A stretch of DNA of 64,000 nt from Candidatus Saccharimonadales bacterium. GTDB lineage: Bacteria > Patescibacteriota > Saccharimonadia > Saccharimonadales > UBA4665. The stretch is from positions 2,550 to 66,549 of the forward strand of contig DATIJK010000041.1 of the NCBI GenBank assembly GCA_035478715.1, read 5' to 3'. Below the pieces are notes generated by a model. That model saw only the letters and a program-made list of their open reading frames with translations, was not told the origin of the DNA and made no database searches. Position numbers and translations under genes: made by a program. How positions within the stretch are numbered: position 1 is the stretch's first letter; the number at the start of each line of letters is the position of its first letter. Shown here in pieces: positions 1-64,000 of the stretch.

Positions 1-1
1 G

Positions 2-1588
2 CGCTTAAAACCCGAAGTACTGGCGGTAACTATCCACGGCAAATCGATCATGGATGTTTGTCAGCTTTCCATCGATGATGCGCTCGGTTGGTTCGACGAA
101 CTTCACTTGAGCGATACGGAATTACATATCGCCAAGCAAATTTTTAAAGAAATTAAAGCCCGCTTGAATTTTCTGCAGGAAGTTGGTTTGAACTATCTGA
201 ACCTGTTACGAAGCGCGACGACGCTTTCTGGTGGTGAAGCCCAGCGTATCAGGTTAGCCACGCAAATCGGTTCTGGATTGCAAGGGGTTTTGTATGTTTT
301 GGATGAACCGAGCATCGGCCTGCACCAACGGGATAATAATCGTCTGATTAAGACACTCAAACATCTGCGTGATTTGGGAAATACGGTAATCGTGGTTGAA
401 CATGATGAAGAAACAATTAGAACAGCGGATCATTTATTGGATATTGGACCAGGTGCCGGCGTACACGGCGGGCAAATTATTGCCCAAGGTTCTCCAACTG
501 AAGTAGAAAAAGTTAAAGAAAGTATAACCGCGCAGTACCTGAAAGGCGTCAAATCGATTCCGGTGCCGAAAAAACGGCGGGCAGGGAATGATAAGGAATT
601 AGTCATCAAAGGTGCGCGCGAAAATAACCTGCAATCGATAGATGTGACAATTCCACTTGGAAAATTCGTTGTCGTGAGCGGTGTATCCGGTTCGGGCAAA
701 TCAAGTTTGATCAATGATATTCTGTCGAAAGAACTACAAGCACGATTGATGCGTGCCAACACTGTCCCAGGCAAGCATGATGATATCCGGGGAATCAAAC
801 AATTAGACAAAGCTATAGTCATCGACCAATCGCCGATCGGACGTACGCCACGGTCAAATCCCGCAACATATACCGGTCTTTTTACGCCAATCCGAGAGCT
901 GTTTGCACAAACTCCAGAAGCTAAACTCCGTGGCTATTCACCAGGCCGGTTCAGTTTCAATGTCAAAGGCGGCCGCTGCGAAAATTGTGCAGGAGATGGC
1001 ATCATCAAGATCGAGATGCACTTTTTGCCTGATGTCTATGTACCGTGCGAAGTCTGCTATGGCAAACGCTACAACCGCGAAGCGTTGGAAATCCATTACA
1101 AAGGCAAGACCATCAGCGACGTGCTGGAAATGACGTGCGAAACAGCGTTAGAATTTTTTGAAAACCAGCCCAGCATTGCCCGCAAACTACAGACACTTGT
1201 TGATGTTGGTTTAGGTTATATTGGACTCGGTCAGCCTGCCACAACATTATCCGGCGGCGAAGCGCAACGTATCAAACTTTCCACTGAATTAAGCCGAAGA
1301 GCAACTGGGCGCACCCTTTATATTCTCGACGAACCGACAACTGGTCTGCACATGGCCGACGTCGACAAATTGCTGAATATGCTCCACGCGCTGGTTGAAG
1401 CTGGCAACAGCATGATAGTAATCGAACATAACCTTGACGTAATAAAAAATGCCGACTGGCTGATTGACATGGGCCCCGAAGGTGGCGCCGGCGGCGGCAG
1501 AATCATAGCCGAAGGCACGCCGGAACAAGTAGCAAAAGTCCCCGAGTCCTACACCGGCCAATTCCTAAAAAAGATGTTACGCAGCTAA
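2..1588 (+). CDS. uvrA: Excinuclease ABC subunit UvrA, C-terminal portion (5' end outside window)
   Basis: Frame of ORF 50..1588 stays open to the window edge ([19 protein letters not shown]...). Two ABC signature/Walker B sets ([24 protein letters not shown] and [24 protein letters not shown]), Walker [11 protein letters not shown], and zinc-finger [17 protein letters not shown] typical of UvrA. Confidence 0.95.
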
Positions 1589-2212
1589 ACGTTCGGTCGC
1601 CTGCGAACGCCCAGCTGCAAGAGCTACGCCGATAAGGTCAATTGCTCGTCCTGGATCCGAGTACCAGGCTTGTGTTTCTTGTTTCGGACTGCAAACAGGG
1701 ACGTTTGCATCATATGGATTGTCGTTAGGCATCGGTCCATTCTCGAATGTGTTAGCAGCTACCCATGCTGTATTATGTAAGCCGTCCTTATCTGGTACTG
1801 CATACCAACCCCCTTTTCGCACCGATTTGGGCTGTCCTGAATTTGGAGGAATTCTGCAAATAACAGTATATGAATGGCCCGCGACAGTCTTCCCGATTTT
1901 CGCCGCTCCAACAGTAAGTTTATCAAAGATGGGGGCAGACCACTCGGCAGTTTCAGAAACATAGTCTGATGATGGTGCTGTCGGGATATTCGGTGTCGAC
2001 GGGACCGTGTTGCCTGAGCTGCCTGCAGCAGCTGTAGGTGTATTTGATTCAGAAACTGAACGAGAGGCTGAGCTGCTTGTGCAGCCAGCAAGTATAAGAA
2101 GCCCTGCTAACATGCTGGCAGTTACTTTTTCTTCAAATGTAATTTCGGCACCAGCATCAATCGAATGTAACGCAGGTGCACGATTTCTGTGAAGTATACC
2201 CATTGAAGTCAT
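1577..2212 (-). CDS. Hypothetical exported protein, possible lipoprotein
   Basis: 211-aa ORF. Hydrophobic segment ends in a lipobox-like LILAGC, followed by a Ser/Thr/Pro-rich linker. Convergent 12-bp overlap with the uvrA stop. No catalytic motif recognised. Confidence 0.5.
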
Positions 2213-2308
2213 TCTTTCTAATCATCAAAACCAATAGTATAAGCCCTATCCCGAAACGAGATTGTTAAATTTTTATCAAAATCTGAAAAGGACGTTCCTT
2301 TTAAGGCG

Positions 2309-2956
2309 TTATTTTGTGTCAGTTTTGTGTTTTGTAAAACGGTTTCGAATTTTGGCGTGGAATTTTTTATCTGTTGCCAAGTGCCAGATTAGGGGGCTGA
2401 AGGTGAACGCCGATGCGATTAAAACTGCTAACAAAAAGTAATGGTCGATGTTGGGGATTTTATTACCGATCCAAAATCCTAGCAGTGTTACTATTACTGC
2501 CCATGCCGTATCGCCTATTGCATCGTATATGATAAACCTTTTTCTATCCATGTGGCCGATGCCGGCGACGATGGGGGCGAATGTGCGGACAATTGGTACG
2601 AAGTGCGCGAGCAGCATCGTTTTAGTTCCGAAACGCTCGTAGAATTTTTCGGCGCGGTGCAGATATTCTTGGCGGAACAGCAATCCGTCCTTTTTCTTGA
2701 ACATGTTTCGGCCATACCGTTCACCGATGATGTAGCCGACGTTATCGCCGATAATCGCAGCTATTGCAACGACCGCGATTACCCAGCCTAACGGCAACTT
2801 CCCCTGGGCGGCAAATGCGCCGGCAGTCAATAAAAGTGTGTCGCCGGGCATGAAAAATCCGACCAGCATGCCGGACTCAGAAAATATAATTCCGCCAATA
2901 ATTAAAAGACCGAATAAAACACCGGCACCGTCTAACAAACTTGCGGGATTTAACAT
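2309..2956 (-). CDS. DedA/VTT-family membrane protein
   Basis: FFMPGDTLLLTAGAFAAQG..IIGDNVGYIIGERYG..LLAHFVPIVRTFAPIVAGIG is the DedA core. The track ORF extends to 3034, but I prefer the ATG at 2956 (MLNPASLL). Confidence 0.85.
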   Translation of the reverse strand: MLNPASLLDGAGVLFGLLIIGGIIFSESGMLVGFFMPGDTLLLTAGAFAAQGKLPLGWVIAVVAIAAIIGDNVGYIIGERYGRNMFKKKDGLLFRQEYLHRAEKFYERFGTKTMLLAHFVPIVRTFAPIVAGIGHMDRKRFIIYDAIGDTAWAVIVTLLGFWIGNKIPNIDHYFLLAVLIASAFTFSPLIWHLATDKKFHAKIRNRFTKHKTDTK

Positions 2957-3195
2957 TATTAATAATCGTAACGGTTTTTGAAGCTTTTTACTACTGGGAA
3001 CCACTTTTATAACTTTTATCTGATGTGACAGCAAGGCTGGTGAGTGCCAATTTTTTGTAGTGGGAGGAAGCGTAACTGCTGTTACAGTGACGAGTGATAC
3101 AAATAATTGGTGCCGCCTGGGTTGATCGTAACTGATAAAAGATGTGAAAGGGGTTCCACATTTGTTATAATATTTATCAACTTTAAGGAGTTTTT

Positions 3196-3936
3196 ATGGA
3201 TTCAGTCACTTTGGATTTAGATCCGAGAGAAATTACTGGTAAAAAAGTCAAACAATTACGAAAAGCCGGCATAGTTCCCGGCGTGATTCACGACCATGGC
3301 AAAGAGTCCATCCACGTGCAGGCCGAGTACCAGACTTTGTATAAGGTTTACTCAACTGCAGGGCGGCACCACCCAGTCGAGCTCAAAGCCAATGGCAAAA
3401 AATATACGGCTTTGATAAAATCAGTCAGCCTTGATCCGAAATATAATTCGTTGACACACATCGTCTTTAACGCTGTCAAAGCGAACGAAAAGGTCGAAGC
3501 AGAAATCCCGATCCGTCCGAAATATGGCGAAGGCAATGATAGTACTCCGGCAGAACGCGCAAGTTTGATCGTCCTTACAAATCTTGAGTCCGTACAAGTA
3601 AAAGCTTTGCCGAAAGATCTGCCGGAATATCTCGAATATGATGCCGAAAAACTAGTTGAAGTGGGCGACCATGTGACCGTTGCAGATCTGAATATTCCTG
3701 ATGGTGTCGAAATCGAGACCGAACCCGAACACGCGGTAGCGACTGTATACGAACCAAGCGCATTGCAGGCAGCAAACGACGCTGCCGGTGGCGATGCCGA
3801 AGCGGAAGCGGCCGAAGACGTAGAGTCCGAACACGAAAGTGGCACCGAAGAGGGTACCCAGAAAGACGAAATCCGCCCAGGCGGTAAAGAAGAAAAAGAA
3901 GACAAAACCCAGGGCCACGGCGAACAGAGCAAATAA
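3196..3936 (+). CDS. rplY: Ribosomal protein L25, Ctc (long) form
   Basis: N-terminus LDPREITGKKVKQLRKAGIVPGVIH..HVQAEYQTL, a beta-barrel core, then an acidic C-terminal tail. AAGGAG RBS and a TGTTATAAT extended -10 upstream (3163-3171). Confidence 0.85.
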   Translation: MDSVTLDLDPREITGKKVKQLRKAGIVPGVIHDHGKESIHVQAEYQTLYKVYSTAGRHHPVELKANGKKYTALIKSVSLDPKYNSLTHIVFNAVKANEKVEAEIPIRPKYGEGNDSTPAERASLIVLTNLESVQVKALPKDLPEYLEYDAEKLVEVGDHVTVADLNIPDGVEIETEPEHAVATVYEPSALQAANDAAGGDAEAEAAEDVESEHESGTEEGTQKDEIRPGGKEEKEDKTQGHGEQSK

Positions 3937-3971
3937 ATCTGATATCCCAAGCCTTTTAAAGTGCGGTGCAG

Positions 3972-4547
3972 CTAAGCAGGAAATTTTGCTTGTGCTGATG
4001 GTGTAAACCATTGCTCCTGTTGCATGATTGCAACATCTCCAAGCTGTGGACTTTTTGGAAACCACTGCGTATCTGGTATTTGAGTACATTCTTTTGGTAC
4101 GGCTGTATTGTTAACTGTGAGAACTAGTCGTACCTCAAAACCGACTGGTCCGCCGCCAACAAATGCGAATACATTTTTCCCGTTCGGGCCCTGGATTATA
4201 CGGCTCCAATGAACATCAGCTTCAGCGCCCGGACTCGGCGTATACCAACCCATCTGTATACCTCTGTAACCGGTTCCACGCGGCAGATCGCGCGTGTGAG
4301 CTACTAGACCATGCGTCCATTCTGCTGGTTTTTTCCCTTTTGCCGTGGGATCGCCGGGATATATTTGACTGTACGACGCATATGATGAGCATGTATTTGG
4401 CGGCAGTCCTGGATAGCTTGAAGCACTTGGTTTTGACGAACTGCTTGTGCACGCTGCTGCCAGTAATATAGATGCAGCAACTACACCATATGCTCGGGCA
4501 TCACGCCTTCTGACGAAATTTCCAACCCGTTCTGCCGCTGCACCCAT
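3972..4547 (-). CDS. Hypothetical exported protein (signal peptide, possible lipoprotein)
   Basis: N-terminal RRRDARAYGVVAASILLAAAC followed by a Ser-rich linker. No known domain recognised. Confidence 0.45.
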   Translation of the reverse strand: MGAAAERVGNFVRRRDARAYGVVAASILLAAACTSSSSKPSASSYPGLPPNTCSSYASYSQIYPGDPTAKGKKPAEWTHGLVAHTRDLPRGTGYRGIQMGWYTPSPGAEADVHWSRIIQGPNGKNVFAFVGGGPVGFEVRLVLTVNNTAVPKECTQIPDTQWFPKSPQLGDVAIMQQEQWFTPSAQAKFPA

Positions 4548-4663
4548 AAATCGCCCTCTGCTATCACAATTCTATTATTAGCAGGGCTTATGAATTTAGA
4601 CAGTTAGTTATCAGATATTAAAGCAAGATAAAAAATTACTAAAACAGTGGCAATGGGTGCAAA

Positions 4664-6436
4664 TTAATCTTCGATGAAGCCGCCGGATTGGTGCGCCCAA
4701 AGACGGGCGTACGTGCCGTTCTTTTCTTTCAGGAGTTTCTTGTGTGGACCTTCTTCTATGATTTTGCCGTCGACCATCACTACGATGCGGTCCATTTTTT
4801 GGATTGTGCTCAGTCGGTGGGCGATGACGATGACCGTGCGGCCTTTCATAAGCTCCCACAATGCTTTCTGAACTTCGATTTCGTTTTCGCTGTCGAGCGC
4901 GCTGGTTGCTTCGTCTAACATTAGTATTGGGGCATCTTTTAATATAGCGCGGGCAATGGCAACGCGCTGCCGCTGGCCGCCGGACAATTTAACGCCGCGT
5001 TCGCCAACCAGCGTGTCATATCCGTTCGGCAACGATTCTATGAATGTATGCGCGTTGGCTTTTTTAGCGGCAGCGACGATTTCCGACTGGCTAGCGTCGC
5101 GTTTGCCATACGCGATGTTTTCACTGATTGAGCGATGGAATAACAAGGGGTCCTGGGCAACGTAGGCGATAGAATTTCGCAAGCTTGCTTGGGTTATTTC
5201 TTTTATTTCCTGGCCGTCAAATAAAATCTGTCCTGATTGAATCTCTTCGAACCGCAAAATTAATCGAGTAAGTGTTGACTTACCGCCGCCGCTTGGACCG
5301 ACCAGGCCGACTTTTTCGCCTGGATTAACATGCAAGCTGAAGTTCTCAAACACTTCCTGGTCACTTGTCTTTTCTTTGTACGCGAATGTAACATCCCGGA
5401 ATTCGATATCACCGTCAGTCACTTTCAGCTCCGATGCATCCGGCTTATCCGTAATCTCAATTTTTTCGAGCAGCATCTTAGTCATCGGCGCCGCTTTCAA
5501 AAACGATTCTTCAACTTGCCGGATCATATTGTTTATATCAAAAAGCCGGTTTGTCAGGTTGAACGTATACGTAAATGCAAAAATGCCGGTGGCTAAAATC
5601 ACCGGATCTGTGTGTGAAAGATGCATGAGTATAAGCAATGTGCTGAATTGCATGAAGAGTAATAAAACCATCCGGTCTGAGCCGCTTCGTGCCGAACGCT
5701 GCCAGTCCCGCACTCGCAAAGCTACTAACTTTTTGTTTAATTTTTTGTTCTGCGCAATCTCGTAGTGTTCACTAGCAAAAGTTTTTATTGTCTGGATATT
5801 AACGATTGAATCTGCCAAATGAGCGGTCGAATTTTGTTCTGCGATGTGTCGTTTCATCCTGAGCTTTTTTCGGGTTCGACTGTCAAAGTAAGCCCAGATC
5901 AGCGTGATAGTCACAGTAATCGTGAGAGCCACCCCGAGCTGCCATGAATTGATATATACGACGACGATGCCGACGAGCAACACGCCTATAAAGGACAGGG
6001 CGTTAGTAATTGTTGTAAGTGCAAGCGTGCTGTATGACGCGACATAATCCATCAAGTCAGCAATTAGTTTGCCGCTGATGCTATTTGCATGGTAACCGGC
6101 ACTTCGCTGCAATAATCTTGCATATAATTTTGTGTGCAGATCGGCGAGCGTCTGTGCAAGCAGTCGGTTAAATGCAGTCATTCCAACTCTATTGAATAGA
6201 AATCCGAAAAATGACGCGACGGCCAATAGTTCCAGATATTTGTGCAGCTCGGTACTCTGGTGAGCCAGGCCAGCAAAAATACGGCCGGCCAGGAACGGTA
6301 CGGCTACACTGATCAATATTGCACCAAGAACTGTCAGAAATGCCTGGTAGAAATCGCGCTTATGCCGCGTCGTGGCACGCCAAAAAATACGTAAAGTACT
6401 AGCCGCCAGAATGTCTGAATCGTCGTTATTTGCCAT
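4664..6436 (-). CDS. ABC exporter, fused permease/ATPase (MsbA-like half transporter), paralog 1
   Basis: Six-TM N-terminal domain; Walker A GPSGGGKST, signature LSGGQRQRVAIARA, Walker B ILMLDEATSALD, H-loop IAHRLST. ATG at 6436 is preferred over 6493 (AGGA RBS upstream). Confidence 0.9.
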   Translation of the reverse strand: MANNDDSDILAASTLRIFWRATTRHKRDFYQAFLTVLGAILISVAVPFLAGRIFAGLAHQSTELHKYLELLAVASFFGFLFNRVGMTAFNRLLAQTLADLHTKLYARLLQRSAGYHANSISGKLIADLMDYVASYSTLALTTITNALSFIGVLLVGIVVVYINSWQLGVALTITVTITLIWAYFDSRTRKKLRMKRHIAEQNSTAHLADSIVNIQTIKTFASEHYEIAQNKKLNKKLVALRVRDWQRSARSGSDRMVLLLFMQFSTLLILMHLSHTDPVILATGIFAFTYTFNLTNRLFDINNMIRQVEESFLKAAPMTKMLLEKIEITDKPDASELKVTDGDIEFRDVTFAYKEKTSDQEVFENFSLHVNPGEKVGLVGPSGGGKSTLTRLILRFEEIQSGQILFDGQEIKEITQASLRNSIAYVAQDPLLFHRSISENIAYGKRDASQSEIVAAAKKANAHTFIESLPNGYDTLVGERGVKLSGGQRQRVAIARAILKDAPILMLDEATSALDSENEIEVQKALWELMKGRTVIVIAHRLSTIQKMDRIVVMVDGKIIEEGPHKKLLKEKNGTYARLWAHQSGGFIED

Positions 6437-6473
6437 AACCGTCCTAACTGTTACCTGTAATTGTACGCTGAAA

Positions 6474-8231
6474 TCATTCGTCGATAAACCCACCGGACTG
6501 ATGTTGCCACAGCCGTGCGTACTCGCCGCCCAGTTTCAATAGCTCCTGATGCGAACCTTGTTCGATGATGCTGCCTTTTTCAATCACGATGATGCGGTCC
6601 ATCTTCTGGATCGTACTCAATCTATGTGCAATCACTATCGCTGTGCGATCTTTCAGAAGGTCTTTTAATGCTTTCTGGATGAGTTTTTCGCTCTCGCTAT
6701 CGAGCGCGCTAGTGGCCTCGTCGAGCATTAGAATGGGCGCTTGCTTCAGAATAGCCCGTGCAATTGCGACTCTTTGCCGCTGGCCGCCTGATAACTTGAC
6801 GCCTCGTTCACCAACTAATGTATCATAGCCCTCTGAAAGATGGCTGATAAATTCGTGAGCTTGCGCATGCTCAGCTGCTGCGATGACTTCAGATTCAGTC
6901 GCGTCAGGCCTGCCGTACGCGATGTTTTCACGGATTGTGCGGTGGAACATGGCAGTATCCTGCGGAACGAACGCGATCAGGTCGGTCAAAGAGCGGTTGT
7001 CTGCTTCGGTGCCATCGACCAGTAATTCGCCGGGTTTCAGCGGGTAATAGCCAAGCATCAGGGACATCAGCGTTGATTTGCCGCCGCCGCTGTGGCCGAC
7101 CAGGCCGATCTTCTCGCCTTGCTTGATCGTGATGTTTATATCATCAAGCACCGGCACATCTGGTTTGTCAGGGTAGGCGAAAGACAGGTTCCGTAATTCC
7201 AGCGACGTATTGAAATGTTCCAATCTTGGTATCGGTTCATCATCTCTGCTTGAATCGGAAATGATGTTCCGTTCGCCAAACAGATATTTGTACGCTTCCT
7301 CGATGTTGGCGATTTTTATATTCAGCTGCGAAGTATCCCACACGACTTCCCAGATGAAATTTGAAAACAGGACGATTGCCGTCAGGAACGTCGTCACCTG
7401 TGCCAGGCCGATCTGCCCGTGCACGTACAGATAGACGTTGACGATGAACGCGGCTGACCATATCAGCCATCTGACGCAGATACTCATGAAACCCCAGAAA
7501 AGTACGGCTTTGAAAAACGAATATTTTGCCGCATCAATCACGCCGCGGCGGGCATCGTAAATCCGCATCGCTTCACGGCGTTCGCTCCTGAAAGCTTTCA
7601 CCGTCACGAAATTGGCGATGGAATCCACCGCGAATCCGTCCAAGCTTGATTGCTTATCGGCGGTTTTCCGTTCGGCTTTTGACATCTCACGGGCAAGTAT
7701 CCTGCCGGTCACATACATGAGGATAATGCCGGCGCTGAATATCAAGCCCGTATAAATATTGACCGTAAACATAGTAATCAATATCACTGGTAGTGAGACG
7801 ATCAAGTTGATGTATTGATAGTGGAAATCAGTGCGTACTTCGCGGAATGAACGGCCCAGGCTGGCAATGTAGCTGCTGATCTTACCGGTGAAGTTATTGA
7901 CGAAATAGCCGTAGTCGTGGCGCAAGACATTCTGAAAAACGATGTCTTCGTAACGGTTGGAAGGCTCTATGAGTAGTTTCCAGTTCATGAATTCTGCCGA
8001 TCGCCAGAAGATGTCATGACCGACGCTTGCCGCGATGACCAACACCGTCCAGATCAGGATTCCGCTTGAATCGTGGCTGGTCAGGCTGCCAGTCAATTTA
8101 CCGATGATCCATGGTACCAGCGTGATGACAATATCCGCCAGGGCGAATACGATCGCAGTCGCCAAGAACGGTTTTTTGAATGTGCCGCAATACGATATGA
8201 ATGATCGTATGGCGGGGTATTTCTTAAACAT
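6474..8231 (-). CDS. ABC exporter, fused permease/ATPase, paralog 2
   Basis: Walker A GHSGGGKST, LSGGQRQRVAIARA, ILMLDEATSALD, IAHRLST. ATG at 8231 (MFKKYPAIRSF) preferred. Confidence 0.9.
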   Translation of the reverse strand: MFKKYPAIRSFISYCGTFKKPFLATAIVFALADIVITLVPWIIGKLTGSLTSHDSSGILIWTVLVIAASVGHDIFWRSAEFMNWKLLIEPSNRYEDIVFQNVLRHDYGYFVNNFTGKISSYIASLGRSFREVRTDFHYQYINLIVSLPVILITMFTVNIYTGLIFSAGIILMYVTGRILAREMSKAERKTADKQSSLDGFAVDSIANFVTVKAFRSERREAMRIYDARRGVIDAAKYSFFKAVLFWGFMSICVRWLIWSAAFIVNVYLYVHGQIGLAQVTTFLTAIVLFSNFIWEVVWDTSQLNIKIANIEEAYKYLFGERNIISDSSRDDEPIPRLEHFNTSLELRNLSFAYPDKPDVPVLDDINITIKQGEKIGLVGHSGGGKSTLMSLMLGYYPLKPGELLVDGTEADNRSLTDLIAFVPQDTAMFHRTIRENIAYGRPDATESEVIAAAEHAQAHEFISHLSEGYDTLVGERGVKLSGGQRQRVAIARAILKQAPILMLDEATSALDSESEKLIQKALKDLLKDRTAIVIAHRLSTIQKMDRIIVIEKGSIIEQGSHQELLKLGGEYARLWQHQSGGFIDE

Positions 8232-8239
8232 ATTTAAAC

Positions 8240-10012
8240 CTATTCCTCGATGAATCCGCCGGACTGGTGGCGCCATAATTTGGCGTACGTGCCTTTTGCT
8301 TTAAGTAGTTCATTATGTGTCCCTTGTTCGATTATTTTTCCGTCGTCCAATACGACGATCCGATCCATTTTCTGGATGGTGCTTAACCGATGTGCAATGA
8401 CGATGGCGGTTCGTCCGGCCATCAATTGCCACAGGGCGGCTTGAATCAAGCGCTCGCTTTCGGAATCGAGCGCACTGGTTGCTTCGTCCAACAACAGTAT
8501 CGGCGCGTCTTTTAATATCGCGCGTGCAATAGCGATACGCTGTCTTTGTCCGCCAGACAGTTTTACACCTCGTTCGCCCACCAGCGTTTCGTAACCGTTC
8601 GGTAGACTCCGGATGAATTCGTCTGCATTAGCTTTTTTGGCTGATCTGAAAATTTCACTTTCTTTAGCGCCGGTTTTGCCGTATGCGATGTTATCACTGA
8701 TGCTGCGATGGAACAGCAGTGGTTCCTGCGGAACATATGCAATATGTGAGCGTAAGTCATCCTGTGTAATCCGGGCGATATTCTGGCCATCGATCAATAT
8801 TTCGCCGCCGTCAAGGTCTGAGAAACGCAGCAGTAAGCGTGTAAAAGTAGTTTTGCCGGAACCGGAATGGCCGACAAGCCCGACTTTCTCGCCTGCTTTG
8901 ATGCTCAGGTTCAGCTTATCAAACAAGGCGTCATCGGCACCATTATGAGTGAAGATTACGTTCTCGAACGCAATCGCACCTTTTTTGATGCGGACTTTTT
9001 CGGGCTTCTCCGGATCGACGACTTCGGGCTTTTGCAACAGGATTTCGGTCATTTCGCTGGCATCTCCGATCGATCGGTTGAAGTTACGCAGGCTGTTCAA
9101 GCTGAACTGGAAAAGTTGCACACAAATGGATGTCGAGTAACTCAGTATCAGAAAAACGATTGCCAGATTCGCATGAAAAACTAAGACGCCTGCTACTGCC
9201 ATAAACAGTGCCGTTGCTGAAATCAAGCGTGTTGCGGATCCGGTATATGCGTTTTGCCGTTGATGTGCGCCGGCCAATCTTAATAGCGCTGACATAGATT
9301 TTAGAGTCGCTTTATCAAACTGGCGGTTTTCGTACTTTCCACCTGCAAAACTTTTTACAGCCATTACATTCGTGATGTTATCGGCTAGATATCCGGTTTG
9401 TGCGCTTTCTATTGTGGAGTAATCTTTTACGAGTTGGCGTGTCCTTCGGGTGATGTAAAACGACCATAAGATATAGGTGATCGAAAAAATAAACAGTATT
9501 ACAGAATAGAGCGGTACACTAAACGCTAAAATTACGCATGCCCAAACTATACCAGCCACCATTGGGCCGACTTGAAATACCACAGTATCTGCTAGACGGA
9601 TATATGAACTTAGCAGTTTATTATATTGCGACACCAGAGATCCGCCGAAGTGGTTGGCGTGGAAATCGGCACTTTGGTCCATCAGGTGCGAAAAAACTTT
9701 GCGCGCCAAATCTCTCTCAACATTTCCTTCGAGCCGCCACATAAAGTGGTCCACCAGCCGCCACATTATTAAGCCACCGGTCAAAATCAATAGCGCATAG
9801 CCTACAATTGCCGGCCCGAAGCTATGCCAAAGCTGATGCGGAACGTAGTCACCGGTGCTGAGTCGGTTTAAGACATGCGCGACGATTAACGGCGGTAAAT
9901 ACGAATCAATCAGAACGGTCACAGGCAACGTGATACAGACCCCTAGCACAATACGGGGGTAGCGCCAAACGGCCGACCAATATAAACGGATAGTCTCCTT
10001 CATGAGATTCAT
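8240..10012 (-). CDS. ABC exporter, fused permease/ATPase, paralog 3
   Basis: Walker A GHSGSGKTT, LSGGQRQRIAIARA, ILLLDEATSALD, IAHRLST. AAGGGA RBS upstream of the ATG at 10012. Confidence 0.9.
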   Translation of the reverse strand: MNLMKETIRLYWSAVWRYPRIVLGVCITLPVTVLIDSYLPPLIVAHVLNRLSTGDYVPHQLWHSFGPAIVGYALLILTGGLIMWRLVDHFMWRLEGNVERDLARKVFSHLMDQSADFHANHFGGSLVSQYNKLLSSYIRLADTVVFQVGPMVAGIVWACVILAFSVPLYSVILFIFSITYILWSFYITRRTRQLVKDYSTIESAQTGYLADNITNVMAVKSFAGGKYENRQFDKATLKSMSALLRLAGAHQRQNAYTGSATRLISATALFMAVAGVLVFHANLAIVFLILSYSTSICVQLFQFSLNSLRNFNRSIGDASEMTEILLQKPEVVDPEKPEKVRIKKGAIAFENVIFTHNGADDALFDKLNLSIKAGEKVGLVGHSGSGKTTFTRLLLRFSDLDGGEILIDGQNIARITQDDLRSHIAYVPQEPLLFHRSISDNIAYGKTGAKESEIFRSAKKANADEFIRSLPNGYETLVGERGVKLSGGQRQRIAIARAILKDAPILLLDEATSALDSESERLIQAALWQLMAGRTAIVIAHRLSTIQKMDRIVVLDDGKIIEQGTHNELLKAKGTYAKLWRHQSGGFIEE

Positions 10013-10273
10013 GACAAAATTCCCTTTGTTGAATTTCGATTTGTATTAAAAAGTAAAGATACTTTGGATTTTAACGTTTTAAGAGGTGTTAATATCTCTG
10101 AAAGTTAATGAGATTTGCCAAAAGCGGCACACGTGCCACTAACAAATTGCTGGTTCATTGCTAACATTTTTCGCCGCCTCCGACTTAGTTTGATAATGAA
10201 TGAAGATTATTGTATACTAAATATACAGAAATTGCAACCCTGTTGTTAACGGAAGGTGTGGATAACAGTAACG

Positions 10274-11746
10274 ATGAATCATAACGCACCCGGTAATCAG
10301 GGAGAGGAATCACTGCCTTTACCGGAAAATGACGAGTCTAAACGGCACAAAAAGCAGCGGAAATCCAAACGCAGCCACATGCAGAACGGCCGCGAGAATT
10401 CAGCTGGAAACATCGAGTCGGGCCGTGACCTTGAAAATGGCAATTCACGCGAGTATAGTGCTGATGACCTGAGCGAAGCGGTGATCTGGGTCCGCGAATT
10501 CGACCCGAACGATACTTCTGTCAAACCGCTAATAAACACCGAGCAGTATTTGGCCTCCCAAAAGATAGCTGCAAAATCCGAAACTCCTAATAAATCAGAA
10601 CAACCGTCACAAACAAGTAAAAATAATAGTAGGAATGCTGTGTCGCAAAAAATCGAACATTACGATCTACGAATGTCGTCTGAGCAGATCGATGACGCTG
10701 ATTCAGGGTACCTAAACCACGAACCAGATAAATCGCCCGAACGGAATTATTTCTGGAACCAAGCCGATATCTACCAGCCGCAAGGCCATGAAATGCTTCC
10801 GAATATTACAAAATCCGATAATCAAGGCCAAAACAGCGAAAATATTGAAAATCTTTATGATGCGGGAATCAATGATGATGCGACACTGGCTGAGGCTGTA
10901 AATCCGAATGATCCGTCATATGTTGATCACGAACCAGTTAGGTACCAAGAAAAAACGGTCGTAAAACCCCGTAAAAACCAAAAATCAGGTTTTATGGCTC
11001 GACGCCGTGAAAAACGTGCAGTACAATCGCAGCAAATGGAAGGCGAAACTTTCGATAGAATCGCGTCTACATCTCCATACAACGAGCTAATTCCGGAAGA
11101 AATGGGGCCAGTTGAAGCTGTGCGCGATACGTACGAACAGCCGGCAATTCTGAACGATGAAATCAGCAGACCCGCGGAAGTGGCCGACAGGCCGACGAGC
11201 AGATATCCCGAAATGCCTGTTTCCAAACAGAAGGAAAAAGTTGAGGAATCATATGCCGAACGCGGTTCTGATCACCCGGATGTCGAGTTATCCTTAGAAA
11301 AGACCGAACAATTGGATTTAGCACGGTCGATTCATATCGACAGTGTGAGCGTCTATGAAATGTTTACCGCCGGCCGGATAGACGAAGCTGGGTTGCACCG
11401 CATCATAGTTGAATTTTTACGCGGCGGCGACCTCCGCGATGTCATAAAGAGCGAGATAATCCGCCAGCAGCTTAAATTCGAACGCGACCCGCAATTACGC
11501 GACACTCCAGTAGATAAAAAAGCACCGTCAAAAGCCAGGACATCCAAGATCAAGAGCCGTACGAAATCGATTATCGACCCGGTGCGTAACAGAGACAGAA
11601 CTGAAAAACTGGCGGAACTCACACAGAAAACAATTGAGAAATCTCATGAATATCTGGACGACAACCCCAAAGCCGGGCAAATGATGAGCATCGCTGCCAT
11701 CGTCGTCATTTACCTGACGATTCTTATTGTCGCAATTGCAAAGTAG
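10274..11746 (+). CDS. Hypothetical low-complexity, highly charged protein with a single C-terminal TM helix (tail-anchored topology)
   Basis: About 490 aa rich in E/D/K/S/N/Q with no recognisable domain. The last ~25 aa, MMSIAAIVVIYLTILIVAIAK, are hydrophobic. Start is ambiguous (GTG 10256 or ATG 10274). Confidence 0.55.
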   Translation: MNHNAPGNQGEESLPLPENDESKRHKKQRKSKRSHMQNGRENSAGNIESGRDLENGNSREYSADDLSEAVIWVREFDPNDTSVKPLINTEQYLASQKIAAKSETPNKSEQPSQTSKNNSRNAVSQKIEHYDLRMSSEQIDDADSGYLNHEPDKSPERNYFWNQADIYQPQGHEMLPNITKSDNQGQNSENIENLYDAGINDDATLAEAVNPNDPSYVDHEPVRYQEKTVVKPRKNQKSGFMARRREKRAVQSQQMEGETFDRIASTSPYNELIPEEMGPVEAVRDTYEQPAILNDEISRPAEVADRPTSRYPEMPVSKQKEKVEESYAERGSDHPDVELSLEKTEQLDLARSIHIDSVSVYEMFTAGRIDEAGLHRIIVEFLRGGDLRDVIKSEIIRQQLKFERDPQLRDTPVDKKAPSKARTSKIKSRTKSIIDPVRNRDRTEKLAELTQKTIEKSHEYLDDNPKAGQMMSIAAIVVIYLTILIVAIAK

Positions 11747-11752
11747 TCACAA

Positions 11753-12601
11753 ATGCAGAAAATTATCCTCTATTACAAATTCGTACCATTGGCCGACCCG
11801 GACATGACGCGCCGCTGGCAAAATGAGCTGTGCACCCGATTAAATCTCCGTGGCAGGATTATTATCAGCAGACATGGCATTAACGGCACGGTCGGCGGTA
11901 ACATGGCAGATGTAAAAACCTATGTGCGCGAAATGAACAAGACGCCGGAATTCAAGGGTATCGAATACAAATGGAGCGATGGCATGCGCGAAGATTTTCC
12001 GAAACTTAGCGTCAAGGTCCGGGATGAGTTAGTCACGCTCGAGCCTGGCGAAAATTTTGACGTGTTTGATAAAGGAACGCCGCTACGGCCGAAAGCCTGG
12101 CATGAGTACATTCAAAAACACCCGGACGCAATAATTTTTGATGCCCGGAATGATTATGAATCCGAAATCGGCGAGTTCCGCAACGCCATCAAGCCGAAGA
12201 TGAAAACGTTCAAGCAGGTGAAAGAACACGTCGAAAAACTGCCAAAAGACAAGCCGGTGTTAACATACTGTACCGGTGATATCCGCTGCGAATACCTCAG
12301 CGCCTACATGAAACACAAAGGTTTCAAAGACGTCTATCATCTGGATGGCGGTATCGTGAAATACGGCGAAGAATTCGGCGACGAAGGCTATTGGGATGGC
12401 AAATGCTACGTATTCGACAAGCGGATGAAACTGGCTTTTTCGGATAAAAGTAAAGACATAGGCGTGTGCGCCCATTGCGGAGCGGCAACAAGCGAACAGG
12501 TCAACTGCGCTAAATTAAGCTGCAATTTACAATTCGTAGTCTGCGAATCATGCCAGACTAAAGAGCAGACGAGTTGCGAGCGGCATGCAGTTTCAGCGTA
12601 A
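11753..12601 (+). CDS. trhO: Rhodanese-domain protein of the TrhO/YceA (UPF0176) family, tRNA U34 hydroxylase-like
   Basis: YYKFVPLADPD..LRGRIIISRHGINGTVGG N-terminal domain; rhodanese active-site loop YCTGDIRCE; C-terminal Cys cluster CAHCG..C..C. Confidence 0.8.
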   Translation: MQKIILYYKFVPLADPDMTRRWQNELCTRLNLRGRIIISRHGINGTVGGNMADVKTYVREMNKTPEFKGIEYKWSDGMREDFPKLSVKVRDELVTLEPGENFDVFDKGTPLRPKAWHEYIQKHPDAIIFDARNDYESEIGEFRNAIKPKMKTFKQVKEHVEKLPKDKPVLTYCTGDIRCEYLSAYMKHKGFKDVYHLDGGIVKYGEEFGDEGYWDGKCYVFDKRMKLAFSDKSKDIGVCAHCGAATSEQVNCAKLSCNLQFVVCESCQTKEQTSCERHAVSA

Positions 12602-12604
12602 CTG

Positions 12605-13423
12605 TCAAATTACCTTCAAGAACTCTTTTGTTTTTTGCTCGATTGCAATGCGCGATTCGGGTGACAACTTGTCCCGATGAGGCAGAATGTTTATTACATT
12701 TGCTTGCTCAAGATTTATGCTGCTTCCATCAAAAAAGCCCACAAGTTTATTGATTACTGATTGCCAACATGTTTCGAGTGCCGTTATAAAGCTGTCACTG
12801 ACAAAGCAGATTTCGGGAATGCTTATTACGTTTGATATCGGACGGGAAAAGTACAGTTTATGCTCAAACTCAGTGTAGGTCGGAAAATCTCCGACGATAA
12901 ATCCATCAACAATTCTAGCACTAAAATCTCTGGTTAACTCGCATCGATCAAAAGCAAATGCATGATCCGTGGAGGGTTTGTCCAGCGTAGAGCGCAGTCT
13001 TGTCGTAGATGATGATTGCAAAGTTATAGCATTAATCAACGACTGTTCATCCCAAAGGTGAAACTCCAATTTGACACCATCACGTTCTGAAATCAGACTA
13101 AATTGCTTATAAACACCAAATTGGTATCCTCTTACTGCGTGAATCACTTCGCTTTCGCTAGCAATTAGCAACTCAGTGAGGTTTGAAGCATTTTCCGGTC
13201 TAATTAACAATTGGATGTCAATATCGGAGTCGATTGTGACACAATAATTTTTGCCGTAAGCCATTGAGCCGGTAACTACCATGTCGCTGACTCTATCTTT
13301 AAATTCATTATGGAGCTGGTCTATAATTTTTTGGCGTCGATCAGTTTCTGCTCGCGCAATTTTCGGATCGACCGGGGTGTATACGGTGCTATAGGTCACT
13401 ACTATTAACTTACTGTTAATCAT
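12605..13423 (-). CDS. Pol-beta-superfamily nucleotidyltransferase-domain protein, function unknown
   Basis: GS-x-DxD signature: VTGSMAYGKNYCVTIDSDIDIQLL. C-terminal ~170 aa unassigned. Track start 13435 is TTG; I prefer the ATG at 13423. Confidence 0.6.
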   Translation of the reverse strand: MINSKLIVVTYSTVYTPVDPKIARAETDRRQKIIDQLHNEFKDRVSDMVVTGSMAYGKNYCVTIDSDIDIQLLIRPENASNLTELLIASESEVIHAVRGYQFGVYKQFSLISERDGVKLEFHLWDEQSLINAITLQSSSTTRLRSTLDKPSTDHAFAFDRCELTRDFSARIVDGFIVGDFPTYTEFEHKLYFSRPISNVISIPEICFVSDSFITALETCWQSVINKLVGFFDGSSINLEQANVINILPHRDKLSPESRIAIEQKTKEFLKVI

Positions 13424-13443
13424 TGCATTCTGCAACTATCTTG

Positions 13444-14961
13444 ATGCTTGATAAAATATATAGTGTGAACAAGAGGTTAGAGCAAAAGTTGGGCGACTTA
13501 CCCAAAGAGCCGGGCGTCTATTTCCATAAGGATACGTCGGGCGAGATTATTTATGTAGGAAAGGCTGCGGTGTTGCGCAACCGTGTGCGGCAGTATTTCC
13601 AAAAGTCACGTGCTCGTGATCCAAAGACAGAAGCGTTGGTCGCTGAAATCGCCGATACGGACTGGATGGTTGTCGCAAGCGAAATCGAAGCGCTGTTTTT
13701 AGAAGCGGAGATGATACGCCGCTACATGCCGCGTTACAACATCCTGCTGCGCGACGACAAATCGATGGTGTACATACGGATTGATATGAACAGTGAATTT
13801 CCGACCGTAACGACAACCCGGCGGCCACTGGACGATGGTGCGAATTACTATGGGCCGTATTTAAGCGCGTACAGCATACGTAACGCGTTAAAGGTTTTGC
13901 GTAGAATCTTTCCCTATGCGACTAGGCGGATTCCCGGGCAAAAACGGGCTACTTTGTATTATCATTTGGGCTTGGATCCTGGGCTGGAAGAGGGTAGAAC
14001 AAGTTTAGAAGAATATAGATCTAACTTGCGCAAGATGATAGCGGTGGTGGAAGGTAAGCGCAAAAGCGTTGAACGCGAAGTCGAGAAAGAGATGAAAGCC
14101 GCGGCAAAGAATTCGGAATTCGAGCTGGCAGCCAAGCGGAGGAACCAACTGTTCGCATTACAAAACTTAACACGTCAAGTAATATTTAGCGATAAAGAGT
14201 TTTTAGACATCAGTAAAGACCACGCATTGAACGAAATAGTTAACTTGTTAAGTATGGCTAAATTCCCCCAAAGGATCGAAGGTTATGACATCAGCCACAT
14301 GCAAGGCACTAATGTGGTGGCTAGTATGGTCGTCTTCACGAACGGCGTCAGCAACAAACGCGAATATCGCAAGTTTAAGACCAAAATCCAGCAAAACAAC
14401 GATTTTTATAATATGAACGAAACGATCAAACGCCGGTTCAGCGAAAAGAACGTCAAAGCCTGGGGCAAACCGGATCTGGTATTGATCGACGGTGGCAAAG
14501 GCCAACTTGACGCGGCAATAAAAGCCCGTAACGAACTGGGGTACGATACGGTTCCCTTCATCGGTTTGGCGAAACGCGAAGAGCAAATTGTTATCCAAAA
14601 AGGGAAATCAAATGTAGAACTGAACGAAAGTGAAATGCATAAATTAGGAGGATTCGCTACAGAAAGCAATGATTTTATACTCGTAAACTTGCCGCACAGC
14701 ACGAACGCCGTCAAATTATTGCAACGAATCCGCGATGAATCACATCGGTTCGCAGTCACGTATCATTCTGTACTTAAAGTCAAAAGTCAGACAGCCAGTA
14801 TGCTGGACGATATCCCGACCATCGGCCCGGCCACCCGTAAAAAACTGATAAAAACGTTTGGCAGTTTGCGCGGCGTAACCCAAGCCCGCGACTGGGAAAT
14901 AGAAAAAGTAATTGGCACCAAAAAAGCCACAATACTAAGGCAATATCTCAAAAAATCATAG
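13444..14961 (+). CDS. uvrC: Excinuclease ABC subunit UvrC
   Basis: GIY-YIG (PGVYFHKD..IIYVGKA..LRNRV..Y), UVR motif (EFELAAKRRNQLFAL), endonuclease domain (IEGYDISH..GG.GQL) and C-terminal HhH (IPTIGPATRKKLIKTFGS). ATG at 13444 preferred to TTG at 13423. Confidence 0.9.
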   Translation: MLDKIYSVNKRLEQKLGDLPKEPGVYFHKDTSGEIIYVGKAAVLRNRVRQYFQKSRARDPKTEALVAEIADTDWMVVASEIEALFLEAEMIRRYMPRYNILLRDDKSMVYIRIDMNSEFPTVTTTRRPLDDGANYYGPYLSAYSIRNALKVLRRIFPYATRRIPGQKRATLYYHLGLDPGLEEGRTSLEEYRSNLRKMIAVVEGKRKSVEREVEKEMKAAAKNSEFELAAKRRNQLFALQNLTRQVIFSDKEFLDISKDHALNEIVNLLSMAKFPQRIEGYDISHMQGTNVVASMVVFTNGVSNKREYRKFKTKIQQNNDFYNMNETIKRRFSEKNVKAWGKPDLVLIDGGKGQLDAAIKARNELGYDTVPFIGLAKREEQIVIQKGKSNVELNESEMHKLGGFATESNDFILVNLPHSTNAVKLLQRIRDESHRFAVTYHSVLKVKSQTASMLDDIPTIGPATRKKLIKTFGSLRGVTQARDWEIEKVIGTKKATILRQYLKKS

Positions 14962-14967
14962 ATATAA

Positions 14968-15747
14968 CTAAATCTGCGTACGGAATTCAGCTCTTGTTAG
15001 CGCCAGTGGCGGATTGGCTAGCAGAAAATCGTGTGTTGCCTCATCGCCAGTAACCAGCCGACGAACTACACCCCATTCGTCCGCACGTTCAACCATTTTT
15101 TTGGTTGGATCCGGTCGGTATTCATCATGTTCCATGCTCACAGAAACAGCAGGAACGTTATACATGACCTTGGCTTTTGCGAGCAAATCGAGTGAGGATA
15201 TGCCGGCGGCAATCGTAAGCATTGAACGCGTGAATAAAGGATGGCGTAAGATTTCAAGCCATTTAAAATGTAGATCCCAGTCATATGTATCATCTGGCCG
15301 ACACCTGTCCGTGCGCTCAATTATTTGTGGGTCAATTCGCAGAAGTCCATAAAACGTTTTAATGAAATTCGATACCGGTTGTGTTTCGGGACCGGCAATG
15401 ACCGTGGCAGATTTGAGTCCGTTCAGATTTGTGTTTGCCAGTGCAATTGCAGCCGCACCGTGTCCTAGAAAATGGGATCCCTGCGCAAGGTGTCGAAGCA
15501 AGGTATCTTCAAATGTCATCGCTTGGTGAAAAGTCAAACCGTAAACTTTTTCTACGTCAAAATCCTCTTGAAGCGTTTTGGCCACCGGCAAAAGCATACA
15601 TGCCGATGTGGCTAGATCGCCGACCAGAAGAACCTGTCGCGATGGAGTGTTCGCATTTCCGCCTTCAAACATTGCCTCCAGATCCAATGTCGAAACAAAT
15701 CCGCCGTAGGTTACAACCTCTGCAGGATTATGAGTCATTACGGGCAT
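14968..15747 (-). CDS. Hypothetical protein, alpha/beta-fold-like without an obvious nucleophile serine
   Basis: 259-aa ORF. The nucleophile-elbow position reads FLGHGAAA rather than G-x-S-x-G. Convergent with uvrC. Confidence 0.45.
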   Translation of the reverse strand: MPVMTHNPAEVVTYGGFVSTLDLEAMFEGGNANTPSRQVLLVGDLATSACMLLPVAKTLQEDFDVEKVYGLTFHQAMTFEDTLLRHLAQGSHFLGHGAAAIALANTNLNGLKSATVIAGPETQPVSNFIKTFYGLLRIDPQIIERTDRCRPDDTYDWDLHFKWLEILRHPLFTRSMLTIAAGISSLDLLAKAKVMYNVPAVSVSMEHDEYRPDPTKKMVERADEWGVVRRLVTGDEATHDFLLANPPLALTRAEFRTQI

Positions 15748-15874
15748 AAACTCCCTTTCAAAATAATTACGATATTATACAAGAGTTCTAAACAAATTTG
15801 ACAGATGCGTAGTCATTTGAATAAACGGCAGTCTAGTCTTACAATATAGTTCTAGGGAAGGGAGACTTAATAAA

Positions 15875-16780
15875 ATGTCATCTAGTATCGTAGTGCTATT
15901 AGTTATAGTGGCACTTATTATCATTTACGCTGCTGCGAGTTTCTTTACTATAGAACAGCAGACGATCGGGGTTGTTGAAAGGTTCGGAAAATTTTTGCGA
16001 TTGGCGTCGCCGGGGTTGCATATGCGGATTCCGCTGATCGACAAAGTGGCGGCGCGGATGAGTTTGCAAGTTTTACAAGTCGAGCAACAGATCGAAACAA
16101 AGACTAAAGATAATGTGTTCGTCAGTTTCGAAACGGCAATCCAATATAGGGTAGACGCGCAACGCGTCAAAGAGGCGCATTATTTGCTGAATGATCCGCA
16201 GTCTCAGATGGAGGCATTTACTTCTGACGTAGTGCGGTCAAAATTGCCCGTTCTGGATCTAGATTCCGCTTATGCAGACGTGGAAGGAATGGCGCTTGCC
16301 ATTGAAAAAACGCTGCGCGAGCGCATGGAACCGTACGGTTATACGATTGTCAAAGCGCTGGTGTTGAATATCAATCCGGCTACAGAGGTGAAAGAAGCGA
16401 TGAACCGAATCAATGCGTCGCGCAGAAACCAAGAGGCTGCCATTGCACAAGGTGAAGCCGACAAGATTTTAGTCGTCAAGCGGGCAGAAGCCGAAGCCGA
16501 AAGCAAAAAACTGCAAGGTGAAGGTGTTGCGGCGCAGCGGCGGGCAATCATAGATGGTTTACGGGATTCAGTCGCAAAATTTGCTACCGAGACCGGTGTC
16601 AATCCGCAGGAAGCAATGCAGTTAGTGACATTGACTGGCTATACTGATATGCTCCGCGACGTAGCGGCATCATCCAAGACAAATACCATTATGTTGCCGC
16701 CAACACCATCGGGAGTCAGCGATTTATTATCCGCATTGAAAGCCAACGGTTCCGATTCCGAAGGAACTCATGGGAAGTAA
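15875..16780 (+). CDS. SPFH/Band-7 (stomatin/prohibitin-like) membrane protein
   Basis: N-terminal TM, then IGVVERFGKFLRLASPGLHMRIPLIDKV..TKDNVFV and an Ala/Glu-rich coiled coil (AEAEAESKKLQGEG). Confidence 0.85.
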   Translation: MSSSIVVLLVIVALIIIYAAASFFTIEQQTIGVVERFGKFLRLASPGLHMRIPLIDKVAARMSLQVLQVEQQIETKTKDNVFVSFETAIQYRVDAQRVKEAHYLLNDPQSQMEAFTSDVVRSKLPVLDLDSAYADVEGMALAIEKTLRERMEPYGYTIVKALVLNINPATEVKEAMNRINASRRNQEAAIAQGEADKILVVKRAEAEAESKKLQGEGVAAQRRAIIDGLRDSVAKFATETGVNPQEAMQLVTLTGYTDMLRDVAASSKTNTIMLPPTPSGVSDLLSALKANGSDSEGTHGK

Positions 16781-17999
16781 TTTTTCCAGCGAATTTTTCA
16801 AAGGCAACCGCGAAAGATTGAAGCAATTGTTCAGCGGCACGGCCCCAATAATTGTGACTGCTAACGGACTTCTGCAAAAAGGCAGCGACGAAACGTTTCC
16901 GTTCCACCAGGACCGCAGTTTCTGGTATTTGACCGGCATCGATGAGCCAAACGCACTTTTAGTTTTAGACAAATCAAAAGAACTATTAATTATTCCCAAA
17001 AAAGACACGGCGAAAGAGACTTTTGATGGTGCAAGTGACTTTGCGGAGATTGAGCGTATATCGGGAATATCGGATATTCTGGACGATAAAAAAGGATGGA
17101 AGCGCCTCGAATCCAGACTAAAAAAGGTCAATCATGTCGCAACGTTGGCTGCTGCACCGCGATTCGTCGACTTATGGGGCATGTACACAAATCCTGCACG
17201 TGCAGAATTGATTCAGAGAATTAAGAGTATCAATGATGATGCTGAATTACTGGATTTGCGCGAGCACCTCGCGAGGCTTCGTGTTGTGAAGCAAGATGTT
17301 GAGTTGACAGCGATACAAAGTGCTATTGATACCACGGTGGATACACTAAAAGAAGTGATCCGTCCGTCGAAATTGACGAAATACGCCTACGAATATGAAG
17401 TAGAAGCTGACATCAGCAAAGGATTCCGCCGTAGAGGCGCAACTGGACACGCATTTTCGCCGGTCGTCGCCAGCGGCAAACGGGCATGCACATTGCACTA
17501 CATCGCAAATAACGGCGCGCTCGCCAGCGACGAACTTCTGGTTATGGATGTAGGTGTTGAATACGACCATTATGCGGCAGATATAACCAGAACCGTTTCT
17601 TTAAGCAGCCCTTCAAACAGACAGCAAGCGGTATATGATGCAGTTCTGGATGTACAAGAATTCGGGTTAAGTCAATTGAAACCCGGGGTAAGCTTTGCCG
17701 AATGCGAAAAACAGCTTCGGGCGTATATGGGTGAAAAACTTCGCGAACTCGGTTTAATCAAAACAATTGATGAGGAAGCTGTCCGCAAATATTATCCGCA
17801 CGCACCGCATTATATGGGGCTTGATGTCCACGATGTCGGCGATTATCACGCGCCGCTCGAACCTGGAATGGTTTTGACGGTTGAACCGGGTATTTATATT
17901 CCCGAGGAAGACATCGGTGTGCGCATCGAGGACGATGTGCTAATTACAACAGACGGTATTAAAGTGCTTACGTCTAACTTGCCCCGCGCGCTGGCCTAA
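16770..17999 (+). CDS. Xaa-Pro aminopeptidase (M24B)
   Basis: M24 metal ligand pattern: HAFSPVV, DVGVEYDHYAADITRT, HYMGLDVHD, LTVEPGIY, VRIEDDVLIT. 11-bp overlap with the upstream SPFH gene. Confidence 0.85.
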   Translation: MGSNFSSEFFKGNRERLKQLFSGTAPIIVTANGLLQKGSDETFPFHQDRSFWYLTGIDEPNALLVLDKSKELLIIPKKDTAKETFDGASDFAEIERISGISDILDDKKGWKRLESRLKKVNHVATLAAAPRFVDLWGMYTNPARAELIQRIKSINDDAELLDLREHLARLRVVKQDVELTAIQSAIDTTVDTLKEVIRPSKLTKYAYEYEVEADISKGFRRRGATGHAFSPVVASGKRACTLHYIANNGALASDELLVMDVGVEYDHYAADITRTVSLSSPSNRQQAVYDAVLDVQEFGLSQLKPGVSFAECEKQLRAYMGEKLRELGLIKTIDEEAVRKYYPHAPHYMGLDVHDVGDYHAPLEPGMVLTVEPGIYIPEEDIGVRIEDDVLITTDGIKVLTSNLPRALA

Positions 18000-18016
18000 T
18001 TTACAATGGTACATGA

Positions 18017-18391
18017 ATGAAAAAACCTATAAGCCGGTTCTTAGTACGCTGGTTAGTGTGTAGTTTGGGATTGTGGATCGCTGCCGGGCTGCTTGGCGAA
18101 AATATCACGTACAACAGCGAGCTCAGCGTCATCATCATCGCCGGTTTAGTGCTTGCAATCATAAACGCGATCATTCGGCCGATTCTTATTATCTTAAGTT
18201 TACCTGCGATTTTGCTAAGTCTGGGACTGTTCATGATAATCATAAATGGCTTCACCGTCTATCTGGCCAGCAAGCTCTATACGCCGCTACACGTGACGAA
18301 TTTCTGGGCAGCTATGCTTGCGGGTATCATCATCGGACTGGTAAACTATTTGGTAAGTGCAATTTTAGAGGTGCGTAAGGACGACGAATGA
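18017..18391 (+). CDS. Four-TM membrane protein of the DUF360 / phage-holin-4_2-like family
   Basis: LGLWIAAGLL..IIIAGLVLAIINAIIRPILIILSLPAILLSLGLFMIIINGF pattern. Confidence 0.65.
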   Translation: MKKPISRFLVRWLVCSLGLWIAAGLLGENITYNSELSVIIIAGLVLAIINAIIRPILIILSLPAILLSLGLFMIIINGFTVYLASKLYTPLHVTNFWAAMLAGIIIGLVNYLVSAILEVRKDDE

Positions 18392-18600
18392 ACATATATA
18401 ACTACATCACAATCGGTTCGACATTATTGATGGTTCTGTTGATACTTGTGCAAACTAGGGGCGCATCGTTGGGTGCCGGGCTCGGCAGCACGGGCGAAAT
18501 CAACACCGTCCGGCGCGGTACGGAAAAGACCATTTTTCAGATAACGATAGTAACTGCAATTATTTTCGCTTCCTCACTCATACTCAGCGTAATCAAGTAA
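18388..18600 (+). CDS. secG: Preprotein translocase subunit SecG
   Basis: 70 aa with two TM helices. LILVQTRGASLGAGLGS and RRGTEKTIFQITIVTAIIF match the SecG pattern. ATGA overlap with the upstream gene. Confidence 0.65.
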   Translation: MNIYNYITIGSTLLMVLLILVQTRGASLGAGLGSTGEINTVRRGTEKTIFQITIVTAIIFASSLILSVIK

Positions 18601-18627
18601 CGTTAGCCGGATCAGCTTTCGGAGCAT

Positions 18628-20421
18628 ATGAATATAAGACGATTTAAGCTACGGTTCCGCCGAAATGTGCGCAAGCACAAACGGCAGGTTGAAGGCATCG
18701 GTGTCGAAGCCGAACGTCAGTTAGAGAATAATTTCCTCAGGCGACTGCATCGTTTGGGCCCGGTGCGGAAATTCGTAACGATTTGGTTACTCGTCGTCCT
18801 CTTGCTCGGCCTTGGCATTATTATCCAGACACGTGCGCTCAGCGGTTATTATCAGCGGCTGCAGCCCGTACCCGGTGGCATTTACTCCGAAGGAATTCTC
18901 GGGGCGTATACGAATGCGAACCCGGTGTATGCATCAGGTGGTGTAAACAGCGCGGTGTCACATCTAATATTTGCCGGACTTTTGAAGTATGATCAAAACA
19001 ATCAGTTAACCGGCGATCTGGCAAGCGACTGGCAAGTGGATAAGACTGGCGAAATCTACACAGTTCATTTGCGTCCGGACGTCAAATGGTCGGATGGGCA
19101 GCCGGTCACAGCTAGCGATGTGGTATTTACTTATCAGGTCATCGAGAACCCGGATGCCGATTCACCGTTTACGGCAGGTTGGCAAAACGTCACCGTTACA
19201 TCTACAGATGACCGAACAATTGTATTCACTTTGCCAAATCCGCTGAGCTCGTTTCCGTATTCGCTGACCACAGGCATCATCCCGAAACATGTGCTGGGTA
19301 ACGTGCCGATGGACCAGATGCGTTCTGTGGCATTCAATACGACTGCGCCAATCGGAGCGGGTCCGTTTAAATTCGAAAGCGTTCAAGTTGACAGCGATTC
19401 AAGCGGCAAGCAACAACAGGCAGTCGAATTGATTGCCTCGCAAAATTATCATTGGGGCAAACCAAAACTGGATAGGATCTTCATCCACGCATTCAGCAAT
19501 GAAAAACAGATGATTCACAGCTTCAAGAATCAGGAAATCAATGCGATGGCAGGTCTTAGTTCTGTGCCGCAAGAAATGACCAAAGACAATGCGATCATAA
19601 AGTACGACATTCCGTTAACGGCAGCTACGGATGTATTCTTCAAGACAGGCAGCGGCGTCCTGGCAGACGCCAAAGTGCGCCAGGCGCTGGTTTCCGGAAC
19701 CGATACAGGAACGATAATCAAAAATGCCGGATTTATTGCAACGCCGGTTAACGAAGCCCTGCTGAAAAATCAATTGGGATACGATCCAAAATACCAACAG
19801 TTACCGTTTAACCCTGCAAAAGCGATGCTTGGGTTGGATGCGGACGGTTGGGCCGTAGGCGCTGACGGATACCGATACAACAAAACCGGCCAGCAATTGA
19901 CCTTCGGCCTGTACACGCCCAATACCGACGAATATTCCAGGATCGCTCGCGAGCTGCAAGAACAATGGAAACAAATCGGGGTAAAAGTAGATTTGCACCT
20001 GCAAGATAGTAGCGATTTTAACGCGACACTGGCGTACCACAGTTATGATGCGCTGCTATATAGCATATCAATCGGAGTTGATCCGGATGTATTCGTGTAC
20101 TGGGACAGTACGCAAGCTGACGTGCGCTCGCCCACCAGGCTAAACTTTTCGGAGTACAAATCGGCCACGGCAGACGCCTCGCTGGAAGCCGGCCGTACGC
20201 GCACCGAGCCGGCACTCCGCGCAATCAAATACCAACCTTTCCTGAAAGACTGGCAACAGGATGCGCCAGCCGTAGGCTTGTATCAACCGCGGTTCCTGTA
20301 TATAACACACACAAAAGTATTTGGGTTAGACTCAAACCCTATCAATAACGACGCTAACCGTTTCGACAATGTGCAAAACTGGATGATAAACGAAGCCCCG
20401 CAAACTATCAAAAGCCAGTAA
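18628..20421 (+). CDS. ABC-type substrate-binding protein, family 5 (peptide/nickel type), membrane-anchored
   Basis: N-terminal TM anchor, then GGIYSEGILG..LIFAGLLKYDQNNQLTGDLASDW..YTVHLRPDVKWSDGQPVTASDVVFTY. No permease or ATPase adjacent. Confidence 0.8.
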   Translation: MNIRRFKLRFRRNVRKHKRQVEGIGVEAERQLENNFLRRLHRLGPVRKFVTIWLLVVLLLGLGIIIQTRALSGYYQRLQPVPGGIYSEGILGAYTNANPVYASGGVNSAVSHLIFAGLLKYDQNNQLTGDLASDWQVDKTGEIYTVHLRPDVKWSDGQPVTASDVVFTYQVIENPDADSPFTAGWQNVTVTSTDDRTIVFTLPNPLSSFPYSLTTGIIPKHVLGNVPMDQMRSVAFNTTAPIGAGPFKFESVQVDSDSSGKQQQAVELIASQNYHWGKPKLDRIFIHAFSNEKQMIHSFKNQEINAMAGLSSVPQEMTKDNAIIKYDIPLTAATDVFFKTGSGVLADAKVRQALVSGTDTGTIIKNAGFIATPVNEALLKNQLGYDPKYQQLPFNPAKAMLGLDADGWAVGADGYRYNKTGQQLTFGLYTPNTDEYSRIARELQEQWKQIGVKVDLHLQDSSDFNATLAYHSYDALLYSISIGVDPDVFVYWDSTQADVRSPTRLNFSEYKSATADASLEAGRTRTEPALRAIKYQPFLKDWQQDAPAVGLYQPRFLYITHTKVFGLDSNPINNDANRFDNVQNWMINEAPQTIKSQ

Positions 20422-20464
20422 TAAATTGCAAAAATATTACGATTATTTTATAGTAATTCTTAAT

Positions 20465-20962
20465 ATGAGCATTGAAGCTGTCGTTGTTAACAACTATTTT
20501 GGGCCGCAAGTCGTTGAAACATGTATACATGCACAGAGTATTGATCTGGCAGTTGATGCTCTGCATGCATCTGTCGCTGATTTCCATAGACTGGCAAACG
20601 GCTCTCCGGTTTTTACTTTGTCAGAGGGATTCGTCATGGGTGCGCCAGTAAGTTATTTGGACAAAGCATTTTACGAAATTCGCAGTAACAAAGCCAGATT
20701 TCTTGCCAGTACATTAGATGAGTACGATGTGGAACACGATCCAGATAGGATTATTGTCACTGGCCCGGATTCATTGCATTATGAATCTATTATGATGGGG
20801 CTTGGTCAACTGGCACGTTCAGCGTTATTTGGTCACAAGGGAAAATTGAAAAAATACCTGTCGAAAGTAGCTCATCTTCCTGCGGTAACCGAGGCGGAAT
20901 ATCAGAAATATCTTCAGACAGATGATCGATCATCGGCGTGCGTTATTGAAATGTCTTATTAA
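20465..20962 (+). CDS. Hypothetical protein
   Basis: 165-aa ORF from ATG 20465 (track start 20426 is non-ATG). TATAGT box 10 nt upstream. No domain recognised. Confidence 0.45.
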   Translation: MSIEAVVVNNYFGPQVVETCIHAQSIDLAVDALHASVADFHRLANGSPVFTLSEGFVMGAPVSYLDKAFYEIRSNKARFLASTLDEYDVEHDPDRIIVTGPDSLHYESIMMGLGQLARSALFGHKGKLKKYLSKVAHLPAVTEAEYQKYLQTDDRSSACVIEMSY

Positions 20963-21029
20963 ACTGATCAATATTTTGCATTCATCTTGCGGTTGCGTAT
21001 TGCCATACGGTACAATTGCGTCTGTCCGT

Positions 21030-21116
21030 GCCGCGGTGGTGGAATTGGTAGACACGCTAGTTTCAGGGACTAGTGAGCATTAGCTCGTGGAGGTTCAAGT
21101 CCTCTCCGCGGCACCA
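21030..21116 (+). tRNA. tRNA-Leu (anticodon CAG), class II with long variable arm, CCA encoded
   Basis: Acceptor GCCGCGG/CCGCGGC, anticodon stem CTAGT/ACTAG with loop TTCAGGG, variable arm GAGCATTAGCTCG, T-arm GGAGG-TTCAAGT-CCTCT, discriminator A plus CCA. Confidence 0.9.
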
Positions 21117-21288
21117 CATAGACATCAGAGTTTAAGCTAAACTACTTTTTCAGTTTTATAAATTACGAGTTAAAAATAAGATTAATCCGACTAACCTTTG
21201 CTGACAATACTTACAAATTTTTATATTTAATCCAGCAACTCCTAATAGTTTTATTGCTTAAAAACTGACTTTGACGTATAAGTGAATT

Positions 21289-21885
21289 GTGCGAAATGCT
21301 ATTGCTCTTATTGCCGCGATTGTGTCCTTTTCCGGCATCTTTCCGTATATCAGGGATATCAATAAAGGCAAAACACACCCGAACATGGTGTCTTGGATCA
21401 CGTGGTGCCTTTTAAATACAATAAATACCGTCGCAGCACTTTCCACCGGCGCAATTCAAACGGCGCTATTAAGCGGGGCATCCGCACTTGCTACGGGGTG
21501 GGTCACAGTCCTATCCCTGCATCATGGCGTTAAGAAATATACTGCTTTCGATATAATTTGTCAGACACTTGCTATTATTGGCATTATTGCCTGGAGGTTC
21601 ACCGGCCAGCCAAATTTGGCTGTTCTGATCGCGGTATCCATCGATTTGGTAGCCGCTTTGCCAACATGGAGACATGCTTGGATTGCACCTTATGCAGAAA
21701 CGTGGCATGGATTCGCAATGGCTGGCTGTGCGGCTGTCGTAACGCTATTTACGATTACGGATTATACTTTTGTTTCGCTTGCTTTTCCGCTCCTTGTCAT
21801 CACAAATTGTTCCGTTTTAGTTTCAATTATTTTAACTCGGCGATCCGTAGTCGGCAGGCAACCTACACGCACAAGAAAGACCTGA
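21289..21885 (+). CDS. Hypothetical polytopic membrane protein (about 6 TM)
   Basis: GTG-initiated 198-aa hydrophobic ORF (IALIAAIVSFSGIFPYIRDINKGKTHPNMVSWITW). Family not recognised. Confidence 0.5.
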   Translation: MRNAIALIAAIVSFSGIFPYIRDINKGKTHPNMVSWITWCLLNTINTVAALSTGAIQTALLSGASALATGWVTVLSLHHGVKKYTAFDIICQTLAIIGIIAWRFTGQPNLAVLIAVSIDLVAALPTWRHAWIAPYAETWHGFAMAGCAAVVTLFTITDYTFVSLAFPLLVITNCSVLVSIILTRRSVVGRQPTRTRKT

Positions 21886-21892
21886 GTGCGAG

Positions 21893-22936
21893 TTATTTTA
21901 CCGTCAGCGTAGCATTCGTGATTTGGAAGGTTTGGGTGCCGTGGGTGCCGGAGATTTCTACGCCATATTCTAAGTGCTGCGGTGCGCCGCTGTTGGTTAA
22001 GCCGGATTGTGATAGTGGTACTTGCTGGTTCGTATCCGTAAAGATGGTCGTGGCAGTTTGGTGGTTGGTAATGTCTTTGATGATGTTCAGCATGTCGAAA
22101 CAGCCTGATGTAGCTTTGGTGTCTCGGGTGTAGATCCATTCATTGGCGCCGCCACCGCGGAACATGTGGTATGCAACGCCGTCGATTGTGATAGCCCGCG
22201 AGCCTGCCGGCGGGTAAAAGCTTGTATCAGTGAAGTCGTTCCACACCATTATTTCGATATCGTTCGCCCATACGTCTTCGCCGGTGTGGTTGTTGATCCA
22301 CACATCGTAAGCATAATCCCATTCGCTGCCGCCTGCCGTGGGCCATTGTGGGCCGCTAGGGATGGGATCAATATTGCCGTAGCAGGTTTGCATTGACGTG
22401 TACGTTGAAACGGTCTTGTCACTCGCAAAATCAAAGTTCGTATCAGGGTAGGCATTGATGGAGCCGCCCCGATCCTGCCAATTCGCTACGACGTTCCAGT
22501 TCGTAAGTGAGCACACGTTTAATTGTTCCATGTCTGTGGCTGGACCGGTGCCATCAGATTGTACGTCATTCTGCACACTCCCGCCGCTGCCGTCCCAGCC
22601 GGCAAAGTCAGTTTGAGGCCAGGTTGCAGAATACACCGGGTTTTTACAGCTTAATCCTGAACTGGAATTGCCACCGAACTTCACAGCACTGCCATTGGAA
22701 GCAGTTCCGTCGCTGATAGTAGTGGTGTTTCCAGAGGAAGTGCCGTTTTCGGCCTCAGCTGATGTTACTGAGGTTGCAGCTCGGCTTACGAACGTCAAGT
22801 AGCTACCAATACCAGCCACCAATAAGAAAGCGGCGACATAAAAAAAGATTTTGCGAGCGTTATCTCTTGCAGTAATGGATGTGGTCCGGGACTTAGATTT
22901 GGCAGCAGCGTGGCGTTCAGAATGATTCCGAATCAT
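21893..22936 (-). CDS. Secreted GH12-like glycoside hydrolase with N-terminal signal anchor
   Basis: K/R-rich tail plus TM; SAEAENGTSSG..SNGSAVKFG motif. Core matches the GH12 layout: nucleophile box DIEIMVWN (compare DYELMIW), IDGVAYHMF, and acid/base box LEYGVEISG (compare FGTEPF). Confidence 0.65.
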   Translation of the reverse strand: MIRNHSERHAAAKSKSRTTSITARDNARKIFFYVAAFLLVAGIGSYLTFVSRAATSVTSAEAENGTSSGNTTTISDGTASNGSAVKFGGNSSSGLSCKNPVYSATWPQTDFAGWDGSGGSVQNDVQSDGTGPATDMEQLNVCSLTNWNVVANWQDRGGSINAYPDTNFDFASDKTVSTYTSMQTCYGNIDPIPSGPQWPTAGGSEWDYAYDVWINNHTGEDVWANDIEIMVWNDFTDTSFYPPAGSRAITIDGVAYHMFRGGGANEWIYTRDTKATSGCFDMLNIIKDITNHQTATTIFTDTNQQVPLSQSGLTNSGAPQHLEYGVEISGTHGTQTFQITNATLTVK

Positions 22937-22942
22937 ATGCTC

Positions 22943-22954
22943 TATAGTACTATA
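22943..22954. promoter_or_regulatory. Perfect 12-bp palindrome TATAGTACTATA giving a TATAGT -10 box on both strands in a 26-bp divergent intergenic region
   Basis: Lies between ATG 22936 (minus) and ATG 22963 (plus). -10 to ATG spacing leaves 0-7 nt leaders and no Shine-Dalgarno sequence. Confidence 0.5.
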
Positions 22955-22962
22955 TTAAGCAT

Positions 22963-23604
22963 ATGAAAACTTTTATTGATCACTTCGAAGAAACGACGAT
23001 TATCGGTGTACTCCGTAATATTGATAAATCTGAAATTATGCCGCTGTTGTCGGCATCGTATGATGCGGGCATTCGGGTAATGGAAATCACCTTGAACACG
23101 AATGAAGGTACGAAGCTTATTTCGGAAGCCGCAAATGTGTTTGGCGGCAAGTTATCTATCGGTGCCGGTACTGTCTTGAACATTGCTGATGCAGAAAAAG
23201 CAATTAGTGCCGGCGCGACATTTGTTGTTGGCCCTAACTGCGATGATAAAATCGCCGAACTTTGCAAGATTAAAAACATAGCATACATCCCAGGTGCGCT
23301 GACGCCGACAGAGATTGCGCATGCTTGGGAAGCTTCACGTCACGGAATAGTTAAAGTATTTCCCGCGAATGTTTTCGGGCCAGGTTATATCAAATCACTC
23401 ATACATGGCCCCTATAACGGTATGAAACTACTGGTAACCGGCGGAGTACTTTTGGAAGATATTAGAGAATACATGGTAGCAGGAGCCTCCGGCGTGGCGA
23501 TAGGTGCCGGAACGGTCTACAAAAAAGAATGGATCGAAGCAAAAAATTGGGGAGCGATTACCGGACTTTTGAAACAATATATTACTGCCATCAAATACAG
23601 CTAG
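22963..23604 (+). CDS. eda: KDPG/KHG aldolase (Eda family)
   Basis: IIGVLRNID..AGIRVMEITLNT..IGAGTVLN..GATFVVGP..YIPGALTPTEI..VKVFPA pattern. Confidence 0.8.
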   Translation: MKTFIDHFEETTIIGVLRNIDKSEIMPLLSASYDAGIRVMEITLNTNEGTKLISEAANVFGGKLSIGAGTVLNIADAEKAISAGATFVVGPNCDDKIAELCKIKNIAYIPGALTPTEIAHAWEASRHGIVKVFPANVFGPGYIKSLIHGPYNGMKLLVTGGVLLEDIREYMVAGASGVAIGAGTVYKKEWIEAKNWGAITGLLKQYITAIKYS

Positions 23605-23607
23605 CTA

Positions 23608-24369
23608 CTAGAATCCGAATATTTTTGACAATTCGGCGAAATTATCGGCGATCAAATGCGGCGCCGAGTCGAGAGCTTCTAACTCTTTTCTGGAAAATAT
23701 ATTCGTCAAAGCGATTACAAATAAGCCGGCGCCCTGAGCTGATTGAATGCCGCGGGGGTTGTCTTCGAATGCGATGACATATTTGCGGTCTGAATCGGGC
23801 AATCCAAGCGTCTTAAACGCCAATTCGAAAGCTTCAGGATCTGGCTTTGGGTGCTTTACTTGTTCGATTGAAATGACTCGTTTGTTTGGAAAATACTTAT
23901 TTAAGTTAGTCTTCTTGAAAAATATATTCAGATCCCTTGGGTATGCCGTTGTCGCGACTGCCAACGTATCTTTTAAGCCGCTTTTAGCTAATGCAGCGAC
24001 GAATTCTATTGCGCCCGCATAAGGTTCACCTTCCTTTAAGATGATTTCTTCGTGTAACGTATTCTTAATTTCGAATAACTCTACCATGAGCGGGTCATTC
24101 GGATCTGGTGTTTCACCAGTGCGGAGTCCAGTCATCAGCAAGGTGTTCCAGAATGCTCCGACCAACGAGTGGGTTTGTGCGTCGTGAAACGCGTGATAGT
24201 TATCCTTATATGTCCATCGTTTGAAGGCTGGTATATTGTGGCGTTTTCCGACCTCTTTCACGGCCATATATCGTGACCGTTCGTGCAGGCCGCGCGGCGA
24301 GTCGCCTTTGTTGTCGAGCAGTGTGTCATCGACGTCAAAAATAGCGCCTTTGGGCGTAAAGGGTAGCAT
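23608..24369 (-). CDS. HAD-superfamily hydrolase (subfamily IA-like)
   Basis: Motif I FDVDDTLLDN. Motif IV region IAFEDNPRGIQSAQGAGLFVIAL. Confidence 0.8.
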   Translation of the reverse strand: MLPFTPKGAIFDVDDTLLDNKGDSPRGLHERSRYMAVKEVGKRHNIPAFKRWTYKDNYHAFHDAQTHSLVGAFWNTLLMTGLRTGETPDPNDPLMVELFEIKNTLHEEIILKEGEPYAGAIEFVAALAKSGLKDTLAVATTAYPRDLNIFFKKTNLNKYFPNKRVISIEQVKHPKPDPEAFELAFKTLGLPDSDRKYVIAFEDNPRGIQSAQGAGLFVIALTNIFSRKELEALDSAPHLIADNFAELSKIFGF

Positions 24370-24617
24370 ACTGGCATTCTAGCATGACAGAAAAGTTGGA
24401 TCAGGTATCAAGCGTGTGGTGCAGTTTGGATTTTCTTCTCGAGGATCTCACTTCGCTAAAGCTTCGAGGAACACAAGGCGGGAGTGCCGGCTTGCCCTCC
24501 ATAGCTTTAGCGACGGAGGTAGAGAAAAAATTCAAAATGTGCCAAACGCGTAATACCTGGATATGCTATCATTACTGCTATAAGAACAAACACTATACAG
24601 GTATTTTATTTTTATCT

Positions 24618-26255
24618 ATGAATAAAGTTGCACAGTACTTACAGGAACACGTAATGGGGGAGGTCGTAAGTTCGCTTGATGCGCGGGCTTACTTTTCGAC
24701 CGATGCAAGCATCTTCAAGATAATGCCGGCGGTTATCGTCTATCCGCGCGGCGAAGGCGACGTACGAAAAGTCGCTCGGTTCACTTGGCAGCTGGCTGAG
24801 CGTGGTCGATTATTGCCGATCACGGCTCGTGGCGGCGGATCGGACCAGACCGGCGCAGCCATCGGCGGCGGCGTCATCCTGGTATTTCCAGCGCACATGA
24901 ACCGAATTCTTGAGCTGGATTCAAAAACAGGAATAATCACTGTTGAACCCGGACTGAACTTTGGTAAATTGCAGCAGACGCTGCATACGCACGGCAAATT
25001 CCTGCCGCCCGCACCGGTCAGCCTGGAATATTCAACCATCGGCGGTGCAATCGCTAATAACGCAGGCGGCGAAAAATCGCTTAAATATGGCACTACGCGT
25101 AAATATGTCAAAAGTTTGCGGGTCGTATTGGCGAACGGCGAAATCATTCAGACAGAAAGGTTATCAAAGCGCGAACTGAATAAAAAACTTGGCCTGAGTA
25201 CCTTCGAGGGCGAAGTCTACCGCGGCATCGATGGCTTACTTGAAGAAAACCACGAACTTTTGAAAAAACTGAACATAGCAGTCAGCAAAAACACCGCTGG
25301 CTACGAGTTAACTGATATCAAACACAAAGACGGGTCGTTTGATCTGACCCCGTTGTTTGTTGGCAGCCAAGGTACGCTCGGCATCATCACCGAAGCGATG
25401 TTAGATACCGAAACGCACAATCCAGAATCTACCTTGCTGGTGGGATATTTCGACAAACTGCAGAATGCAGTGCAAGCCGTGATGGAATTAAAGAAATTGT
25501 CAGAAATCCCGAGTGTTATAGAGTTAGTCGACGAAAATCTGCTGAAACTAGTGTCCAAACTGAACCCAAACCAGCTCAAAGATGTGATAGATAACCCCGT
25601 GCCGAAGGCGGTGTTAATGGTTGAATTCGACAACGGCAGCGACCGTACGCAGAAACGAATGACTAAAAAAGCCAAAAAGATCCTGGAAAAATACGGTTCG
25701 AAGCATGTGATAGAAACTGACCCATCCCAGCAGGATAAATTCTGGCGTATCCGTTCCGCACCGGCGACGATCATGACGCACAGCGAGGGCGGCTTAAAAG
25801 CCGTTCCAGTCGTTGACGACGGCGTCGTGCCAGTCGAAAAGTTGGAAGATCTGATGAAGGGGATTTACGATATCTTTTACCGAAACCATTTAAGCGTGGC
25901 GGTCTGGGGACATGCCGGCGATGGCAATTTGCACTTACGGCCGTTTTTGGACCTGGAGCAGCTCGGCGACCGCCAGAAAGCCTTCAGGTTGATGGATGAA
26001 TACACCAAATTACTAGCAGATCTGGGTGGTTCGACATCGGGCGAAATGGGCGACGGCCGTCTGCGCGGTCCGTATCTCGAGCGTCTATACGGCAACGAAA
26101 TTTACACTTTATTCCAGAAAGTAAAACTGATTTTCGACCCGCACGGTACATTAAATCCGGGTGTGAAAGTCAATGTCACGGTTGACGACACAAAACCGTT
26201 GCTCCGACAGGAATATACTCTCTACCACATGTACCAACACCTCCCGCACGGGTAG
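24618..26255 (+). CDS. FAD-linked oxidase / D-lactate (glycolate) dehydrogenase-like (GlcD family)
   Basis: FAD_binding_4 pattern: PITARGGGSDQTGAAIGGGVILVF..ITVEPGL. C-terminal FAD-oxidase_C region (HAGDGNLH). The track ORF begins at 24384, but the ATG at 24618 (MNKVAQYLQEHV) fits family N-termini. Confidence 0.8.
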   Translation: MNKVAQYLQEHVMGEVVSSLDARAYFSTDASIFKIMPAVIVYPRGEGDVRKVARFTWQLAERGRLLPITARGGGSDQTGAAIGGGVILVFPAHMNRILELDSKTGIITVEPGLNFGKLQQTLHTHGKFLPPAPVSLEYSTIGGAIANNAGGEKSLKYGTTRKYVKSLRVVLANGEIIQTERLSKRELNKKLGLSTFEGEVYRGIDGLLEENHELLKKLNIAVSKNTAGYELTDIKHKDGSFDLTPLFVGSQGTLGIITEAMLDTETHNPESTLLVGYFDKLQNAVQAVMELKKLSEIPSVIELVDENLLKLVSKLNPNQLKDVIDNPVPKAVLMVEFDNGSDRTQKRMTKKAKKILEKYGSKHVIETDPSQQDKFWRIRSAPATIMTHSEGGLKAVPVVDDGVVPVEKLEDLMKGIYDIFYRNHLSVAVWGHAGDGNLHLRPFLDLEQLGDRQKAFRLMDEYTKLLADLGGSTSGEMGDGRLRGPYLERLYGNEIYTLFQKVKLIFDPHGTLNPGVKVNVTVDDTKPLLRQEYTLYHMYQHLPHG

Positions 26256-26377
26256 AATTAGCTTGTATTAAGCCATCGTGACTATTGTTTAAGATAGCAT
26301 CGTTAATTTGCTAGCAGGTTCATACAATAATCAGTACCATTCAGACAGAAATTATCGAGATTAAATCCAGGTCGTGG

Positions 26378-26932
26378 TTAAACGCCGGGACCGTAATATT
26401 CCGGGCAATGCACATCAGACCAAGCGTTCGAAAAGTCGGTCCATAACTGACCGCCGTAATTGTACATTCGAGAATCTGAATTGCAGAACGCACGCCAAGT
26501 TGCCGGTCCTACTATACCGTCCCTGCTCAAACTGCGGGCGGCCTGATAGTCACGTATGGCTTTGTAAGTATTACTGCCTAAGATACCATCTGTTGATAGC
26601 GGCATATGGACATCAGCAAAATCCTGCGCCCCGGTGTGGGTCACCTTATCCCAGCCATACCAGGCATTTACGAATTTCTGAATATCGCGGACGCATCCCT
26701 GACTCACGCCATTTCCGGGGAACGTATGTTTGATGCAGTAATATGCATAACCGGGAAGCGGATATGAAGCAGCGCGGCTTTTTTGATAGACGATGATGCC
26801 TACCAATGCAAAAATGGCTATAAATACCGCAATGAAAATATTGCGCTGTGTGTCTGATGCGCGACTTGTCCAACTTTTTGATTTAGATTTTGATTTTGAG
26901 TTTACGCTTTTTTTACTTTTTGTTCGCGGCAT
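26378..26932 (-). CDS. Membrane-anchored protein with peptidoglycan-binding (PG_binding_1) domain
   Basis: KS-repeat cytoplasmic tail plus TM. TDGILGSNTYKAIRDYQAARSLSRDGIVGPATWRAF is the PGB-1 repeat. Confidence 0.7.
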   Translation of the reverse strand: MPRTKSKKSVNSKSKSKSKSWTSRASDTQRNIFIAVFIAIFALVGIIVYQKSRAASYPLPGYAYYCIKHTFPGNGVSQGCVRDIQKFVNAWYGWDKVTHTGAQDFADVHMPLSTDGILGSNTYKAIRDYQAARSLSRDGIVGPATWRAFCNSDSRMYNYGGQLWTDFSNAWSDVHCPEYYGPGV

Positions 26933-27105
26933 ACTGCAACCTATTTATTCTTTTATTATTTATTATCATTCGTTAACCTCAAGCATAATGCCAAATGACC
27001 GCAACGTCAAATTCCGGATTAAAGGCAAGCCGTAAATTACCAGTGCGTCTTATTCTAGTCAAACTGCCTGAGCCGTGCTAACATAGGCGAGTTGAACACC
27101 TTCGT

Positions 27106-27192
27106 GCGGACGTGGCGGAATTGGTAGACGCGCTACCTTGAGGTGGTAGTGGCTTTACGGCTGTGGAGGTTCAAGTCCTCTCGTCCGCACCA
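27106..27192 (+). tRNA. tRNA-Leu (anticodon GAG), class II, CCA encoded
   Basis: Acceptor GCGGACG/CGTCCGC, anticodon stem CTACC/GGTAG with loop TTGAGGT, long variable arm, T-arm GGAGG-TTCAAGT-CCTCT. Confidence 0.9.
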
Positions 27193-27211
27193 TTAAAAGT
27201 GATTGATTCGT

Positions 27212-27249
27212 AGCTTCCATGGTTCATTAAAAATGGAAGCTTTTTATTT
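27212..27249 (+). terminator. Intrinsic terminator after tRNA-Leu(GAG)
   Basis: AGCTTCCAT..ATGGAAGCT 9-bp stem followed by TTTTTATTT. Confidence 0.65.
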
Positions 27250-27307
27250 CTGAATTAAAAGTATAAATATTGACTATTATTCAATAAAATAGTATAATAC
27301 CCTAATT

Positions 27308-28153
27308 ATGACAGATCCATTTCTACATGACGGACCGTATCCGGGCCCATTTGTCCCAAACCGAATTGCAAGTAGACCTGAAGCAAGTTCTGGTGCATGG
27401 GATGTACAGCGGTTAGTCGGTCATTTATTGACAAGTTCAACAATCGAGTTGGAAGTGTTGCCTAATTACAATCGTGAAGAATTAGATGGATTAGGTATCG
27501 ATCCTTCCGAATATAATGTATTCACAGTTCCCATGGCGAAAACCGAGACTGAAGACGAGCAAAATGGTCGTATCAGTCAACATATCACTGCACTTATTTT
27601 TTCTGGCAGCGAAGCGTTTAGCGTCATTACTTTGAACAGATGGTCGAGCGGTGAAACGGATTCGCCAACAATGCAAATAAATCTAGCAGATATGACCGCC
27701 AAGCCCTTAAGAGCTCGAAGCGGTGGCAAAGATGATGGCATTTGGGTGGATCAAGTGGACGTACTGTTTCATTACGGGCAGACTGGTGAGGCTGAACTGA
27801 TCGGCATATTACAGAAGGACGCGAGACATGAAGAACGATATGTGATCCCAGTCGACGGAGTACATGACGACAGAATAGATTCGGATGTACGATTTACTGT
27901 TGAAAAAATGAACGAATCGCATGTTCTCGTGACTGACTTACCTTCTTGGCATTCCACTTCTGTCGTTGCGCGGCGCAGGTTACGGGCAGAAGAGATCAAT
28001 CCGGAACCTTCAGTCGAAATGCTTGGTTACCCCGATAACGCACTGACCGAACATCCAGATGTTTGGAAAATTGATGCAAGTACAATTGCACGCATCTATG
28101 CAATAAAACAGCGCATTGATGAGCGGGCCTTATCCCGTTCAGCTGATTCTTAA
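27308..28153 (+). CDS. Hypothetical protein
   Basis: 281-aa ORF. TATAAT at 27293-27298, 9 nt before the ATG, with no SD. No domain confidently recognised. Confidence 0.5.
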   Translation: MTDPFLHDGPYPGPFVPNRIASRPEASSGAWDVQRLVGHLLTSSTIELEVLPNYNREELDGLGIDPSEYNVFTVPMAKTETEDEQNGRISQHITALIFSGSEAFSVITLNRWSSGETDSPTMQINLADMTAKPLRARSGGKDDGIWVDQVDVLFHYGQTGEAELIGILQKDARHEERYVIPVDGVHDDRIDSDVRFTVEKMNESHVLVTDLPSWHSTSVVARRRLRAEEINPEPSVEMLGYPDNALTEHPDVWKIDASTIARIYAIKQRIDERALSRSADS

Positions 28154-28200
28154 TAAGTAAAAAAACTTTAAAAGTAATTTGTATAATTGACGTAAGCTGT

Positions 28201-28764
28201 ATGAAGAATTCTAAGTTAGATGTCGATTTACTTGAAAATGGTGATACACGGAATGTCGTTGATAAGTATCGCAATTGGACGAACGAAGCCATCAAAGATG
28301 ATCTAAAACAGCATGCGTTTCCGTTCCATATAGCGATTGAAAATTATCAACACGATTTTAATATCGGTACGATCGTGCGCAATGCCAATGCGTTTAATGC
28401 TGCTGGCGTGCACATCGTGGGCAAGCACAAATGGAACCGGCGTGGCGCAATGGTCACCGATAAATATCTGCAGCTGTACCACCATCCGGACGTAAAGGAT
28501 TTTACTGATTGGACAATATCAGCCGGCCTGCGTGTAATCGGAATAGATAACATTACCGGGAGTGTCGAGCTGCACAAAGCTGACCTGCCGGAAAAAAGCA
28601 TTTTGGTTTTTGGGCAAGAAGGCCCCGGATTGTCGCCAGAAATGCAGGCAATATGCGAAAAAATCATCGGCATAGAACAGTTCGGCTCGACCCGTTCGGT
28701 AAATGTTGGCGTGGCATCTGGAATTATCATGTACCAGTGGGTCTGCCAGCATAAACTTGCTTAA
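28201..28764 (+). CDS. SpoU/TrmH-family RNA 2'-O-methyltransferase
   Basis: NIGTIVRNANAFNAAGVHIVG; LVFGQEGPGLSPEM; IEQFGSTRSVNVGVASGIIMY (SPOUT knot motifs). Confidence 0.8.
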   Translation: MKNSKLDVDLLENGDTRNVVDKYRNWTNEAIKDDLKQHAFPFHIAIENYQHDFNIGTIVRNANAFNAAGVHIVGKHKWNRRGAMVTDKYLQLYHHPDVKDFTDWTISAGLRVIGIDNITGSVELHKADLPEKSILVFGQEGPGLSPEMQAICEKIIGIEQFGSTRSVNVGVASGIIMYQWVCQHKLA

Positions 28765-28769
28765 GCGAT

Positions 28770-28799
28770 TTGACAACGTTACTATGATTGCCATATAGT
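28770..28799 (+). promoter_or_regulatory. Sigma-70-type promoter for the His-rich gene
   Basis: TTGACA (28770-28775), 18-nt spacer, TATAGT (28794-28799). AGGAG RBS at about 28830. Confidence 0.55.
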
Positions 28800-28842
28800 T
28801 AAAGTCACAAAAGTGTGAAAATAAATAATAGGAGAAATAAAA

Positions 28843-29235
28843 ATGCAAGACGATCACCACGACGACCATCACGATGAGCACGAAGAACATCATGAACATC
28901 ACGATGGGCACCATGATGCACATCATGATGCACACCACGACCAGCACCACGGCGCGCACGCGAGCCATCATCTGCTGTCAGCACACCATGTCAGCCATCT
29001 GCATGCGCTAGAGCTCGAAATCAAAGCAGCGCTTGCGCTCGCCAGCGACCACTTGCACAATCACCAAACGCAAGCGGTTCACGACACGGATCACCATTTG
29101 CACGAACACCACCAACACCTCGTCCACTTGCTGCATCAGGTCCACAGTCATCTGCACGAAGCACACCACTTATTGGTAAGCAGCGTTGAGCATCACGAGC
29201 ACGAAGAGCACCATCAGTTTTCCGAAGCAGTCTAG
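28843..29235 (+). CDS. Histidine-rich protein (about 46 His in 130 aa by my count)
   Basis: MQDDHHDDHHDEHEEHHEHHDGHHDAHHDAHHDQHH...EHHEHEEHHQFSEAV. Strong promoter and RBS. CAC and CAT codons are mixed and the sequence is not a simple nucleotide repeat. Confidence 0.7.
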   Translation: MQDDHHDDHHDEHEEHHEHHDGHHDAHHDAHHDQHHGAHASHHLLSAHHVSHLHALELEIKAALALASDHLHNHQTQAVHDTDHHLHEHHQHLVHLLHQVHSHLHEAHHLLVSSVEHHEHEEHHQFSEAV

Positions 29236-29423
29236 TAGACTCAGCCAAGATACACAAATATTTCTAGATTCCATCATCCCTGAACAGCGCGGGATCTAGC
29301 GATGCATATAAAGTATTTTGCTAGATTCCTGTCAGTTCGGGATTAATGGCCAATCTGAAAATGAAAGTCTTTCGTTTTAGCTCATACATTCCATATGTAT
29401 TGAATTGCGAAAGACTCTGTTAG

Positions 29424-29452
29424 TTGTAAAAACTTCGGTAATACGCTATATT
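29424..29452 (+). promoter_or_regulatory. Candidate promoter for tRNA-Val
   Basis: TTGTAA, 17-nt spacer, TATATT, ending about 20 nt before the tRNA 5' end. Confidence 0.45.
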
Positions 29453-29471
29453 TACTCTAATCAATTGACCC

Positions 29472-29548
29472 GGGCGCTTAGCTCAGTTGGCTAGAGCACC
29501 TCGTTTACACCGAGGGGGTCGGGGGTTCGAGCCCCTCAGCGCCCACCA
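29472..29548 (+). tRNA. tRNA-Val (anticodon TAC), CCA encoded
   Basis: Acceptor GGGCGCT/AGCGCCC, D-arm GCTC-AGTTGGCTA-GAGC, anticodon stem CCTCG/CGAGG with loop TTTACAC, T-arm GGGGG-TTCGAGC-CCCTC. Confidence 0.9.
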
Positions 29549-29556
29549 CTTAAAAT

Positions 29557-29578
29557 CCCCACTTCGTGTGGGGTTTTT
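29557..29578 (+). terminator. Intrinsic terminator after tRNA-Val
   Basis: CCCCAC-TTCGT-GTGGGG followed by TTTTT. Confidence 0.7.
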
Positions 29579-29590
29579 AAGTGGTTGTTG

Positions 29591-29710
29591 CCCGGGTTCG
29601 AACTCACGACCACCGGGGTCGGGGTGAGACCCGCCAGTGGCGGGTCGCAAGGCAATCTTCCGGAGCAAGCTTGCTTGCTGCCGTGAAGTTGCGAGCCTGC
29701 CGGAGGCAGG
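29591..29710. ncRNA. GC-rich multi-hairpin segment of unknown identity (candidate structured RNA or relic)
   Basis: About 67% GC by my count in an otherwise moderate-GC region. Perfect hairpins: GACCCGCC-AGT-GGCGGGTC (29628-29646), GCAAGC-TT-GCTTGC (29665-29678, nested in GGCA/TGCC and GCAA/TTGC helices) and CCTGCC-GGA-GGCAGG (29696-29710). Confidence 0.3.
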
Positions 29711-29732
29711 TCGAGCCCCTCAGCGCCCACCA
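29711..29732 (+). repeat. Exact 22-nt copy of the tRNA-Val 3' end (TCGAGCCCCTCAGCGCCCACCA)
   Basis: Identical to 29527-29548. No matching 5' acceptor strand or D/anticodon arms upstream, so it is a fragment and not a second tRNA. Confidence 0.9.
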
Positions 29733-29840
29733 TTCGACTCGCTTTGCTCGCTCATGGTAAACAACGAGTAAGAAAGGCGAGTTTTTGATTACTGCGTTAG
29801 TATTATGTGTGTCGAATGACCTTGAGCTTGTCGAAGGGCC
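29733..29840 (+). repeat. CCA-abutting element, copy A (about 108 nt)
   Basis: Starts right after CCA. Shares with copy B (55658-55776) the motifs TCGA(C/T)TCG, C(G/A)CTCATGGTAAAC, GACC(T/C)TGAGC and GTCGAAGGGCC. Its termini can pair (TTCGAC/GTCGAA; CTCATGGT/ACCTTGAG). Confidence 0.55.
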
Positions 29841-29915
29841 CTAAACAATCCCTACTTTGTGTGGGTTCTCACAATCAAAAGTAAATAACGATAATTCGGA
29901 TGGTACAATCACTGT

Positions 29916-30902
29916 ATGGATGAAACTAAAAAAATATCTCTTTTTTACACAACGTTAAATGTCCCGCTGCCGGATTTCATTTATGACGGTATCCGAGAAT
30001 TCTCCAAAAATGCGAACAGCTACCAGCCGCAGCCCTCGAAATTGGTGGACAGTTTAGCAGAGCGGCACAATGTTTCGAGGGATAGGATTTTCATAACAGC
30101 GGGAGCCGATGAAGCAATCCAATTATTAGCCATGGCATATGGCAAAAGCACATACTATTACACACCGACATATATCGGCTATCAGGATACCGAAAACATT
30201 GGCGCTACGGTACATCCGATAAATGCGATGCACGACGGTGAATATGCAATAAACACTGCAAGAATTGATGATGCGTCGTTGATTTATCTCGCCAACCCCA
30301 ACAACCCATTTGGGTTTACGCCGCGTGACAAAGTAGTGGACTTAGTTAAAAATAACCCGCAAGCAATCGTCGTCAGCGATGAAGTGTATGATAGTTTCGC
30401 GCCAGAATTATCTGTACTTGGTGAGCTTTCCGAATACCCCAACTTGGTCATTTTGCGGAGTTTTTCAAAAGGATTCGGCATGGCCGGAAACAGAATCGGT
30501 TACATGATTGCCAGCCCCCACATTGTTGAGCAAATCAGGTTAAAATCGCCTTTATCCAGCACGTCATATCTCTCAGTCGGGGCGGCTTTGGCGGCATTGG
30601 ATCACGAGCAATACTTTAAAGACGCCATCGACGAAATCAAGCGCACTCGTGAAACGTTCACGGCATTTCTAAAAAGCAAAGGCCGCGCGGTACTGCCAGG
30701 ACTCATCAATGCGGTGTTAATCAAGTTTCCAGATGAAAATTCGGCGGCAAAATTTTTGCAACATTTAAATGATAATAACTTTATCGTCCGCCAAGGCGGC
30801 AGCGGCCGCAATGCCGGATTGGACGATACATTTGTAAGAATTACAATCGGTACGCCGGATGAAATGAGGATGGCAACGGAAGTGATCGAACGCTACGAAT
30901 AA
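29916..30902 (+). CDS. Class I/II PLP-dependent aminotransferase (HisC/CobD-like, short form)
   Basis: NPNNPFG, DEVY and the PLP-lysine box SFSKGFGMAGNRIGY. Confidence 0.75.
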   Translation: MDETKKISLFYTTLNVPLPDFIYDGIREFSKNANSYQPQPSKLVDSLAERHNVSRDRIFITAGADEAIQLLAMAYGKSTYYYTPTYIGYQDTENIGATVHPINAMHDGEYAINTARIDDASLIYLANPNNPFGFTPRDKVVDLVKNNPQAIVVSDEVYDSFAPELSVLGELSEYPNLVILRSFSKGFGMAGNRIGYMIASPHIVEQIRLKSPLSSTSYLSVGAALAALDHEQYFKDAIDEIKRTRETFTAFLKSKGRAVLPGLINAVLIKFPDENSAAKFLQHLNDNNFIVRQGGSGRNAGLDDTFVRITIGTPDEMRMATEVIERYE

Positions 30903-30969
30903 TTTATAAATATTGTTAACCGTTAACTTTGATCGGATGAATCGCTAGTGACAAAACTTTGCGAAGTCT

Positions 30970-32088
30970 CTATATGATGTGCGACCTAGCTTTCTTTAAC
31001 AGTTTTATGGCGAAAAATGCCACCGTAAGATTCACTGCTACGAGTACGGCTAGATCACGCGCAAGGTGGTTAGTGGATTCATAAAAGACTGCCATTTGAA
31101 TCGCATGATTGGCGTATGATAACGGGACGAACGCTGCAATATTTTGCAGCCATTCCGGCTCGAAAGCGAGCACGCCGACACCGCCCGCTAAAAAGAATAG
31201 CGGCAAAGCGGTATTTGTCGAAAGGGCGTGTGCAGATTGAATTTTTTTGACGCCGACGCCGACCATCAATCCGGTGCTAGACGCCAGTAGCGCGGTTAAA
31301 AAAAGTACGGCGAACGCAATAAGCGAATAATTCCATGCAGGCAAGGATATCCATTTGAATAGAACACAGATCAGTACTTCCAATAGCCCTGAACCTAGTC
31401 CGATTATAAGCCCTGCAAGTATGATGCCAAGCGCAATAGATTTATCGCCCACCGGCGAAACGAGAACTTCCTTTACCGTCCTGGATTCGAACTCCCGGGC
31501 AGTACTCACTGCCGTGTTGACAAGGCCGGCAATCAGTACCATGAGTATCAAAATTGGCGCAACCTCATATTGGTAGAGCTGTATATCCCGCTGGCGCACA
31601 TCTTTTTCCTGCATAGTCACCTTAATTGGGCTCGCGGCTCCCTCTTGATTATAAAATTCAGTAATCGCCGTCGGCATTGAACGCCGGACATCATTGGTAA
31701 AATCCAAATTCAGATTGTTCACTTCGTATGTGACAGGTGACGGTTCGTGTTGGAGATATGTATTTGTAAAATCTGCGGGGATGGTTACAACAGCCGCTAC
31801 CCGCAAACCGTGTATCAAGTTGTTTGCTTCTATTGGGTTTGCATCGACCACACGGAACACATCAGATTGGTGAATGACTTGCGCCAAACGTGCTCCTTGC
31901 GGTCCCTTGTCTAGATTGACGAGGGCGACGCGGCTATGGGAGACTGATGCTGCTGCCAAAAAACCAGCTAACAAGAATGCTATTGGCGGGAGCAATGAAG
32001 CCGCCATTAATGATCTGTTGTGAAGCCAGACGTTCAATGTATTGCGGCTAATGGCCCAAAGCGGGCGGAAATTAAATCTCCAATGCAT
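30970..32088 (-). CDS. ABC-2-type transporter permease
   Basis: N-terminal TM, large extracytoplasmic loop, then five C-terminal TM helices. Downstream of the ATPase and a paralogous permease. Confidence 0.75.
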   Translation of the reverse strand: MHWRFNFRPLWAISRNTLNVWLHNRSLMAASLLPPIAFLLAGFLAAASVSHSRVALVNLDKGPQGARLAQVIHQSDVFRVVDANPIEANNLIHGLRVAAVVTIPADFTNTYLQHEPSPVTYEVNNLNLDFTNDVRRSMPTAITEFYNQEGAASPIKVTMQEKDVRQRDIQLYQYEVAPILILMVLIAGLVNTAVSTAREFESRTVKEVLVSPVGDKSIALGIILAGLIIGLGSGLLEVLICVLFKWISLPAWNYSLIAFAVLFLTALLASSTGLMVGVGVKKIQSAHALSTNTALPLFFLAGGVGVLAFEPEWLQNIAAFVPLSYANHAIQMAVFYESTNHLARDLAVLVAVNLTVAFFAIKLLKKARSHII

Positions 32089-32092
32089 AGAC

Positions 32093-33202
32093 TTAGCTCA
32101 CCACCCGTTTATGCAATACATACATTGCAGAGCAGATAAAAGCTACCGCGAAAAATACCAGTATGATCACGTTATATCCGCCAGCTGTATTTGTACTGAA
32201 ATTGTGGAATGCGTGCTGTTCGCCGGTAATTGCATAGGCGAGCGGCGAAATCCGTGAGATATATTCAATCGCAGGTGTGCTGAATGACGGCGGACCAAGT
32301 GGACCGCTCACAAAAAAAGTAAATAAAGATGACCCAAGCACAATAGTCGTAATAAGCCGCCGCTGCTTGACGACTGTTCCGATCAGAGTACCGAGCGCGC
32401 AAAATATTAACAGCGTCAGCAATACGTACAAGAACATCTCCCCTATATGAATGGGTGGAGAATGAAGCGGAATTATTAAAGCTAACAAGACGACGAACGC
32501 GGATGCGAGCGCAACGATGAACGCTCCAATTAGCTTTCCTGCGACAATAGACCATCGTGATGCAGGTGAAAGCAGCAATTCTTTCATCGTTCCTAACTCC
32601 CACTCTCTGGCCCACGATGTGCCGCTTTGAATAGCGCCGCCAATCGCGATTGCTAGTACCAGGATTGATACACCTATGTAGGAAATATAGTCCGTATCTT
32701 TGGCGTACCAATCTTTTTCAATCGGCACAATGGTGACTGTCGTAGGCTCCGCTTGCGCATAAAAGTTCGTAATCGATGTCGGAACGGCGCGCCGGATATC
32801 CTCGGTAAAATCAGTGTTGAGGTTATTAATTTGAACCGGGATATTGATGGGCTCATTTGCGTCGACTTTTGCATCGAATTGCTGCGGGATAGTCACGACC
32901 GCTACTATTTTGCCGGCTGTCAGCATCTTGTCAGCTTCCGACGCGCTAGTCTGCTCCAGTTTAAATGAATTCGCATGCTGCATTGCACTATATAACTGCT
33001 GGGCATGATAGCCCTGGTCAAGCATGACGACTGCGGTCGGTGCATGGTCCGAGGGAAGTACGAAAATTATAAACAAGAATAAATACTGCAGCGGAATCAC
33101 GAATAACGTGATTAAAAATATGCGCTCGGTCAGGCTTGTCAAAAGATCTTTCTTGGCGCAGGCCCACATTATTCTCAAGTTATCAAATAATTTCATGCGC
33201 AT
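32093..33202 (-). CDS. ABC-2-type transporter permease (paralog)
   Basis: Same architecture as 30970..32088. 4-bp gap to the next gene. Confidence 0.75.
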   Translation of the reverse strand: MRMKLFDNLRIMWACAKKDLLTSLTERIFLITLFVIPLQYLFLFIIFVLPSDHAPTAVVMLDQGYHAQQLYSAMQHANSFKLEQTSASEADKMLTAGKIVAVVTIPQQFDAKVDANEPINIPVQINNLNTDFTEDIRRAVPTSITNFYAQAEPTTVTIVPIEKDWYAKDTDYISYIGVSILVLAIAIGGAIQSGTSWAREWELGTMKELLLSPASRWSIVAGKLIGAFIVALASAFVVLLALIIPLHSPPIHIGEMFLYVLLTLLIFCALGTLIGTVVKQRRLITTIVLGSSLFTFFVSGPLGPPSFSTPAIEYISRISPLAYAITGEQHAFHNFSTNTAGGYNVIILVFFAVAFICSAMYVLHKRVVS

Positions 33203-33213
33203 CCCGCAATATG

Positions 33214-34248
33214 TTAATCACGCAGTGCTTTACCTGTTAATTTTAAGAATATCTCGTCGAGATTTGACTCGCGCATGGAAATATTGCGGATCCCACCTTG
33301 TCTTGAAACGATGTTAACGATTGCAGTGATCAATTCGTCCTGGCCTTTGCTGGATATCTTTAGCTTTGATCCGTCCGCTTCAAGGTAAATGTTTTTATTC
33401 AAAGGCTTCAAAGCGGCAATCGCTAACTCCGGGTGGACGGTATCAATTTCTATGATGCTGCCGCCATACAATTCTTTCAGCCGTGCCGTGGTTTCTACGG
33501 TTATCAGGTGGCCGTGGTCAATGATCGCCAACCGGTCGCACAGGGCTTCGGCTTCTTCCAGGTAGTTTGTGGTAATGAGGACCGTTTTTCCCTGGCCGCG
33601 GAGTTTTCGGATGTATTCCCAAATAACATTTCTGGCCTGCACGTCAACGCCGATGGTCGGTTCATCAAGATAAATAAGCTTGGGGTCATGCAATAATGCG
33701 CGTGCGATGGCTAAACGGCGTTTCATGCCGCCGGAAAATGTCTTGACGATATTGTCTTTATGGTCAAGTAACTGCACCAACGCAAGTAACGCAGTAATAC
33801 GCTGGGATTTTTCTTTGCGTGGCACACTGAAAATGTCTGCGTGAAAGTCCATGTTCTGCCAAGCCGACAACTCTTCGTACAGCGCGGTTTCTTGCGGTAC
33901 GAAACCTAAGACGCTGCGAACCTGCCGGGGATTCCGGGCGATATTTTGCCCCATGATCGTAACTTCGCCGCTCGTCGGCTTACTGAGCCCGCTGATCATA
34001 TTGATGGTTGTGGTCTTACCCGAACCGTTGGGTCCCAGCAGCCCGAACACTTCGCCTTGCACTAAGTTCAACGACAGATTATTAACTGCAGCAACTTTTC
34101 CGAAACGCTTAGTCAAGTTTTTTATATCGACAACAATCGACGATTGGCTAGGCGGAGTCGGCTGTTGTGGAGGTGTGGTGTGCGCTTGCGGTGAAGGGGT
34201 TGTATCGTTGTTAGATTGGCTAAGTTTGGGAATGGGCTGATCATTCAT
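33214..34248 (-). CDS. ABC transporter ATP-binding protein (DrrA/CcmA-like) with Pro/Gln/Thr-rich N-terminal extension
   Basis: Walker A GPNGSGKTT, signature FSGGMKRRLAIARA, Walker B LIYLDEPTIGVD. Confidence 0.9.
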   Translation of the reverse strand: MNDQPIPKLSQSNNDTTPSPQAHTTPPQQPTPPSQSSIVVDIKNLTKRFGKVAAVNNLSLNLVQGEVFGLLGPNGSGKTTTINMISGLSKPTSGEVTIMGQNIARNPRQVRSVLGFVPQETALYEELSAWQNMDFHADIFSVPRKEKSQRITALLALVQLLDHKDNIVKTFSGGMKRRLAIARALLHDPKLIYLDEPTIGVDVQARNVIWEYIRKLRGQGKTVLITTNYLEEAEALCDRLAIIDHGHLITVETTARLKELYGGSIIEIDTVHPELAIAALKPLNKNIYLEADGSKLKISSKGQDELITAIVNIVSRQGGIRNISMRESNLDEIFLKLTGKALRD

Positions 34249-34423
34249 TGCGATGTAATAGTAAACCTAAAGTAGTAAATGCTAATGTGTGTTTTAAAAA
34301 CATAACTGGTTATAAGTATATAGTAACCGTTGCTGAAACCTAGGTCATTCGAGACTAAAAGCCGATTTTTATTTTCGTACTGGATTATTGCTCGTAATCC
34401 TTGTTATCATACTCAATTATCAA

Positions 34424-34933
34424 ATGGGGATTATGATGGTAGCGACGTTAAAAAAATCGGTTTATATCTCTGGGGCGCTAACTGATATGTCAGAAGCTGA
34501 GCGTGCGGAACTTCGGGCTTTTTATGATGACATCGGTAATGTTTGTAAAGAATATGGATTCGAACCGTATAGCCCGCATGTGTATGGCGATCCCAAAAAT
34601 GTAGCGCATCTGAACCCGACGGAAATCGACCGGATCGACCGGCTGGCCGTGACCCAATCATACTTAGTTGTCGCATATGTTGGCGTACCGTCGCTTGGCG
34701 TCGGAATAGAAGTTGAACTTGCCCACCATTCCGATAAACCGGTTGTTTTGCTGTATGAAAATGAGAAATTCGCACAGCGCCGGATTTCAAGGATTGTCCG
34801 CGGCAATCCGGCGGTAATCCGCGAAATTGCATTCAGTGATTATGCCGATGCGTGCAAACAACTTCGCGCGTTCCTGGCCGAATTCAAGAAAATGATAAGA
34901 AGCGAACCGCTCCCCCCGCCACTGAGAGTTTAG
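34424..34933 (+). CDS. Nucleoside 2-deoxyribosyltransferase-like fold protein
   Basis: VYISGALT..(spacer)..DRIDRLAVTQSYLVVAYVGVPSLGVGIEVELAHHSDKPVVLLYE reproduces the NDT/Rcl layout (Rossmann-like start, conserved Glu in G-x-E-x-x-A). Start ambiguous (34424/34433/34436). Confidence 0.5.
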   Translation: MGIMMVATLKKSVYISGALTDMSEAERAELRAFYDDIGNVCKEYGFEPYSPHVYGDPKNVAHLNPTEIDRIDRLAVTQSYLVVAYVGVPSLGVGIEVELAHHSDKPVVLLYENEKFAQRRISRIVRGNPAVIREIAFSDYADACKQLRAFLAEFKKMIRSEPLPPPLRV

Positions 34934-35042
34934 TTTATACTTTGAAGTAATATTGTCGACAGTAATACCTCTAATAGGTTAATCAAATGCATAGAATTAC
35001 GAAACTCATGTATTGACCCAGATTAACATAAAGGAATATGAT

Positions 35043-35525
35043 ATGAATATGAACAAAACGTCTTCAATATTACGTGATTTCAGATCTAGAACGGGGTGGA
35101 GCGCTACAGAGGCAGCTAAAAGGCTTTCGATTACACCGCAGTATCTTTCGCGTTGCGAAACGGGCAGCCAAATTCCTTCATCCGAACTTTTGGAAAAAAT
35201 GATTAGGGCGTACAGCATCCCCTTAGAAGATGCAATTATGCTGAGAGATGCTGCCGGATACGAACAGCGACCGACAAATTTGGTACCAAGCCCAACTAGC
35301 AGTCAAAATATGCAAGTGATGCTCGATGAAGCTGCTGTTCCTGTGCTGTTTTCCGACGTCGTCTTGGTAACGTCAGATCCGCATGGAATTATAATTTCTG
35401 CCGGACAGAAAAATTTTGCTGACCAAATACATATCGTCTCAAGGACCGGGCTTTCACTGGAGCATGCTGAAAAGCTTTATGCCGTCCTAGCTATGCACAT
35501 TAGTAACCTCAAGAAAAACATTTAG
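35043..35525 (+). CDS. XRE-family helix-turn-helix regulator with uncharacterised C-terminal domain
   Basis: LRDFRSRTGWSATEAAKRLSITPQYLSRCETGSQIPSSELLEKMIRAY is a Cro/C1 HTH. AAGGA RBS. Confidence 0.7.
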   Translation: MNMNKTSSILRDFRSRTGWSATEAAKRLSITPQYLSRCETGSQIPSSELLEKMIRAYSIPLEDAIMLRDAAGYEQRPTNLVPSPTSSQNMQVMLDEAAVPVLFSDVVLVTSDPHGIIISAGQKNFADQIHIVSRTGLSLEHAEKLYAVLAMHISNLKKNI

Positions 35526-35609
35526 AGTAAAAGAAGTCGCTCTATCGAGCGACTTCTCTGGCTCTCAATGCAATCGCAATGGAGCAACCGATTGACACGG
35601 TACTCATAT

Positions 35610-35652
35610 TGTAGCGTCGAGAATGCCGGAACGCAATGTAGCGTTCTGAATG
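35610..35652 (+). promoter_or_regulatory. Candidate operator: 16-nt imperfect direct repeat plus 6-bp inverted repeat
   Basis: TGTAGCGTCGAGAATG (35610-35625) and TGTAGCGTTCTGAATG (35637-35652), 13/16 identical, 27-bp period. GAACGC..GCGTTC palindrome (35629-35646). Confidence 0.35.
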
Positions 35653-35680
35653 TTGAGGGTCATAAGTTAAAAGATAAAAC

Positions 35681-35881
35681 ATGGCAGACATACTCGCGTA
35701 TTGCGCGCACTGTAAACATACGCTTCCAACTGGATTCGCATTTGATAATGCAACAAACATTCAAATGTATGGTAATACATCATCGTGCCCAAATTGCGGT
35801 TTTCAACGCATGATACCGGACGGTATTTATAATGTAATCAATGGCATTGTAAGCTACACACCGTCTAGTGCCACATATTGA
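35681..35881 (+). CDS. Small zinc-ribbon protein (hypothetical)
   Basis: 66 aa with CAHC..(27 aa)..CPNC. Weak RBS. Followed by a strong terminator. Confidence 0.4.
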   Translation: MADILAYCAHCKHTLPTGFAFDNATNIQMYGNTSSCPNCGFQRMIPDGIYNVINGIVSYTPSSATY

Positions 35882-35913
35882 AATTTTCGGACACTACACC
35901 AGGTCTGAAATCC

Positions 35914-35948
35914 AAAATAAGCCATAACAAAATATGGCTTATTTTTTT
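35914..35948. terminator. Bidirectional intrinsic terminator
   Basis: AAAATAAGCCATA-ACAAAA-TATGGCTTATTTTTTT between convergent genes. Confidence 0.75.
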
Positions 35949-35973
35949 CAACTTATTTCATTAGTTAGCTTGT

Positions 35974-37434
35974 TTACTGCAAGTTGGTAATGCTCGAGGT
36001 AGCGCCGGCGCCTATCATTTTGTTCAATTGGGTGAATTCTGTTGCTAAGGGCCAGATGTTGAATATGCAGCCTTTTAGATTGACTGATTGCTGCATCATG
36101 ACTGGGGCTTTTTGGCCCGTGCCGGGGCAGGTGGGGTTGTCGCGGAAGCCGAGACGATGGCCCGTTTCGTGGTCGATCATCAGCGTGCGGTAATCGTCCA
36201 AGCTACCGCCGGTTTTGTTCCAGGGCGGTGTTGCATTCGCCCACCGGTCGTAATTTAAAACCACGTTTGTACCGACTTGGCAATTATAGAAATCGTCGCA
36301 AATCGATCCGAATGTACCCATTAAATTGGCAGCAGACAGCCAAACAGTATATTGGCACCCTGACGCGACATGTTTGAACGCTATCGTGCCGCTATCATTC
36401 CAGCCACGCGGATCATTATATACGGCCGCAAGTTTACCGTTCAGACTCGCCAGCCGGTTCGCATTAACCCCCGTAACATTGGTGCAATATGATCTGATAA
36501 ATGTATTCGCCGTTTGCGGCACGATAACCATCGACTGCGAACGGCTATTTGTCAGCGCATACATCGTTGCGGTTGCAATATCTGAAGGGTTTGCAACTAT
36601 CACGCCATGTTTCTTGCCGACACTATTAACGTATGCGGTAATTTTTGCCATTGACGGTACCATGCCCTGGCCGCTTTGGACATACCAGCTGCCAATGTCT
36701 GTTTTGCTGGGGATCGTTTTTTGACCATGGTAATCGTACGCCAACTGAATGTTTAGTTTCTGCTGCAGCTGCTGCAAAGAACCCGTTAAGTCGGCTCCGG
36801 TTTTCGTTACGGCAATCGCCGTCGTGGGCACTGTAATCGTTGTTTTGCCGCCTTGGATAGAAGAGGTCACTGTGCCTAGAAGCCTGTCGGTATTTACCTT
36901 GTGACCTCCGTGTGCGGGGGCGATATCGAAATCAGCGCCGTTAAAAACGATATATTTATCGCTCGCAGGATAATAAAAACTTGTTTCTATCGTTTTGGAT
37001 GACGTAGTGAATTGCGCTTCATCGATGTGCAGACTCAAAGCAACATGGTGCACGGAAATTAGACTGATTACTGGCACCCAGCGGATCCATGATTGGACAT
37101 TTTGCAAACTTGCATCCTTGTCGACGCTAATGCCAAGTTTCGCCGGGGTCGTGTTGTATGTTTTGTCATCTTTTTTCAGGACTACCGCAGCGGGCAGTAT
37201 TTTTTCTGATGGTGTATTTTTAAGCAAGACTTTATCCATACCGCCTATTGGATATTGTCCCAAATAGTAATGCGGCAGCACTTTCGAATGATACGTTATT
37301 GCCATTAAAATGTTTGCAAATACGAAAACGCCAAGTGCGATCAGCAAAATCTTCCGTTTTTTATCGGCTGCGGCAGATTTCTGCTTGCCCGGCTGAGCAG
37401 CTTTTTGTAAATCAAAACTTCTCTTATCTATCAT
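35974..37434 (-). CDS. Membrane-anchored secreted protein with C-terminal DUF3152-like HExxH metallopeptidase-type domain
   Basis: N-terminal TM. C-terminal WNDSGTIAF..CQYTVWLS..NYDRW..YRTLMIDHETGHRLGF carries a zincin HExxH motif. Confidence 0.55.
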   Translation of the reverse strand: MIDKRSFDLQKAAQPGKQKSAAADKKRKILLIALGVFVFANILMAITYHSKVLPHYYLGQYPIGGMDKVLLKNTPSEKILPAAVVLKKDDKTYNTTPAKLGISVDKDASLQNVQSWIRWVPVISLISVHHVALSLHIDEAQFTTSSKTIETSFYYPASDKYIVFNGADFDIAPAHGGHKVNTDRLLGTVTSSIQGGKTTITVPTTAIAVTKTGADLTGSLQQLQQKLNIQLAYDYHGQKTIPSKTDIGSWYVQSGQGMVPSMAKITAYVNSVGKKHGVIVANPSDIATATMYALTNSRSQSMVIVPQTANTFIRSYCTNVTGVNANRLASLNGKLAAVYNDPRGWNDSGTIAFKHVASGCQYTVWLSAANLMGTFGSICDDFYNCQVGTNVVLNYDRWANATPPWNKTGGSLDDYRTLMIDHETGHRLGFRDNPTCPGTGQKAPVMMQQSVNLKGCIFNIWPLATEFTQLNKMIGAGATSSITNLQ

Positions 37435-37512
37435 AAGCGCTTACTATTCAATGTACCATGGGTACGACTGCTTCGTGAAGATTAAGTAGTATTGCATGAT
37501 TTTTGTTTACTT

Positions 37513-38721
37513 TCACAGATTACGGAATGCCCGCCATAAGACGCCAGGTTCAACGGTTGCGCGTTTCGTTATAACTGAAACTGATTGGCCTGGCATCGCG
37601 TCAGTAGTGATTTTGCCGACAACCACGCCTTTTTCAGATGGAGCTTGCAATTGTTTGAACGATATATGCGGCGTTATATTTCGGCCGCGCCATGCCATCA
37701 GATCCAAAGATTTTGTAGCGACAGCATCAACGGGAACATCCCATGGTACATCATAATGTCCGACGACCTGTCCATTATGAATTACTGTTGTCTGCTTAAA
37801 ATTATTTTGGGCTGCGTGTATCAATGGAAAAACGTCATTCATCGCTTTTGAAAGTAATTTGGCTCCCATGATTACGCCCACGATCGTGACCGTCTGGCCG
37901 TTGGGGTACGTTTTTGGCTCAGAATATAAAATTGCGCCGCCATCTTGGTCGGTGCTACCGGTTTTTATCCCGTTGAACTGGTCATAATTCAAAAGCCAGT
38001 TTACGTTATGTATGACTCCGGCAACTGGAATTTTTGCAGTTTTTTCACTGACAATTTTAGCAAGCGCAGGGTTTTGTAATGCTTGAATGCCAAGCTTAAC
38101 CAAGTCGCTTGCTGTTGATACTGTTTTCGGCGAAAATCCGCTCGCGTCCGCGAAATGCGTGTCCGACATGCCAAGTTTTTCAGCTTGTTTATTAGCATAC
38201 GCAGTATAATTTTGTTCGCTGCCGAATGCCCAGTCGGCCAGTGAACTCGCCATATTGTTGGCAGATGGCAGCATCATTGCTTCTAGCGCTTGGTATTCGG
38301 TAATTTTCTCCCCGTTTGAAACCGGAACGATCGAACCGCCCACATCGAAATATTTATCATAATATCCGACATCAGCTTTTGTCAGCGTAATCGTCGGACC
38401 GGTTTCGCCTGGAGATAGCGGGTTTTTCTGCAGGACTGTCAACGCTGTCATGGTTTTGGCAACGCTTGCGGTAGGGATCGGTTTATCGGATCCGTGTGAA
38501 GCTAATACGCCGTATCCGACCGCTCCAATCGCTGATGCGCCGTAATTCGGCCAGGGCAAATCGGCTGCGCTTCGCTGTTGAGATTTATTCAGTGATGACT
38601 GCGCGGCCAATGCCGGCACCGGCATCCTGTACGAATAATATCCATATAACACGATAAAAACGACGAGTAGAATCGCCAGAATTCCTCCTATGTGCCGTTT
38701 GCGCCTTTGCATATGTACCAT
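37513..38721 (-). CDS. Serine-type D-Ala-D-Ala carboxypeptidase (S11, PBP5-like)
   Basis: SxxK (SVAKTMTAL), SxN (PSANN) and KTG (IKTGST) motifs at canonical spacing, plus an N-terminal TM anchor. Confidence 0.85.
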   Translation of the reverse strand: MVHMQRRKRHIGGILAILLVVFIVLYGYYSYRMPVPALAAQSSLNKSQQRSAADLPWPNYGASAIGAVGYGVLASHGSDKPIPTASVAKTMTALTVLQKNPLSPGETGPTITLTKADVGYYDKYFDVGGSIVPVSNGEKITEYQALEAMMLPSANNMASSLADWAFGSEQNYTAYANKQAEKLGMSDTHFADASGFSPKTVSTASDLVKLGIQALQNPALAKIVSEKTAKIPVAGVIHNVNWLLNYDQFNGIKTGSTDQDGGAILYSEPKTYPNGQTVTIVGVIMGAKLLSKAMNDVFPLIHAAQNNFKQTTVIHNGQVVGHYDVPWDVPVDAVATKSLDLMAWRGRNITPHISFKQLQAPSEKGVVVGKITTDAMPGQSVSVITKRATVEPGVLWRAFRNL

Positions 38722-38822
38722 TATAAGTACAGCCGGCGATAATTACTGGAGCCAGGCTGGAGATTTATTGTATGTAGAACGCCCGTCTGTTGTATAATTA
38801 AGTAAACATATAAGGAGTAAAC

Positions 38823-39386
38823 ATGGTACTAATCATTATCATCGTCGTGCTAGTCCTGCTTGGGGTAGTCGTCGCCGCGATGTACAACGGTCTGGTGCGG
38901 CTCAATCAGCAATCTGACGAAGCATGGAGCGATATCACCGTCCAGCTAAAGCGCCGGTATGATCTGATCCCTAATCTGGTCAACACGGTCAAAGGTTATG
39001 CGACACACGAAAAAACTGTTTTTGAAGACGTTACTAAAGCCCGTACAGAAGCCATGGGCGCGCAAGGACCTGCAGAAACCGCTAAAGCAGAAAATGCATT
39101 TTCACAGACTTTGAAAAGCCTGTTCGCAGTCGCAGAAAACTACCCGCAACTCAAAGCCAACGAAAATTTCCAACAGCTACAAGACCAGTTGACAGACACC
39201 GAAGACAAGATCATGGCTTCCCGCCGCTTCTACAATGGCGTCGTCCGCGATTTCAATACCAAACGAAAGACATTACCGACAAGCATCTTTGCCAGCTTGC
39301 TTGGCTTCAAAAAAGACAAAGAATTCTTTGAATTAGACGCGGCAGAAGCAGCTGCAGCTGAAAAACCTGTCGAAGTTAAATTTTAA
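38823..39386 (+). CDS. lemA: LemA-family protein
   Basis: N-terminal TM; YNGLVRL..EAWSDITVQLKRRYDLIPNLV..NYPQLKANENFQQLQ..RRFYNGVVRDFN. Confidence 0.85.
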   Translation: MVLIIIIVVLVLLGVVVAAMYNGLVRLNQQSDEAWSDITVQLKRRYDLIPNLVNTVKGYATHEKTVFEDVTKARTEAMGAQGPAETAKAENAFSQTLKSLFAVAENYPQLKANENFQQLQDQLTDTEDKIMASRRFYNGVVRDFNTKRKTLPTSIFASLLGFKKDKEFFELDAAEAAAAEKPVEVKF

Positions 39387-39403
39387 ATTGATAGAAGGTC
39401 GCA

Positions 39404-40279
39404 ATGTATAGTGAGATTGCCGCTAACAAGCGCAGGACTTTTTTGATTTTTGTCGTTTTCCTATTATTCGTTGGAGCGCTTGCGTGGTTGTTTGGTCAAT
39501 TTACCGGTAGTCAGGGTTTAACCTATGGGATTCTGATTGGCGGCGCGATTTACGCGATTATAATGTATTACTCCGGCAGCCGGTTGAGTTTATCGGTTAA
39601 TGGTGCGAAACAGATCGAGAAAAAAGATAATCCAAGGTTGTGGCGAATCGTTGAAAATTTGGCGATAACTGACGGTTTGCCGATGCCAAAGGTATATATC
39701 ATGGATGATCCATCTCCGAATGCTTTCGCGACCGGTAGGAATCCAAAAACGTCTGCTGTCTGCGCAACAACTGGAATACTCGAAATCATGGATGATAACG
39801 AGCTCCGTGGCGTTTTCGCGCACGAATTAGGCCATGTCAAAAATTATGATATTCGGGTCAGCATGATCGCATTTGCATTAGCAGCAGTCGTGTCACTGAT
39901 TGCCGATACGATATTGCGATACACCTGGTTCAGTAATGATGATGACAATAACAATAATCAGGTAGTAATGATATTGGCAATTGTTGCTGCAATAATTGCA
40001 CCTATCGTCGCAACGCTGATTCAGTTGTCAATATCCCGCAAACGGGAATATCTGGCAGATGCAACCGGTGCTCTGACAACGCGGTATCCCGAAGGATTGA
40101 TTAGTGCACTGGAAAAGTTGAAAACAGAAGGCAGGCCGCTGCGCAAACAAAATGCTTCTACATCGCACTTTTTCTTTTCGAATCCATTGAAGGGCCACAG
40201 TGTTAGCAATCTGTTCAGCACCCACCCACCGCTAGACGAACGGATCAAACGGCTCCGCGAAATGGGATCGCACGCGTAA
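39404..40279 (+). CDS. htpX: Zinc metalloprotease HtpX (M48)
   Basis: PNAFATG, HELGHVKNYD, EYLADATGA, THPPLDERI. Four TM segments. Confidence 0.9.
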   Translation: MYSEIAANKRRTFLIFVVFLLFVGALAWLFGQFTGSQGLTYGILIGGAIYAIIMYYSGSRLSLSVNGAKQIEKKDNPRLWRIVENLAITDGLPMPKVYIMDDPSPNAFATGRNPKTSAVCATTGILEIMDDNELRGVFAHELGHVKNYDIRVSMIAFALAAVVSLIADTILRYTWFSNDDDNNNNQVVMILAIVAAIIAPIVATLIQLSISRKREYLADATGALTTRYPEGLISALEKLKTEGRPLRKQNASTSHFFFSNPLKGHSVSNLFSTHPPLDERIKRLREMGSHA

Positions 40280-40309
40280 CTGCCGATGGTTTGATAGAAT
40301 AAGAGCTAT

Positions 40310-41296
40310 ATGGCGAGGGCTAAAAATAAAGTCGCACACAAAAAAGCGGCGAGATCGAAAGTTTCTAAAGGTAAGCATGATCCTGTATCAGCTCCGTCTG
40401 ACACCGTGAAGGCTCAAGCAAAACAAGATAATCAAAAGGTATCATCAGAGCAATCTGCCGCAAATGTTTCGAAAAATCAAATTGCTAGTGCGCCAAAATT
40501 ATTCATCCGTTCCGGCCGAGTGTTAATTAAAGATTGGAAATTGTTCTCGATAATCATGCTATTTTATGCGCTGGCGTACGCATTGTTAGTGGGCGGTTTA
40601 TCAAGCAGCAGCTTGACTTCGCTAAAAGCGGCTTTGGTTTCAGGCCATTTTGACAATTGGTCGACCAGCCGGTCTTTGTATACGACACTGCTAAGCGCCG
40701 GTAATAACGGCGTCACAGCCGCAGGCGCGTTCGAGACCATATTGCTAATTTTTATAAGCCTGATACTAATCTGGGCACTCCGGCAGCGCATGGCTGGGCA
40801 TGAAATTCGCGCACGCGATGCCTTTTACAAAGGTACCTATCCGTTCGTACCGTTCATACTAGTGCTTTTAGTGATTGGTCTCCAATTATTGCCGCTGGTA
40901 TTAGGAGGCGGAATATTTGGGGCAGTGGTGCTCGGGGGAATCGCAAAAGGCTTTTTAGAAATTGCCGCTGCAACGGTGCTTAGTATTGTATTGATAGGCT
41001 TGAGCTTGTATTGGGTCTGCTCATCGTTGATGGCTTTGTACATCGTCACACTGCCGGATTTGACACCCGTCGATTCACTCAGAAGCGCTAAAAAACTCGT
41101 GCACAAGCGCAGGTTACCTGTAATACGTAAAATTTTATTTTTACCCTTGGTAGTCATTGTTGCGAGCTTTGTTTTGTTACTGCCGATGGCGCGCTATGCG
41201 ACACCGATCGCTGTTGCGGCATTCTTCGTCTTTACAATGGTGGCAATTTCTATGATCCACAGTTATATGTATGGTTTGTATAGGGAACTATTGTGA
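40310..41296 (+). CDS. Hypothetical polytopic membrane protein with Lys-rich N-terminal tail
   Basis: 328 aa. About 60 aa basic and disordered, then about 6 TM helices. No family recognised. Confidence 0.5.
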   Translation: MARAKNKVAHKKAARSKVSKGKHDPVSAPSDTVKAQAKQDNQKVSSEQSAANVSKNQIASAPKLFIRSGRVLIKDWKLFSIIMLFYALAYALLVGGLSSSSLTSLKAALVSGHFDNWSTSRSLYTTLLSAGNNGVTAAGAFETILLIFISLILIWALRQRMAGHEIRARDAFYKGTYPFVPFILVLLVIGLQLLPLVLGGGIFGAVVLGGIAKGFLEIAAATVLSIVLIGLSLYWVCSSLMALYIVTLPDLTPVDSLRSAKKLVHKRRLPVIRKILFLPLVVIVASFVLLLPMARYATPIAVAAFFVFTMVAISMIHSYMYGLYRELL

Positions 41297-41459
41297 ACAA
41301 ACTATTGAACTCATTGCAAAACTCCATTCCGGCCAAAAACCCACCTCGCCGGCTGCAAACCATACCAGCCATCCTCAACGTAATCTTTATTACGCCTGCG
41401 GTGTCAGGCATGGTTTTCGCTCGGCGAGCTGCATTTTTGACTCGAAAGCGAGTTTTGTA

Positions 41460-43487
41460 ATGAGTTCATCTAAAACCCAAGCGGAAGAGCGAATAGAGAA
41501 GCTTCGCATCCTGATAAGTGATTATCGATATCACTATCATGTATTGGATGAGTCTATCATGAGCGAGGCGGCGGCTGATTCGCTCAAACATGAACTCACG
41601 GAACTCGAAACGCAATTTCCCGATTTAATCACGCCGGACAGTCCATCGCAGCGTGTTGCGGGCGAACCGCTAAAGGGATTCAAGCAAGTCCGGCATAGTA
41701 CGCGGATGCTCAGTCTGAATGACGTATTCAACCGTGACGAAGTAGTAGCGTGGATTGAACGGATGCAGAAACTTGCGCCAGAAGCAAAGCCGGAATTTTT
41801 CATCGATCTTAAACTGGACGGTTTTGCTTGCTCATTGATTTACCAGGACGGTAAATTCGTCCAGGCAGTAACACGCGGCGACAGTTTTGTCGGCGAAGAC
41901 GTGACTATGAACGTCCGTACGATGGAAAGCGTGCCGCTTGAACTGCGGCCAAATAAAAAATACTCAGAATTTTTGAAAGGCCGGACAGAAATACGCGGCG
42001 AAGTCATAGTGTACAAAAAAGATTTCGAAGCGTTGAATAAAGCCCGTGAAGCCGAAGGTAAACCGGTTTTCGCAAACCCGCGGAATTTCGGAGCAGGCAG
42101 CATCCGGCAATTGGATCCAAAGCTGGCTGCCGAGCGGCCACTCAGGTTCCGCGCTTGGGATTTATTGCGCGACGACCCATCAGAAGTGCCGACAAATGAA
42201 TTCGCTTATGATGCGATCATGCATTTAGGAATCGCATCTGGCAGTCAGTACAAAGTTCTGAAAGATGTCGATGCAATCATGAAATTTGCCGACGAATGGG
42301 AGCAAAAACGCCATAAATTGCCTTATAACACCGATGGGTTAGTAATCAAAATTAATGATAGGAATTTGTACGCTCAATTGGGGGTGGTGGGCAAGGCGCC
42401 ACGGGCAGCTGTCGCATATAAATATGCTGCTGAAGAAGCTACGACTGTTGTCAGGGATATCGTAATAAGCATTGGACGCACAGGCGCAGCAACGCCAGTG
42501 GCCGTTTTTGAGCCGGTACAGGTCGCGGGTACAACCGTCCAACATGCCAGTTTGCACAATGCTGATGAAATCGCCCGAAAAGATATCCGTGTGGGCGATA
42601 CGGTCATTATTTTCAAAGCTGGCGATATCATCCCGCAAGTATCGCGCGTACTTGCTGAGCTACGTCCAAAATCTGCCAAAAAATTCGATATGGATGCGGA
42701 ACTAAAAAGGCAGTACCCGGAACTAGAATTCGTGCGTCCCGAAGGCGAAGCCGTTTTCCGAGTAAAAGGCGCGACCGGCAAATTATTGTTAAAAGGCGCG
42801 TTGATCCATTTCGCATCGAAAGGGGCGCTAGATATCGATACGCTCGGTGAAAAGAATGTTGCCGCGCTTGTTGATGCAAAATTGGTGCACGACATGGCTG
42901 ATATTTACGGTCTAAAAAAAGACCAGGTCTTAGAACTAGAACGGTTCGCTGAAGTGTCCGCACAGAAGCTGATAGACGGCATACAGGCAACGAAATCGCC
43001 CGAGTTACCGCGCTTTATCTACGGGCTTGGGATACGCCATGCCGGTTCGCAGACGGCCATTGATCTTGCAGAGCATTTCGGTTCGCTGGAAAAATTGAGC
43101 AAAGCCACGATGGATGAATTGCTCCAGGTCGACGGCATCGGCGAAACAGTGGCAGAGTCGATCCTGGCCTGGTTCGCAGACGAAGACAATCAGAAAATGC
43201 TGGAAAAATTCGAGAAATTCGGCGTTAACCCCCACTACGAGTCAAAGGCCCGCGGACCCCTTCACGGCAAAGCTTTCGTAATCACCGGCGGACTAGAACA
43301 TGGCACCCGCGACGAATTCGCCAATAAGATCCGCGAACTCGGCGGTACATTCCAATCTAGTGTAGGTAAAGACACAAGCTATCTCGTGGTTGGCCAGAAC
43401 GTCGGCGCCAGTAAACTCGCCAAAGCTGAAAAACTGGGAACCAAGCAGATTAGCGAACAAGACTTACTTTTGCTTTTGAAAAAATGA
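41460..43487 (+). CDS. ligA: NAD-dependent DNA ligase LigA
   Basis: Ia domain (YHYHVLD), adenylation lysine KLDG (IDLKLDGFA), OB fold, HhH repeats (GIRHAG..VDGIGE), C-terminal BRCT (GKAFVITG). Track ORF starts at 41271; the ATG at 41460 fits the family N-terminus. Confidence 0.95.
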   Translation: MSSSKTQAEERIEKLRILISDYRYHYHVLDESIMSEAAADSLKHELTELETQFPDLITPDSPSQRVAGEPLKGFKQVRHSTRMLSLNDVFNRDEVVAWIERMQKLAPEAKPEFFIDLKLDGFACSLIYQDGKFVQAVTRGDSFVGEDVTMNVRTMESVPLELRPNKKYSEFLKGRTEIRGEVIVYKKDFEALNKAREAEGKPVFANPRNFGAGSIRQLDPKLAAERPLRFRAWDLLRDDPSEVPTNEFAYDAIMHLGIASGSQYKVLKDVDAIMKFADEWEQKRHKLPYNTDGLVIKINDRNLYAQLGVVGKAPRAAVAYKYAAEEATTVVRDIVISIGRTGAATPVAVFEPVQVAGTTVQHASLHNADEIARKDIRVGDTVIIFKAGDIIPQVSRVLAELRPKSAKKFDMDAELKRQYPELEFVRPEGEAVFRVKGATGKLLLKGALIHFASKGALDIDTLGEKNVAALVDAKLVHDMADIYGLKKDQVLELERFAEVSAQKLIDGIQATKSPELPRFIYGLGIRHAGSQTAIDLAEHFGSLEKLSKATMDELLQVDGIGETVAESILAWFADEDNQKMLEKFEKFGVNPHYESKARGPLHGKAFVITGGLEHGTRDEFANKIRELGGTFQSSVGKDTSYLVVGQNVGASKLAKAEKLGTKQISEQDLLLLLKK

Positions 43488-44047
43488 TAAGCCATGAGCT
43501 AATAAGCAGGCGAGTCAATCCTGCAATTTCGGAATATATTGTAAATCTCTGGGGTCGGATAAGTTATGTATGGAGTTATGACACGGCTTGCCCTAAACCG
43601 GAATATCGTCCGATACCGCAGGATAGTTCATCGTCACTTGGCCAGTGCGGACCGGCAAATTACATGCTCGCGAGAGGACTATCGTATAGATTTCCTGAAA
43701 CGAATCCCAGGATGGTGATTTATGGGAAGGTTAGACTTGCAATAGGCGGTGTTGCTATAAGAGACCACGGTTGGGCATTGTTTGATGCCGGTGCGCAAAA
43801 TGTGGTCGGGGATGTTGCCCTTGGACAACTCGATATGCCCGGTCAGCGTAGTTGGGACATCGTTTGTGTCATGCCTGAATCTGAACTTGCGGAAAAAGGA
43901 GTTTATTTTGAGGGCGGAAGGGAGTACTCACTCGATGAATTATGGGAGCATTACAACACCGATCCATTGTGCCGAGAGTACGAATTTGCTGAGCGCATAT
44001 GGTTACTGGAACATCGGTTAGTTGAAGAGTTTTCCATTCCCGTATAA
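43484..44047 (+). CDS. Hypothetical protein (translationally coupled to ligA)
   Basis: ATGA overlap with the ligA stop. 187 aa. No family recognised. Contains LGQCGPANYM and RDHGWALFD, a possible Cys/His pair. Confidence 0.5.
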   Translation: MISHELISRRVNPAISEYIVNLWGRISYVWSYDTACPKPEYRPIPQDSSSSLGQCGPANYMLARGLSYRFPETNPRMVIYGKVRLAIGGVAIRDHGWALFDAGAQNVVGDVALGQLDMPGQRSWDIVCVMPESELAEKGVYFEGGREYSLDELWEHYNTDPLCREYEFAERIWLLEHRLVEEFSIPV

Positions 44048-44057
44048 CATAAAAGAT

Positions 44058-44585
44058 ATGATAGATGACTTAAATAAAACTATCGACGAATATCGGTCAA
44101 AGTGGCAAAGTCTTGTCGAAGGGCGCAAAGATAAATCAAGGTTTGATTCGGCGATTGCCCAGGCGGCCGGCTGGAAAGCGGCGGACTTGGCGGATTTTGA
44201 CAAATGTTTTGCGGAACTCCGCGGCAATTGCGAGCAGATGCATGTTGGCTGGTTGAACGACCGCTGGATCGCGATGATGGTACTAAGGGATACAAAATTA
44301 AACTGGGATATCCAAGTGATCAAACTGATGCAGCGCCGGCCGAACTCCACTGATGCCGTTGGTCTCGATCACATTGATTTTTATGCACCTGACTTTGGGG
44401 ATGCTGATATAGAACAGGCAAAAGAATCCGATTTGAAAATAACTGACGAAGCCAACGGGTTTTGTAAATGGACTTCGATCTGGTTTGATGGCACAGAAGC
44501 GAAGATGCGGCGAGAAAGCGTGCTCGATGTTGCTATCGCCGAAATGCAAGACGCCAATAAACGTATTTTGAACCTCAAAGTATGA
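44058..44585 (+). CDS. Hypothetical protein, possibly VOC/glyoxalase-fold
   Basis: VGLDHIDFYAPDF resembles the VOC beta-alpha-beta-beta-beta start. Track start 44022 is TTG and overlaps the previous gene, so ATG 44058 is preferred. Confidence 0.4.
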   Translation: MIDDLNKTIDEYRSKWQSLVEGRKDKSRFDSAIAQAAGWKAADLADFDKCFAELRGNCEQMHVGWLNDRWIAMMVLRDTKLNWDIQVIKLMQRRPNSTDAVGLDHIDFYAPDFGDADIEQAKESDLKITDEANGFCKWTSIWFDGTEAKMRRESVLDVAIAEMQDANKRILNLKV

Positions 44586-45127
44586 AAGATTTCGTACTGA
44601 TCACCGGCAACCAGAATAAAGCCGATTATCTGGCTATGTGGCTTGGCATGCCGGTCAAGCACGAAAAACTTGATCTGGACGAAATCCAATCGCTCGATTT
44701 GCGGACGATCGCAGAAGATAAGGCACGGCGGGCATTTGATGCGGTCAATAAACCAGTTCTAGTTGAAGATGTCGCACTTAGTTTTACAGCTTTGGGAAAA
44801 TTACCGGGACCGTTGCTAAAGTGGTTTTTAGAAGATATCGGAACAGAAGGGCTTTGCAGTCTGGCGGATGGGCTCGAAAACCGGACTGCCCGGGCGTACA
44901 TGATGTACGTGCTCTACGACGGGAATACGATGCATACGTTTGAAGGTACTACAAATGGTTACGTCGCGGACACTCCTCGCGGCAGCAGAGGTTTCGGATT
45001 CGACCCTACATTCATACCTGAAGGTTGCGCCAAAACTTACGCCGAAATGACCGATGACGAAGTCAAACCGTACAGTATCCGATATAAGGCCATCGAAAAA
45101 CTCAGGGAATTTCTGCAAAATTCGTGA
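44582..45127 (+). CDS. rdgB: Non-canonical purine NTP pyrophosphatase (RdgB/HAM1 family)
   Basis: ITGNQNKADY, VEDVALSF, PGPLLKWF, RGSRGFGFDPTFIP, SIRYKA. ATGA overlap with the upstream gene. Confidence 0.85.
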   Translation: MKDFVLITGNQNKADYLAMWLGMPVKHEKLDLDEIQSLDLRTIAEDKARRAFDAVNKPVLVEDVALSFTALGKLPGPLLKWFLEDIGTEGLCSLADGLENRTARAYMMYVLYDGNTMHTFEGTTNGYVADTPRGSRGFGFDPTFIPEGCAKTYAEMTDDEVKPYSIRYKAIEKLREFLQNS

Positions 45128-45165
45128 CCAATCTGTCACGCATCTGGTATCCTTAAATCCATACT

Positions 45166-46068
45166 ATGACTATAAAAATTGCGAGTTACAACCTGTGGAA
45201 AGGGGCAGAAAATACCTATTTCCGGCTTATTGATTTTATCAAGGAAGAGCAGTTTGATGTACTCTGTTTGCAGGAATTGAACGGTTGGCAATCTGACGAC
45301 TTGGCTAAAGTAAAGGATTTCGCTGACCGTGCGGTATTTGACTCTTACACATTTTGCAACAGCAATAGCGAATACAAATTGGCGGCATTCAGCAATTTGC
45401 CGGTGACGTTCCATAACGTGTACGTCGAGGGTTTCTGGCACGGTGTCATCGAAATGCACGTAAAAGCCGGAGATTTTGAATTTTCAATCGTGAATCTGCA
45501 CCTCGATCCATACAAAGAAGAACCCCGCATGGGTGAGATCCATCGGATGCTTGAGCTAATTGATACCGACAAACCGCGTATCATCACCGGCGACTTTAAC
45601 AGCGTCAGCCGCAAAGACAATTATCCGCCCGAATTCCTGTCGGAACTGCAAAAACGTAAGTTCTATAAATTCGGCATGAACGAACTCGATTTTGGTGTGA
45701 CCGATTTACTCGAATCGAAGGGTTATATTGATGCGGCAGCTCAGATCGGCAACAAAGACACGACCGTTCCGTCGCCATACGGCGAAAATTATGCCAAAGA
45801 CGAGGTCGCCGCAACTGAGGCACCTGCAAGGATCGATTACTTTTTCGTTAGCGAAGAGCTGGTGCCTATGGTCAAAGGATATGAAGTCGTAAAGAATCAC
45901 GATACGGACCGGCTGTCGGATCATTATCCCATCGTATTGACGCTTGAATTTGCGGATTCCGAAGGAAAATCTAGTACTCAAGCAGAAAAATCAGACGCAA
46001 CAGAAATTCCAAAAAAATCTGAACCAATTGAATCAGATGATGGAACAATTGAAATAAAATTACATTGA
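45166..46068 (+). CDS. Endonuclease/exonuclease/phosphatase (EEP) family protein
   Basis: IASYNLW, LCLQEL, GDFNS, DYFF, SDHYPI motifs. Acidic/Ser-rich C-terminal tail. Confidence 0.8.
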   Translation: MTIKIASYNLWKGAENTYFRLIDFIKEEQFDVLCLQELNGWQSDDLAKVKDFADRAVFDSYTFCNSNSEYKLAAFSNLPVTFHNVYVEGFWHGVIEMHVKAGDFEFSIVNLHLDPYKEEPRMGEIHRMLELIDTDKPRIITGDFNSVSRKDNYPPEFLSELQKRKFYKFGMNELDFGVTDLLESKGYIDAAAQIGNKDTTVPSPYGENYAKDEVAATEAPARIDYFFVSEELVPMVKGYEVVKNHDTDRLSDHYPIVLTLEFADSEGKSSTQAEKSDATEIPKKSEPIESDDGTIEIKLH

Positions 46069-46069
46069 C

Positions 46070-46098
46070 TTGACAGTTATTAAAAAACCGTTTATGCT
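46070..46098 (+). promoter_or_regulatory. Sigma-70-type promoter upstream of the corA leader
   Basis: TTGACA (46070-46075), 17-nt spacer, TATGCT (46093-46098). The predicted start falls at about 46105-46108, where the structured segment begins. Confidence 0.5.
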
Positions 46099-46107
46099 TT
46101 AGATAAT

Positions 46108-46217
46108 TCGTGCGCACGCGGCGCGTGAAACAAACATTTTCCAAAAATTAAATGGGTGGCACTCGCCGCAGGGTGAGCGCGCACGACTACTATCGGGCGG
46201 CAAATATTCCGCCCGAT
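46108..46217 (+). ncRNA. Candidate structured 5' leader (riboswitch-like) or small RNA upstream of corA
   Basis: Nested long-range helices TCGTGCGC (46108-15)/GCGCACGA (46179-86) and GCGGCG (46118-23)/CGCCGC (46164-69). Competing local hairpin CACGC-GGC-GCGTG (46115-27). Downstream hairpin ATCGGGCGG-CAAATATT-CCGCCCGAT (46192-46217). Confidence 0.35.
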
Positions 46218-46284
46218 ATTATTATCAGCAGTTTTGCCATCGCTATTACTTGCAGAGTACAATGGCACCAACGAGGACCAGAAA

Positions 46285-47214
46285 ATGATAAAAAACTATT
46301 ACAAAAGTCTCCGGACGGATAGTGTCCAGGAATTGCAGCAAGCGAAGCGCGGATCGTGGGTATACGCCGAAGCACCTACAGGCGAAGAATTGGCTGAACT
46401 CAGCGAACAATACGGGTTGGACCTTGGAAATCTGCAAGACGCGATGGATGTCGACGAAATGCCGCGGTTGGATAAAGAAGACGGCCACAGCTATATTTTC
46501 GTGCGATTCGCTTATAAAGATTCGAATGACGAATTAGATACTGCGCCGCTATTGATCGTATTCGCGGGCGAAATCGTTTTTACGATCGTGCCGGTACGAT
46601 TACCGGTGATTGAAAAATTTTTAAACGGCAAAATAGATTTTGCATCAACGCAGCGCACGAAATTGATTTTGCAGTTGTTGCAAGAGATCGTCGAACAATA
46701 CGACAATTACATTTCACGCACCAGCAAACGCATCAAATATATCCGGTCACGGTTACGCGATCATGGCATCAGTAACAAGGATTTTGCCGATTTTGTGATG
46801 ATAGAAGATGAACTGAACGAATTCCTCGGCGCTCTCCAGCCAAATAACTCTACGCTTCGCCGATTACTCATTGGCCGCCACATACCGCTGTTCGAAGAAG
46901 ATCAGGATATCGTTGAAGATCTGATGTTGAACAACGAACAATCTATCGAAACATGCAATTCCAACATCAAATCGATCATAAACATCCGCGAAGCATATAC
47001 TTCGATCAGCACAAACAATCTGAATCAAACCATTAAAATCTTAACGATCGCCACCGTTGTTATCGCACTGCCGAATTTATTTTATGGTATGTATGGCATG
47101 AACGTCCCGCTGCCGCTTCAGCATGAACCTTGGGCATATTGGGTTGTGTTATCAGTAACAGTTTGCGTACCGCTGATCGGGCTATGGTATGCCCACAAAC
47201 GTAAAATCATTTAA
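46285..47214 (+). CDS. corA: CorA-family magnesium/cobalt transporter
   Basis: C-terminal two TM helices with YGMNV (GMN motif). Cytoplasmic alpha/beta N-domain. ATG at 46285 preferred over the track start 46234. Confidence 0.9.
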   Translation: MIKNYYKSLRTDSVQELQQAKRGSWVYAEAPTGEELAELSEQYGLDLGNLQDAMDVDEMPRLDKEDGHSYIFVRFAYKDSNDELDTAPLLIVFAGEIVFTIVPVRLPVIEKFLNGKIDFASTQRTKLILQLLQEIVEQYDNYISRTSKRIKYIRSRLRDHGISNKDFADFVMIEDELNEFLGALQPNNSTLRRLLIGRHIPLFEEDQDIVEDLMLNNEQSIETCNSNIKSIINIREAYTSISTNNLNQTIKILTIATVVIALPNLFYGMYGMNVPLPLQHEPWAYWVVLSVTVCVPLIGLWYAHKRKII

Positions 47215-47261
47215 CGCTTTAAAATAAGATAATTTTTTGTTAGAATTACCCGAGTTCACAT

Positions 47262-47338
47262 GGGGCATTAGCTCAGTTGGCTAGAGCGCTTCAATGGCAT
47301 TGAAGAGGCCATCGGTTCAAGTCCGATATGCTCCACCA
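47262..47338 (+). tRNA. tRNA-Ala (anticodon GGC), CCA encoded
   Basis: Acceptor GGGGCAT/ATGCTCC with the G3:U70 identity pair, anticodon stem CTTCA/TGAAG with loop ATGGCAT, T-arm ATCGG-TTCAAGT-CCGAT. Confidence 0.9.
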
Positions 47339-47340
47339 TT
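47327..47340 (+). repeat. Left copy of 14-nt direct repeat TATGCTCCACCATT (tRNA-Ala 3' end plus 2 nt)
   Basis: Exact match to 49624-49637. Confidence 0.85.
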
Positions 47341-47356
47341 TGAAATATCCGATGCG

Positions 47357-47395
47357 AAAAGTTCGAGGATTTGCTTACTCGGACTTTTTCTTTAT
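47357..47395 (+). terminator. Intrinsic terminator after tRNA-Ala(GGC)
   Basis: AAAAGTTCGAG-(10 nt)-CTCGGACTTTT followed by TCTTTATT. Confidence 0.65.
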
Positions 47396-47488
47396 TACAA
47401 ACCAGCATTTTCTATTAGAGTACTGCAATGCGGTGTGGAACCATTCTCATTAATAAGTTGTCGAATAATTTACCTGCGAAGCGAGGTA

Positions 47489-48217
47489 TTAAAGTGCCAC
47501 GGGACGGTTTTTCTGGTAGAAGGTACAGCCGGTTCCAGAGCCCGAAAAATAAAGGAAAAATATCGAGGTGCGGGTATTTGGTACACACATCCACCTGCCT
47601 TGAACCCCAACACCGCCATTCGGGTTATCAGACCAGAAAACATTTACCAGCTGAAACCGACCAGTACTGGACAGCGGTGATCCTATGGCTATAAATTGTG
47701 TTCCAGTCGCTCCGTGTTGGCCGCCGTTATCGGGACACCAAGTCAAATCGGCCGCCGAGTTAGCGTCCTGGTCACCCACACAGAGCGGATTGGCAACACC
47801 CGCCTGTTCGATTTTTAAAATCCACCTGCTATAGTTACCGTGGTTTAATCTATAAGTTGTAAATGGACACATTTTTCCCCCATTTTCGCCATTTCTTCCA
47901 TCGGTAACATGTCCATGATTACAATGATCCGTCATAAACGCATACTTAAAGTTGTTATTAATGTCATCCGCTTTGTAGCCGATAATAGGTGTGGTACCTG
48001 GTTGAAAACCACCACCTTTGCGATTTAGGCATATCGATGTTGATTCCACCGTACATATTTGATTAACAGGTTCGGCTGCCGTGTTGTATGTGTGTTGTAT
48101 TTTCGGAACGATCAAAGCAATCAGGGCAACGCCGGTTGCTACTGCCAAAATCAGATAATGCTGTTTAGCAAATGCAATCCGAGATCTGGATTTTCGCTTT
48201 GTACGGCTAGCTTTCAT
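47489..48217 (-). CDS. Hypothetical secreted protein, possibly beta-trefoil (ricin-B-like) lectin fold
   Basis: K/R-rich tail plus TM signal anchor. Repeated Cys-containing modules (ICLNRKGGG.., LCVGDQDANSAADLTWC..GTQF, GRWMCV). Assignment is weak. Confidence 0.45.
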   Translation of the reverse strand: MKASRTKRKSRSRIAFAKQHYLILAVATGVALIALIVPKIQHTYNTAAEPVNQICTVESTSICLNRKGGGFQPGTTPIIGYKADDINNNFKYAFMTDHCNHGHVTDGRNGENGGKMCPFTTYRLNHGNYSRWILKIEQAGVANPLCVGDQDANSAADLTWCPDNGGQHGATGTQFIAIGSPLSSTGRFQLVNVFWSDNPNGGVGVQGRWMCVPNTRTSIFFLYFSGSGTGCTFYQKNRPVAL

Positions 48218-48317
48218 GCCTTCAGCTTACATTATACTTATGCTTAATGTAAAAAGTTTATAGAAATTGTAATCTTGAAAAGTTGTCATTTTAGTAAATA
48301 TATATTATAATAAACTT

Positions 48318-48890
48318 ATGAGTAGCCGTATCATTCCTGGCACGGTGGAGATTGCGGATAGGTTCACCGACAAACCTTTCGAAGCCCTAATTATCAATCA
48401 AGAAACAACCGAACCAAACCCGGTACGCCTCTTTGCCGCGATTCAACTTGCCGAATCTACACATCATCAAATCGATAGGGGCAGACGGCTGGTACTTTCT
48501 GGGCTTCCTGCGGCTATTATGGCCTACCCCGGTGAGGTTGCCGGCATCTTTCCTGTCCAAATTACAGCCGAAATGGCCAGACAAAATTTAGTTGATGCAA
48601 TGAGCCGCGGTGCAGTTGCGATATCCCATGCCGTTATCGTCGAACTAATGGGCATACCAGAATCGGATGAAACCAACTTCACCTGGACAACAATTGGCGA
48701 AAGCCGGGTCAAGATCACCGGGCAGGATCTTCAAGACTACGTCGTAGACAAAGCTAGAGAAGTCATTATTTTCGACAACGGTGAGATCGGGAAAATTACG
48801 ATCCCCAACAGACACGCCGACGAAAATTCAATAGAAGCCCTCCTACCGTATAACGGCCAATTCGAAGTAGTTGCAACAATTAGATTTTAA
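48318..48890 (+). CDS. Hypothetical protein (orphan)
   Basis: 190 aa, soluble, no motif recognised. TATAAT at 48306-48311 lies 6 nt before the ATG, with no SD. Confidence 0.5.
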   Translation: MSSRIIPGTVEIADRFTDKPFEALIINQETTEPNPVRLFAAIQLAESTHHQIDRGRRLVLSGLPAAIMAYPGEVAGIFPVQITAEMARQNLVDAMSRGAVAISHAVIVELMGIPESDETNFTWTTIGESRVKITGQDLQDYVVDKAREVIIFDNGEIGKITIPNRHADENSIEALLPYNGQFEVVATIRF

Positions 48891-49024
48891 AACCACTAAT
48901 AGCTATCCGTTGAGAAATGTCCGGCGGGGACGAGAGTGGAGCGGAAGTAACTATGTTATTTTAGATTAATCAACACATACGTATGTTATGACAAAGTATC
49001 ATATAATATTGTATAATATATTTT

Positions 49025-49573
49025 ATGAAATCTCTGTCTGAAGCTTCTGAGGCTTTAAGGTATAACCCTTTAGATCGTATTGTTGATGAGGAAAGAAATG
49101 CTGCGGTCACGCTTCTTACCGACTTCGTATTACAGACGCTCAATTACGATCCAAGACTCACGCCGCCAATGCCTGTTAAGGGCACTCACGATTTTATTAG
49201 ATCGCTGCATGTTGTACGAAAAAGGGCACTTGTAACGGACTTTCATGCTGGAAGTCTAAGTTTTGAATTGGCAGCATCCGGAGAGCAATGCCCGGACACG
49301 CAATTGGTGTTTCGTATTGATGATGAACCTGAAAAAGCCAGGAACTACAGAGCCAATTTTGGAGTATATCAGCGACCCGGGGATGGTCAGAGGATTGTAG
49401 GACAAGCATTTAACAGGAACGGAATGCCCGATATAATCGGCATGGATGACCTCCAAGTCATAACGATGGAAATAGATGAGTTGGTGGCAGCTGCTCGAGC
49501 CGGGGTAAATGATTTACGAATAATGTCCGCTGCAGAGTGTCTAGAGTTTTTTGAGGCTGAAGCCGATCTGTAG
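49025..49573 (+). CDS. Hypothetical protein (orphan)
   Basis: 182 aa, acidic, no motif recognised. TGTATAAT at 49010-49017 lies 7 nt before the ATG, with no SD. Confidence 0.5.
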   Translation: MKSLSEASEALRYNPLDRIVDEERNAAVTLLTDFVLQTLNYDPRLTPPMPVKGTHDFIRSLHVVRKRALVTDFHAGSLSFELAASGEQCPDTQLVFRIDDEPEKARNYRANFGVYQRPGDGQRIVGQAFNRNGMPDIIGMDDLQVITMEIDELVAAARAGVNDLRIMSAAECLEFFEAEADL

Positions 49574-49623
49574 TCAACTTACTTATTTTAGACACTTTAG
49601 TGCAAAGTTCTAAAAACGTTAAT

Positions 49624-49637
49624 TATGCTCCACCATT
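49624..49637 (+). repeat. Right copy of 14-nt direct repeat TATGCTCCACCATT
   Basis: Exact match to 47327-47340. Flanking bases differ on both sides. Confidence 0.85.
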
Positions 49638-49671
49638 ACGCTTATGATTATTTTTGATATAATTTTGAGCA

Positions 49672-49974
49672 GTGAACAATTCGGGTATTAAACGACACTT
49701 GACGCTCATCGGCAGTATTGTAGCATTCGTAGTCACAACCTATTTTTCAGCCTTGCCGTCATCAAATATAAGAACTGATTTATTCATCATTGAAATCGGT
49801 TATTTTTTTGCAGGATTGCTTTTGGCCAATTATATTTCAGGCTTTATGAAATCACATAATCCAAAGTCTAGTTCAATGAATTTCTGGCTCATGACCGGCA
49901 TAACGGTGGGTGCTTTCATACTGTTTAACGTCGTTGCGTTTATTTACGCATTGTTTACGCAACCCTTCTTTTAA
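49672..49974 (+). CDS. Small hypothetical membrane protein (3 TM)
   Basis: GTG-initiated 100-aa hydrophobic ORF. No family recognised. Confidence 0.4.
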   Translation: MNNSGIKRHLTLIGSIVAFVVTTYFSALPSSNIRTDLFIIEIGYFFAGLLLANYISGFMKSHNPKSSSMNFWLMTGITVGAFILFNVVAFIYALFTQPFF

Positions 49975-50033
49975 TAGCATCACTTTTTATGCTCACCCCA
50001 ATAGGGGTTATCTATTATATATTTTGAACGATT

Positions 50034-51272
50034 TCAACGGTTGCGGTTTGGTATCAGATATATAAAGAGATACAGAAGTATTAGCCCTGCCAAGACTAAT
50101 GCTCCGACTCCGATGACTAGCGACCGTTTGTGGGCTGTATTTTTACCTGATACCGAGGTTGTGGCTGTATCAGTAGTTGATGCGCTGCCTGTAGAATCCG
50201 TGTCCATTGTATTTGAATCTTGATTGCCCGATGAATTCGTCGGCACATCATTTGTAGTCCCGGAAGTCGTACCTGTGCTGCTTGCTGGCGAATTACTCGG
50301 ATGTACGTTTGAAGGCGGGTGGCCCGGTGACGGTGCTGGTGTCGGTTTAGGTGTCGGGGCAGGGCTTGGAGTGGGATGTGGCGTTGGAGAGGGGGACGGG
50401 GTTGGCGATGGCGATGGCGATGGCGGCGGTGCCGGAGGCGGCGGAGGCGTAGGGTTAACAGCGCTCTTTTTCCAGACCCGGACATAGTCAGTCTTCAACT
50501 GGTACGACGTTCCGGTTTTGCAGCCGCCGGAACAATCGAGAGAAAATATTAGGTATTGCGGCGCCCCGCCATCGTTGGACGTATAAGACCGGACGAGTTT
50601 GCCGTCCCAATAAATGTAATCTTTACCTTTCTCGCGGTCCATCGCATACGTATGCCACCCGTTAGACCAAGTGCCGGCAATCGTACCTGAGTTGCTCGCG
50701 CCACTTGGCGAATGGTAGTTTGTAGTGGCGGTCCCTAAGCCTTCGAATATATCGCTTTCGCCATCTGTAGGCCAACTTTGTCCATCTGTCCAAAATGCCG
50801 GCCAGTTGTATATGGTAGATCCGCTCCCCGGGACATACATGCGTGTTTCAACAGCGTAACCGGTACCGAAAGTGAAACCGCCGCCATTGGTTTGAGAAGG
50901 GTCTGTATCAATCGTCGCGCCGGAAGATGATGATGCGAGTGTTAGTACCGCGTAACCGCCCGATACCGAGACATTCTTAGCCTGCATGTAGACACCATTA
51001 TCATTATTTACCTTTCCGCCATTGAACCAGCTCGGGCTCCAGTAATTAGTGTTCAAACTTGTACCGTTAAACTCATCATCAAAGACCAAGCTCCAGTTGC
51101 CGGAAATTCCGGCAGGAACGACGGCCGCAAAACTATTGAAAATCATGAGGACGCCGAATATACCGACAGCAGTGGCAGTTGCAATCATTGCTGAATAACG
51201 TTTGCTATTCCTATTCCAGTTCGTTAATTTTTGGTTTTTCTTTGTGCTAATTTTGCGTTTTTTCATAATCAA
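50034..51272 (-). CDS. Secreted GH16-family glycoside hydrolase with Pro/Ser/Thr linker and C-terminal TM anchor
   Basis: Signal anchor; DDEFNG..; catalytic box GESDIFEGLG (ExDxxE type); WHTYAMD; YWDGKLV. PTPSPSP-type linker. Terminal hydrophobic helix followed by NRNR. Confidence 0.75.
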   Translation of the reverse strand: MIMKKRKISTKKNQKLTNWNRNSKRYSAMIATATAVGIFGVLMIFNSFAAVVPAGISGNWSLVFDDEFNGTSLNTNYWSPSWFNGGKVNNDNGVYMQAKNVSVSGGYAVLTLASSSSGATIDTDPSQTNGGGFTFGTGYAVETRMYVPGSGSTIYNWPAFWTDGQSWPTDGESDIFEGLGTATTNYHSPSGASNSGTIAGTWSNGWHTYAMDREKGKDYIYWDGKLVRSYTSNDGGAPQYLIFSLDCSGGCKTGTSYQLKTDYVRVWKKSAVNPTPPPPPAPPPSPSPSPTPSPSPTPHPTPSPAPTPKPTPAPSPGHPPSNVHPSNSPASSTGTTSGTTNDVPTNSSGNQDSNTMDTDSTGSASTTDTATTSVSGKNTAHKRSLVIGVGALVLAGLILLYLFIYLIPNRNR

Positions 51273-51276
51273 CTAA

Positions 51277-52473
51277 TTAATGTGTGGCATTTACAGTAAA
51301 CCCATTGCCGTAAAACTTCTCCGGCACCCCGCCGGTAGTGCAGATCTCCCAACCGGCTGAAAGATTGGCTACAGACGAGCCCTTTTGCATAAACGGATAG
51401 TTCTGACCGGGCACATTATGTGTCTCGAGCCATGTGACCATGGCTTTGATATTAATGGTGCCTGATGTAGTCGGCAAAGCCGGCCTATCTGCTTCTGTAG
51501 CACCGAGCTTAAATACGATCGCACCGCACGAATCATCAATTGACTGGTCGCAGGTCCCGTCGGCATGCATAGGGTTCTCACCGTCGCAAACGTGCCACGC
51601 CACACCATCAATCATCACGTTGTTTGCTACCACACCCCAGTCGTTGGCGCCGTTATTCCACGATGAAGGGCAGTCTCCGTTGTTGGTGAAATCGTACTGG
51701 ATCATCAGCTCATAGTCTGCCCAATCGTTGGGCGAATTCGGCTCCTTGAACCAGTCGTCGTGCATTGCCCACGCCGAAGTATGGGAGTTGATGGGCATAG
51801 ATAAATTGTAAGTACTTGTCAGTGTCTTGTAATCGTCCACTACGCCGGTATATCCATGCGCCCACACGTTCGAATATGCCGAAACGCTGTTATGCCCGGC
51901 GGGAGTCATATTTGTGATAACGAAATTTTGGGCGCTGTTGGCTTGCAGTGTCGACGTTGATGGAGTCACACATGTTGGGTCGTCGGTGTCGACCAGGTCG
52001 CCTAGTGCGTCGGCACACGTCGGACTCCATACGTGGCTGTCTATTTCGTTGTCCAAACTCGTGGAATCGTTTTGGCCGGTGAAATGAACTGAGTCCTGCG
52101 GGAATCCACACGCGCTGTCGACAATGCTTCCTGCTGCGTTTTTTCCAGCGCTGTAGTCCCATGCACCATTTTGGAAAACAGGTGCGGCAGATGTGCAAGC
52201 CCACGATGAGGTTGTTGCCGTGCCAAACTTTACAGCCTTTCCGCCGCTGACAGTACCATCAGTTTGTTGGGATGCTGACCCGGATAAAGCTCCATTTTCA
52301 GCTTCGCTGTTGGCAGTAAATGTCGCTGCACGGGGATTAACAACAAAGAGCATGCCGATAAAAGCAACGACTATGACAACGACAAATGCTAGCGGCTTGT
52401 CGGCTATTCGTTTTTTAAATTTTCGGATAGTATGCGATGCCATCTCATGCTTTATTCGGTTACGCTTATTCAT
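51277..52473 (-). CDS. Secreted GH12-like glycoside hydrolase with N-terminal signal anchor
   Basis: NSEAENGALSG..SGGKAVKFG motif; nucleophile box DYELMIQ (GH12 DYELMIW); IDGVAWHV; acid/base box LSAGWEICTTGG. 4-bp gap to the GH16 gene downstream. Confidence 0.7.
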   Translation of the reverse strand: MNKRNRIKHEMASHTIRKFKKRIADKPLAFVVVIVVAFIGMLFVVNPRAATFTANSEAENGALSGSASQQTDGTVSGGKAVKFGTATTSSWACTSAAPVFQNGAWDYSAGKNAAGSIVDSACGFPQDSVHFTGQNDSTSLDNEIDSHVWSPTCADALGDLVDTDDPTCVTPSTSTLQANSAQNFVITNMTPAGHNSVSAYSNVWAHGYTGVVDDYKTLTSTYNLSMPINSHTSAWAMHDDWFKEPNSPNDWADYELMIQYDFTNNGDCPSSWNNGANDWGVVANNVMIDGVAWHVCDGENPMHADGTCDQSIDDSCGAIVFKLGATEADRPALPTTSGTINIKAMVTWLETHNVPGQNYPFMQKGSSVANLSAGWEICTTGGVPEKFYGNGFTVNATH

Positions 52474-52536
52474 GTCGTACTATACACCAATCAAGGCCAA
52501 AAACTTACATACTCTAAAAACTTGCGATCAGATACG

Positions 52537-52564
52537 AAAAAAGTACCCCAAAGAAGGAGTACTT
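52537..52564 (-). terminator. Intrinsic terminator of the RRM-protein gene
   Basis: On the minus strand: AAGTACTCC-TTCTTT-GGGGTACTT followed by TTTTTT. Confidence 0.7.
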
Positions 52565-52619
52565 TTAAAAAGAGCTTTGATATTCAAAATTTGAATATCT
52601 AATTTTATTTTAATTCCGA

Positions 52620-52925
52620 TTAGAATGAGCGTCGGAAATCCCGGCCACCACTACCGCCACCACTTGAACGCCGGTCTTCTTGCGGGCGGGCCTGGTTTAC
52701 CACCACAGCGCGTCCGTTAAGCTCTTTACCGTTTAAGTTTTTGATGGCATTCTGACCGTCTTTCAGTTCTTCCATCTCTACAAATCCAAAGCCTTTTGAT
52801 TGGCCGCTGAATTTATCCTTAATTACAGTCGCGCTTACAACTTTGCCCTGATCGGCGAAAAATTGTTCGAGCTCCTCATCAGTAACGCTGTATGCTAATC
52901 CACCTACATAAAGTTTCATTGCCAT
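52620..52925 (-). CDS. RRM-type RNA-binding protein with Gly/Arg-rich tail
   Basis: RNP-2 LYVGGL and RNP-1 KGFGFVEM. C-terminal RRSSGGGSGGRDFRRSF. GGAAGGA RBS. Confidence 0.85.
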   Translation of the reverse strand: MAMKLYVGGLAYSVTDEELEQFFADQGKVVSATVIKDKFSGQSKGFGFVEMEELKDGQNAIKNLNGKELNGRAVVVNQARPQEDRRSSGGGSGGRDFRRSF

Positions 52926-53122
52926 AGTTAATAAATCCTTCCTTTAGTTTATCGCTCGCGTTCATTATTTCTGCTCGCGATGATATGTAGTGTCTGGGAG
53001 GACTTTCTATGACAACGGAGAGGTAATAGTAACCACTTGCTACGGGTAGTATATCATGGCCTGATGCTGTAATCGCAAGTAAAGGTGTCATTACTCCTTG
53101 AAAAGGCGTATACTAAGTGTAG

Positions 53123-53620
53123 ATGTATAAGTTCATGTTAGACGAGACTAATGATGCGTATGATATTTATATCAACCTTATATCGTCGTCCGCAGGGCAC
53201 TACATTAGCCGTCGGCCCCACCTGATTGGGCTTGTCAAAGAACTGTTATCGAATATCACATTGCGTGGAGCGCGAATCGTTATAGAACAGGATATGGGGC
53301 GGGGTATCGGCACTTCCGATATCGTAGCCACAAGCGACACGGATATCATTTATTATGCACAACCACTTAAATCAGAAGTATATTCACGATTTGCAAAAAA
53401 CCGGTATCCGCAATCAAGCAGCCTGTTAACGGTAGTTGTTGCCCGGGATAGTGATGGCAACTATGAGGTCTGTGATGCGTGGGTTGGCAGCAAGCACCCA
53501 GCATTTCCTGGCGATCAACATGCGACAGCCGAAAGCAAAGAATATTGGAAAACGCACGCGCTCGTACACGATGCACAAGTAGTGCAGTCGAAGACTATAA
53601 CAAAAACGTGTCCGTACTGA
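53123..53620 (+). CDS. Hypothetical protein
   Basis: 165 aa. TATACT box 10 nt upstream. No family recognised. Confidence 0.5.
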   Translation: MYKFMLDETNDAYDIYINLISSSAGHYISRRPHLIGLVKELLSNITLRGARIVIEQDMGRGIGTSDIVATSDTDIIYYAQPLKSEVYSRFAKNRYPQSSSLLTVVVARDSDGNYEVCDAWVGSKHPAFPGDQHATAESKEYWKTHALVHDAQVVQSKTITKTCPY

Positions 53621-53766
53621 TTCTGTCGTAAAGAATTGTTGCTTTAATCATAAAATTGTGCTAATGTTATAGTATTGTTTCTGATGAATCCGAATTATTG
53701 TGCGAATCGTTGTTCATTGCAGACAATCGATTCAACACTTTCTAAATTCAAAGGATTCATTTTTTT

Positions 53767-54957
53767 ATGTCTCGATATAACCAAACACGTTCTCGCAACT
53801 TCAGCCAATCAAGGCCCGTACGCAATCGGAGCACCAGACGGCAACCGCAGAAAACCTATATTCATCCATCTAAGTTCGTCCGTGCTGCACGGCCGCGTAC
53901 CGAAGTGACATATACTTCGGAGCATTCATTCGCTGATTTCAATTTGCACCCGCTTTTGCAGCGTAATTTGAACGCGATGGGCTATACCAGCCCCTCACCC
54001 ATCCAGGATAAGACGATACCGGTAGGTTTGCGCGGTAATGATATTGTCGGCATTGCCAACACTGGTACTGGTAAAACTGCAGCGTTTGCTATTCCAATTT
54101 TCCAGCGGCTCTTAAACGATGCAAATTCTAAAGCTATTATCCTTGCCCCTACGCGCGAACTGGCACAGCAGATCGAAGAACAATGCCGCCAAATCGCCAA
54201 AGGCAGCAGGATTGCCGGCGCATTACTTATCGGTGGCACCGCCATGGGGTCTCAATTACGGGATCTTCGCAGCAACCCTCGAATCATCATTGGTACACCC
54301 GGAAGAATAAAGGACCATTTGGATCGTCGCTCATTGAGCTTGGCAGACTGCAACCTTGTCGTGTTAGACGAAGTCGACCGCATGTTAGATATGGGTTTTG
54401 TCCATGATATCCGCTATATTCTCACGCAAACCAATCCTATTAAACAGAGTTTTTATTTTTCTGCGACGCTTGATTCCAGAGTAACGTCGATAATTGAAAG
54501 CTTTTCTGTGGATCCGATTCAAATCTCCGTAAAATCAGGAGAAACAAGTGATAACATCGAGCAAAACGTCGTAACATATTTATCAAGCACAGATAAAATC
54601 GACCGGCTACACGACTTGTTAATACAGGATCCGAGCTCTAAAACACTGGTATTTGATGATACGCACCGGAGTGTTGAAAAGCTTGCTAAAGAATTAGACG
54701 CACGAGGTTTCTCAGCGGATTCAATTCATGGCGGCAAATCTCAACCACAGCGTCAGCGGGTACTGAAAAAATTTAAGGACAGCGACATAAGAATTCTGGT
54801 AGCAACTGACGTAGCTGCCCGCGGACTTGATATATCAGATATCACGCATGTAATTAATTACTCGCTCCCACAAACATACGATGATTATGTGCACCGTATC
54901 GGCAGGACAGGCCGAGCTGGAAAGATCGGGTACGCTTTAACATTTATTGAAAAATAA
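53767..54957 (+). CDS. DEAD-box ATP-dependent RNA helicase (motif II is DEVD)
   Basis: Q motif (F..F...GY..PSPIQ), motif I NTGTGKTAAF, Ia PTRELA, Ib TPGR, II LDEVD, III SAT, VI HRIGRTGRAG. Basic N-terminal extension. Confidence 0.9.
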   Translation: MSRYNQTRSRNFSQSRPVRNRSTRRQPQKTYIHPSKFVRAARPRTEVTYTSEHSFADFNLHPLLQRNLNAMGYTSPSPIQDKTIPVGLRGNDIVGIANTGTGKTAAFAIPIFQRLLNDANSKAIILAPTRELAQQIEEQCRQIAKGSRIAGALLIGGTAMGSQLRDLRSNPRIIIGTPGRIKDHLDRRSLSLADCNLVVLDEVDRMLDMGFVHDIRYILTQTNPIKQSFYFSATLDSRVTSIIESFSVDPIQISVKSGETSDNIEQNVVTYLSSTDKIDRLHDLLIQDPSSKTLVFDDTHRSVEKLAKELDARGFSADSIHGGKSQPQRQRVLKKFKDSDIRILVATDVAARGLDISDITHVINYSLPQTYDDYVHRIGRTGRAGKIGYALTFIEK

Positions 54958-55037
54958 CCTTGCGAAGTAGCAGTAATCTTTGCTCGGTGTATTGAAAAAT
55001 TTATGTGCGTGGTACGATAGTATTCTAGGAGTACGTT

Positions 55038-55403
55038 ATGGCAAAACAGGATTTCGGTGGTGTTTGGCACAGTATTTATCATTACAAGCACCCGGATTTA
55101 CCGGGACTGCAGAAAAGTGAGCATGACGTTAAGATTTATCGCAAGGGTGACGAACTAATCATTGAAAGTCTCCCGAACGATGAAAACTCGTATCTTATAG
55201 TACATCTAAAGCTTGATGGCAATATCGCAACTGGTTCGTGGGAAGAGCACACGTCGCCAACTGGTGCCCATAAGCGCGAAATATATTCTGGCGCGGTACA
55301 ATTCGTTTTAAGTGATGACGGCAATGATTTTGACGGAATGTATTTAACCTTCGACAGGCGCAACTTCGTCAAAAGCAACTACTGGCACCTATACCGCCAA
55401 TAA
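55038..55403 (+). CDS. Hypothetical protein
   Basis: 121 aa, soluble, beta-rich composition. No family recognised. Confidence 0.45.
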   Translation: MAKQDFGGVWHSIYHYKHPDLPGLQKSEHDVKIYRKGDELIIESLPNDENSYLIVHLKLDGNIATGSWEEHTSPTGAHKREIYSGAVQFVLSDDGNDFDGMYLTFDRRNFVKSNYWHLYRQ

Positions 55404-55516
55404 TAGAAGCAACTCGTTTGTATAATTTTCTAATGCGGTTGTCCGTACTTGTAAAACATTGATTGGTTTATAATAATTAATTGAGTTCAGTGTTGTGATA
55501 TAGAAAAAAGAGCAGC

Positions 55517-55546
55517 CCGAGCAAAAAATCGCACTTTTTTGCTCGG
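55517..55546. terminator. Bidirectional-type hairpin terminator
   Basis: CCGAGCAAAAAA-TCGCAC-TTTTTTGCTCGG, a perfect 12-bp stem with A and T tracts built in. Confidence 0.6.
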
Positions 55547-55581
55547 CGCGATGGGAAAAACCGCAGGTTTGTCTCATTTTT

Positions 55582-55657
55582 GGGGACGTAGCTCAGTTGA
55601 TAGAGCGCCGCATTCGCATTGCGGAGGTCGTGGGTTTGACTCCCATCGTCTCCACCA
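55582..55657 (+). tRNA. tRNA-Ala (anticodon CGC), CCA encoded
   Basis: Acceptor GGGGACG/CGTCTCC with G3:U70, anticodon stem CCGCA/TGCGG with loop TTCGCAT, T-arm GTGGG-TTTGACT-CCCAT. Confidence 0.88.
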
Positions 55658-55776
55658 CTCGATTCGGCAGTTAATTCTGCCTCACTCATGGTAAACCAGT
55701 TGGATTTGTAAGATTAAAGTCTTTGCAGAATATATTTTGATCCGAAACGAAAGACCCTGAGCAAAGTCGAAGGGCC
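55658..55776 (+). repeat. CCA-abutting element, copy B (about 119 nt)
   Basis: Starts at the base after CCA. Carries the same four motif blocks as copy A in the same order (CTCGATTCG.., CACTCATGGTAAAC, GACCCTGAGC, GTCGAAGGGCC). The interior differs. Confidence 0.55.
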
Positions 55777-55842
55777 AAATTTCAAGTAGAATACAATAGA
55801 ATTGCAAATAACTACTTTATATGATATGGTAGTTGCAATTTT

Positions 55843-56490
55843 ATGAGTAGGAAAGGCCCGGAATATATCCGAGGCGAATCTAAACGTGCACTTGATCTAG
55901 GAGTGGCGGCAGCGTCATTACTATTGCTTTCGCCTGCGTTAGTTACTGGTGTTGCAATATCGGCATATGATACCCGTATGACCCCCATCTTTACGCAACC
56001 TCGTCGCGGCAAAGCTGGTAAAACTTTTGACGCTATAAAAATACGGACGATGCCAGGCGACGTTAAAGACAACGTGATGCAAGGAACGCAGGGTACATTT
56101 GACAACCGCGCATCAAATATCTGTAAATTATTAAGACGTTCTGGCTTAGATGAAATGCCGCAATTATGGAATGTCATACGTGGCGATATGCATGTTATTG
56201 GTATACGCCCAATGCTTCAGGACGACCTGAATAGATGGCAAGATGTAGACGGAAGTTTGTTCGCAGATTACATAGAGGCATATGACGTTTGCCCAGGTCT
56301 GACCGGACCAGACCAGTTATATCGTAAACGGCAAAAAGATTGTAATTCACCAAACGTTATAAAGCATTCGATGCGTTTAGGTATCGATTATGTTGAAAAT
56401 GCATCTCTTGTACGAGATGTGCGAATTCTTGCACAAACAGTCCCCGCAATACTCGGTATCATCTCGCCGTTCGATCAAATTGCGTCCTGA
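55843..56490 (+). CDS. Polyprenyl-phosphate sugar phosphotransferase (bacterial sugar transferase family, small form)
   Basis: KRALDLGVAAASLLLLSPALV (membrane hairpin), IFTQPRRGKAGKTFDAIKIRTM, DEMPQLWNVIRGDMHVIGIRP. Confidence 0.85.
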   Translation: MSRKGPEYIRGESKRALDLGVAAASLLLLSPALVTGVAISAYDTRMTPIFTQPRRGKAGKTFDAIKIRTMPGDVKDNVMQGTQGTFDNRASNICKLLRRSGLDEMPQLWNVIRGDMHVIGIRPMLQDDLNRWQDVDGSLFADYIEAYDVCPGLTGPDQLYRKRQKDCNSPNVIKHSMRLGIDYVENASLVRDVRILAQTVPAILGIISPFDQIAS

Positions 56491-56532
56491 TATTGACGGA
56501 AGCATTAGCATAATTGCATAATTAACAGCAAT

Positions 56533-57399
56533 ATGCAGGGTAGTACAATTCGGGCAAGTGAGCTGTCTGTGGTTCGAGGCGGCATAGTCGTCCTCAGCAG
56601 GCTGACGTTTGGTATTTCCCCTGGCAGGTTGACGGGACTTATCGGACCAAGCGGATCCGGCAAAACTACGTTGATCCGATCAATCGTCGGCGCGCAGAAG
56701 ATTACCGGCGGCAGTTTGAAAGTGTTGGGCAAAAAAGCCGGCAGCAAATCGCTGCGGCCGCATATTGGATATGTATCACAGAATCTTAGCGTATATGGTG
56801 ATTTGACCGTCAATCAGAATCTGAAGTATTTTGCGGTAATACTTGGTAAAAAGAAATCCGATATCAAAAACGTACTGAAAAAAGTCGATTTGGAACCGCA
56901 GGCGAAACAGATTGTCGCAACGTTATCCGGCGGGCAAAAGGCCAGGGTGTCCCTGGCAGTAGCACTACTTTCGGACGCGGAAATACTTATCTTGGACGAA
57001 CCGACGGTTGGCCTTGATCCCTTGTTGCGGAAAAAATTATGGAGCTTATTTAGGCATTTGGCCGATGAGGGCCATACTCTCCTGATTTCAAGCCACGTGA
57101 TGGACGAGGCCGAAAAATGCGATGATATCATGTTGCTTCGCGACGGAAAGATACTCAAATTCGATACCAGAGCTGATATTTTATACAAAACTGGCACGCG
57201 CTCTGTCGAAGATGCATTCTTGAAACTGGTCGAAAACCGAGTAACGTCGGCAGACAGTCAACCCGAGAAAACTTATACAGTACACGCAACCCCGAGAATG
57301 CAGGATTCGAATCAGGCAACATCGAAAGCCGAACAGGCGCATCATATGCATGGTAAGACTTTAGACGTGACTCCACCGCCTAAGAAAGGCAAAGACTGA
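56533..57399 (+). CDS. ABC transporter ATP-binding protein
   Basis: Walker A GPSGSGKTT, signature LSGGQKARVSLAVA, Walker B ILILDEPTVGLD. Hydrophilic C-terminal extension. Confidence 0.9.
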   Translation: MQGSTIRASELSVVRGGIVVLSRLTFGISPGRLTGLIGPSGSGKTTLIRSIVGAQKITGGSLKVLGKKAGSKSLRPHIGYVSQNLSVYGDLTVNQNLKYFAVILGKKKSDIKNVLKKVDLEPQAKQIVATLSGGQKARVSLAVALLSDAEILILDEPTVGLDPLLRKKLWSLFRHLADEGHTLLISSHVMDEAEKCDDIMLLRDGKILKFDTRADILYKTGTRSVEDAFLKLVENRVTSADSQPEKTYTVHATPRMQDSNQATSKAEQAHHMHGKTLDVTPPPKKGKD

Positions 57400-58136
57400 T
57401 GCACCCTCGTATAGTTTTAGCCACTTCTGCTAGAGTGTTCAAGCAGTTGCGCCACGATCCACGGACGCTTGCGCTTATGTTAGTCGTCCCGTGCGTTTTA
57501 CTTGGATTACTCGCGTGGATGTATAGCGATACCCCACTGCTGTTCGATCATATCGGTGCATCATTGCTTGGGATTTTCCCGTTCGTCATCATGTTTTTGA
57601 TCACCTCGATTACGACGTTGCGCGAGCGGACAAGCGGCACGCTTGAGCGTTTACTGGCAATGCCTGTCGGCAAACTCGATATTATTCTGGGTTATGCGCT
57701 GACTTTCGGTTTTTTGGCGATGATTCAGTCGCTTGTCGCCGGATTTATATCGATTCATGTCTACGGCTTAAATGTCGTCGGACCGGAATGGTTCGTATTT
57801 GTAATTGCGATCGTTGATGCGATTTTGGGCGCGGCGCTCGGCTTATTCGTCAGTGCGTTCGCTTCGACGGAATTCCAGGCCGTTCAATTTATGCCGGCGT
57901 TCATCCTACCGCAATTCCTATTGTGCGGGTTGCTCGTGCCGCTTGCACATTTGCCGCACGCGCTCTATCTGATAGCGAAATGCCTCCCGTTAACGTACTC
58001 AGTGAGTGCCATGCAATGGGTCAGTATCCAACCGGCAATTTCAGACGAGGCATACCGCGACGTATTGATAGTTTTAGCGTTCGCTGTCGGCGCAATCATA
58101 CTTGGCGCCGCCACATTGCGACGCCAAACCAAGTAG
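57399..58136 (+). CDS. ABC-2-type transporter permease
   Basis: Six TM helices with an ERTSGTLERLLAMPV motif. Start overlaps the ATPase stop (TGATG). Confidence 0.8.
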   Translation: MHPRIVLATSARVFKQLRHDPRTLALMLVVPCVLLGLLAWMYSDTPLLFDHIGASLLGIFPFVIMFLITSITTLRERTSGTLERLLAMPVGKLDIILGYALTFGFLAMIQSLVAGFISIHVYGLNVVGPEWFVFVIAIVDAILGAALGLFVSAFASTEFQAVQFMPAFILPQFLLCGLLVPLAHLPHALYLIAKCLPLTYSVSAMQWVSIQPAISDEAYRDVLIVLAFAVGAIILGAATLRRQTK

Positions 58137-58164
58137 TTTATCCGATTGCTGGTACAATACTTGC

Positions 58165-59085
58165 ATGGATGAATTTTTCACCGAAGCACTAAAAATTAAA
58201 AACTTGGCGTGGTATCTTGTCGGCGGCGGGATTGCGCTGTTAATTATTTTTGGTGTGATATGGTGGAATATGGTTTATCAGAATCCATATAACGTCTATT
58301 GGGGGATGCTGTCGAACAGCTTATCTACTTCGAGCGTAACGAAACATCTGACGCAAAAAAGCGGGGCGACTTCGCTGGACCAATTAATCGCATTCAATTT
58401 CGGTACGCAGAATTACGCATATGGGCGGACTGTTTTAAAAGATCCGGTCAGCACGGTCCACACCGAAAGTATCGGCACAATCAAGAACGATTTTATCCGT
58501 TATACCAATATCGAAACAAAACAGAAGAATCGTAAAGGCAAGACAATCAACTTTTCGCCGGTCCTGGGCAAATGGGCTAAAGCCGACGCCGTGAACGCGC
58601 CGGCCCAGAACGGTTCTGCACCGTTCTTTATTCAATCGGTCATCGGCCTGGCAGGCGGTAACACGGTTCCGATCGTAAACCTGCCCGAACAGCAACGCGA
58701 AAGCCTGATGAAATTACTGCACGATACCGACGTATATAAGACTGACGTAAATAAGGTGAAGAAAAAAGTCGTGGATGGCAAGATGCTGTACACCTATGAC
58801 GTCAGCGTCGAACCGGTCGCGTACGTGGCATTCGAAAAACAGTTAGCGAATGATTTGGGTATCAAAACATTGAGCCAGATCGATCCAGAGAACTACGCAA
58901 GTCAGGATGCGATAAAAATGAATTTCGTGGTAGATGCGCATTCGCACCGGCTATCAGCGATTAAATTCCAAAGCTCCAGCCACACAGAAACGTACACAGC
59001 TTACGGCATGCCACCCAGAACGGACATCCCAAAAACTACAATTTCAGACACAAAACTCCAAGAACTTTTAACCAGCGTCCAGTGA
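58165..59085 (+). CDS. Hypothetical membrane-anchored extracytoplasmic protein
   Basis: ATG 58165 (track start 58102 overlaps the previous gene). TACAAT box 6 nt upstream. One N-terminal TM, then about 280 aa unassigned. Confidence 0.5.
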   Translation: MDEFFTEALKIKNLAWYLVGGGIALLIIFGVIWWNMVYQNPYNVYWGMLSNSLSTSSVTKHLTQKSGATSLDQLIAFNFGTQNYAYGRTVLKDPVSTVHTESIGTIKNDFIRYTNIETKQKNRKGKTINFSPVLGKWAKADAVNAPAQNGSAPFFIQSVIGLAGGNTVPIVNLPEQQRESLMKLLHDTDVYKTDVNKVKKKVVDGKMLYTYDVSVEPVAYVAFEKQLANDLGIKTLSQIDPENYASQDAIKMNFVVDAHSHRLSAIKFQSSSHTETYTAYGMPPRTDIPKTTISDTKLQELLTSVQ

Positions 59086-59113
59086 TTTCGGTTATGTATA
59101 ATAAGCAGTAATT

Positions 59114-59863
59114 ATGCAGGTCGTTGTTGACAATCTTCTTACTGAATACTCTCGCGTCGGCAAGGGTAAAACGGTATTGGTTCTGCATGGCTGGGCTGAT
59201 AGTTCCAAAGGTTGGCGCGGCGTGCAGGAAAAACTGGCAGAGAAGTTTGATGTGGTAATCCCTGATTTACCAGGTTTTGGCGGGACTGAAGCACCAAAGG
59301 AAGATTGGGGGCTGGATGATTATGCAAAATTCGTCAATGCTTTTTTAAAAAAGACAAAGATTAAGACGTATGCGATTATCGCACATTCCAATGGTGGGGC
59401 TATCGCAATCCGCGGTTTGGCAAATAAAGATTTTATTACCGATAAACTTATTCTTTTGGATAGTGCTGGAATCAGGAATCAATATAAGGGCAGAACCAAA
59501 GCCCTGAGAATCGTTACCAAAACTGGAAAGGTCATGACAAAACCGCTACCGGCTAGTGTTAAGAAACGGTTGCGGCGGAAATTATACAAATCTGTCGGGT
59601 CGGATATGCTGGTTGCCGAACATTTGCAAGAGACGTTCAAACGAGTAGTGACTGATGACGTACAGGGTGATGCGGCTAAATTGCATCTACCCACTTTGAT
59701 TATGTACGGCCAAGATGACCTGGACGCGCCGATAAGCTATGGCCGTTCGTTTCACAATCTTATTGCCGGTTCAAAGTTCGATATAGTACCCGATGCCGGT
59801 CATTTCGTGCACCTTGATAAAACCGATTACGTCCTTGATGAAATCGAAGGATTCTTGAAATGA
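59114..59863 (+). CDS. Alpha/beta hydrolase
   Basis: HGWADSS oxyanion region, nucleophile elbow AHSNGG, catalytic His in GHFVHLD. Confidence 0.8.
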   Translation: MQVVVDNLLTEYSRVGKGKTVLVLHGWADSSKGWRGVQEKLAEKFDVVIPDLPGFGGTEAPKEDWGLDDYAKFVNAFLKKTKIKTYAIIAHSNGGAIAIRGLANKDFITDKLILLDSAGIRNQYKGRTKALRIVTKTGKVMTKPLPASVKKRLRRKLYKSVGSDMLVAEHLQETFKRVVTDDVQGDAAKLHLPTLIMYGQDDLDAPISYGRSFHNLIAGSKFDIVPDAGHFVHLDKTDYVLDEIEGFLK

Positions 59864-61299
59864 TTCGGGCGGCATTAAGTTTGTATAGTGTGCGGTATCC
59901 GTCGACCATCGTCTATATGCTGCAGTCGTGTGAATACCGGCCAGGACCATTCCTGGCGTGGTATTGGCGCACGCAGGATTTTTCGAGCGTCGCGCATCGA
60001 CGGGATCTCGAACGGACCAAACGGGCGAGGTTGTTGCTGACGGTACTCCGTGCGGGAATGTTCGCGCAGATCGTTGCCGGCATTTTACTAATCGCATTGT
60101 GGCATTTCAATGGCTTATCCGGCGGGTGGCAGTTCGGATTCGCTCTAATCTTATCTTATCCGATCGTTTGGGCGCATCTGATAACTATTCCGTTGTATTT
60201 GGGTAAGTGGTTCGTCGTTGCGCCGCAGGAGCGCCGGCTTATCAGCCAGTCCAAGCATATTTTTAGCAGTCATCGCGCCATCTGCATCGCCGTTGCCGGG
60301 AGCTATGGCAAAACCAGTATGAAAGAGATATTACTCACGGTGTTGAGCGAAGGCAAAAAAGTTGCTGCGACGCCGGCAAATAAAAACGTTTCGGTTTCCC
60401 ACGCTAAATTTGCCAGAAATTTGAGCGGTGATGAAGAAGTTATCATTGTGGAATTCGGTGAGGGCAAGCCCGGCGACGTCAAGCGGTTTGCGAATTATAC
60501 GCAGCCAACGCACGCCGTCATAACCGGATTGGCTCCCGCACACCTCGACAGATACAAGACCTTGCAGAATGCTGGAAAAGATATTTTCTCGCTTGCGGAA
60601 TTTTTGGATCACCGTAACGTGTATGTAAACGGCGAGTCGCCCGATGCGGTTGATTTCATTGCAAAAGGCGACGATGTTTATACTGCCGAAGGCGCACTTG
60701 GCTGGAACATCTCAAACATAAATTTGGCGATTACCGGCACAAGTTTTGTCATGACAAAAGGCAAGCACAAAATGAAACTCGCCAGCAGCCTGCTTGGCCG
60801 GCACAATGTCGGACCGTTGGCATTGGCTGCAGCGCTCGCATATGAAATCGGATTGTCTGAAAAACAAATCATAAGTGGAGTTGCAAAAGTTTTGCCGTAC
60901 GAACACCGTATGCAGCCATACTCACTAGGTGGCGCCTGGGTCGTCGACGATACGTATAATGGCAATATCGAGGGTGTCCGCGCCGGCACAGAATTGCTCA
61001 AAGCACTTCCTGCGAAGCGTAAGATTTATGTGACGCCAGGCTTAGTAGACCAGGGCAAAAAATCAAAAGAAATTCACGAAACAATGGGCGAATTGATTGC
61101 CAAAGCCAAACCGGACCAGGTAGTGCTGATGCATAATTCCGCCGCCCCGCACATCAAAGCCGGGTTAGATAAAGCCAAATACAAGGGCGAAATCACCATC
61201 GAAAAAGATCCATTATTGTTCTACACGAACCTCGACCAGTTCGTAGCGGTAGGCGACATCGTCCTAATGCAGAACGACTGGACCGACAATTACGCATAA
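59860..61299 (+). CDS. murF: MurF-like Mur ligase with a two-TM N-terminal region in place of the usual N-domain
   Basis: P-loop AVAGSYGKTSMKE, EFGEGKPGD, ITGLAPAHLD, DDTYNGN, TPGLVDQG. Residues ~60-125 are hydrophobic (MFAQIVAGILLIALW; FGFALILSYPIVWAHLITIPLYLG). ATGA overlap with the upstream gene. Confidence 0.75.
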   Translation: MIRAALSLYSVRYPSTIVYMLQSCEYRPGPFLAWYWRTQDFSSVAHRRDLERTKRARLLLTVLRAGMFAQIVAGILLIALWHFNGLSGGWQFGFALILSYPIVWAHLITIPLYLGKWFVVAPQERRLISQSKHIFSSHRAICIAVAGSYGKTSMKEILLTVLSEGKKVAATPANKNVSVSHAKFARNLSGDEEVIIVEFGEGKPGDVKRFANYTQPTHAVITGLAPAHLDRYKTLQNAGKDIFSLAEFLDHRNVYVNGESPDAVDFIAKGDDVYTAEGALGWNISNINLAITGTSFVMTKGKHKMKLASSLLGRHNVGPLALAAALAYEIGLSEKQIISGVAKVLPYEHRMQPYSLGGAWVVDDTYNGNIEGVRAGTELLKALPAKRKIYVTPGLVDQGKKSKEIHETMGELIAKAKPDQVVLMHNSAAPHIKAGLDKAKYKGEITIEKDPLLFYTNLDQFVAVGDIVLMQNDWTDNYA

Positions 61300-61345
61300 T
61301 AAATGTATATTGTAATTGTATGCATTAATTGCTATATTTAATTGC

Positions 61346-62521
61346 ATGAAAACAATAGCAGTTATTTTTGGTGGGCGGAGTGCCGAGCACGATGTATCTA
61401 TCGTCACGGCTATATCAAGCATTATCAAACCTCTGGAACTGAGCCGGCAGTTTAAGGTTGAAGCAGTATATATTGCCAAAAACGGCGCATGGTTTTGGGA
61501 CGATAAGCTCAAAGACATCAAGCTGTTCACATCCGGTGAAATAGATCAGTTCGTCAGCCGAACACAACCTGCCAGCGTGCAATTCGATGGCGGCATGACA
61601 TTGTCTAAAGCTGGCGGTCTTGCAGGCAGGCGTCAAACCAAAAAAATCGACGTCGTTTTTCCGGCGATGCACGGCACTTACGGAGAAGACGGTGCATTAA
61701 TGGGCTTATTAGACATGGCTGGCGTAGCGTATGTCGGCTGCGGCATGGATGCCGGTGTGCTAGCAATGGACAAACTGCTTGCTAAACAAGTAACGGCTTC
61801 GTATGGCATTCCAAGCAGCAAATTCGTCGGCGTCTTATCACGCGAGCTCGAGCAGAACCCATCAAAAATCGTCAATCATCTAACCAAAGAATTGAATTAT
61901 CCAATATATGTCAAACCGGCACATTTGGGCTCAAGTATTGCAATTTCTCGGGTTAAAAATGATGATGAGTTGCGAAATGCTCTAGAAGTAGCTGCAAAAT
62001 ACGACGACACCATAATTGTGGAAGAGGCGGTTAATAACTTGATCGAATTGACGCTGCCGATTATGGGCAACCACGATCTGACTCCGGCATTCCTAGAGCA
62101 ACCGCTGGTACATGCCGAAGACTTTTTCGATTTCGAAACGAAATACATGGGGCAGGGAGGCAAAAAAGGCGGCGGCAAGAAAATGGGCGGCAAACGCGGT
62201 GCTCAGGGGTATAGTAAAATTCCGGCTGATTTACCCAAAGACTTGTACCAAAAAGCCGAAGGTATTGGGTTGGCCGTATATCGCGCGCTTAATTGTTCCG
62301 GAACTGCTCGCATCGACATGTTGGTCGACAGCAAGACTAAAGAAGTATTTTTCAATGAGGTCAACCCGATGCCCGGTAGCATATATGCCCACAATTGGCG
62401 GGCTAAAGGGATCAGCAATATTGAGCTTGTCACCCGATTGGTTGAACTCGGTGAAGCTCGGTTCCGCGAACGCCAGGCACTTAGCACAGTATTCAGCAGT
62501 AACTTCCTGAAGCAATTCTAA
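61346..62521 (+). CDS. ddl: D-alanine--D-alanine ligase
   Basis: IAVIFGGRSAEHDVS, HGTYGEDGALMGLLD, ATP-grasp core (YVKPAHLGSSI, IVEEAV, NEVNPMPGS). ATG at 61346 preferred. Confidence 0.9.
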   Translation: MKTIAVIFGGRSAEHDVSIVTAISSIIKPLELSRQFKVEAVYIAKNGAWFWDDKLKDIKLFTSGEIDQFVSRTQPASVQFDGGMTLSKAGGLAGRRQTKKIDVVFPAMHGTYGEDGALMGLLDMAGVAYVGCGMDAGVLAMDKLLAKQVTASYGIPSSKFVGVLSRELEQNPSKIVNHLTKELNYPIYVKPAHLGSSIAISRVKNDDELRNALEVAAKYDDTIIVEEAVNNLIELTLPIMGNHDLTPAFLEQPLVHAEDFFDFETKYMGQGGKKGGGKKMGGKRGAQGYSKIPADLPKDLYQKAEGIGLAVYRALNCSGTARIDMLVDSKTKEVFFNEVNPMPGSIYAHNWRAKGISNIELVTRLVELGEARFRERQALSTVFSSNFLKQF

Positions 62522-62533
62522 GCAGGTGAAATC

Positions 62534-63694
62534 ATGCTACGTAAACACGCCAAGAATGCTATTAAGCATTTCAGCGCGAACAATCGCTACAGGACGCTTA
62601 ACCGTATAGAGATCAATGCTCAAACATTGACTCGCAACGTATCGTTGATACAAAGAAAGCATCCAGATTTTGAGATAATCCCCGTGCTGAAAGGCAATGC
62701 ATATGGCCATGGCCTCGAACAGGTGGCACAGATACTGAACGATGCGGAATGCCATTATTTGGCAGTAGACGGATATTTTGAAGCAGCGAAGATTCGCGAT
62801 ATTACAAAGCATCATATCCTAGTGATGGGATACATACTGCCAGAAAATGTGCAATTGCTTGATACTAAACGCTGCTCATTCGTTGCACAAGATGAACATG
62901 ATTTGCGAGCATTTGGATCATTGGGAAAACCGGTGAAAATACACCTCGAGCTTAACACTGGATTTAATCGTCTTGGTATCCAGCCAGAGGAATTGCAGAC
63001 TTATCTTGACACGCTGAAAAAATTTCCGAACATCAAACTTGAAGGCGTCATGACACATTTGGTCGATGCTGATAACGAATCGGATGATTCGTTCGATGTA
63101 AAGCAGCAAAAAATATTTGACGATTGCGTTAAGCAGATTCTTGCATCAGGCTTCAATCCCAAACTTATTCATATCGCCCAGACAGCCGGCAGTGCGAAAA
63201 TACAGAGTAAATTTGCGAACGCTATACGGCTTGGGATCGGCCAGTACGGAATAAATCCTTATACGCCGAAAGACTCGCATTACGCTGATTTGGCCGGACT
63301 GAAACCACCGCTTGAGCTGAAAAGCACCATCATTAAAACTATTGATCTCAAGGCAGGTGAAACCGTGGGCTATAACGCTACCTTCAAAGTAGCCAGACCA
63401 ATGCGGATCGGGGTGTTGCCACTGGGATTTTACGAAGGGCTTCCACGAACACTCAGTAACAAAGGCTGTGCCACTTCTGACGGTCAAGTGCTACCTATTG
63501 TCGGCCGGATATGCATGAATCACACGATGATCGATTTGGGCCAAACAAATCTTAAAATTGGTGATGAAGTAACGTTGATCAGTGGTGATACGTTTGCTCC
63601 AAATTCGATCATAAGCTTACAGACAAAGTTTAACTTGTTCGCATATGAAACTCTGACCGGATTGTCGGATAGTATCAGACGGATTATCGTCTGA
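62534..63694 (+). CDS. alr: Alanine racemase
   Basis: PLP-lysine box PVLKGNAYGHG, MTHL, RLGIGQYG, GYNATF, PLGFYEG, GRICMNHTMID. Confidence 0.9.
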   Translation: MLRKHAKNAIKHFSANNRYRTLNRIEINAQTLTRNVSLIQRKHPDFEIIPVLKGNAYGHGLEQVAQILNDAECHYLAVDGYFEAAKIRDITKHHILVMGYILPENVQLLDTKRCSFVAQDEHDLRAFGSLGKPVKIHLELNTGFNRLGIQPEELQTYLDTLKKFPNIKLEGVMTHLVDADNESDDSFDVKQQKIFDDCVKQILASGFNPKLIHIAQTAGSAKIQSKFANAIRLGIGQYGINPYTPKDSHYADLAGLKPPLELKSTIIKTIDLKAGETVGYNATFKVARPMRIGVLPLGFYEGLPRTLSNKGCATSDGQVLPIVGRICMNHTMIDLGQTNLKIGDEVTLISGDTFAPNSIISLQTKFNLFAYETLTGLSDSIRRIIV

Positions 63695-63721
63695 TACTAA
63701 TTAATTACCGGGTTTAAAATT

Positions 63722-64000
63722 ATGAGCGAAGTACCTAAAAATACTATTGAAAGTAAACTTGACCCTGAATTGCTCAGGCCCATCCCGCCAGTACCCTCTG
63801 TCGCGGGCTGGAAAGAAGTGCCGTTTCAGCCGTCTACTTTAGATGACGATTTAGTTCCGATGGGTTTCGCGGCGCCTGAATTCTGGTCTGTAGGAACTGA
63901 TTCTATTTATGGCGGTGAACGCGAAGCTTCTCCATATCGTTTCGGTGAAATGGGTGCCACTACGGCTGTATTTGTGCGTCGCAGCATTGCTAGGCGATTA
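63722..64000 (+). CDS. 5' part of an ORF running off the window; possibly an M15 (VanX/DdpX-like) D-Ala-D-Ala peptidase
   Basis: ATG at 63722; the frame is open for all 93 codons to the window end. LVPMG..IY..SPY..AVFVRRSIARRL loosely resembles the VanX-family N-terminus. Context follows murF-ddl-alr. Confidence 0.35.
   Translation, partial: MSEVPKNTIESKLDPELLRPIPPVPSVAGWKEVPFQPSTLDDDLVPMGFAAPEFWSVGTDSIYGGEREASPYRFGEMGATTAVFVRRSIARRL

Follow-up and report, generated by a model that had tools for sequence, protein, structure and literature searches.

The window analysed here is a 64,000-nt stretch (positions 2,550 to 66,549 of the forward strand of contig DATIJK010000041.1) of the genome of a Candidatus Saccharimonadales bacterium (assembly GCA_035478715.1; 1.49 Mb in 104 contigs, 91% complete), and it contains an intact tRNA-Val(UAC) gene whose 3' end lies twice on the same strand (Table 1). 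The last 22 nt of the tRNA, TCGAGCCCCTCAGCGCCCACCA, recur downstream with 22/22 identity at a spacing of 184 nt, as the first-pass annotation of this DNA had noticed, and the degenerate second copy of the terminator that it described was found as well: AATCCCCACTTCGTGTGGG (29554-29572) and AATCCCTACTTTGTGTGGG (29847-29865) are identical at 17 of 19 positions, the second copy having a weakened stem and a broken T run, and terminator scoring passes the first copy only. By simple arithmetic, chance would be expected to give about 1e-4 exact 22-mer pairs in 64 kb, and about 2e-3 pairs matching at 17/19 within 900 nt. The first terminator scored like an intrinsic terminator on both strands (stem 29557-29573 plus a T run), and its stem is extended by the ACCA of the tRNA, which pairs with TGGT.

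Three further features, overlooked in that first reading, are a third short repeat, an inverted tRNA 3' half and a structured interior. The third repeat, GGGGTCGGGG, comprises the variable loop and the T-stem 5' strand and recurs at 10/10 positions (29515-29524 and 29615-29624); copy 2 therefore begins at about position 44, in the variable loop, and comprises the 3' half of the tRNA. This second copy is split at the T-loop by 86 nt (29625-29710), which stand in place of G53-T54. When 29514-29614 was compared with its own reverse complement, a 72% match over 103 nt was obtained, which reveals the diverged inverted tRNA 3' half at about 29582-29611. Between the first terminator and the 86-nt insert no sigma-70-like site was found, nor is there a promoter-like site ahead of the conserved core described below. 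The bracketed segment had been said to hold no gene, and it is true that no ORF lies in 29549-29710, but a conserved structured RNA-like element is present there. Beyond the second 22-nt copy, a separate element of about 108 nt is inserted, which also follows the CCA of at least six other tRNAs in the genome; it is outside the unit considered here, and separates the second copy from the degenerate terminator, presumably the native one of tRNA-Val.

Table 1. Features of the tRNA-Val(UAC) locus (positions in the window)
Feature	Positions	Strand	Evidence
Promoter-like site TTGTAA-17-TATATT, 5' of tRNA-Val	29424..29452	+	Sole sigma-70-like match before the module
Intact tRNA-Val(UAC), CCA encoded; attL-like junction	29472..29548	+	ARAGORN; Rfam RF00005, 66.5 bits
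Repeat copy 1 (B1): T-loop 3' part, T-stem 3' strand, acceptor 3' strand, CCA	29527..29548	+	22/22
Terminator hairpin 1, bidirectional	29545..29585	.	18-nt arms, 94% complementary
Antisense segment (antiT), diverged antisense tRNA-Val 3' half: acceptor 3' strand, T arm, variable loop	29582..29611	+	Self reverse-complement match
A copy of tRNA-Val: variable loop and T-stem 5' strand	29615..29624	+	10/10 with 29515-29524
Conserved three-hairpin core (P1, P2, P3)	29621..29718	+	Covariance model R1, 108.4 bits, E 2.3e-22
Repeat copy 2 (B2); attR-like junction	29711..29732	+	22/22 with B1
Separate ~108-nt element inserted exactly after CCA	29733..29840	+	Same sequence 3' of the CCA of other tRNAs
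Degenerate terminator 2	29840..29872	+	29847-29865, 17/19 to terminator 1; fails terminator scoring

The interior of the repeat is a conserved, structured, RNA-like element of about 90 nt, hereafter called the core. A covariance model (R1) built from 31 copies gave two matches in this genome, one at tRNA-Val (C41:32170-32267 in contig coordinates, from which 2549 is subtracted to give window positions) and the other after tRNA-Lys(CTT) (contig C48:4603-4700, 74.1 bits), where the same order of parts is found with pieces of that tRNA: a terminator, its 3' half in antisense, a second variable loop and T-stem, a related insert, and finally a second 3' end. RNAalifold folded the core into three abutting hairpins of 10 (P1), 17 (P2) and 8 (P3) pairs, of which P3 takes in the first two T-loop bases of the tRNA 3'-end copy lying 3' of the core, and the invariant unpaired blocks GGUGA and GCAAG are placed on either side of P1. 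Compensatory changes on both sides were seen in 25 of the 35 core pairs. In the trimmed alignment, standard pairs occupied 97.9% of the cells, compared with 79.4% in shuffles and 27-45% in slid controls, and the covariation score was 0.506, compared with 0.158 and at most 0.08, respectively; none of 500 shuffles attained the observed pairing or covariation values. The covariation indicates that it is the pairing rather than the sequence that is conserved, unlike in a double-stranded recombinase site. Two core positions are G-U in 24-29 of the 31 sequences, and these near-fixed G-U pairs argue that the folded strand is the tRNA-sense one, as RNA or single-stranded DNA. The fold could not be assigned to a known class. 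In Rfam 15, whose families include tmRNA, permuted tmRNA, RNase P, Y RNA-like RNAs and ribozymes, the tRNA alone was matched at E values up to 10, all other matches having E above 0.2 and scores well under the gathering scores. The first-pass annotation had named a second copy lying within a functional RNA gene as evidence against a plain att scar; what was found around B2 is a structured RNA-like element.

When 29579-29735 was used as a BLAST query, matches were obtained in 56 of 151 genomes of the same order, of which about 42 keep a match (manual count) if hits that cover just the 22-nt tRNA end are dropped, and several copies per genome were common. An exact-pattern scan of the GTDB species representatives returned at least 119 loci; nearly all of the matches listed are Candidatus Saccharibacteria, Saccharimonadales or Saccharimonadia by title, and among them more than 30 tRNA species have an adjoining module, with 1 to 8 copies per genome at different tRNAs. 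Against a 151-genome sample of the phylum, the covariance model found same-order genomes plus one weak hit and nothing else. The module family is specific to Saccharimonadales, and its members sit at the D, anticodon and T loops of partial tRNA copies beside an intact copy; these family counts are drawn from the matches listed and from MAGs. A second, unrelated core family uses the same architecture. In a tree of 164 cores, neither the tRNA occupied (92 changes, compared with 94.7 when shuffled) nor the arrangement (34 compared with 37.6) showed clustering, and the nearest neighbours of a core rarely came from the same genome, although genome labels were partly merged by name shortening. Because the tree lacks grouping, recent spread and old inheritance are indistinguishable in it and the insertions are undatable. 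No description of the module was found in the open-access literature.

The cores occur in two mirror arrangements. Among the matches listed, 50 of 125 cores follow an intact tRNA of the same strand at a distance below 130 nt, as at tRNA-Val (type 1), while 44 of the 125 lie just 5' of an intact same-strand tRNA (type 2), and the others are in arrays, at contig edges or without a nearby tRNA. In type 1, at least 14 nt of the antisense segment align to the reverse complement of the 3' half of the neighbouring tRNA at 40 of 43 loci, with an identity of typically 75-90%, and B2 matches 20-23 of the last 24 nt of the tRNA at 29 of 43 loci. In type 2, a partial copy comprising tRNA positions 1 to x abuts the core, the direct repeat stopping exactly at the core, and x takes values in the D loop (15-24), in the anticodon loop (36-37) or in the variable/T region (45-56); a short spacer with a TATAAT box then precedes the intact tRNA. 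At some loci (L101, L105), two cores are present in two different loops of one partial copy. Whatever the insertion point, the length of the unit is nearly constant: type-1 units have a median of 185, with 32 of 37 falling within 172-197, type-2 units have one of 183, with 36 of 41 falling within 171-199, and the 184 of the tRNA-Val unit is typical of the family. The two-core units measure 254-274 and are thus about 88 nt, or about one core, longer, and together with the narrow period this implies that the non-core part is about 95 nt.

Which of the two 3' ends is the original one can be read at tRNA-Lys(CTT). The sequence GGTTATGCTTAAA is the native 3' flank of this gene, lying directly after the intact tRNA in the module-free genome G003, while in the module-bearing cases (the present genome, G000, and loci L039 and L041) it lies after the second 3'-end copy; therefore, the distal copy is the original end, and the proximal end and its terminator are borne by the module. 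By analogy, B2 is most likely the original 3' end of tRNA-Val. There, the flank of B2 is interrupted by the element abutting CCA, and the trace of the old flank is the terminator similarity alone; because the two terminators agree at 17 of 19 positions, the tRNA-end/terminator segment of the module appears to have itself been copied from a tRNA-Val locus of this lineage.

Module-bearing and module-free tRNA loci both exist among relatives, at the distance of genera and families and not of strains. At tRNA-Lys(CTT), G003 and G001 have a plain 3' flank without a module, and none of the five other same-genus genomes aligned past the tRNA. Among 40 relatives, only three (G034, G009 and G029) gave an alignment to the module part that lies downstream of tRNA-Val(UAC). 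The filled locus of G009 and the empty loci of G013 and G010 have a 100% identical tRNA-Val and the same downstream gene, and between the two G009 is about 350 nt longer, which corresponds to one module and a decayed second one. The first-pass annotation had proposed to look for relatives with a single tRNA-Val plus terminator, and this is what G002 has, namely a tRNA-Val(UAC) followed by a plain, unrelated terminator. Scans of metagenomes for a sister allele or an empty site of the tRNA-Val locus gave no match, and in the synteny comparison the downstream hisC-like gene had no close orthologue in the family.

Taking these observations together, we consider that the 22-nt repeats are probably the junctions of a 184-bp miniature, protein-less and non-autonomous integrative module located in the T-loop region of tRNA-Val(UAC). 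As had been proposed, the arrangement matches an integration into a tRNA gene: one junction has the intact tRNA, the other its original 3' end, now displaced. Of the alternatives offered then, a very small integrating unit comes close to what we found. The locus would then consist, in order, of the host promoter and the 5' two-thirds of the tRNA, a module-borne replacement 3' end (B1) with its terminator, the antisense 3' half, the 10-nt A copy, the 86-nt three-hairpin insert, the displaced B2 and the native flank. We infer that the core and a segment matching one side of a tRNA loop would be carried on a unit of about 183 bp, in the simplest case a small circle, and that a Campbell-type recombination with the tRNA gene inside the matching segment would restore a working tRNA, with a terminator (type 1) or a promoter (type 2) supplied by the module, and leave a truncated tRNA copy fused to the core. 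The recombination would be catalysed in trans, possibly by the tRNA-targeting large serine recombinases abundant in the order or by RecA. This minicircle scheme would account for both arrangements, for the period being constant whatever the insertion point, and for the new terminator or promoter box. It leaves the antisense segment, the loop preference and the conserved pairing of the core unexplained, and these three suggest that the folded single strand has a role. The core may be selected as a folded single strand in the tRNA sense, most likely as RNA from read-through of the tRNA promoter, and the folded core may serve the propagation or persistence of the element.

The proteins that could move such a module were sought around the cores and in the order at large. 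Clustering of the ORFs within 2.5 kb of 143 core loci yielded no recurrent family and no recurrent recombinase, the clusters being spurious antisense frames and syntenic housekeeping genes only. At one locus (L103), a large serine recombinase of 569 aa with Resolvase, Recombinase and Zn-ribbon domains comes after a tRNA-Gln(UUG), then cargo, and about 4.2 kb downstream an antisense segment, a 10-nt A copy, a core and then a 22-nt B identical to the tRNA-Gln end; this full-size element has the same ends as the mini-module. Homologous large serine recombinases are encoded in 91 of 151 genomes of the order, with a tRNA gene present in 21 of 30 recombinase loci; in the closest homologues the tRNA abuts the 3' end of the recombinase gene on the opposite strand, and in several extended loci the match to the recombinase tail continues onto the tRNA antisense. 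As general parents of the module, the serine-recombinase elements were nevertheless rejected, since 18 other such elements had no core within about 17 kb, and the link at L103 may accordingly be an accident of nested insertions. In our own table count the recombinase hardly tracks the core, being present in 29 of 42 core-bearing genomes and in 61 of 108 others. In the genome studied here, at 91% completeness, neither a large serine recombinase nor a reverse transcriptase (PF00078) was matched, and the recombinases are represented by a single tyrosine recombinase.

Several other explanations were weighed against the integrative module. It is well known that a duplicated tRNA 3' end is the classic footprint of site-specific integration, and L103 has a 4.2-kb occupant between equivalent ends, so that a large prophage or island once lying between the repeats could be imagined to have shrunk to about 160 nt of junk. 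We regard this as very unlikely: decay events independent of one another would not all end at 183-185 bp at dozens of tRNAs, a covarying structure would not survive it, and the mirror-image 5' form would not be produced, and thus the near-complete decay product suggested by the first-pass annotation is contradicted by the constancy of the unit and by the core. A host-serving structured small RNA that rides on the transcription of the tRNA is an unlikely alternative as well. The core would be scaffolded by the tRNA fragments and the complementary segment and be released by tRNA processing enzymes, and the partial tRNAs would be signals of processing or stability rather than scars of recombination. 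The very strong covariation and strand-specific G-U pairs fit this reading, as do the constant co-orientation of the core with the tRNA, the insertion always in loops, by which the tRNA arms are preserved, and the near-identity of B2 while the antisense segment is down to about 77%. Moreover, the element alone is predicted to form a closed multi-helix fold with the antisense segment paired to the 3'-end copy (-84.2 kcal/mol, z -4.6), the read-through transcript is predicted to adopt a giant tRNA-like fold using B2 (z -7.4), and there is no promoter-like site of its own, so that of the tRNA must be used. On the other hand, the first terminator should block most of this transcription; the distribution is patchy, as no module was seen at these tRNAs in the other genomes of the genus and in most of the family, and the matches cover the 56/151 genomes of the order given above; the copies, up to 8 in a genome, stand at different tRNAs without forming tRNA-specific lineages; the unrelated second core shares the architecture; and the DNA period, fixed whatever the insertion point, and the two-core units are hard to fit. 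The host RNA gene and the integrative module are not mutually exclusive.

The preference for loops could also arise at the RNA level, if ribozyme-like reverse splicing or ligation brought the core into exposed loops of tRNA or pre-tRNA transcripts and a cDNA then recombined with the tRNA gene, with snap-back synthesis giving the antisense segments and the transcript length giving the fixed unit. The restriction to D, anticodon and T loops, the second cores in other loops of the same pseudo-tRNA, the inverted segments beside the sense segments and a non-core part of about 95 nt, near the length of a pre-tRNA, agree with this idea. It is highly improbable in our opinion, as this genome has no reverse transcriptase, no ribozyme family was matched, a full-length tRNA gene carrying a core was not seen, and the support is entirely indirect. 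That B2 belongs to a split, permuted or intron-containing tRNA-Val needing a second 3' end, or to a piece of tmRNA or RNase P RNA, is hardly credible. The minimum-energy fold of the read-through RNA does pair the 5' acceptor strand of the tRNA with B2, but the locus has a canonical tRNA-Val that is complete and has its own terminator, and the partial copies always lack one acceptor strand, type-1 copies being without positions 1-43 and type-2 copies without the acceptor 3' strand. The tmRNA (C50:24798-25192) and RNase P RNA (C1:12760-13112) genes both lie elsewhere in the genome, by which tmRNA, including a two-piece (permuted) form, and RNase P were excluded.

The integrative module resembles a tRNA-targeting integrative element in its layout but is without an encoded integrase. 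Islands in tRNA genes are driven by tyrosine or serine integrases, are bounded by attL/attR repeats of the 3' part of the tRNA and have crossover sublocations in the T-loop and anticodon loop. Like them, the module restores an intact tRNA at one junction with a displaced end at the other, has its breakpoint (at tRNA-Val) in the T-loop, varies in presence among relatives and has one full-size relative, L103, with a large serine recombinase. Unlike them, it is 184 bp long with neither integrase nor cargo, keeps its length across many tRNAs, inserts also in the D and anticodon loops, has a mirror form that duplicates the 5' part of the tRNA and brings a promoter, and has an antisense tRNA segment and, precisely at the junction, a covarying core. 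With MITEs, REP/PATE-type hairpins and cis-mobilisable mini-islands it shares a small size, multiple copies, the lack of proteins, richness in hairpins and presumably movement in trans. It lacks, however, the terminal inverted repeats and short target duplication of MITEs, it occurs strictly at tRNA loops and in the orientation of the tRNA, and its flanks are tRNA-specific segments of 10-57 nt; we rejected a MITE on the ground that the ends are tRNA-derived direct repeats of 15-57 nt varying with the insertion point. A long target-site duplication was rejected for both arrangements, because at most type-2 loci the repeat goes no further than the tRNA 5' end and in type 1 there is no repeat after the second terminator. 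In the eukaryotic CORE-SINEs, too, a conserved structured central domain is joined to a tRNA-derived part in many copies, but the module is bacterial, no LINE partner or reverse transcriptase was found, and its copies stay beside the parent tRNA gene. Insertion at D, anticodon and T loops is reminiscent of the non-canonical introns and the split or permuted tRNAs of archaea, whereas the interrupted copies here are truncated, always with an intact copy adjacent, no bulge-helix-bulge context is evident, and the lineage is bacterial with an RNA-based RNase P.

A comparison can also be made with the guide RNAs encoded at the ends of some elements: the bridge RNA of IS110 is about 177 nt, and the omega RNA of TnpB/IscB takes its guide from the flank. 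In the module, a scaffold of about 90 nt at the element end is fused to target-derived sequence, and the total RNA would be predicted to be about 150-185 nt. It differs in having target-derived segments to either side, in sense and in antisense, with the intact target next door, and in that no DEDD recombinase, TnpB or IscB recurs nearby; the bridge RNA and omega RNA systems themselves were rejected, as no IS110-type recombinase, TnpB or IscB was among the ORFs around the 143 loci. We think it quite unlikely that the core with its sense and antisense tRNA segments is an active guide- or bridge-like RNA or a small ribozyme that would recognise the hairpin loops of tRNAs and direct itself into them by RNA-guided recombination or reverse splicing. 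A viral origin was rejected on the basis of zero matches to the exact pattern in the IMG/VR viral contigs.

Saccharibacteria have tiny genomes with single-copy tRNA genes, and many of these genes prove to be flanked by dead partial copies joined to a conserved and strongly structured element of about 90 nt. If the module is mobile, it would be among the smallest integrating units known to us, at about 184 bp, and would show how an essential gene can be occupied without being destroyed, by providing a replacement end together with a terminator or a promoter. If the core is active as RNA or has a protein partner, it would represent a new lineage-wide RNA family, and should the RNA-directed reading be true, a new class of mobile RNA targeting tRNA loops, confined to Saccharibacteria and with at least two unrelated cores. 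We know of no described system in which a unit constant at about 184 bp occurs in mirror forms, is specific for D, anticodon and T loops and has a covarying core; the fixed unit length and the loop specificity are concrete clues to a mechanism that no system described to our knowledge explains. For genome annotation, the partial tRNAs and repeats can pass for prophage scars, split tRNAs or assembly errors.

Finally, the substitutions between the tRNA half and the antisense segment were inspected. They hit all bases and are not specific to A, and with no reverse transcriptase in the genome a DGR was rejected; selection for G-U pairing in the hairpin formed by the tRNA half and the antisense segment was rejected as well, there being a weak excess only (71 versus 44). 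The antisense segment has drifted mostly towards A/T.

Large serine recombinase genes form a large family in Saccharimonadales, being found in 91 of 151 genomes of the order, and among the closest homologues they lie directly next to an opposite-strand tRNA gene, the tRNA being of almost any identity. The stretch that matches the recombinase tail continues, at several loci, into the antisense of the tRNA; at L103, a tRNA-Gln locus in a relative where recombinase and cargo precede the main core (the ~90-nt three-hairpin insert of the tRNA-Val(UAC) module), the open frame over the tRNA antisense reads GFEPP.

A second, AT-rich core of ~90 nt, unrelated to the main core, is present in the source genome of the window (G000). 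Its architecture is that of the main module, namely tRNA, terminator, antisense segment, insert and tRNA-end copy, and it is found at tRNA-Lys(TTT), Phe(GAA), Arg(CCT), where it lies on both sides, and Pro(CGG). When 150 further genomes of the order were searched, this core matched in 9 of them.

We also observed an element of ~108 nt, running TTCGACTCGCTTYGCTCGCTCATGGTAAACC ... GAGTCGAATGACCCTGAGCTTGTCGAAGGGCC, that begins immediately 3' of the CCA in at least six other tRNAs of G000. The window copy lies directly 3' of the second tRNA-Val end and parts that end from the old terminator. At tRNA-Gly(GCC) of the same genome, the tRNA 3' end together with the start of this element has a second copy ~1.6 kb away, and the two tRNA-end copies may be the border repeats of a small islet. 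In G000, the second end of tRNA-Lys(CTT) contains a 26-nt hairpin insert, TCCGGCCGTCCGCAGGACAGCCAGGC, which is a copy of the tRNA's own 5' leader, CCGGCCGGCCGCAGGACAGCC.

Coordinates of the features (C, contigs of G000; L, loci in relatives)
Feature	Position
Large serine recombinase loci	L204-L233; L234-L251; L103:1888-3597
Second-core copies	C29:55594-55790; C50:44931-45024; C1:37095-37194; C1:37439-37525; C29:2222-2310
CCA-abutting element, window	29733-29840
CCA-abutting element, other copies	C1:20933-; C1:23850-23964; C29:2084-2113; C29:9489-9601; C52:9666-9784; C50:63716-63745
tRNA-Gly(GCC)	C50:63746-63822
tRNA-Gly(GCC), duplicated end	C50:62130-62190
tRNA-Lys(CTT) leader/insert	C48:4380-4443; C48:4735-4775
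Nested inverted repeats, window	29366-29416; 29271-29349
tRNA-Leu(GAG) pattern match (example)	L010:1776-1860

The anticodon-stem/variable-arm stretch of tRNA-Leu(GAG), GGTGGCTGTGCCGCAAGG, fits a loose pattern for the main core, consisting of the 3' strand of its P1 hairpin plus GCAAGG. This match is probably a coincidence; the Rfam tRNA model gave no match to the main core. In the window, nested inverted repeats lie directly upstream of the promoter-like site of tRNA-Val.

Follow-up and report, generated by a model that had tools for sequence, protein, structure and literature searches.

A gene-free, four-helix sequence family in the hairpin loops of dead tRNA copies in Saccharimonadales: a candidate non-autonomous mobile insert

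What is the GC-rich, densely hairpinned segment that separates two tRNA-Val 3' ends in the genome of a Candidatus Saccharimonadales bacterium? The segment (29591-29710) lies in a 64,000-nucleotide stretch of contig DATIJK010000041.1 (assembly GCA_035478715.1), which we call the window and to whose + strand our coordinates refer. A preliminary description had drawn attention to the segment, and we confirm the observation itself; the interpretation that accompanied it, a structured RNA joined to a tRNA-like 3' end, is partly supported. The 120 nt have a GC content of 67.5% (about 67% had been estimated), compared with 44.6% in the flanking ~1 kb, and they do stand between two tRNA-Val 3' ends, exact 22-nt copies of which are found on either side. 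The antisense open reading frames, dismissed earlier as artefacts, are indeed irrelevant to the segment. The part at 29625-29710 is a copy of a gene-free Saccharimonadales family of ~86-90 nt, which we read, with a probability of roughly 0.55, as a non-autonomous mobile insertion targeting hairpin loops.

The locus starts with an intact tRNA-Val(UAC) gene with encoded CCA at 29472..29548 on the + strand, called by ARAGORN and scored at 66.5 bits by the Rfam tRNA model. Two parts of this gene recur. Segment a (29515-29525, +) comprises the variable loop, the T-stem's 5' strand and T54; segment b (29527-29548, +) runs from T55 to the CCA. Directly after the gene comes a terminator hairpin, H (29549..29585, +), an inverted repeat (I1) of 94% complementarity. 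Its two 18-nt arms, 29545-29562 and 29568-29585, reach back so that the ACCA of the tRNA pairs with TGGT. The core stem, CCCCAC/GTGGGG, precedes a TTTTT run and is scored on either strand as an intrinsic terminator, with a terminator-like site mapped to 29557-29573. The sequence that follows, TTGTTGCCCGGGTTCGAACTCACGACCACC (29586..29614, +), repeats the T-arm and acceptor 3' strand of the tRNA in inverted and degenerate form, seen as a minus-strand self-match of 74% and in the minimum free energy structure. In the fold this 5' arm pairs through GGGTTCGA with TCGAGCCC at 29711-29718 and through CTCAC..GACC with GGTC..GTGAG. The palindrome of the arm also surfaces in a spurious Rfam alignment to MIR8622.

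Downstream of the arm, the 3' third of the tRNA is repeated in two pieces. A second exact copy of GGGGTCGGGG, the variable loop and T-stem 5' strand, occupies 29615..29624 (+; direct repeat D4) and is identical at 10/10 positions to 29515-29524. The conserved core comes next (29625..29710, +), and behind it, at 29711..29732 (+), stands a displaced duplicate of the tRNA-Val 3' end from T55 to CCA: the 22-nt sequence TCGAGCCCCTCAGCGCCCACCA is present exactly both here and at 29527-29548 (direct repeat D1, 22/22, spacing 184). This bears out the earlier claim that the segment runs into the T-arm and acceptor 3' half of a tRNA with a CCA end. The first base after this CCA opens a separate repeat family outside the core (29733..29840, +; TTCGACTCGCTTTGCTCGCTCATGG ... 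GTCGAATGACCTTGAGCTTGTCGAAGGGCC), which recurs after CCA at no fewer than eight other sites in the genome, mostly at intact tRNA genes and also at dead 3'-end copies. Here it stands between the dead tRNA copy and H' (AATCCCTACTTTGTGTGGG, 29845..29875, +), in which the terminator hairpin recurs in diverged form (direct repeat D2; 29554-29572 and 29847-29865, 89%).

The order at the locus is therefore a-b-terminator, degenerate inverted T-arm, a-core-b, post-CCA module and second terminator copy. Repeat analysis finds the 3' third of tRNA-Val and the terminator twice, and the presence of H' implies that the duplication spanned a, b and H together. The core sits exactly between a and b, so that the T-loop it occupies belongs to a dead, partial copy of the 3' part of tRNA-Val(UAC); the insertion point falls between G53/T54 and T55. 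No gene lies within or beside the 184-nt block, and the 162 nt between the repeats hold no open reading frame with a family match; the neighbouring genes encode a SpoU methylase, a His-rich protein and an aminotransferase. No promoter-like site was found between the tRNA and the core.

The conserved feature is smaller than the segment first outlined. Of 29591-29710, only the stretch from 29625 onwards belongs to the conserved core, the remainder being the inverted T-arm copy (29586-29614) and the second GGGGTCGGGG (29615-29624). The core scores 115.4 bits (E 8e-23) with a covariance model that we call R1, and it forms three hairpins. P1 (29625-29649, UG-A-GACCCGCC / GGCGGGUC-G-CA) includes the 8-bp helix recognised previously, in which GACCCGCC at 29628 pairs with GGCGGGTC at 29639, and has a conserved base, UGAGA/UCGCA, with an A-G opposition. 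A linker AGG leads to P2 (29652-29692, GCAAUCUUCC...GAAGUUGC, 17 bp), a long hairpin whose base (GCAAUCUUC/GAAGUUGC) is conserved and whose tip varies. The hairpin originally drawn as GCAAGC-TT-GCTTGC exists at 29665-29678, but that drawing would leave a 2-nt loop and we have corrected it; the real tip is GCAAG-CUUG-CUUGC on top of the 17-bp helix. After a linker GAG, the short P3 (29696-29710, CCUGCC-GGA-GGCAGG) contains the 6-bp helix already proposed, with CCTGCC at 29696 pairing with GGCAGG at 29705. A closing helix, P0, is built from the two strands of the interrupted T-stem, the GGGG of the copy at 29615-29624 and the CCCC of the copy at 29711-29732, so that the overall fold is a four-way junction. 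The interval 29585-29735 folds at -77 kcal/mol (z = -3.56), and 0 of 200 shuffled sequences fold as well.

Comparison with related genomes supports this fold. A BLAST search of 60 relatives returned homologues of 29618-29722 at 72-78% identity, several per genome and each beside tRNA genes. The RNAalifold consensus of a 17-copy alignment has 35 pairs, 22 of which show compensatory changes. For a pairing test we gathered 48 copies with R1: standard pairs fill 96.1% of the cells, and 31 of the 35 pairs have changed on both sides. None of 500 shuffles reaches this level and slid controls pair at 29-45%, a very large margin even for an alignment that was fitted to R1 itself. The homologue search and covariation check proposed at the outset thus find the helices kept through compensatory changes. 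P0 pairs as GC in 45-46 of the 48 homologues. A G.U pair in P3 is found in 37 of the 48 sequences, and 169 of 182 copies fold better as the + strand than as the - strand, which together indicate that the structure belongs to the tRNA-sense strand, whether as RNA or as single-stranded DNA. Diverged, old copies within single genomes (G009, G000) still keep the fold, and this could equally mean selection for a host function.

Of the idea of a structured RNA with a tRNA-like 3' end, the conserved multi-helix fold on the tRNA strand stands, while the 3' end proves to be part of a partial duplicate of tRNA-Val. Nor is such an end a fixed trait, since about one third of the tRNA-linked copies follow a 5' partial copy and then carry only ~8 nt of T-loop and T-stem. 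The fold was said to match no recognisable RNA class, and an Rfam 15 scan agrees: at gathering thresholds only the tRNA itself passes in the window, and at E<=10 nothing covers 29620-29710, spurious matches from the tRNA/terminator palindrome reaching as far as 29618. On the homologous loci Rfam matched the tRNA alone, and full-text literature searches returned no description of the core family.

R1 is patchily distributed. It is present in 30 of 151 genomes of the window's family, at 1-25 copies each. Sampling the phylum more widely gave a single positive among 150 other genomes, and it belongs to the same order. Of 120 matching contigs, almost all are labelled as Candidatus Saccharibacteria or Saccharimonadales; a few are attributed to Parcubacteria or Woesebacteria, and isolated odd bins occur as well. 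The family is essentially confined to Saccharimonadales, a lineage of the CPR. The window genome itself has two copies, the second lying in the same layout behind tRNA-Lys(CUU) on another contig (C48).

We then compared the insertion anatomy of 130-182 instances of the core. Among neighbouring tRNAs, which represent 31 different anticodon types, 90 of 93 share the orientation of the core. On the 5' side of the core the partial tRNA copy breaks off at tRNA position 52-54, and on the 3' side it restarts at 55-56, the restart being seen in 130 other instances; minor stop sites fall at positions 9-16, in the D-loop, and at 37, in the anticodon loop. Cores occur in dead copies of more than 20 tRNA species, in the large majority of cases in the T-loop and also in D-loops and anticodon loops (L060-L063). 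One is nested within the P2/P3 junction of another core (L066), and others stand away from tRNAs in a T-arm-like hairpin of a different repeat. Throughout, the core lies within the loop of a host hairpin, the stem of which becomes the fourth, closing helix.

Two arrangements prevail. In layout A, which includes the window (51 of 130), an intact tRNA is followed by a terminator hairpin, an inverted T-arm and a-core-b. Layout B (30 of 130) opens with a 5' partial copy; the core comes next, then ~8 nt of T-loop/T-stem, and a TTCGAACC-like piece and TATAAT-like hexamers lead to the intact tRNA. Elsewhere, 35 instances include an inverted partial tRNA copy, which in 18 of them lies immediately upstream of the core, and the window's 5' arm is similar to the arm of a copy at a tRNA-Lys locus in genome G106. 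At several loci the identity of the copies extends 10-12 nt past the CCA or upstream of +1, and in the window it includes the terminator, which identifies the duplications as DNA events that did not start from mature tRNA. A retro-origin of the duplicated ends from mature tRNA was rejected on this ground, the window genome also having no reverse transcriptase. The layout-A scaffold is shared by seven tRNA genes of the window genome, and five of them hold other, unrelated structured inserts (at the tRNA-Arg, Met, Lys-UUU/Phe and Val-CAC loci), which suggests that the scaffold is a general property of the site and not of the core and speaks against the mobile-insert reading.

An insert placed precisely within a tRNA loop, with matching halves of the T-stem on either side, calls to mind the non-canonical introns of archaeal tRNAs, and the locus could be read as an intron or a split half of a functional second tRNA-Val. 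The missing 5' two-thirds of the tRNA upstream of the core refutes this for the locus. Elsewhere, excising the core in silico yields a tRNA call in 6 of 130 cases and no convincing stand-alone gene: near five of the six stands an intact tRNA, which in four cases is of the same species, and the remaining one, with no intact neighbour, is an odd call with a stop anticodon. An intact copy of the same tRNA adjoins the dead one, and neither a group I nor any other intron model matches. As removal of the core never restores a stand-alone tRNA, we regard an intron as practically out of the question.

The main rival to a mobile insert is an RNA like the tRNA-linked repeats (TLRs) of E. coli. [quoted passage not shown] The architecture of the locus agrees with that of E. 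coli TLRs (PMC8144298), the 22-nt repeat, the terminator H and its second copy H' all being present. The strong strand-specific covariation retained in old, diverged copies points the same way, as do the seven tRNA genes of the window genome with one scaffold and differing structured inserts.

A TLR-like RNA is nevertheless hard to reconcile with several features of the family. Layout-B copies lie upstream of the intact tRNA and have no tRNA 3' end, and cores also occupy D-loops, anticodon loops and one another. In 28 of 35 layout-A copies a strong terminator-type hairpin separates the core from its tRNA, and in the window no promoter-like site lies between the two. In a crude windowed test the helix that joins the 5' arm to b does not favour the + strand (29 versus 36), the similarity of cores is independent of the host locus, and there is no sequence similarity to E. 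coli, a blastn search against 5,426 genomes of that species returning no core match. On balance we consider a functional RNA of this type rather unlikely.

The relationships among cores bear directly on mobility. A tree of 84 core-only nt requires 89 changes of host-tRNA label, against a mean of 90.6 for shuffled labels, and shows no clustering by host tRNA; because 84 nt carry little phylogenetic signal, we also counted pairs by identity. All 9 of 9 pairs that are 90-95% identical stand at different tRNA species, some of them in opposite layouts, and so do 78 of 80 pairs at 85-90%. The closest relative of a core is typically found at a different tRNA in another genome. Vertical inheritance by locus was considered and finds no support in the tree or the pair identities, within the weak signal of 84 nt.

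The window provides an example of this pattern. Its core is 91.6% identical to the one behind tRNA-Lys(CUU) of G106, which belongs to another genus, with the next best match at 79%, and the two share the otherwise variable P2 tip. In other respects the G106 tRNA-Lys locus is the counterpart of the tRNA-Lys locus of the window genome, down to the same small secondary insert in the acceptor strand, and the core at the window genome's own tRNA-Lys locus differs from that of G106. With the Lys core of G106 resembling the Val core of the window and the Lys core of the window genome being different, cores are evidently exchanged between loci. At two further loci (L014, L043) the T-stem halves around the core pair with each other and differ from the T-stem of the neighbouring tRNA, a mismatch indicating that a-core-b can travel as a unit.

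Evidence from outside tRNA loci comes from genome G139, with 25 matches to R1. About 12 of the 20 loci fetched share, in unrelated contexts, a 230-nt composite unit that is nearly identical from copy to copy; within this unit the core lies in a T-arm-like hairpin, GGGAGG / CCCTCC. Coreless paralogous hairpins in the same genome have the loops TGTGAGC and GCGAGC, and comparing these empty sites with the filled units places the insertion of the core directly after the 5' strand of the stem. The orientation of the copies relative to flanking open reading frames (11 versus 12, from crude calls) shows no bias. At tRNA loci, no clean pair of filled and empty sites was found in close relatives, genus-level relatives being ~70% identical. 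In the same genus, the tRNA-Val locus of G002 has a terminator and a T-arm-like piece and no core, genomes of this genus being too diverged for comparison, and the syntenic tRNA-Arg loci of G110 and G169 are ~70% identical with another gene intervening, which gives no empty-site comparison. Two exact-pattern scans of metagenomes for an empty site found nothing.

The core has neither terminal inverted repeats, its ends being UGAGA... and ...GGCAGG, nor a short flanking duplication. Terminal inverted repeats and target-site duplication are not expected of IS200/IS605-type elements. The family is short, gene-free, multi-copy and patchy, with variable copy number, as MITE- or REP-like elements are.

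The exact direct repeat from T-loop to CCA could also be the work of an integrase. On this view, recombination by a trans-acting tyrosine integrase between the T-loop of tRNA-Val and an attP with the tRNA 3' end would have left a remnant or miniature element in which the core is an arm next to attR. The replacement 3' end with its terminator on the attL side suits this reading, as do the duplications that at times exceed the ends of the tRNA and indicate DNA-level events. T-loop crossover sites are reportedly a known class of integrase target, as Williams is said to have described in 2002. Set against this, no open reading frame lies between or beside the repeats, the only PF00589 protein (tyrosine recombinase) of the window genome is encoded on another contig (C1), and the core is absent from phage, plasmid and IMG/VR viral-contig collections. 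Moreover, attR should have the T-stem 5' strand and the 3' segment contiguous, and here the core intervenes. A single attP cannot account for a core that accompanies more than 20 tRNA species and occurs in three loops, in both layouts and in non-tRNA hairpins. We therefore hold an att remnant to be improbable.

No transposase could be tied to the core. At the level of genomes, Y1_Tnp proteins are encoded in 16 of 30 element-positive and 17 of 121 element-negative genomes, and in 5 of the 5 genomes with 8 or more copies. The associated Y1 subtype is a RAYT-like protein of 205 aa at a conserved site next to recA, flanked by REP palindromes of its own. No core was detected within 1.5 kb of the RAYT-like Y1 genes, even with filters off, and as these genes are not flanked by cores the genome-level association may reflect only shared ancestry. 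On these grounds we keep Y1/RAYT as no more than a lead to the mobilising enzyme, the sole one. The window genome has no Y1 transposase, and a Pfam search of it detected two small GIY-YIG genes, at tRNA-Trp and tRNA-Gly and not at R1 cores.

The reading we prefer, a non-autonomous mobile insert, would work as follows. As one discrete unit, the core would be placed by insertion or copying into single-stranded loops of hairpins in the sense strand of tRNA-gene DNA; such sites would fit a chemistry that acts on single-stranded DNA. The agent could be an enzyme supplied in trans, for which an HUH/Y1 transposase is the one candidate that has a statistical link. Alternatively, template switching or gene conversion could act on the near-universal T-arm sequence that flanks the core. 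This second route would require no dedicated enzyme and would also produce the direct-inverted-direct arrangement. The duplication of a, b and the terminator, together with the inverted T-arm, may be a rearrangement that supplied or accompanied the redundant copy. That insertions are seen only in redundant partial copies is probably because tRNA genes are single-copy and essential in genomes of ~1 Mb. As the window genome encodes neither a Y1 transposase nor a reverse transcriptase and its two copies are dissimilar, both copies are probably old and immobile. The constant presence of a terminator hairpin and an inverted T-arm is a feature that the mobile-insert model alone does not explain.

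A bolder interpretation, which we advance only tentatively, would make the core a new kind of mobile element that homes into DNA or RNA hairpin loops, above all the tRNA T-arm, or else would place it, along with the unrelated inserts that share its scaffold, in a new class of CPR small RNAs that carry a tRNA tag. A hairpin-homing element would use the stem of its target as the closing helix of its four-way junction, with no need of a gene, inverted ends or target duplication. It might spread through an undescribed enzyme activity specific for single strands, or, with no dedicated enzyme, through template switching on the conserved T-arm.

Either outcome would matter beyond this locus. Saccharibacteria have genomes of ~1 Mb with little spare DNA, yet they carry up to 25 copies of the core and several sister families at tRNA genes. 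If the core is mobile DNA, a gene-free element can colonise essential tRNA genes without killing them, and an unknown insertion mechanism aimed at hairpin loops is implied. If it is an RNA, the still unexplained tRNA-linked repeats of E. coli would be extended to a distant phylum with a conserved structure that can be tested. Dead tRNA fragments and their inserts also confuse the annotation of tRNAs and non-coding RNAs in CPR genomes, and a covariance model would clean this up.

The family can be set beside several known systems, each of which it resembles in part. In E. coli, TLRs lie behind a tRNA or 5S gene, and their final 18-19 nt are identical to the 3' end of that gene (PMC8144298; Egan & Landy 1978, Stenum et al. 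2021). [quoted passage not shown] The window element is likewise non-coding, lies behind a tRNA and ends, 184 nt downstream, in a 22/22 repeat of the tRNA 3' end at CCA; like the rrn-operon TLRs, it lies between two predicted terminators, H and H', and like TLRs in general the family has several copies per genome. Unlike TLRs, it has no sequence similarity to E. coli, its repeated tRNA end reaches into the T-loop and is interrupted by a conserved four-helix core, and it is also found upstream of tRNA genes, in D- and anticodon loops, nested and away from tRNAs. The terminal 3'-end repeat by which TLRs are recognised is present in the window element and absent from layout-B members.

Integrase-driven genomic islands and prophages, and their integrase-less derivatives (CIMEs, tycheposon satellites), leave partial tRNA-gene duplications as attL and attR; they share with the window a direct repeat of the tRNA 3' end that begins in the T-loop and an intact gene preserved by a replacement 3' end. 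Unlike in these elements, the whole block here is 184 nt long and geneless, the core lies inside the T-arm of the dead copy, and one core family serves many tRNA species and three loops. The conserved inserts found at several positions in the loops of structured-RNA genes, such as the transposed tRNA introns of Thermoproteales and the intervening sequences in hairpin loops of bacterial 23S rRNA, offer another parallel. Those inserts interrupt a working gene and are removed from the RNA, whereas the core is found only in dead partial copies beside an intact gene.

REP/REPIN sequences with their RAYTs, and the hairpin MITEs derived from IS200/IS605 (PATEs), are also short, geneless, hairpin-built, strand-specific and variable in copy number. 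Like them, the core needs no target-site duplication and would be mobilised in trans by a Y1 (HUH) enzyme on single-stranded DNA, and like REP/REPIN it is associated at the genome level with a RAYT-like Y1 gene. It differs in three ways: the RAYT-like genes have other palindromes at their flanks, the core is a four-way junction with a closing stem borrowed from its target, and what it targets is the loop of a hairpin instead of a short sequence word.

Five further tRNA genes in the genome that contains the window (G000), namely Arg-GCG, Met-CAU, Lys-UUU, Val-CAC and Phe-GAA, share the window layout, in which the tRNA is followed by a terminator, a structured insert of ~100-120 nt and a copy of the tRNA 3' end (C14:8094-8358, C19:8421-8675, C29:55517-55773, C50:36530-36780 and C50:44792-45039). 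The covariance model of the three-hairpin core (R1) did not match the inserts at these five loci, which belong to other families. The Lys-UUU and Phe inserts form a single family, and the Val-CAC insert opens with a hairpin resembling P1 of the core.

Two small GIY-YIG open frames in G000 lie between an intact tRNA gene and a partial copy. One of 107 codons (C85:20870-21280) has tRNA-Trp on one side and a copy of tRNA-Trp positions 1-37 on the other, and one of 125 codons (C52:9570-10085) is similarly placed between tRNA-Gly-UCC and a copy of the tRNA-Gly 3' end.

A ~108-nt repeat family distinct from the core starts directly 3' of the CCA at many tRNA genes, beginning TTCGACTCGCTTYGCTCGCTCATGGTAAAC and ending GCGARKCGAATGACCCTGAGCTTGTCGAAGGGCC, with termini partly complementary to each other. 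Its window copy (29733-29840) lies between the dead tRNA-Val 3' end and the second terminator copy, and others occur on G000 contigs C1, C29, C50, C52 and C61. A different repeat of ~110 nt, GAGGAAAACCGTAGCCCACAAGTCGAAATTTTGCC..GGCAAAACGAAACAGGGGCGTACGG, is found upstream of dead 5' tRNA copies (loci L054 and L063; contigs C2/C3 of the related genome G110, which carries at least six copies). At tRNA-Lys(CUU), a 22-25-nt mini-insert, CCGGCCGKCCGCAGGACAGCC, flanked by short acceptor-stem duplications, occurs twice: immediately 5' of the gene and, in the dead copy, within the 3' strand of the acceptor stem (G000 C48:4360-4740, locus L038). The mini-insert position is likewise occupied in another genus (G106, locus L043).

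A composite repeat of 230 nt occurs in the related genomes G139 and G029 (loci L208-L225, L052 and L053). Its leader, GAGCGNAGCGAACGAGGGCGTAAGCCCGAGC, is followed by TTTAGGGGGAGGGA, then by a hairpin of 12 bp that has TTCGAA on either side, and finally by the core within a GGGAGG/CCCTCC hairpin. The G139 genome has 25 matches to the core model, and the loci fetched from it include ~12 near-identical copies of the unit. Paralogues that lack the core are present at L224:327-481 and within L220.

A conserved RAYT-like Y1 (HUH) gene of 205 aa, a candidate mobilizing enzyme, lies upstream of recA (loci L078-L087; G139, G009, G170, G029, G166, G169, G106 and G116). Of 151 genomes surveyed in the family, 24 have this gene. 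Both of its flanks carry a 15-21-nt palindrome, ..AGGNCNGNCCT.., whose sequence varies by genome.

Follow-up and report, generated by a model that had tools for sequence, protein, structure and literature searches.

A family of structured elements that directly follow the CCA of tRNA and tmRNA genes in Patescibacteria, with an associated small GIY-YIG nuclease gene

The nearest precedent found for the element of this study is the theta ribozyme, a minimal HDV-like ribozyme that lies next to tRNA genes of gut Caudoviricetes phages, is co-transcribed with them, has a cleavage site that adjoins the tRNA 3' end, and has been proposed to replace protein RNases in trailer removal (Kienbeck et al. 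2024, PMC10879173). Only 4.5% of the tRNAs associated with theta ribozymes encode CCA (PMC10879173). Other systems resemble the element in part. Like group I introns with their homing endonucleases, it combines a structured RNA that would mask an insertion in an essential RNA gene with a nuclease that would spread it, and in both cases gene-bearing and gene-less copies coexist and decayed genes occur. The element is not an intron, however: it stands at the 3' end, where one cut would be enough and no ligation would be needed, and its gene comes after the RNA, not inside it. No match to the Rfam model Intron_gpI was found, and the element is only 85–145 nt long and follows the last tRNA nucleotide. 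The R2 retrotransposon carries an HDV-like ribozyme at its 5' end, and a lariat-capping ribozyme lies upstream of the I-DirI mRNA. Both are promoter-poor mobile elements that are co-transcribed with a host RNA gene and separated from it by a 5' ribozyme, a likeness to the element as proposed below, but they are eukaryotic, reside in rRNA genes and have known folds, and the element has no reverse transcriptase.

The locus from which this study started lies in a stretch of 64,000 nucleotides from a Candidatus Saccharimonadales bacterium, analysed at its full length and called the window here. Its features are as follows.

29472..29548, + strand: tRNA-Val(tac), intact and ending in CCA, the 'empty' junction (ARAGORN; Rfam tRNA, 66.5 bits)
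29557..29583, + strand: intrinsic-terminator-like hairpin CCCCACTTCGTGTGGGG and T run, directly after the intact tRNA-Val (stem 29557-29573; terminator scan; paralogous to 29841-29875)
29581..29709, + strand: GC-rich spacer 'B' with strong folding, separating the intact tRNA-Val from the duplicated 3' end
29710..29732, + strand: duplicated tRNA-Val 3' end (3' part of the T-loop, 3' strand of the acceptor, CCA), the 'filled' junction (blastn; alignment)
29733..29840, + strand: element copy 1, 108 nt, without a nuclease gene, TTCGAC...GTCGAAGGGCC (covariance model, 78.1 bits, E 3e-18; sequence; pairing tables)
29733-29741, in copy 1: P1 5' strand
29741-29747, in copy 1: mini P2 hairpin GCTTTGC
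29750-29758, in copy 1: P3 5' strand GCTCATGGT
29759-29762, in copy 1: AAAC
29763-29807, in copy 1: variable interior
29808-29816, in copy 1: P1 3' (internal) strand TGTGTCGAA
29817-29818, in copy 1: linker TG
29819-29827, in copy 1: P3 3' strand ACCTTGAGC
29830-29835, in copy 1: terminal GTCGAA
29836-29840, in copy 1: GGGCC
29841..29875, + strand: degraded copy of the tRNA-Val terminator, 3' of copy 1 (alignment to 29549-29585)

The duplicated end at 29710-29732 is identical to 29526-29548 of the intact gene at 22 of 23 nucleotides (blastn, alignment), and the degraded terminator at 29841-29875 places copy 1 between CCA and terminator. When the 108 nt were excised in silico, the distal segment aligned with the intact tRNA-Val end through the CCA and into the terminator with a score of 36, against 14.2 ± 3.4 for shuffles, of which 1 in 1000 scored as high. 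This confirms the original prediction that a single locus shows both an empty and a filled junction, and that copy 1 is a discrete insertion placed exactly at the CCA, with the bounds CCA/TTCGAC...GGGCC/. The two junctions are paralogous, and their comparison reveals no target-site duplication. The spacer B region folds strongly (-99.4 kcal/mol for 29549-29732, z = -6.5); the spacer itself (29581-29709) has no Rfam match at E<=10 no homologue among the loci retrieved, and no alignment to the GC-rich stretch of the orthologous locus L024.

A second copy had been claimed after an unrelated tRNA, and this was borne out at tRNA-Ala(cgc), with these features.

55582..55657, + strand: tRNA-Ala(cgc), ending in CCA, host of copy 2 (ARAGORN; Rfam)
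55658..55776, + strand: element copy 2, 119 nt, directly 3' of the tRNA and without a nuclease gene (sequence; covariance model, 87.6 bits, E 1e-20)
55658-55666, in copy 2: P1 5' strand CTCGATTCG
55666-55681, in copy 2: P2 hairpin GGCAG/CTGCC
55684-55692, in copy 2: P3 5' strand
55743-55751, in copy 2: P1 3' (internal) strand CGAAACGAA
55752-55753, in copy 2: linker AG
55754-55762, in copy 2: P3 3' strand ACCCTGAGC
55766-55771, in copy 2: terminal GTCGAA
55772-55776, in copy 2: GGGCC

The exact blocks CTCATGGTAAAC and GTCGAAGGGCC occur at two places only in the window, these being copies 1 and 2, and a covariance model built from 30 copies finds no third. The genes downstream of the two window copies are unrelated to each other (an aminotransferase and a sugar transferase). 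No orthologous empty site was obtained for the tRNA-Ala copy, as homologues of the sugar transferase downstream of it reach at most 45% identity.

Further copies were sought in two scans, one of species-representative genomes and one of metagenomes, using the patterns CTCATGGTAAAC...GACCYTGAGC and a close variant. These patterns cover two internal blocks only, with the CCA and the 5' end left out. Of the 34 loci that matched, 13 came from genomes and 21 from metagenomes, and all the named ones belong to Patescibacteria (Saccharibacteria, Peribacteria and others). With the copies added by the covariance model and by protein-first searches, there are more than 40, on unrelated contigs and from two superphyla, the majority directly 3' of intact genes. 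In every copy from the two scans with a readable 5' end, TTCGAYTC begins directly after a CCA, which belongs to a tRNA, a tmRNA or a fragment of either, and none was found at a random position, a regularity that far exceeds what chance would give. About 24 copies follow a tRNA with an identified end, representing at least 12 isoacceptor types (ARAGORN, Rfam), including Val gac/tac, Gly tcc/gcc, Pro tgg/cgg, Lys, Phe, Leu, Ala tgc/cgc, Thr, Met and Ile; about nine follow tmRNA, and the remaining few follow 3' fragments or an interrupted tRNA. Divergent copies missed by the patterns but detected by the covariance model also adjoin a CCA, an example being 1038-1183 of locus L024, after the orthologous tRNA-Val(tac). 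The module always has the orientation of the tRNA, and lies upstream of the tRNA terminator where one is visible.

The element was not recognised as a member of any described family. Rfam gave no match on the element in 12 copies, 11 of them searched at E<=10 or E<=1 and the tRNA-Ala copy at the gathering threshold only. The Rfam searches covered the window at the gathering threshold, 29400-29950 at E<=10, 10 loci at E<=1 and 32 further loci at the gathering threshold, and over all these sequences the only families returned were tRNA, tmRNA and LOOT. Two scans of IMG/VR gave no match to the element, and in the open-access literature neither a description of it nor its motif strings were found. 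The family is widespread, apparently undescribed and specific to the CCA ends of tRNA and tmRNA genes. An encoded CCA is present in 51 of 51 tRNA and tmRNA genes of the loci, with or without the element, so that CCA addition at the RNA level could not serve as a discriminator. A role of the variable interior as an RNA guide was rejected, since its complementarity to the host tRNA is no greater than that to non-cognate controls.

The census also bears on an origin by local events, in which the window would hold a segmental duplication, or the leftovers of an integrase island in tRNA-Val, and the likeness at tRNA-Ala would be due to chance. Two copies of the tRNA-Val 3' end and terminator do lie 185 bp apart, and similar duplications of tRNA or tmRNA 3' ends flank copies in L039, L024, L019 and L014. 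Such an origin is nevertheless scarcely credible, because it accounts for the spacer and not for the 108-nt insert, because there is no integrase nearby, and because most of the many copies on unrelated contigs follow intact genes. It is refuted by the collection scans, which have thus disposed of both findings that were to count against the original prediction, a lack of further copies and copies at random sites. Integrase-type islands in tRNA and tmRNA genes differ from the element in that it has no tyrosine or serine integrase gene in its insert; no integrase lies between the flanking repeats, where the inserts measure 0.1–0.5 kb.

Alignment of the copies, about 85–145 nt long, gives the following order of segments from the 5' end.

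nt 1-9: segment a, UUCGAYUCG
P2: hairpin of variable length
Segment b: GCUCAUGGU
Joiner: UAAACC (CAAGCC in the PVC type)
Interior: variable, 15–65 nt
Segment a': complement of a
Linker: invariant UG (AG in the window's Ala copy)
Segment b': ACCYUGAGC
P4: optional hairpin
3' end: GWCGAA-GGGCC

Single-sequence folding of copies 1 and 2 is unremarkable (z = -0.8 and -1.2); support for the fold comes from comparison between copies and not from thermodynamics. Hairpin P2 and helix P1 are supported by covariation. P2 has changes on both sides at 5 of 5 counted pairs, and in P1, which pairs nt 1-9 with the segment just 5' of the invariant UG-ACCYUGAG, 276 of 333 cells are paired, against 250.8 ± 4.1 in shuffles, none of 2000 reaching the observed value. 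Some copies form P1 with wholly different complementary strands (UUCCUCACAU/AUGUGAGGAA in L056, UUCGAUGC/GCAUCGAA in L035 and UUCGUCAC/GUGACGAA in L022), and copy 2 shows a compensatory UUCG/CGAA where the consensus has CUCG/CGAG. The termini had been described as resembling inverted repeats. This holds in so far as the terminal GTCGAA can pair with the 5' end (97% of cells are paired for GWCGAA), but the terminal block acts like a conserved sequence, with covariation at position 5 only, and the best partner of the 5' strand is the internal segment. For P3 (b-b'), the invariance of the core stems partly from its presence in the search patterns; in one divergent copy a U.C mismatch is replaced by U-A.

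The helices a-a' and b-b' are pseudoknotted and two nucleotides apart, so that the phosphodiester between tRNA and element adjoins nucleotides that are conserved but unpaired (UAAACC, UG and a pyrimidine-pyrimidine mismatch). In 36 of 37 copies, nucleotide +1 is a U that pairs with A. The UG linker is able to base-pair with C75-A76 of the tRNA, and in a single, decayed case (L058) the tRNA ends in CUC and the linker is GA, again matching. Counts of G.U and A.C pairs (20 and 29) reveal no strand asymmetry; the helices could thus act in DNA and are not assignable to RNA over DNA. There are also short forms, in which P2 has only 2 bp and P4 is absent, and an 11-nt direct repeat is formed by the internal GTCGAATGACC and the terminal GTCGAAGGGCC. 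The inverted repeat reaches 2 nt into the flank (CA/TTCGAC...GTCGAA/TG).

These features invite comparison with the theta ribozymes. Both are compact, their first nucleotide adjoins the tRNA 3' end, and a helix beginning at +1 is pseudoknotted with a second helix (CUCAUGGU/ACCYUGAG in the element); the strand order P1-5', P3-5', P1-3', P3-3' is that of the HDV P1/P2 pseudoknot (PMC10879173). A divergent HDV-like ribozyme of the theta kind is nevertheless very improbable. HDV-type Rfam models gave no match on the element (cmscan of 29400-29950 at E<=10 and of 10 other loci at E<=1, covering 11 copies), and +1 is a U paired with A where a G.U pair would be expected. Between the P1 3' strand and the next helix there is only the UG linker, with no hairpin or C there that could provide P4 or the J4/2 catalytic cytosine, and neither P1.1 nor an HDV-type P3 can be assigned. 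Theta ribozymes, moreover, mostly follow CCA-less tRNAs and were not found beside bacterial tRNAs (PMC10879173), whereas the element, with its putative cleavage, follows an encoded CCA in cellular genomes of CPR and PVC bacteria and is coupled to a nuclease gene.

That gene encodes an Slx1-like GIY-YIG protein of 83–95 aa and lies 10–60 nt 3' of the element in about 40% of copies, as a shared downstream reading frame that starts M(x)W(F/Y)VYIAQARTGRYYVGIT... The product matches Pfam GIY-YIG (PF01541, E 3e-16), has no NCBIfam family assigned to it, and has the UPF0213 proteins 1ZG2 (E 6e-13) and 1YWL as nearest solved structures. Its catalytic residues (Tyr, Tyr, Arg, His and Glu) are retained across 27 homologues, R36, H40 and E74 being invariant and Y16 and Y26 nearly so. 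By tblastn the gene, sometimes a pseudogene, follows the module in 13 pattern-derived loci (duplicate loci counted); none was detected in the window, where both copies are without it. A protein-first search recovered the same layout in L050, after tRNA-Ile, and in L039, after a duplicated tRNA-Leu end. Beyond the CPR, the layout was found at tRNA-Gly and at tmRNA in two MAGs of Verrucomicrobia (L055, L056) and at tRNA-Pro in L059, with a decayed copy in a Lentisphaerales MAG (L058). Distant homologues occur with only remnants of the element or with none (L043, L046, L060, L062, L064), and among these L043, L046 and L060 have related nuclease genes without the module. A -10-like box lies just 5' of many of the nuclease genes, which may therefore not need the tRNA promoter. 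The cassette has two parts: a non-coding module, which is the element, and the nuclease gene.

The protein consists of the GIY-YIG domain only. It shares the catalytic domain and the conserved Tyr, Tyr, Arg and Glu with GIY-YIG homing endonucleases (I-TevI/Seg), but I-TevI-type enzymes have a DNA-binding domain, which is absent from the C-terminus here, and the protein falls outside the homing clade, nearest to UPF0213/Slx1-like proteins. By sequence (domain-only, catalytic residues conserved), it is a member of the minimal prokaryotic Slx1-like clade that holds the UPF0213 proteins (Dunin-Horkawicz et al. 2006, PMC1564403). In that survey the only hint of a link to RNA metabolism was a fusion to a TrmH-like tRNA methyltransferase (PMC1564403), and no function or genomic habit of these minimal proteins was found to be assigned in the open-access literature.

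Comparison of loci points to turnover. At the orthologous tRNA-Val(tac), L024 carries the element, but neither the window's intact copy nor L028 does. After tRNA-Gly(tcc), L017 and L008 have only the module and L020 has both module and gene. Tandem second copies (L014, L016), truncated copies (L006, L021, L037) and nuclease pseudogenes (L014, L034) are found, and several matches lie at contig ends, as is usual for repeats. Similar interiors are shared by copies at different hosts, the window's Val copy grouping with L006, L009, L023, L026 and L029, all of which follow tmRNA. Direct repeats of tRNA or tmRNA 3' ends flank some cassettes (the window, L010, L019, L024, L039), and in L010 a tmRNA-like end lies 3' of the gene at a tRNA-Pro locus. 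This is only a hint that homology with the conserved T-arm and acceptor end was used during spread; most copies are without such a repeat, and it does not bound the 108-nt element.

The same comparison weighs on the idea that the module is not mobile, and is a vertically inherited trailer or leader RNA that benefits the host, either as a regulator of the availability of tRNA 3' ends or as a 5' UTR that controls the GIY-YIG gene. The core is conserved across phyla and the module stands upstream of the nuclease gene, with an ATG inside GAATGACCCTGAG in frame with the gene in some loci (L019, L023, L026, L035, L062). This frame is inconsistent between loci, however, and the solo copies precede unrelated genes, as in the window. 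The host tRNA type varies between related genomes, presence is variable at the orthologous tRNA-Val(tac), at least two copies can occur in one small region, and there are tandem copies, truncated copies and nuclease pseudogenes. We regard a host-beneficial RNA as improbable.

A mobile element acting at the DNA level is a more serious competitor, if still an unlikely one. It would be a MITE-like module that is recognised, as single- or double-stranded DNA, through its nested inverted repeats and subterminal hairpins and that inserts 3' of the tRNA acceptor end and CCA, with GIY-YIG as its nuclease and the RNA structure incidental, by a logic like that of IS200/IS605 and their PATE derivatives. 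Those elements likewise insert on the 3' side of a set sequence, keep one orientation and leave no target duplication; they have hairpins near their ends and pairing between flank and internal sequence, and give rise to gene-less derivatives. The absence of a target-site duplication when the window's two junctions are compared, the constant orientation and exact junction, the solo and tandem copies, the reach of the inverted repeat into the flank, the 11-nt direct repeat and the lack of an excess of G.U over A.C all agree with such a mechanism, as do the tRNA or tmRNA 3'-end fragments after the gene in L010 and L019, which resemble a right-hand junction. On the other hand, no HUH Y1 transposase (TnpA), TnpB or other transposase was found; the sole recurrent neighbour is the GIY-YIG gene, whose product is a single domain of 83–95 aa, and we know of no strand-transfer activity in the GIY-YIG fold. 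The gene follows the complete module and does not lie between two ends, and the short forms are poor material for hairpin recognition. IS200/IS605 elements target a tetranucleotide anywhere in the genome, and a target as short as CCA or ACCA predicts many insertions outside tRNA genes, of which none were seen; the element is confined to tRNA and tmRNA ends.

The reading we favour, to which we give a probability of about 0.55, is that of a selfish two-part cassette, in which the nuclease would provide mobility and a junction-processing module would release the tRNA. This cassette has its home at tRNA and tmRNA 3' ends in Patescibacteria (CPR) as well as in some Verrucomicrobia and Lentisphaerae. 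Since the module has the tRNA orientation and lies 5' of the terminator at the Val locus, it should be transcribed as a tRNA 3' trailer. As RNA, it may direct an endonucleolytic cut exactly at CCA/U1, either by self-cleavage or by displaying the junction to a host RNase, for example an RNase Z that cuts after CCA. Minagawa and colleagues are said to have reported in 2004 that the RNase Z of Thermotoga maritima cuts directly after an encoded CCA. A helix starting at +1 would block 3'-to-5' exonucleolytic trimming, so a precise endonucleolytic cut would be needed. Hosts such as tmRNA, tRNA-Met, tRNA-Ile and tRNA-Phe are presumably essential and single-copy, and the cut would let them mature despite the stable 3' structure, making the insertion harmless. 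The nuclease could make DNA breaks through which the cassette spreads between tRNA genes, and after later loss of the gene, solo modules such as both window copies might be kept by selection on tRNA maturation. That insertion targets the base after CCA we infer from the position of the copies.

Some predictions of the structural model go against cleavage in this favoured scheme. As the UG linker can pair with C75-A76, the scissile site would probably lie inside a continuous predicted helix, which is unlike the splayed geometry that small ribozymes need. Small self-cleaving ribozymes also leave a 2',3'-cyclic phosphate, and this would block aminoacylation. The homing role is putative too, and the membership of the nuclease in the Slx1-like clade, with no DNA-binding domain, speaks against it. 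A bolder version, tentative and on the whole doubtful, is that the module represents a new class of small catalytic RNA acting at the CCA/+1 phosphodiester and forms, with the GIY-YIG gene, a '3'-terminal intron' of tRNA genes in CPR and PVC bacteria. Its UG linker would bind C75-A76 and free any tRNA or tmRNA end, and could even exchange ends; together with the domain-only Slx1-like nuclease, this would be a previously unrecognised kind of mobile element.

Whichever reading applies, the element is an unannotated repeat that breaks Patescibacteria assemblies and could confuse the annotation of tRNA and tmRNA genes, and a compact RNA that sets an exact CCA 3' end would help tRNA production. Cleavage at the junction would make the module either a ribozyme or an RNase-recruiting fold of a new kind, and would give the phage theta ribozymes their first counterpart in cells. 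It would further mean that RNA supplied by a parasite can mature tRNA 3' ends in bacteria whose genomes are very small. Should the cassette prove mobile as proposed, a new niche for insertion would be defined, at the base that follows the CCA of any tRNA or tmRNA, and the enigmatic domain-only Slx1-like/UPF0213 GIY-YIG proteins would gain their first biological context.

The element, a folded non-coding insert that starts at the base after the CCA of a tRNA or tmRNA, also occurs in tandem, variant and remnant forms among the fetched genome and metagenome loci (designated by L numbers):

L014 5473-5770, L016 353-576 and L007 5006-5060: tandem second copies, behind the first
L064 ~640-690: inverted element 3' remnant, the reverse complement of ACCCTGAGCTTGTCGAAGGG, immediately 5' of a distant GIY-YIG homologue
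L058 734-890: decayed copy with host tRNA-Arg(ccg), on a Lentisphaerales contig

Among these three loci are one variant type, in which CTCATGGTCCTCG... replaces CTCATGGTAAAC, and a mini-copy with an internal deletion. In L058 the host tRNA-Arg(ccg) has CUC in place of CCA at its 3' end, and the linker between the P1 and P3 3' strands is GA rather than UG, so that complementarity to the two nucleotides 5' of the junction is retained in a copy that is otherwise decayed.

Between GGGCC, the 3' end of the element, and the start codon of the downstream Slx1-like GIY-YIG nuclease gene, a -10-like box (TATAAT or TATACT) is found in L010, L019, L023, L026, L029 and L031. This box sits 6-9 nt before the start codon, the spacing expected for a leaderless mRNA, and the nuclease gene may thus have its own promoter. 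The conserved block GAATGACCCTGAG holds an ATG that shares its frame with the GIY-YIG gene in L019, L023, L026, L035 and L062, and in L062 is the called start itself, whereas in other loci it lies in a different frame.

Several further features lie close to the host tRNAs or elsewhere on the contigs:

Window 29581-29709: GC-rich spacer of ~130 nt, preceded by the terminator of tRNA-Val and followed by the duplicated 3' end of this tRNA
L012 122-315, minus strand: host tRNA-Gly(tcc) of the element, apparently split
L012 3881-4004 and L033 792-905: LOOT RNA (RF03000), scoring above the gathering threshold

The spacer is ~65% GC against 46% for the genome, and together with the duplicated 3' end (29710-29732) is predicted to fold into a multi-hairpin structure with an acceptor-like closing stem (z = -6.5). 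It had no Rfam match and no homologue among the fetched loci. The orthologous locus L024 likewise has GC-rich hairpins, flanked by tRNA-Val on one side and by a degraded copy of the tRNA-Val 3' end on the other, but this region does not align with the spacer. The tRNA-Gly(tcc) of L012 (5' half GCGGGTGTAGTATAACGGCTATTATGTGGCCTTCCAA, 3' half GGCCAAAACGCGGGTTCGACTCCCGCCACCCGCACCA) is apparently split by an insert of ~130 nt in the anticodon loop, which holds a complete tRNA-Gly(ccc). Both contigs with LOOT RNA are of Saccharibacteria type.

3'-terminal t(m)RNA fragments that end in CCA are also present 3' of cassettes, directly past the GIY-YIG stop codon in L010, L019 and L031, and ~240 nt past tRNA-Val in L024. 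The L010 fragment is tmRNA-like (GGCATCTCCACCA) and yet the host is a tRNA-Pro, which suggests that the cassette has moved between hosts, taking a piece of its former target along.

Follow-up and report, generated by a model that had tools for sequence, protein, structure and literature searches.

A 2.3-kb islet and a direct repeat of the tRNA-Ala(GGC) 3' end in a Saccharimonadales genome

The tRNA-Ala(GGC) gene and its 14-nt repeat

In the 64-kb window (the whole 64,000-nt stretch of DNA that was analysed, from a soil Candidatus Saccharimonadales bacterium), a tRNA-Ala(GGC) gene occupies positions 47262-47338 of the plus strand. The gene, found with ARAGORN and scoring 64.9 bits against the Rfam tRNA model, is intact, encodes its CCA and is the putative target of an integration event. 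It differs by 1 nt from its counterpart in relative L086. The sequence TATGCTCCACCATT, made up of the final 12 nt of this tRNA plus 2 nt, is present in exactly two copies in the window. Copy 1, the putative attL core (47327-47340, plus strand), spans the last nucleotide of the T-stem, the 3' strand of the acceptor, the discriminator, CCA and TT. Copy 2, the putative attR core (49624-49637, plus strand), matches it exactly and lies within the 98-nt spacer that separates the last islet gene, isl3, from the next gene. The neighbouring bases on each side differ between the two copies. Direct reading of the sequence thus confirms the exact 14-nt repeat with differing flanks described in an earlier note on this DNA.

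The 14-mer does not recur at many sites: no further copy of TATGCTCCACCATT is found elsewhere in the window even when up to 2 mismatches are allowed. Fuzzy searches of the window for more degenerate copies of the tRNA end, which would mark older att sites, were likewise negative. The DNA upstream of copy 2 has no similarity to the tRNA, with 5 of 17 T-arm positions identical. The earlier figure of 5e-4 chance occurrences is too optimistic, being valid solely for one 14-mer specified beforehand. The window holds 19 maximal exact direct repeats of at least 14 nt, of which about 13 look like chance. By our own arithmetic from this repeat count and the tRNA census presented below, the probability that a chance-looking repeat overlaps the 3' end of any of the window's five tRNAs, with its copy downstream, is ~0.01. 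It falls to ~4e-4 if the repeat has to include the tRNA terminus and the copy has to lie in an intergenic spacer.

Genes of the islet

The 2283 bp between the repeats (47341-49623) contain three ORFs and no recombinase, as had been described. The first, isl1 (47489-48217, minus strand), encodes a 242-aa protein with an N-terminal anchor, predicted to be a signal-anchored secreted protein. The other two, isl2 (48318-48890, plus strand; 190 aa) and isl3 (49025-49573, plus strand; 182 aa), encode soluble orphan proteins. None of the three matches a family in Pfam, PHROG, PADLOC or NCBIfam. The statement that they belong to no recognisable family holds for isl2 and isl3, each of which found only itself among 5.8 billion proteins, but not for isl1. 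An exhaustive HMMER search places isl1 with homologues in 65 representative clusters (best identity 41%), and the family alignment has 8 conserved Cys. Weak profile matches of isl1 to ThreeFoil (E 0.002) and to a ricin B lectin domain (E 0.006) suggest that this uncharacterised secreted 8-Cys family is possibly one of beta-trefoil lectins. The isl1 relatives retrieved by cluster look-up carry no annotation beyond 'hypothetical protein' and lie on short metagenome contigs.

Word-indexed homology searches with the three proteins returned only the query itself. No relative of isl2 or isl3 was recovered from viral contigs, and neither isl2 nor CorA had a match in exact look-ups. Comparison of isl2 with isl3 ruled out that they are paralogues of each other. 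Single-sequence AF2 models of the two were unusable (pLDDT 41 and 34, respectively).

All three genes use host-type promoters. Those of isl2 (TTGTCA-17-TATAAT, 48283-48311, plus strand) and isl3 (ATGACA-18-TATAAT, 48988-49017, plus strand) are near-consensus and end 7 and 8 nt, respectively, before the ATG, which implies leaderless transcripts. This layout was considered as a foreign mark of isl2 and isl3 and rejected, since 13 of 62 ORFs in the window share it.

The composition of the islet is only partly atypical. Its GC content is 43.7% vs 46.5%, which is the 3rd percentile, and its tetranucleotide distance is at the 95th percentile. The codon scores of isl1 (0.03) and isl3 (0.02) are more than 3 SD below those of host reference genes (0.25 +/- 0.067), while isl2 (0.195) is host-like. 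The true frame of isl3, atypical as it is, scores far above the shifted frames. On the codon score, two of the three islet genes are set apart and isl2 is normal, but the neighbours beyond copy 2 are low as well (GH16, 0.11; a 398-aa protein, 0.10). Because the codons of isl2 are host-like and all three genes have host-type promoters, whatever acquisition took place was not recent, or else the genes arose locally.

The variable tract, related loci and recombinases

Beyond copy 2, the tract from 49638 to 55037 encodes a 100-aa membrane protein, a secreted GH16 protein, the secreted 398-aa protein, an RRM protein, a 165-aa ORF and a DEAD-box helicase, annotated with Pfam. It is followed by p121 (55038-55403), which in many relatives also lies upstream of tRNA-Ala(CGC). 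That tRNA (55582-55657, plus strand), identified by ARAGORN and locus comparison, is the conserved distal anchor of the tract.

The genes isl1-3 are absent from all 160 related Saccharimonadales corA-tRNA-Ala loci. In tblastn against 163 loci, the DNA from 49638 to ~55000 is missing from related loci just as the islet is, and no step in conservation or composition is seen at 49637. It follows that, while the repeat bounding the islet is real, copy 2 does not separate foreign from native DNA. Since everything to ~55000 is equally absent from relatives, and since tRNA-Ala(CGC) comes only 106 nt after tRNA-Ala(GGC) in L086, the 2.3 kb can be no more than the unit nearest the tRNA within a longer variable tract. 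In 20 relatives, the two tRNA-Ala genes are separated by anything between 58 bp and 7.9 kb; here the gap measures 8.2 kb. The flank of tRNA-Ala(GGC) is hypervariable, a hot spot and a recurrent landing pad.

The earlier note had proposed a search for genomes in which an empty tRNA-Ala(GGC) flank is joined directly to 49638 onward. None was found in genome and metagenome scans with CorA, where the nearest public relatives have only ~72% CorA identity. A search with isl1 yielded three near-identical Logan contigs from the same population. They have an identical arrangement, carry the islet and end at the tRNA, and among them there is no islet polymorphism, empty site or excised circle. Their ends at the tRNA were considered as evidence of excision and rejected, as they probably reflect an assembly break at a tRNA common to several species.

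Site-specific recombination does appear to operate at this tRNA in the lineage. At least five relatives (L019, L085, L064, L067 and L055) carry a large serine recombinase gene on the reverse strand, directly 3' of tRNA-Ala(GGC). The L085 enzyme is intact (630 aa) and CcrC-like at 7e-23. In L021 and L106, such genes lie 3' of tRNA-Ala(CGC). No long repeat or predicted right end of these elements was found within the 9.7-kb flanks. In the islet itself, the Pfam, NCBIfam and PHROG searches of the three proteins revealed neither a recombinase nor a recognisable remnant of one, and tblastn of the relatives' serine recombinases against the entire 64-kb window gave no match. A hairpin, GTTCGAG-N10-CTCGGAC followed by a T-run (47361-47392, plus strand), looks like the terminator of tRNA-Ala(GGC). 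Within it, TTACTCGGAC (47375-47384) is similar to the TTACTCGAACC arm that directly follows tRNA-Ala(GGC) in recombinase-bearing relatives. The window has 2 matches to this type of motif vs 1.5 expected, and the likeness is a suggestive hint, at most, of decay from an ICE or IME.

In 2.16 Mb of related DNA, a census covering 311 tRNAs uncovered four loci besides this one (L035, L038, L064 and L155) at which the 3' end of a tRNA is repeated at long range outside any tRNA gene (20-34 nt). All four repeats bound kb-scale, foreign-looking cargo at other tRNAs and lack an intact recombinase gene. Their cargo includes HxlR plus amidase, NUDIX and a copper-resistance remnant, and the GC content of the L064 and L155 islets is 7-8 points under that of the locus. 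In L035, a probable decay intermediate, a 131-aa ORF beside the repeat shows weak blastp likeness to a recombinase C-terminus (E 0.004). It is a suspected recombinase remnant with this match as its only support, since Pfam and NCBIfam do not recognise it. The 14-nt repeat of the present islet is the shortest of all tRNA-end repeats in the census. At the other 97 tRNA-Ala(GGC) loci, no chance-like long-range repeat of at least 14 nt was found.

The same related DNA contains short elements of another kind. In soil Saccharimonadales, gene-free mini-elements of 100-180 nt lie directly 3' of tRNA genes. Each has a conserved, covarying hairpin core and ends in a copy of the tRNA 3' end that runs from the T-loop to CCA. 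The only one in the window lies 3' of tRNA-Val. The islet has the same position and the same kind of terminal tRNA copy but shares none of their sequence.

Origin of the islet

We consider it probable that the islet is a decayed or non-autonomous (CIME-like) scar of site-specific insertion at tRNA-Ala(GGC), and that the repeat is a genuine recombination scar. A site-specific recombinase would have inserted DNA at the extreme 3' end of the tRNA gene. The insertion would have restored the tRNA end at attL (47327-47340) and pushed the original end out to 49624-49637 (attR). For the enzyme, the leading candidate is a large serine recombinase like those at tRNA-Ala(GGC) in relatives. What remains would be a 2.28-kb non-autonomous, CIME-like unit that retains its att sites, its recombinase gene having presumably been lost rather than never present. 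As cargo it would carry a secreted Cys-rich protein along with two orphan proteins of the cytoplasm, all three expressed from host-type promoters of their own. Because it is tRNA-proximal, the islet is probably the youngest unit of an accreted variable tract running from 47339 to ~55000. Integration predicts an empty junction, ...CCGATATGCTCCACCATTACGCTTATG..., and a circular junction, ...AACGTTAATTATGCTCCACCATTTGAAATATCC...; under excision, the corresponding strings would be GGTTCAAGTCCGATATGCTCCACCATTACGCTTATGATTATTTTTG for the empty site and GTTCTAAAAACGTTAATTATGCTCCACCATTTGAAATATCCGATGCG for the circle.

The attL/attR interpretation of the earlier note is thus upheld in part. In its favour, the repeat is direct, downstream, intergenic and inclusive of the tRNA terminus, the enclosed genes are absent from the 160 loci, recombinase-bearing elements occupy this tRNA in relatives, and similar islets exist elsewhere. 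Against it, copy 2 marks no boundary between foreign and native DNA, and the junction of the tRNA with 49638 was not found in any genome. Alternatively, though we regard this as unlikely, the 14-mer at 49624 would be a coincidence of no mechanistic meaning, in a tRNA flank that evolves fast, rearranges readily and carries accessory genes for surface proteins as well as orphan genes. The number of chance-looking repeats in the window, the shortness of this one, the absence of any conservation or composition change at 49637 and a window free of recombinase genes are all compatible with coincidence. At window level, the chance probability of ~0.01 is too large to be dismissed. Moreover, 'TT' frequently follows CCA in relatives, so that effectively only 12 nt are tRNA-specific. 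However, a chance match would have to be direct, downstream, intergenic and inclusive of the tRNA terminus, for which ~4e-4 cases are expected per window. Chance has produced nothing comparable at the 97 related tRNA-Ala(GGC) loci, and the four unambiguous repeat-bounded islets in relatives indicate that an integrative process operates in the lineage.

The islet might instead be a cassette that is non-autonomous and still active, one that never had a recombinase of its own or has ceased to need it. Like CIMEs, it would be excised and integrated in trans, by a recombinase supplied from another part of the genome or from a co-resident element, and it would share its system with the tRNA-trailing mini-elements. 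The repeat copies are exact and show no decay, and tRNA-Ala(GGC) is targeted by large serine recombinases in relatives. Gene-free, repeat-bounded small elements are abundant at tRNA 3' ends there, some in tandem arrays, which implies either that insertion was repeated or that a recombinase works in trans, and kb-scale cargo adjoins mini-elements in L035, L038 and L155. Even so, continuing activity seems improbable: the 64 kb are devoid of a recombinase, the three Logan samples show no polymorphism, mini-element sequence is missing from the islet (model R1 has no match in the window), and no second copy of the islet turned up among the 5.8 billion proteins. The repeat also differs in extent from those of the mini-elements, as it begins at the last T-stem base and not in the T-loop. 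A broader form of this proposal, to which we give rather little credence, makes the islet a live, cargo-carrying member of a lineage-wide non-autonomous system that ranges from the 100-180-nt gene-free units to kb-scale cassettes, is located at tRNA 3' ends and is moved in trans by a few large serine recombinases encoded elsewhere. Within the lineage, tRNA 3' ends are very often duplicated at short range (~35 of 311 tRNAs), and in L155 cargo was apparently inserted inside such a unit. Copy 2 could accordingly be the relic of a partial tRNA duplication, for instance a mini-element repeat that has eroded or an outcome of slippage during replication, with the three genes inserted or arising later between the copies. 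Local duplication is nonetheless very unlikely, given that nothing upstream of copy 2 resembles a residual T-arm or a mini-element core and that it calls for two independent events, against a single one for integration.

As a probable scar of integration, the islet belongs with known systems. The scars that site-specific insertion leaves in genomes are common and already understood, and a sublocation scheme for elements at the 3' end of tRNA and tmRNA genes was reportedly set out by Williams in 2002 (via PMC3146451). Like tRNA-integrated islands in general, the islet lies directly 3' of an intact tRNA, is bounded by a direct repeat of the tRNA 3' end, and has strain-specific genes of partly atypical composition. 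It differs from them in having no integrase gene, in measuring only 2.3 kb and in lacking a documented empty site, and their repeats start in the T-loop or the anticodon loop whereas its 14 nt start at the last T-stem base.

CIMEs are decayed ICEs or IMEs that retain attL and attR and have lost the genes for integration and transfer (PMC5704250). The islet resembles them in its retained putative att sites, in the absence of recombination and transfer genes and in being the tRNA-proximal unit of a seemingly accreted tandem tract. Unlike them, it has no helper element in the window, its descent from an ICE or IME is putative, with no pseudogene remnants in the islet, and its host belongs to the Saccharibacteria whereas CIMEs were defined in Firmicutes. 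Among documented systems, the nearest analogue is the set of tandem islands at ssrA of Dehalococcoides, which have direct repeats and, beside attL, a CcrB-like recombinase; the integration module is absent from some of the units (PMC3146451). Here too, a hot spot, the tRNA-Ala(GGC) flank, lies downstream of a small RNA gene, and in relatives of this genome the reverse strand by attL encodes a large serine recombinase that is CcrB/CcrC-like. The target, however, is a tRNA rather than ssrA, the repeat is 14 nt from the last T-stem base rather than ~20 nt from the T-loop, and the window is without an integration module.

Saccharibacteria are ultra-small epibionts with reduced genomes. To our knowledge, gene gain and loss in them are poorly documented, and our literature search turned up no study of tRNA-targeted islands in the phylum. 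Together with its relatives, the present locus shows a recurrent landing pad at tRNA-Ala(GGC). Large serine recombinase elements integrate there, and units that have decayed or are non-autonomous appear to survive as small islets with secreted and orphan proteins, plausible material for host interaction. As an ordinary scar, the islet would be one data point on mobile-element dynamics in the Candidate Phyla Radiation. Were a lineage-wide, trans-mobilised system to exist, reduced epibiont genomes would gain a means of cassette exchange for surface and orphan genes.

The mini-elements deserve mention in their own right. No family corresponding to them was found in Rfam, and we know of no published description of structured mini-elements that trail tRNA genes. 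They are apparently an undescribed family, and a more unusual one than the islet.

The repeat at the tRNA-Ala(GGC) end

The window derives from a soil member of Saccharimonadales (Saccharibacteria/TM7); relatives of its CorA are all from MAGs of that group, with identities of 72% or less. ARAGORN and Rfam both find its tRNA-Ala(GGC) intact (47262-47338). The 14-mer TATGCTCCACCATT, which runs from the final base of the T-stem through the acceptor 3' strand, discriminator and CCA to two flanking T, is present exactly at 47327-47340 and at 49624-49637, and the bases flanking the two copies differ on either side. No further copy occurs in the window, even when two mismatches are allowed. The exact matches at both sites and the presence of the ORFs bear out the earlier note, which described a tRNA 3'-end repeat with differing flanks enclosing 2283 bp and three ORFs.

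The same note put chance occurrence at 5e-4. This value is correct for one pre-specified word but not for the window, which holds 19 maximal exact direct repeats of at least 14 nt, about 13 of them without obvious cause. When five tRNAs, about 25 offsets around the tRNA end and 12 kb downstream are allowed for, the probability of a chance match anywhere in the window is about 0.01. It drops to about 4e-4 if a tRNA terminus and an intergenic spacer are also required, both of which hold for this repeat. An empirical control on 311 tRNAs, taken from the window and 163 fetched loci (2.16 Mb in all), agrees with a low chance estimate: long-range (>500 nt) repeats of tRNA 3' ends outside other tRNA genes amount to four clear cases of 20-34 nt and the window's own.

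Genes and composition of the islet

The in-frame codon scores of isl1, isl2 and isl3 far exceed those of shifted frames, indicating that the three ORFs are real coding sequences. Searches against Pfam, PHROGs, PADLOC and NCBIfam gave no match for any of them. The initial view that all three lack a recognisable family stands for isl2 (48318-48890, plus strand, 190 aa) and isl3 (49025-49573, plus strand, 182 aa), for which neither 5.8 billion proteins nor viral contigs yielded a relative. It fails for isl1 (47489-48217, minus strand), a 242-aa protein with a signal anchor. Exhaustive HMMER searching places isl1 in a family of 65 representative clusters, whose proteins are 200-260 aa long, bear a signal peptide and share eight conserved cysteines. 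Members of this family carry no Pfam domain, and no homologue lies within 160 related corA loci. A designed beta-trefoil and a ricin-B domain give weak profile matches. Judged by its sequence, isl1 is a member of an uncharacterised secreted-protein family. Motifs of the family (isl1 and proteins P0004-P0067) include LCxNRxGGG, NNxF, CPFT and VNRxWSD; some N-termini are Ala-rich signal peptides, read as actinobacterial-style, while others are Lys/Asn-rich like that of isl1. Comparison of isl2 with isl3 ruled out that they are paralogues, and their single-sequence AF2 models were useless.

A near-consensus promoter precedes both isl2 and isl3, with the -10 box ending 7-8 nt before the ATG, which points to leaderless transcripts. 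This layout is typical of the host: a -10-like hexamer ends 5-10 nt before the start codon in 13 of the 62 window ORFs, and a Shine-Dalgarno-like motif is present in only 15. Leaderless expression thus seems to be common in this genome.

The islet has a GC content of 43.7% versus 46.5% for the window (3rd percentile of equal-sized windows), and in tetranucleotide distance it ranks at the 95th percentile. Relative to a reference codon score of 0.25 +/- 0.067 per codon (39 reference genes), isl1 (0.03) and isl3 (0.02) are both more than 3 SD low; isl2 is normal (0.195). Since scores are also low beyond the second repeat (0.11 for a secreted GH16, 0.10 for a 398-aa protein), composition suggests accessory DNA without singling out the 2.3 kb. 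The latter two are adjacent, N-terminally anchored secreted proteins (50034-52473, minus strand), the GH16 having a linker rich in Pro and a hydrophobic segment at its C-terminus. Both are absent from related loci and probably belong to an older accreted island. The lowest score of the neighbourhood, -0.03, is that of a 187-aa ORF (43484-44047, plus strand) upstream of the conserved p187b-Ham1-CorA block; it matches nothing in any of the 163 loci and may be another recent gain.

Probable integration at tRNA ends in the window and its relatives

The gene order p187b-Ham1-CorA-tRNA-Ala(GGC) is conserved in relatives, but the downstream order is not. In the clade closest to the window, tRNA-Ala(GGC) is followed along the backbone by p121, tRNA-Ala(CGC) and an ABC ATPase. 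The two tRNAs are 58, 93 and 106 bp apart in the related loci L107, L144 and L086, respectively, as much as 7.9 kb apart in L007, and 8.2 kb apart in the window. In L086, the tRNA differs by one base from that of the window and is followed by TTATTT; conservation between the stretch of about 70 nt before its tRNA-Ala(CGC) and window 55510-55581 is recognisable. Relative to the L086 state, the tract from 47339 to about 55000 is inserted or rearranged. The repeat splits it into a tRNA-proximal unit of 2.28 kb and one of about 5.4 kb on the distal side, the arrangement to be expected if units accrete in tandem at an att site (PMC5704250; PMC3146451). The second copy is therefore not a border between foreign and native DNA.

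Four similar islets exist in the fetched loci. In L064, a 34-nt repeat of tRNA-Leu(GAG) encloses 1.8 kb with HxlR and amidase genes (GC 48% versus 56% for the locus). A 1.26-kb islet at tRNA-Val in L155 holds a NUDIX gene (GC 46% versus 53.5%). Two are at tRNA-Gly, one of 2.2 kb with one unknown ORF (L038) and one of 4.3 kb with CsoR, DUF305 and fragments read as a Cu-ATPase pseudogene (L035). All four are bounded by tRNA 3'-end repeats and none has an intact recombinase gene, though in L035 a 131-aa ORF adjoining the repeat shows weak similarity to the C-terminus of a serine recombinase (E 0.004). The window islet fits with these, its repeat being the shortest.

In the related loci, 141 ORFs are located no more than 700 nt 3' of a tRNA, and two of these have both Resolvase and Recombinase domains. 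With these two as tblastn queries, reverse-strand genes for large serine recombinases (CcrC/CcrB-like) were detected immediately 3' of tRNA-Ala(GGC) in L019, L085, L064, L067 and L055, of tRNA-Ala(CGC) in L021 and L106, and of tRNA-Gly in L121. The L085 gene (11031-12923, minus strand) is intact and encodes a 630-aa CcrC/CcrB-like protein (7e-23), its ORF running antisense through the tRNA. After it come an ORF of XRE type and two further ORFs (269 and 755 aa), an arrangement reminiscent of integrative mobilisable or conjugative elements. In eight loci TTACTCGAACC, an inverted T-loop copy, starts 10 nt after the tRNA and forms with the tRNA end a 44-bp quasi-palindrome centred on CCA. The window carries TTACTCGGAC at 47375-47384, within a hairpin 3' of tRNA-Ala(GGC); as a counterpart of the recombinase-element arm it is suggestive only. 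No homologue of the relatives' recombinases was found by tblastn across the 64 kb, which upholds the earlier statement that the islet has none.

We consider it somewhat probable that the 14-nt repeat is the scar of a site-specific integration at the tRNA 3' end. A unit would have been inserted at the end of tRNA-Ala(GGC) by site-specific recombination, its own recombinase being lost or never carried. The proposal of an attL/attR pair around a decayed element thus remains the best favoured, given the similar islets and recombinases in relatives, except that the second repeat does not border native DNA. Units bounded by att sites and devoid of their own recombinase are known as CIMEs (PMC5704250), and the islet would match that concept. 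The closest documented system is that of the Dehalococcoides ssrA islands, where a CcrB-like recombinase lies beside attL, the 3' end is directly repeated and units follow one another in tandem, some of them lacking the integration module (PMC3146451). The islet is thus a feature of a known kind, and the integration reading is reasonable, with indirect support only.

A chance repeat within a hypervariable flank is improbable, as the other 97 tRNA-Ala(GGC) loci show no chance-like long-range match of at least 14 nt. We give the same low credence to a cassette still mobilisable in trans: the window lacks a recombinase homologue, and all three near-identical Logan contigs are occupied by the islet; neither an empty site nor a circle junction was found. 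Least probable is a local duplication with genes gained later. The Logan contigs (SRR9179559, SRR9179562 and SRR9179561) are independent assemblies of one population, with identities of 99.9-100%. In each, the break falls inside tRNA-Ala(GGC) or at its start (window 47251-47309), probably at a graph branch on a tRNA common to co-occurring species; population heterogeneity at this tRNA is a less favoured explanation.

Structured elements trailing tRNAs

Interest in the islet as such is modest; the elements that trail tRNAs merit separate study. About 35 of the 311 tRNAs (Ala, Val, Leu, Phe, Gly, Lys) have a second copy of their T-loop-to-CCA segment, 14-28 nt long, at 100-175 nt downstream. Some units form tandem arrays, such as the three with a 157-nt period in L038 (11158-11564). 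These copies show that tRNA 3'-end duplication is an active process in this lineage.

Family 'B' units consist, in order, of the upstream tRNA's 5' T-stem strand, TTYGG, a roughly 70-nt hairpin, and the rest of the same tRNA's T-arm together with its acceptor 3' strand and CCA. Pairing in the inner hairpin amounts to 96.5%, with compensatory changes in 11 of 13 pairs; these values were reached in 0 of 500 shuffles, and slid controls are 30-48% paired. A covariance model retrieves 27 good copies (for instance L016:1440-1534, L038:11158-11564, L025:11311-11399 and L152:970-1063; about 23 more loci). All but two lie 37-95 nt 3' of a same-strand tRNA or in tandem, the other two being at contig ends. 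Host tRNAs of the structured elements are Ala, Phe, Val, Leu and Arg. Family 'A' has an inverted T-loop motif, ACTCGAAC, in common with the arms of the recombinase elements; it occurs 23 times within 120 nt 3' of tRNAs, versus 3.8 expected. No Rfam family matches the trailing elements, including the tRNA-Val insert described below. They may be miniature non-autonomous integrative elements or RNA genes, and family 'B' looks like an undescribed class of mini-element or ncRNA in soil Saccharimonadales.

In the window, tRNA-Val(TAC) (29472-29548) is followed by a terminator hairpin, a GC-rich structured insert of 162 nt and TCGAGCCCCTCAGCGCCCACCA (29711-29732), an exact 22-nt copy of its T-loop-to-CCA segment. 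The predicted fold of 29583-29732 has an energy of -80.6 kcal/mol (z = -3.6). Two collinear motifs, CTCRCTCATGGTAAAC and GTCGAAGGGCC, which are absent from the 163 related loci, recur with a spacing of 83/85 nt just past this repeat copy (29747-29840) and just past tRNA-Ala(CGC) (55681-55776).
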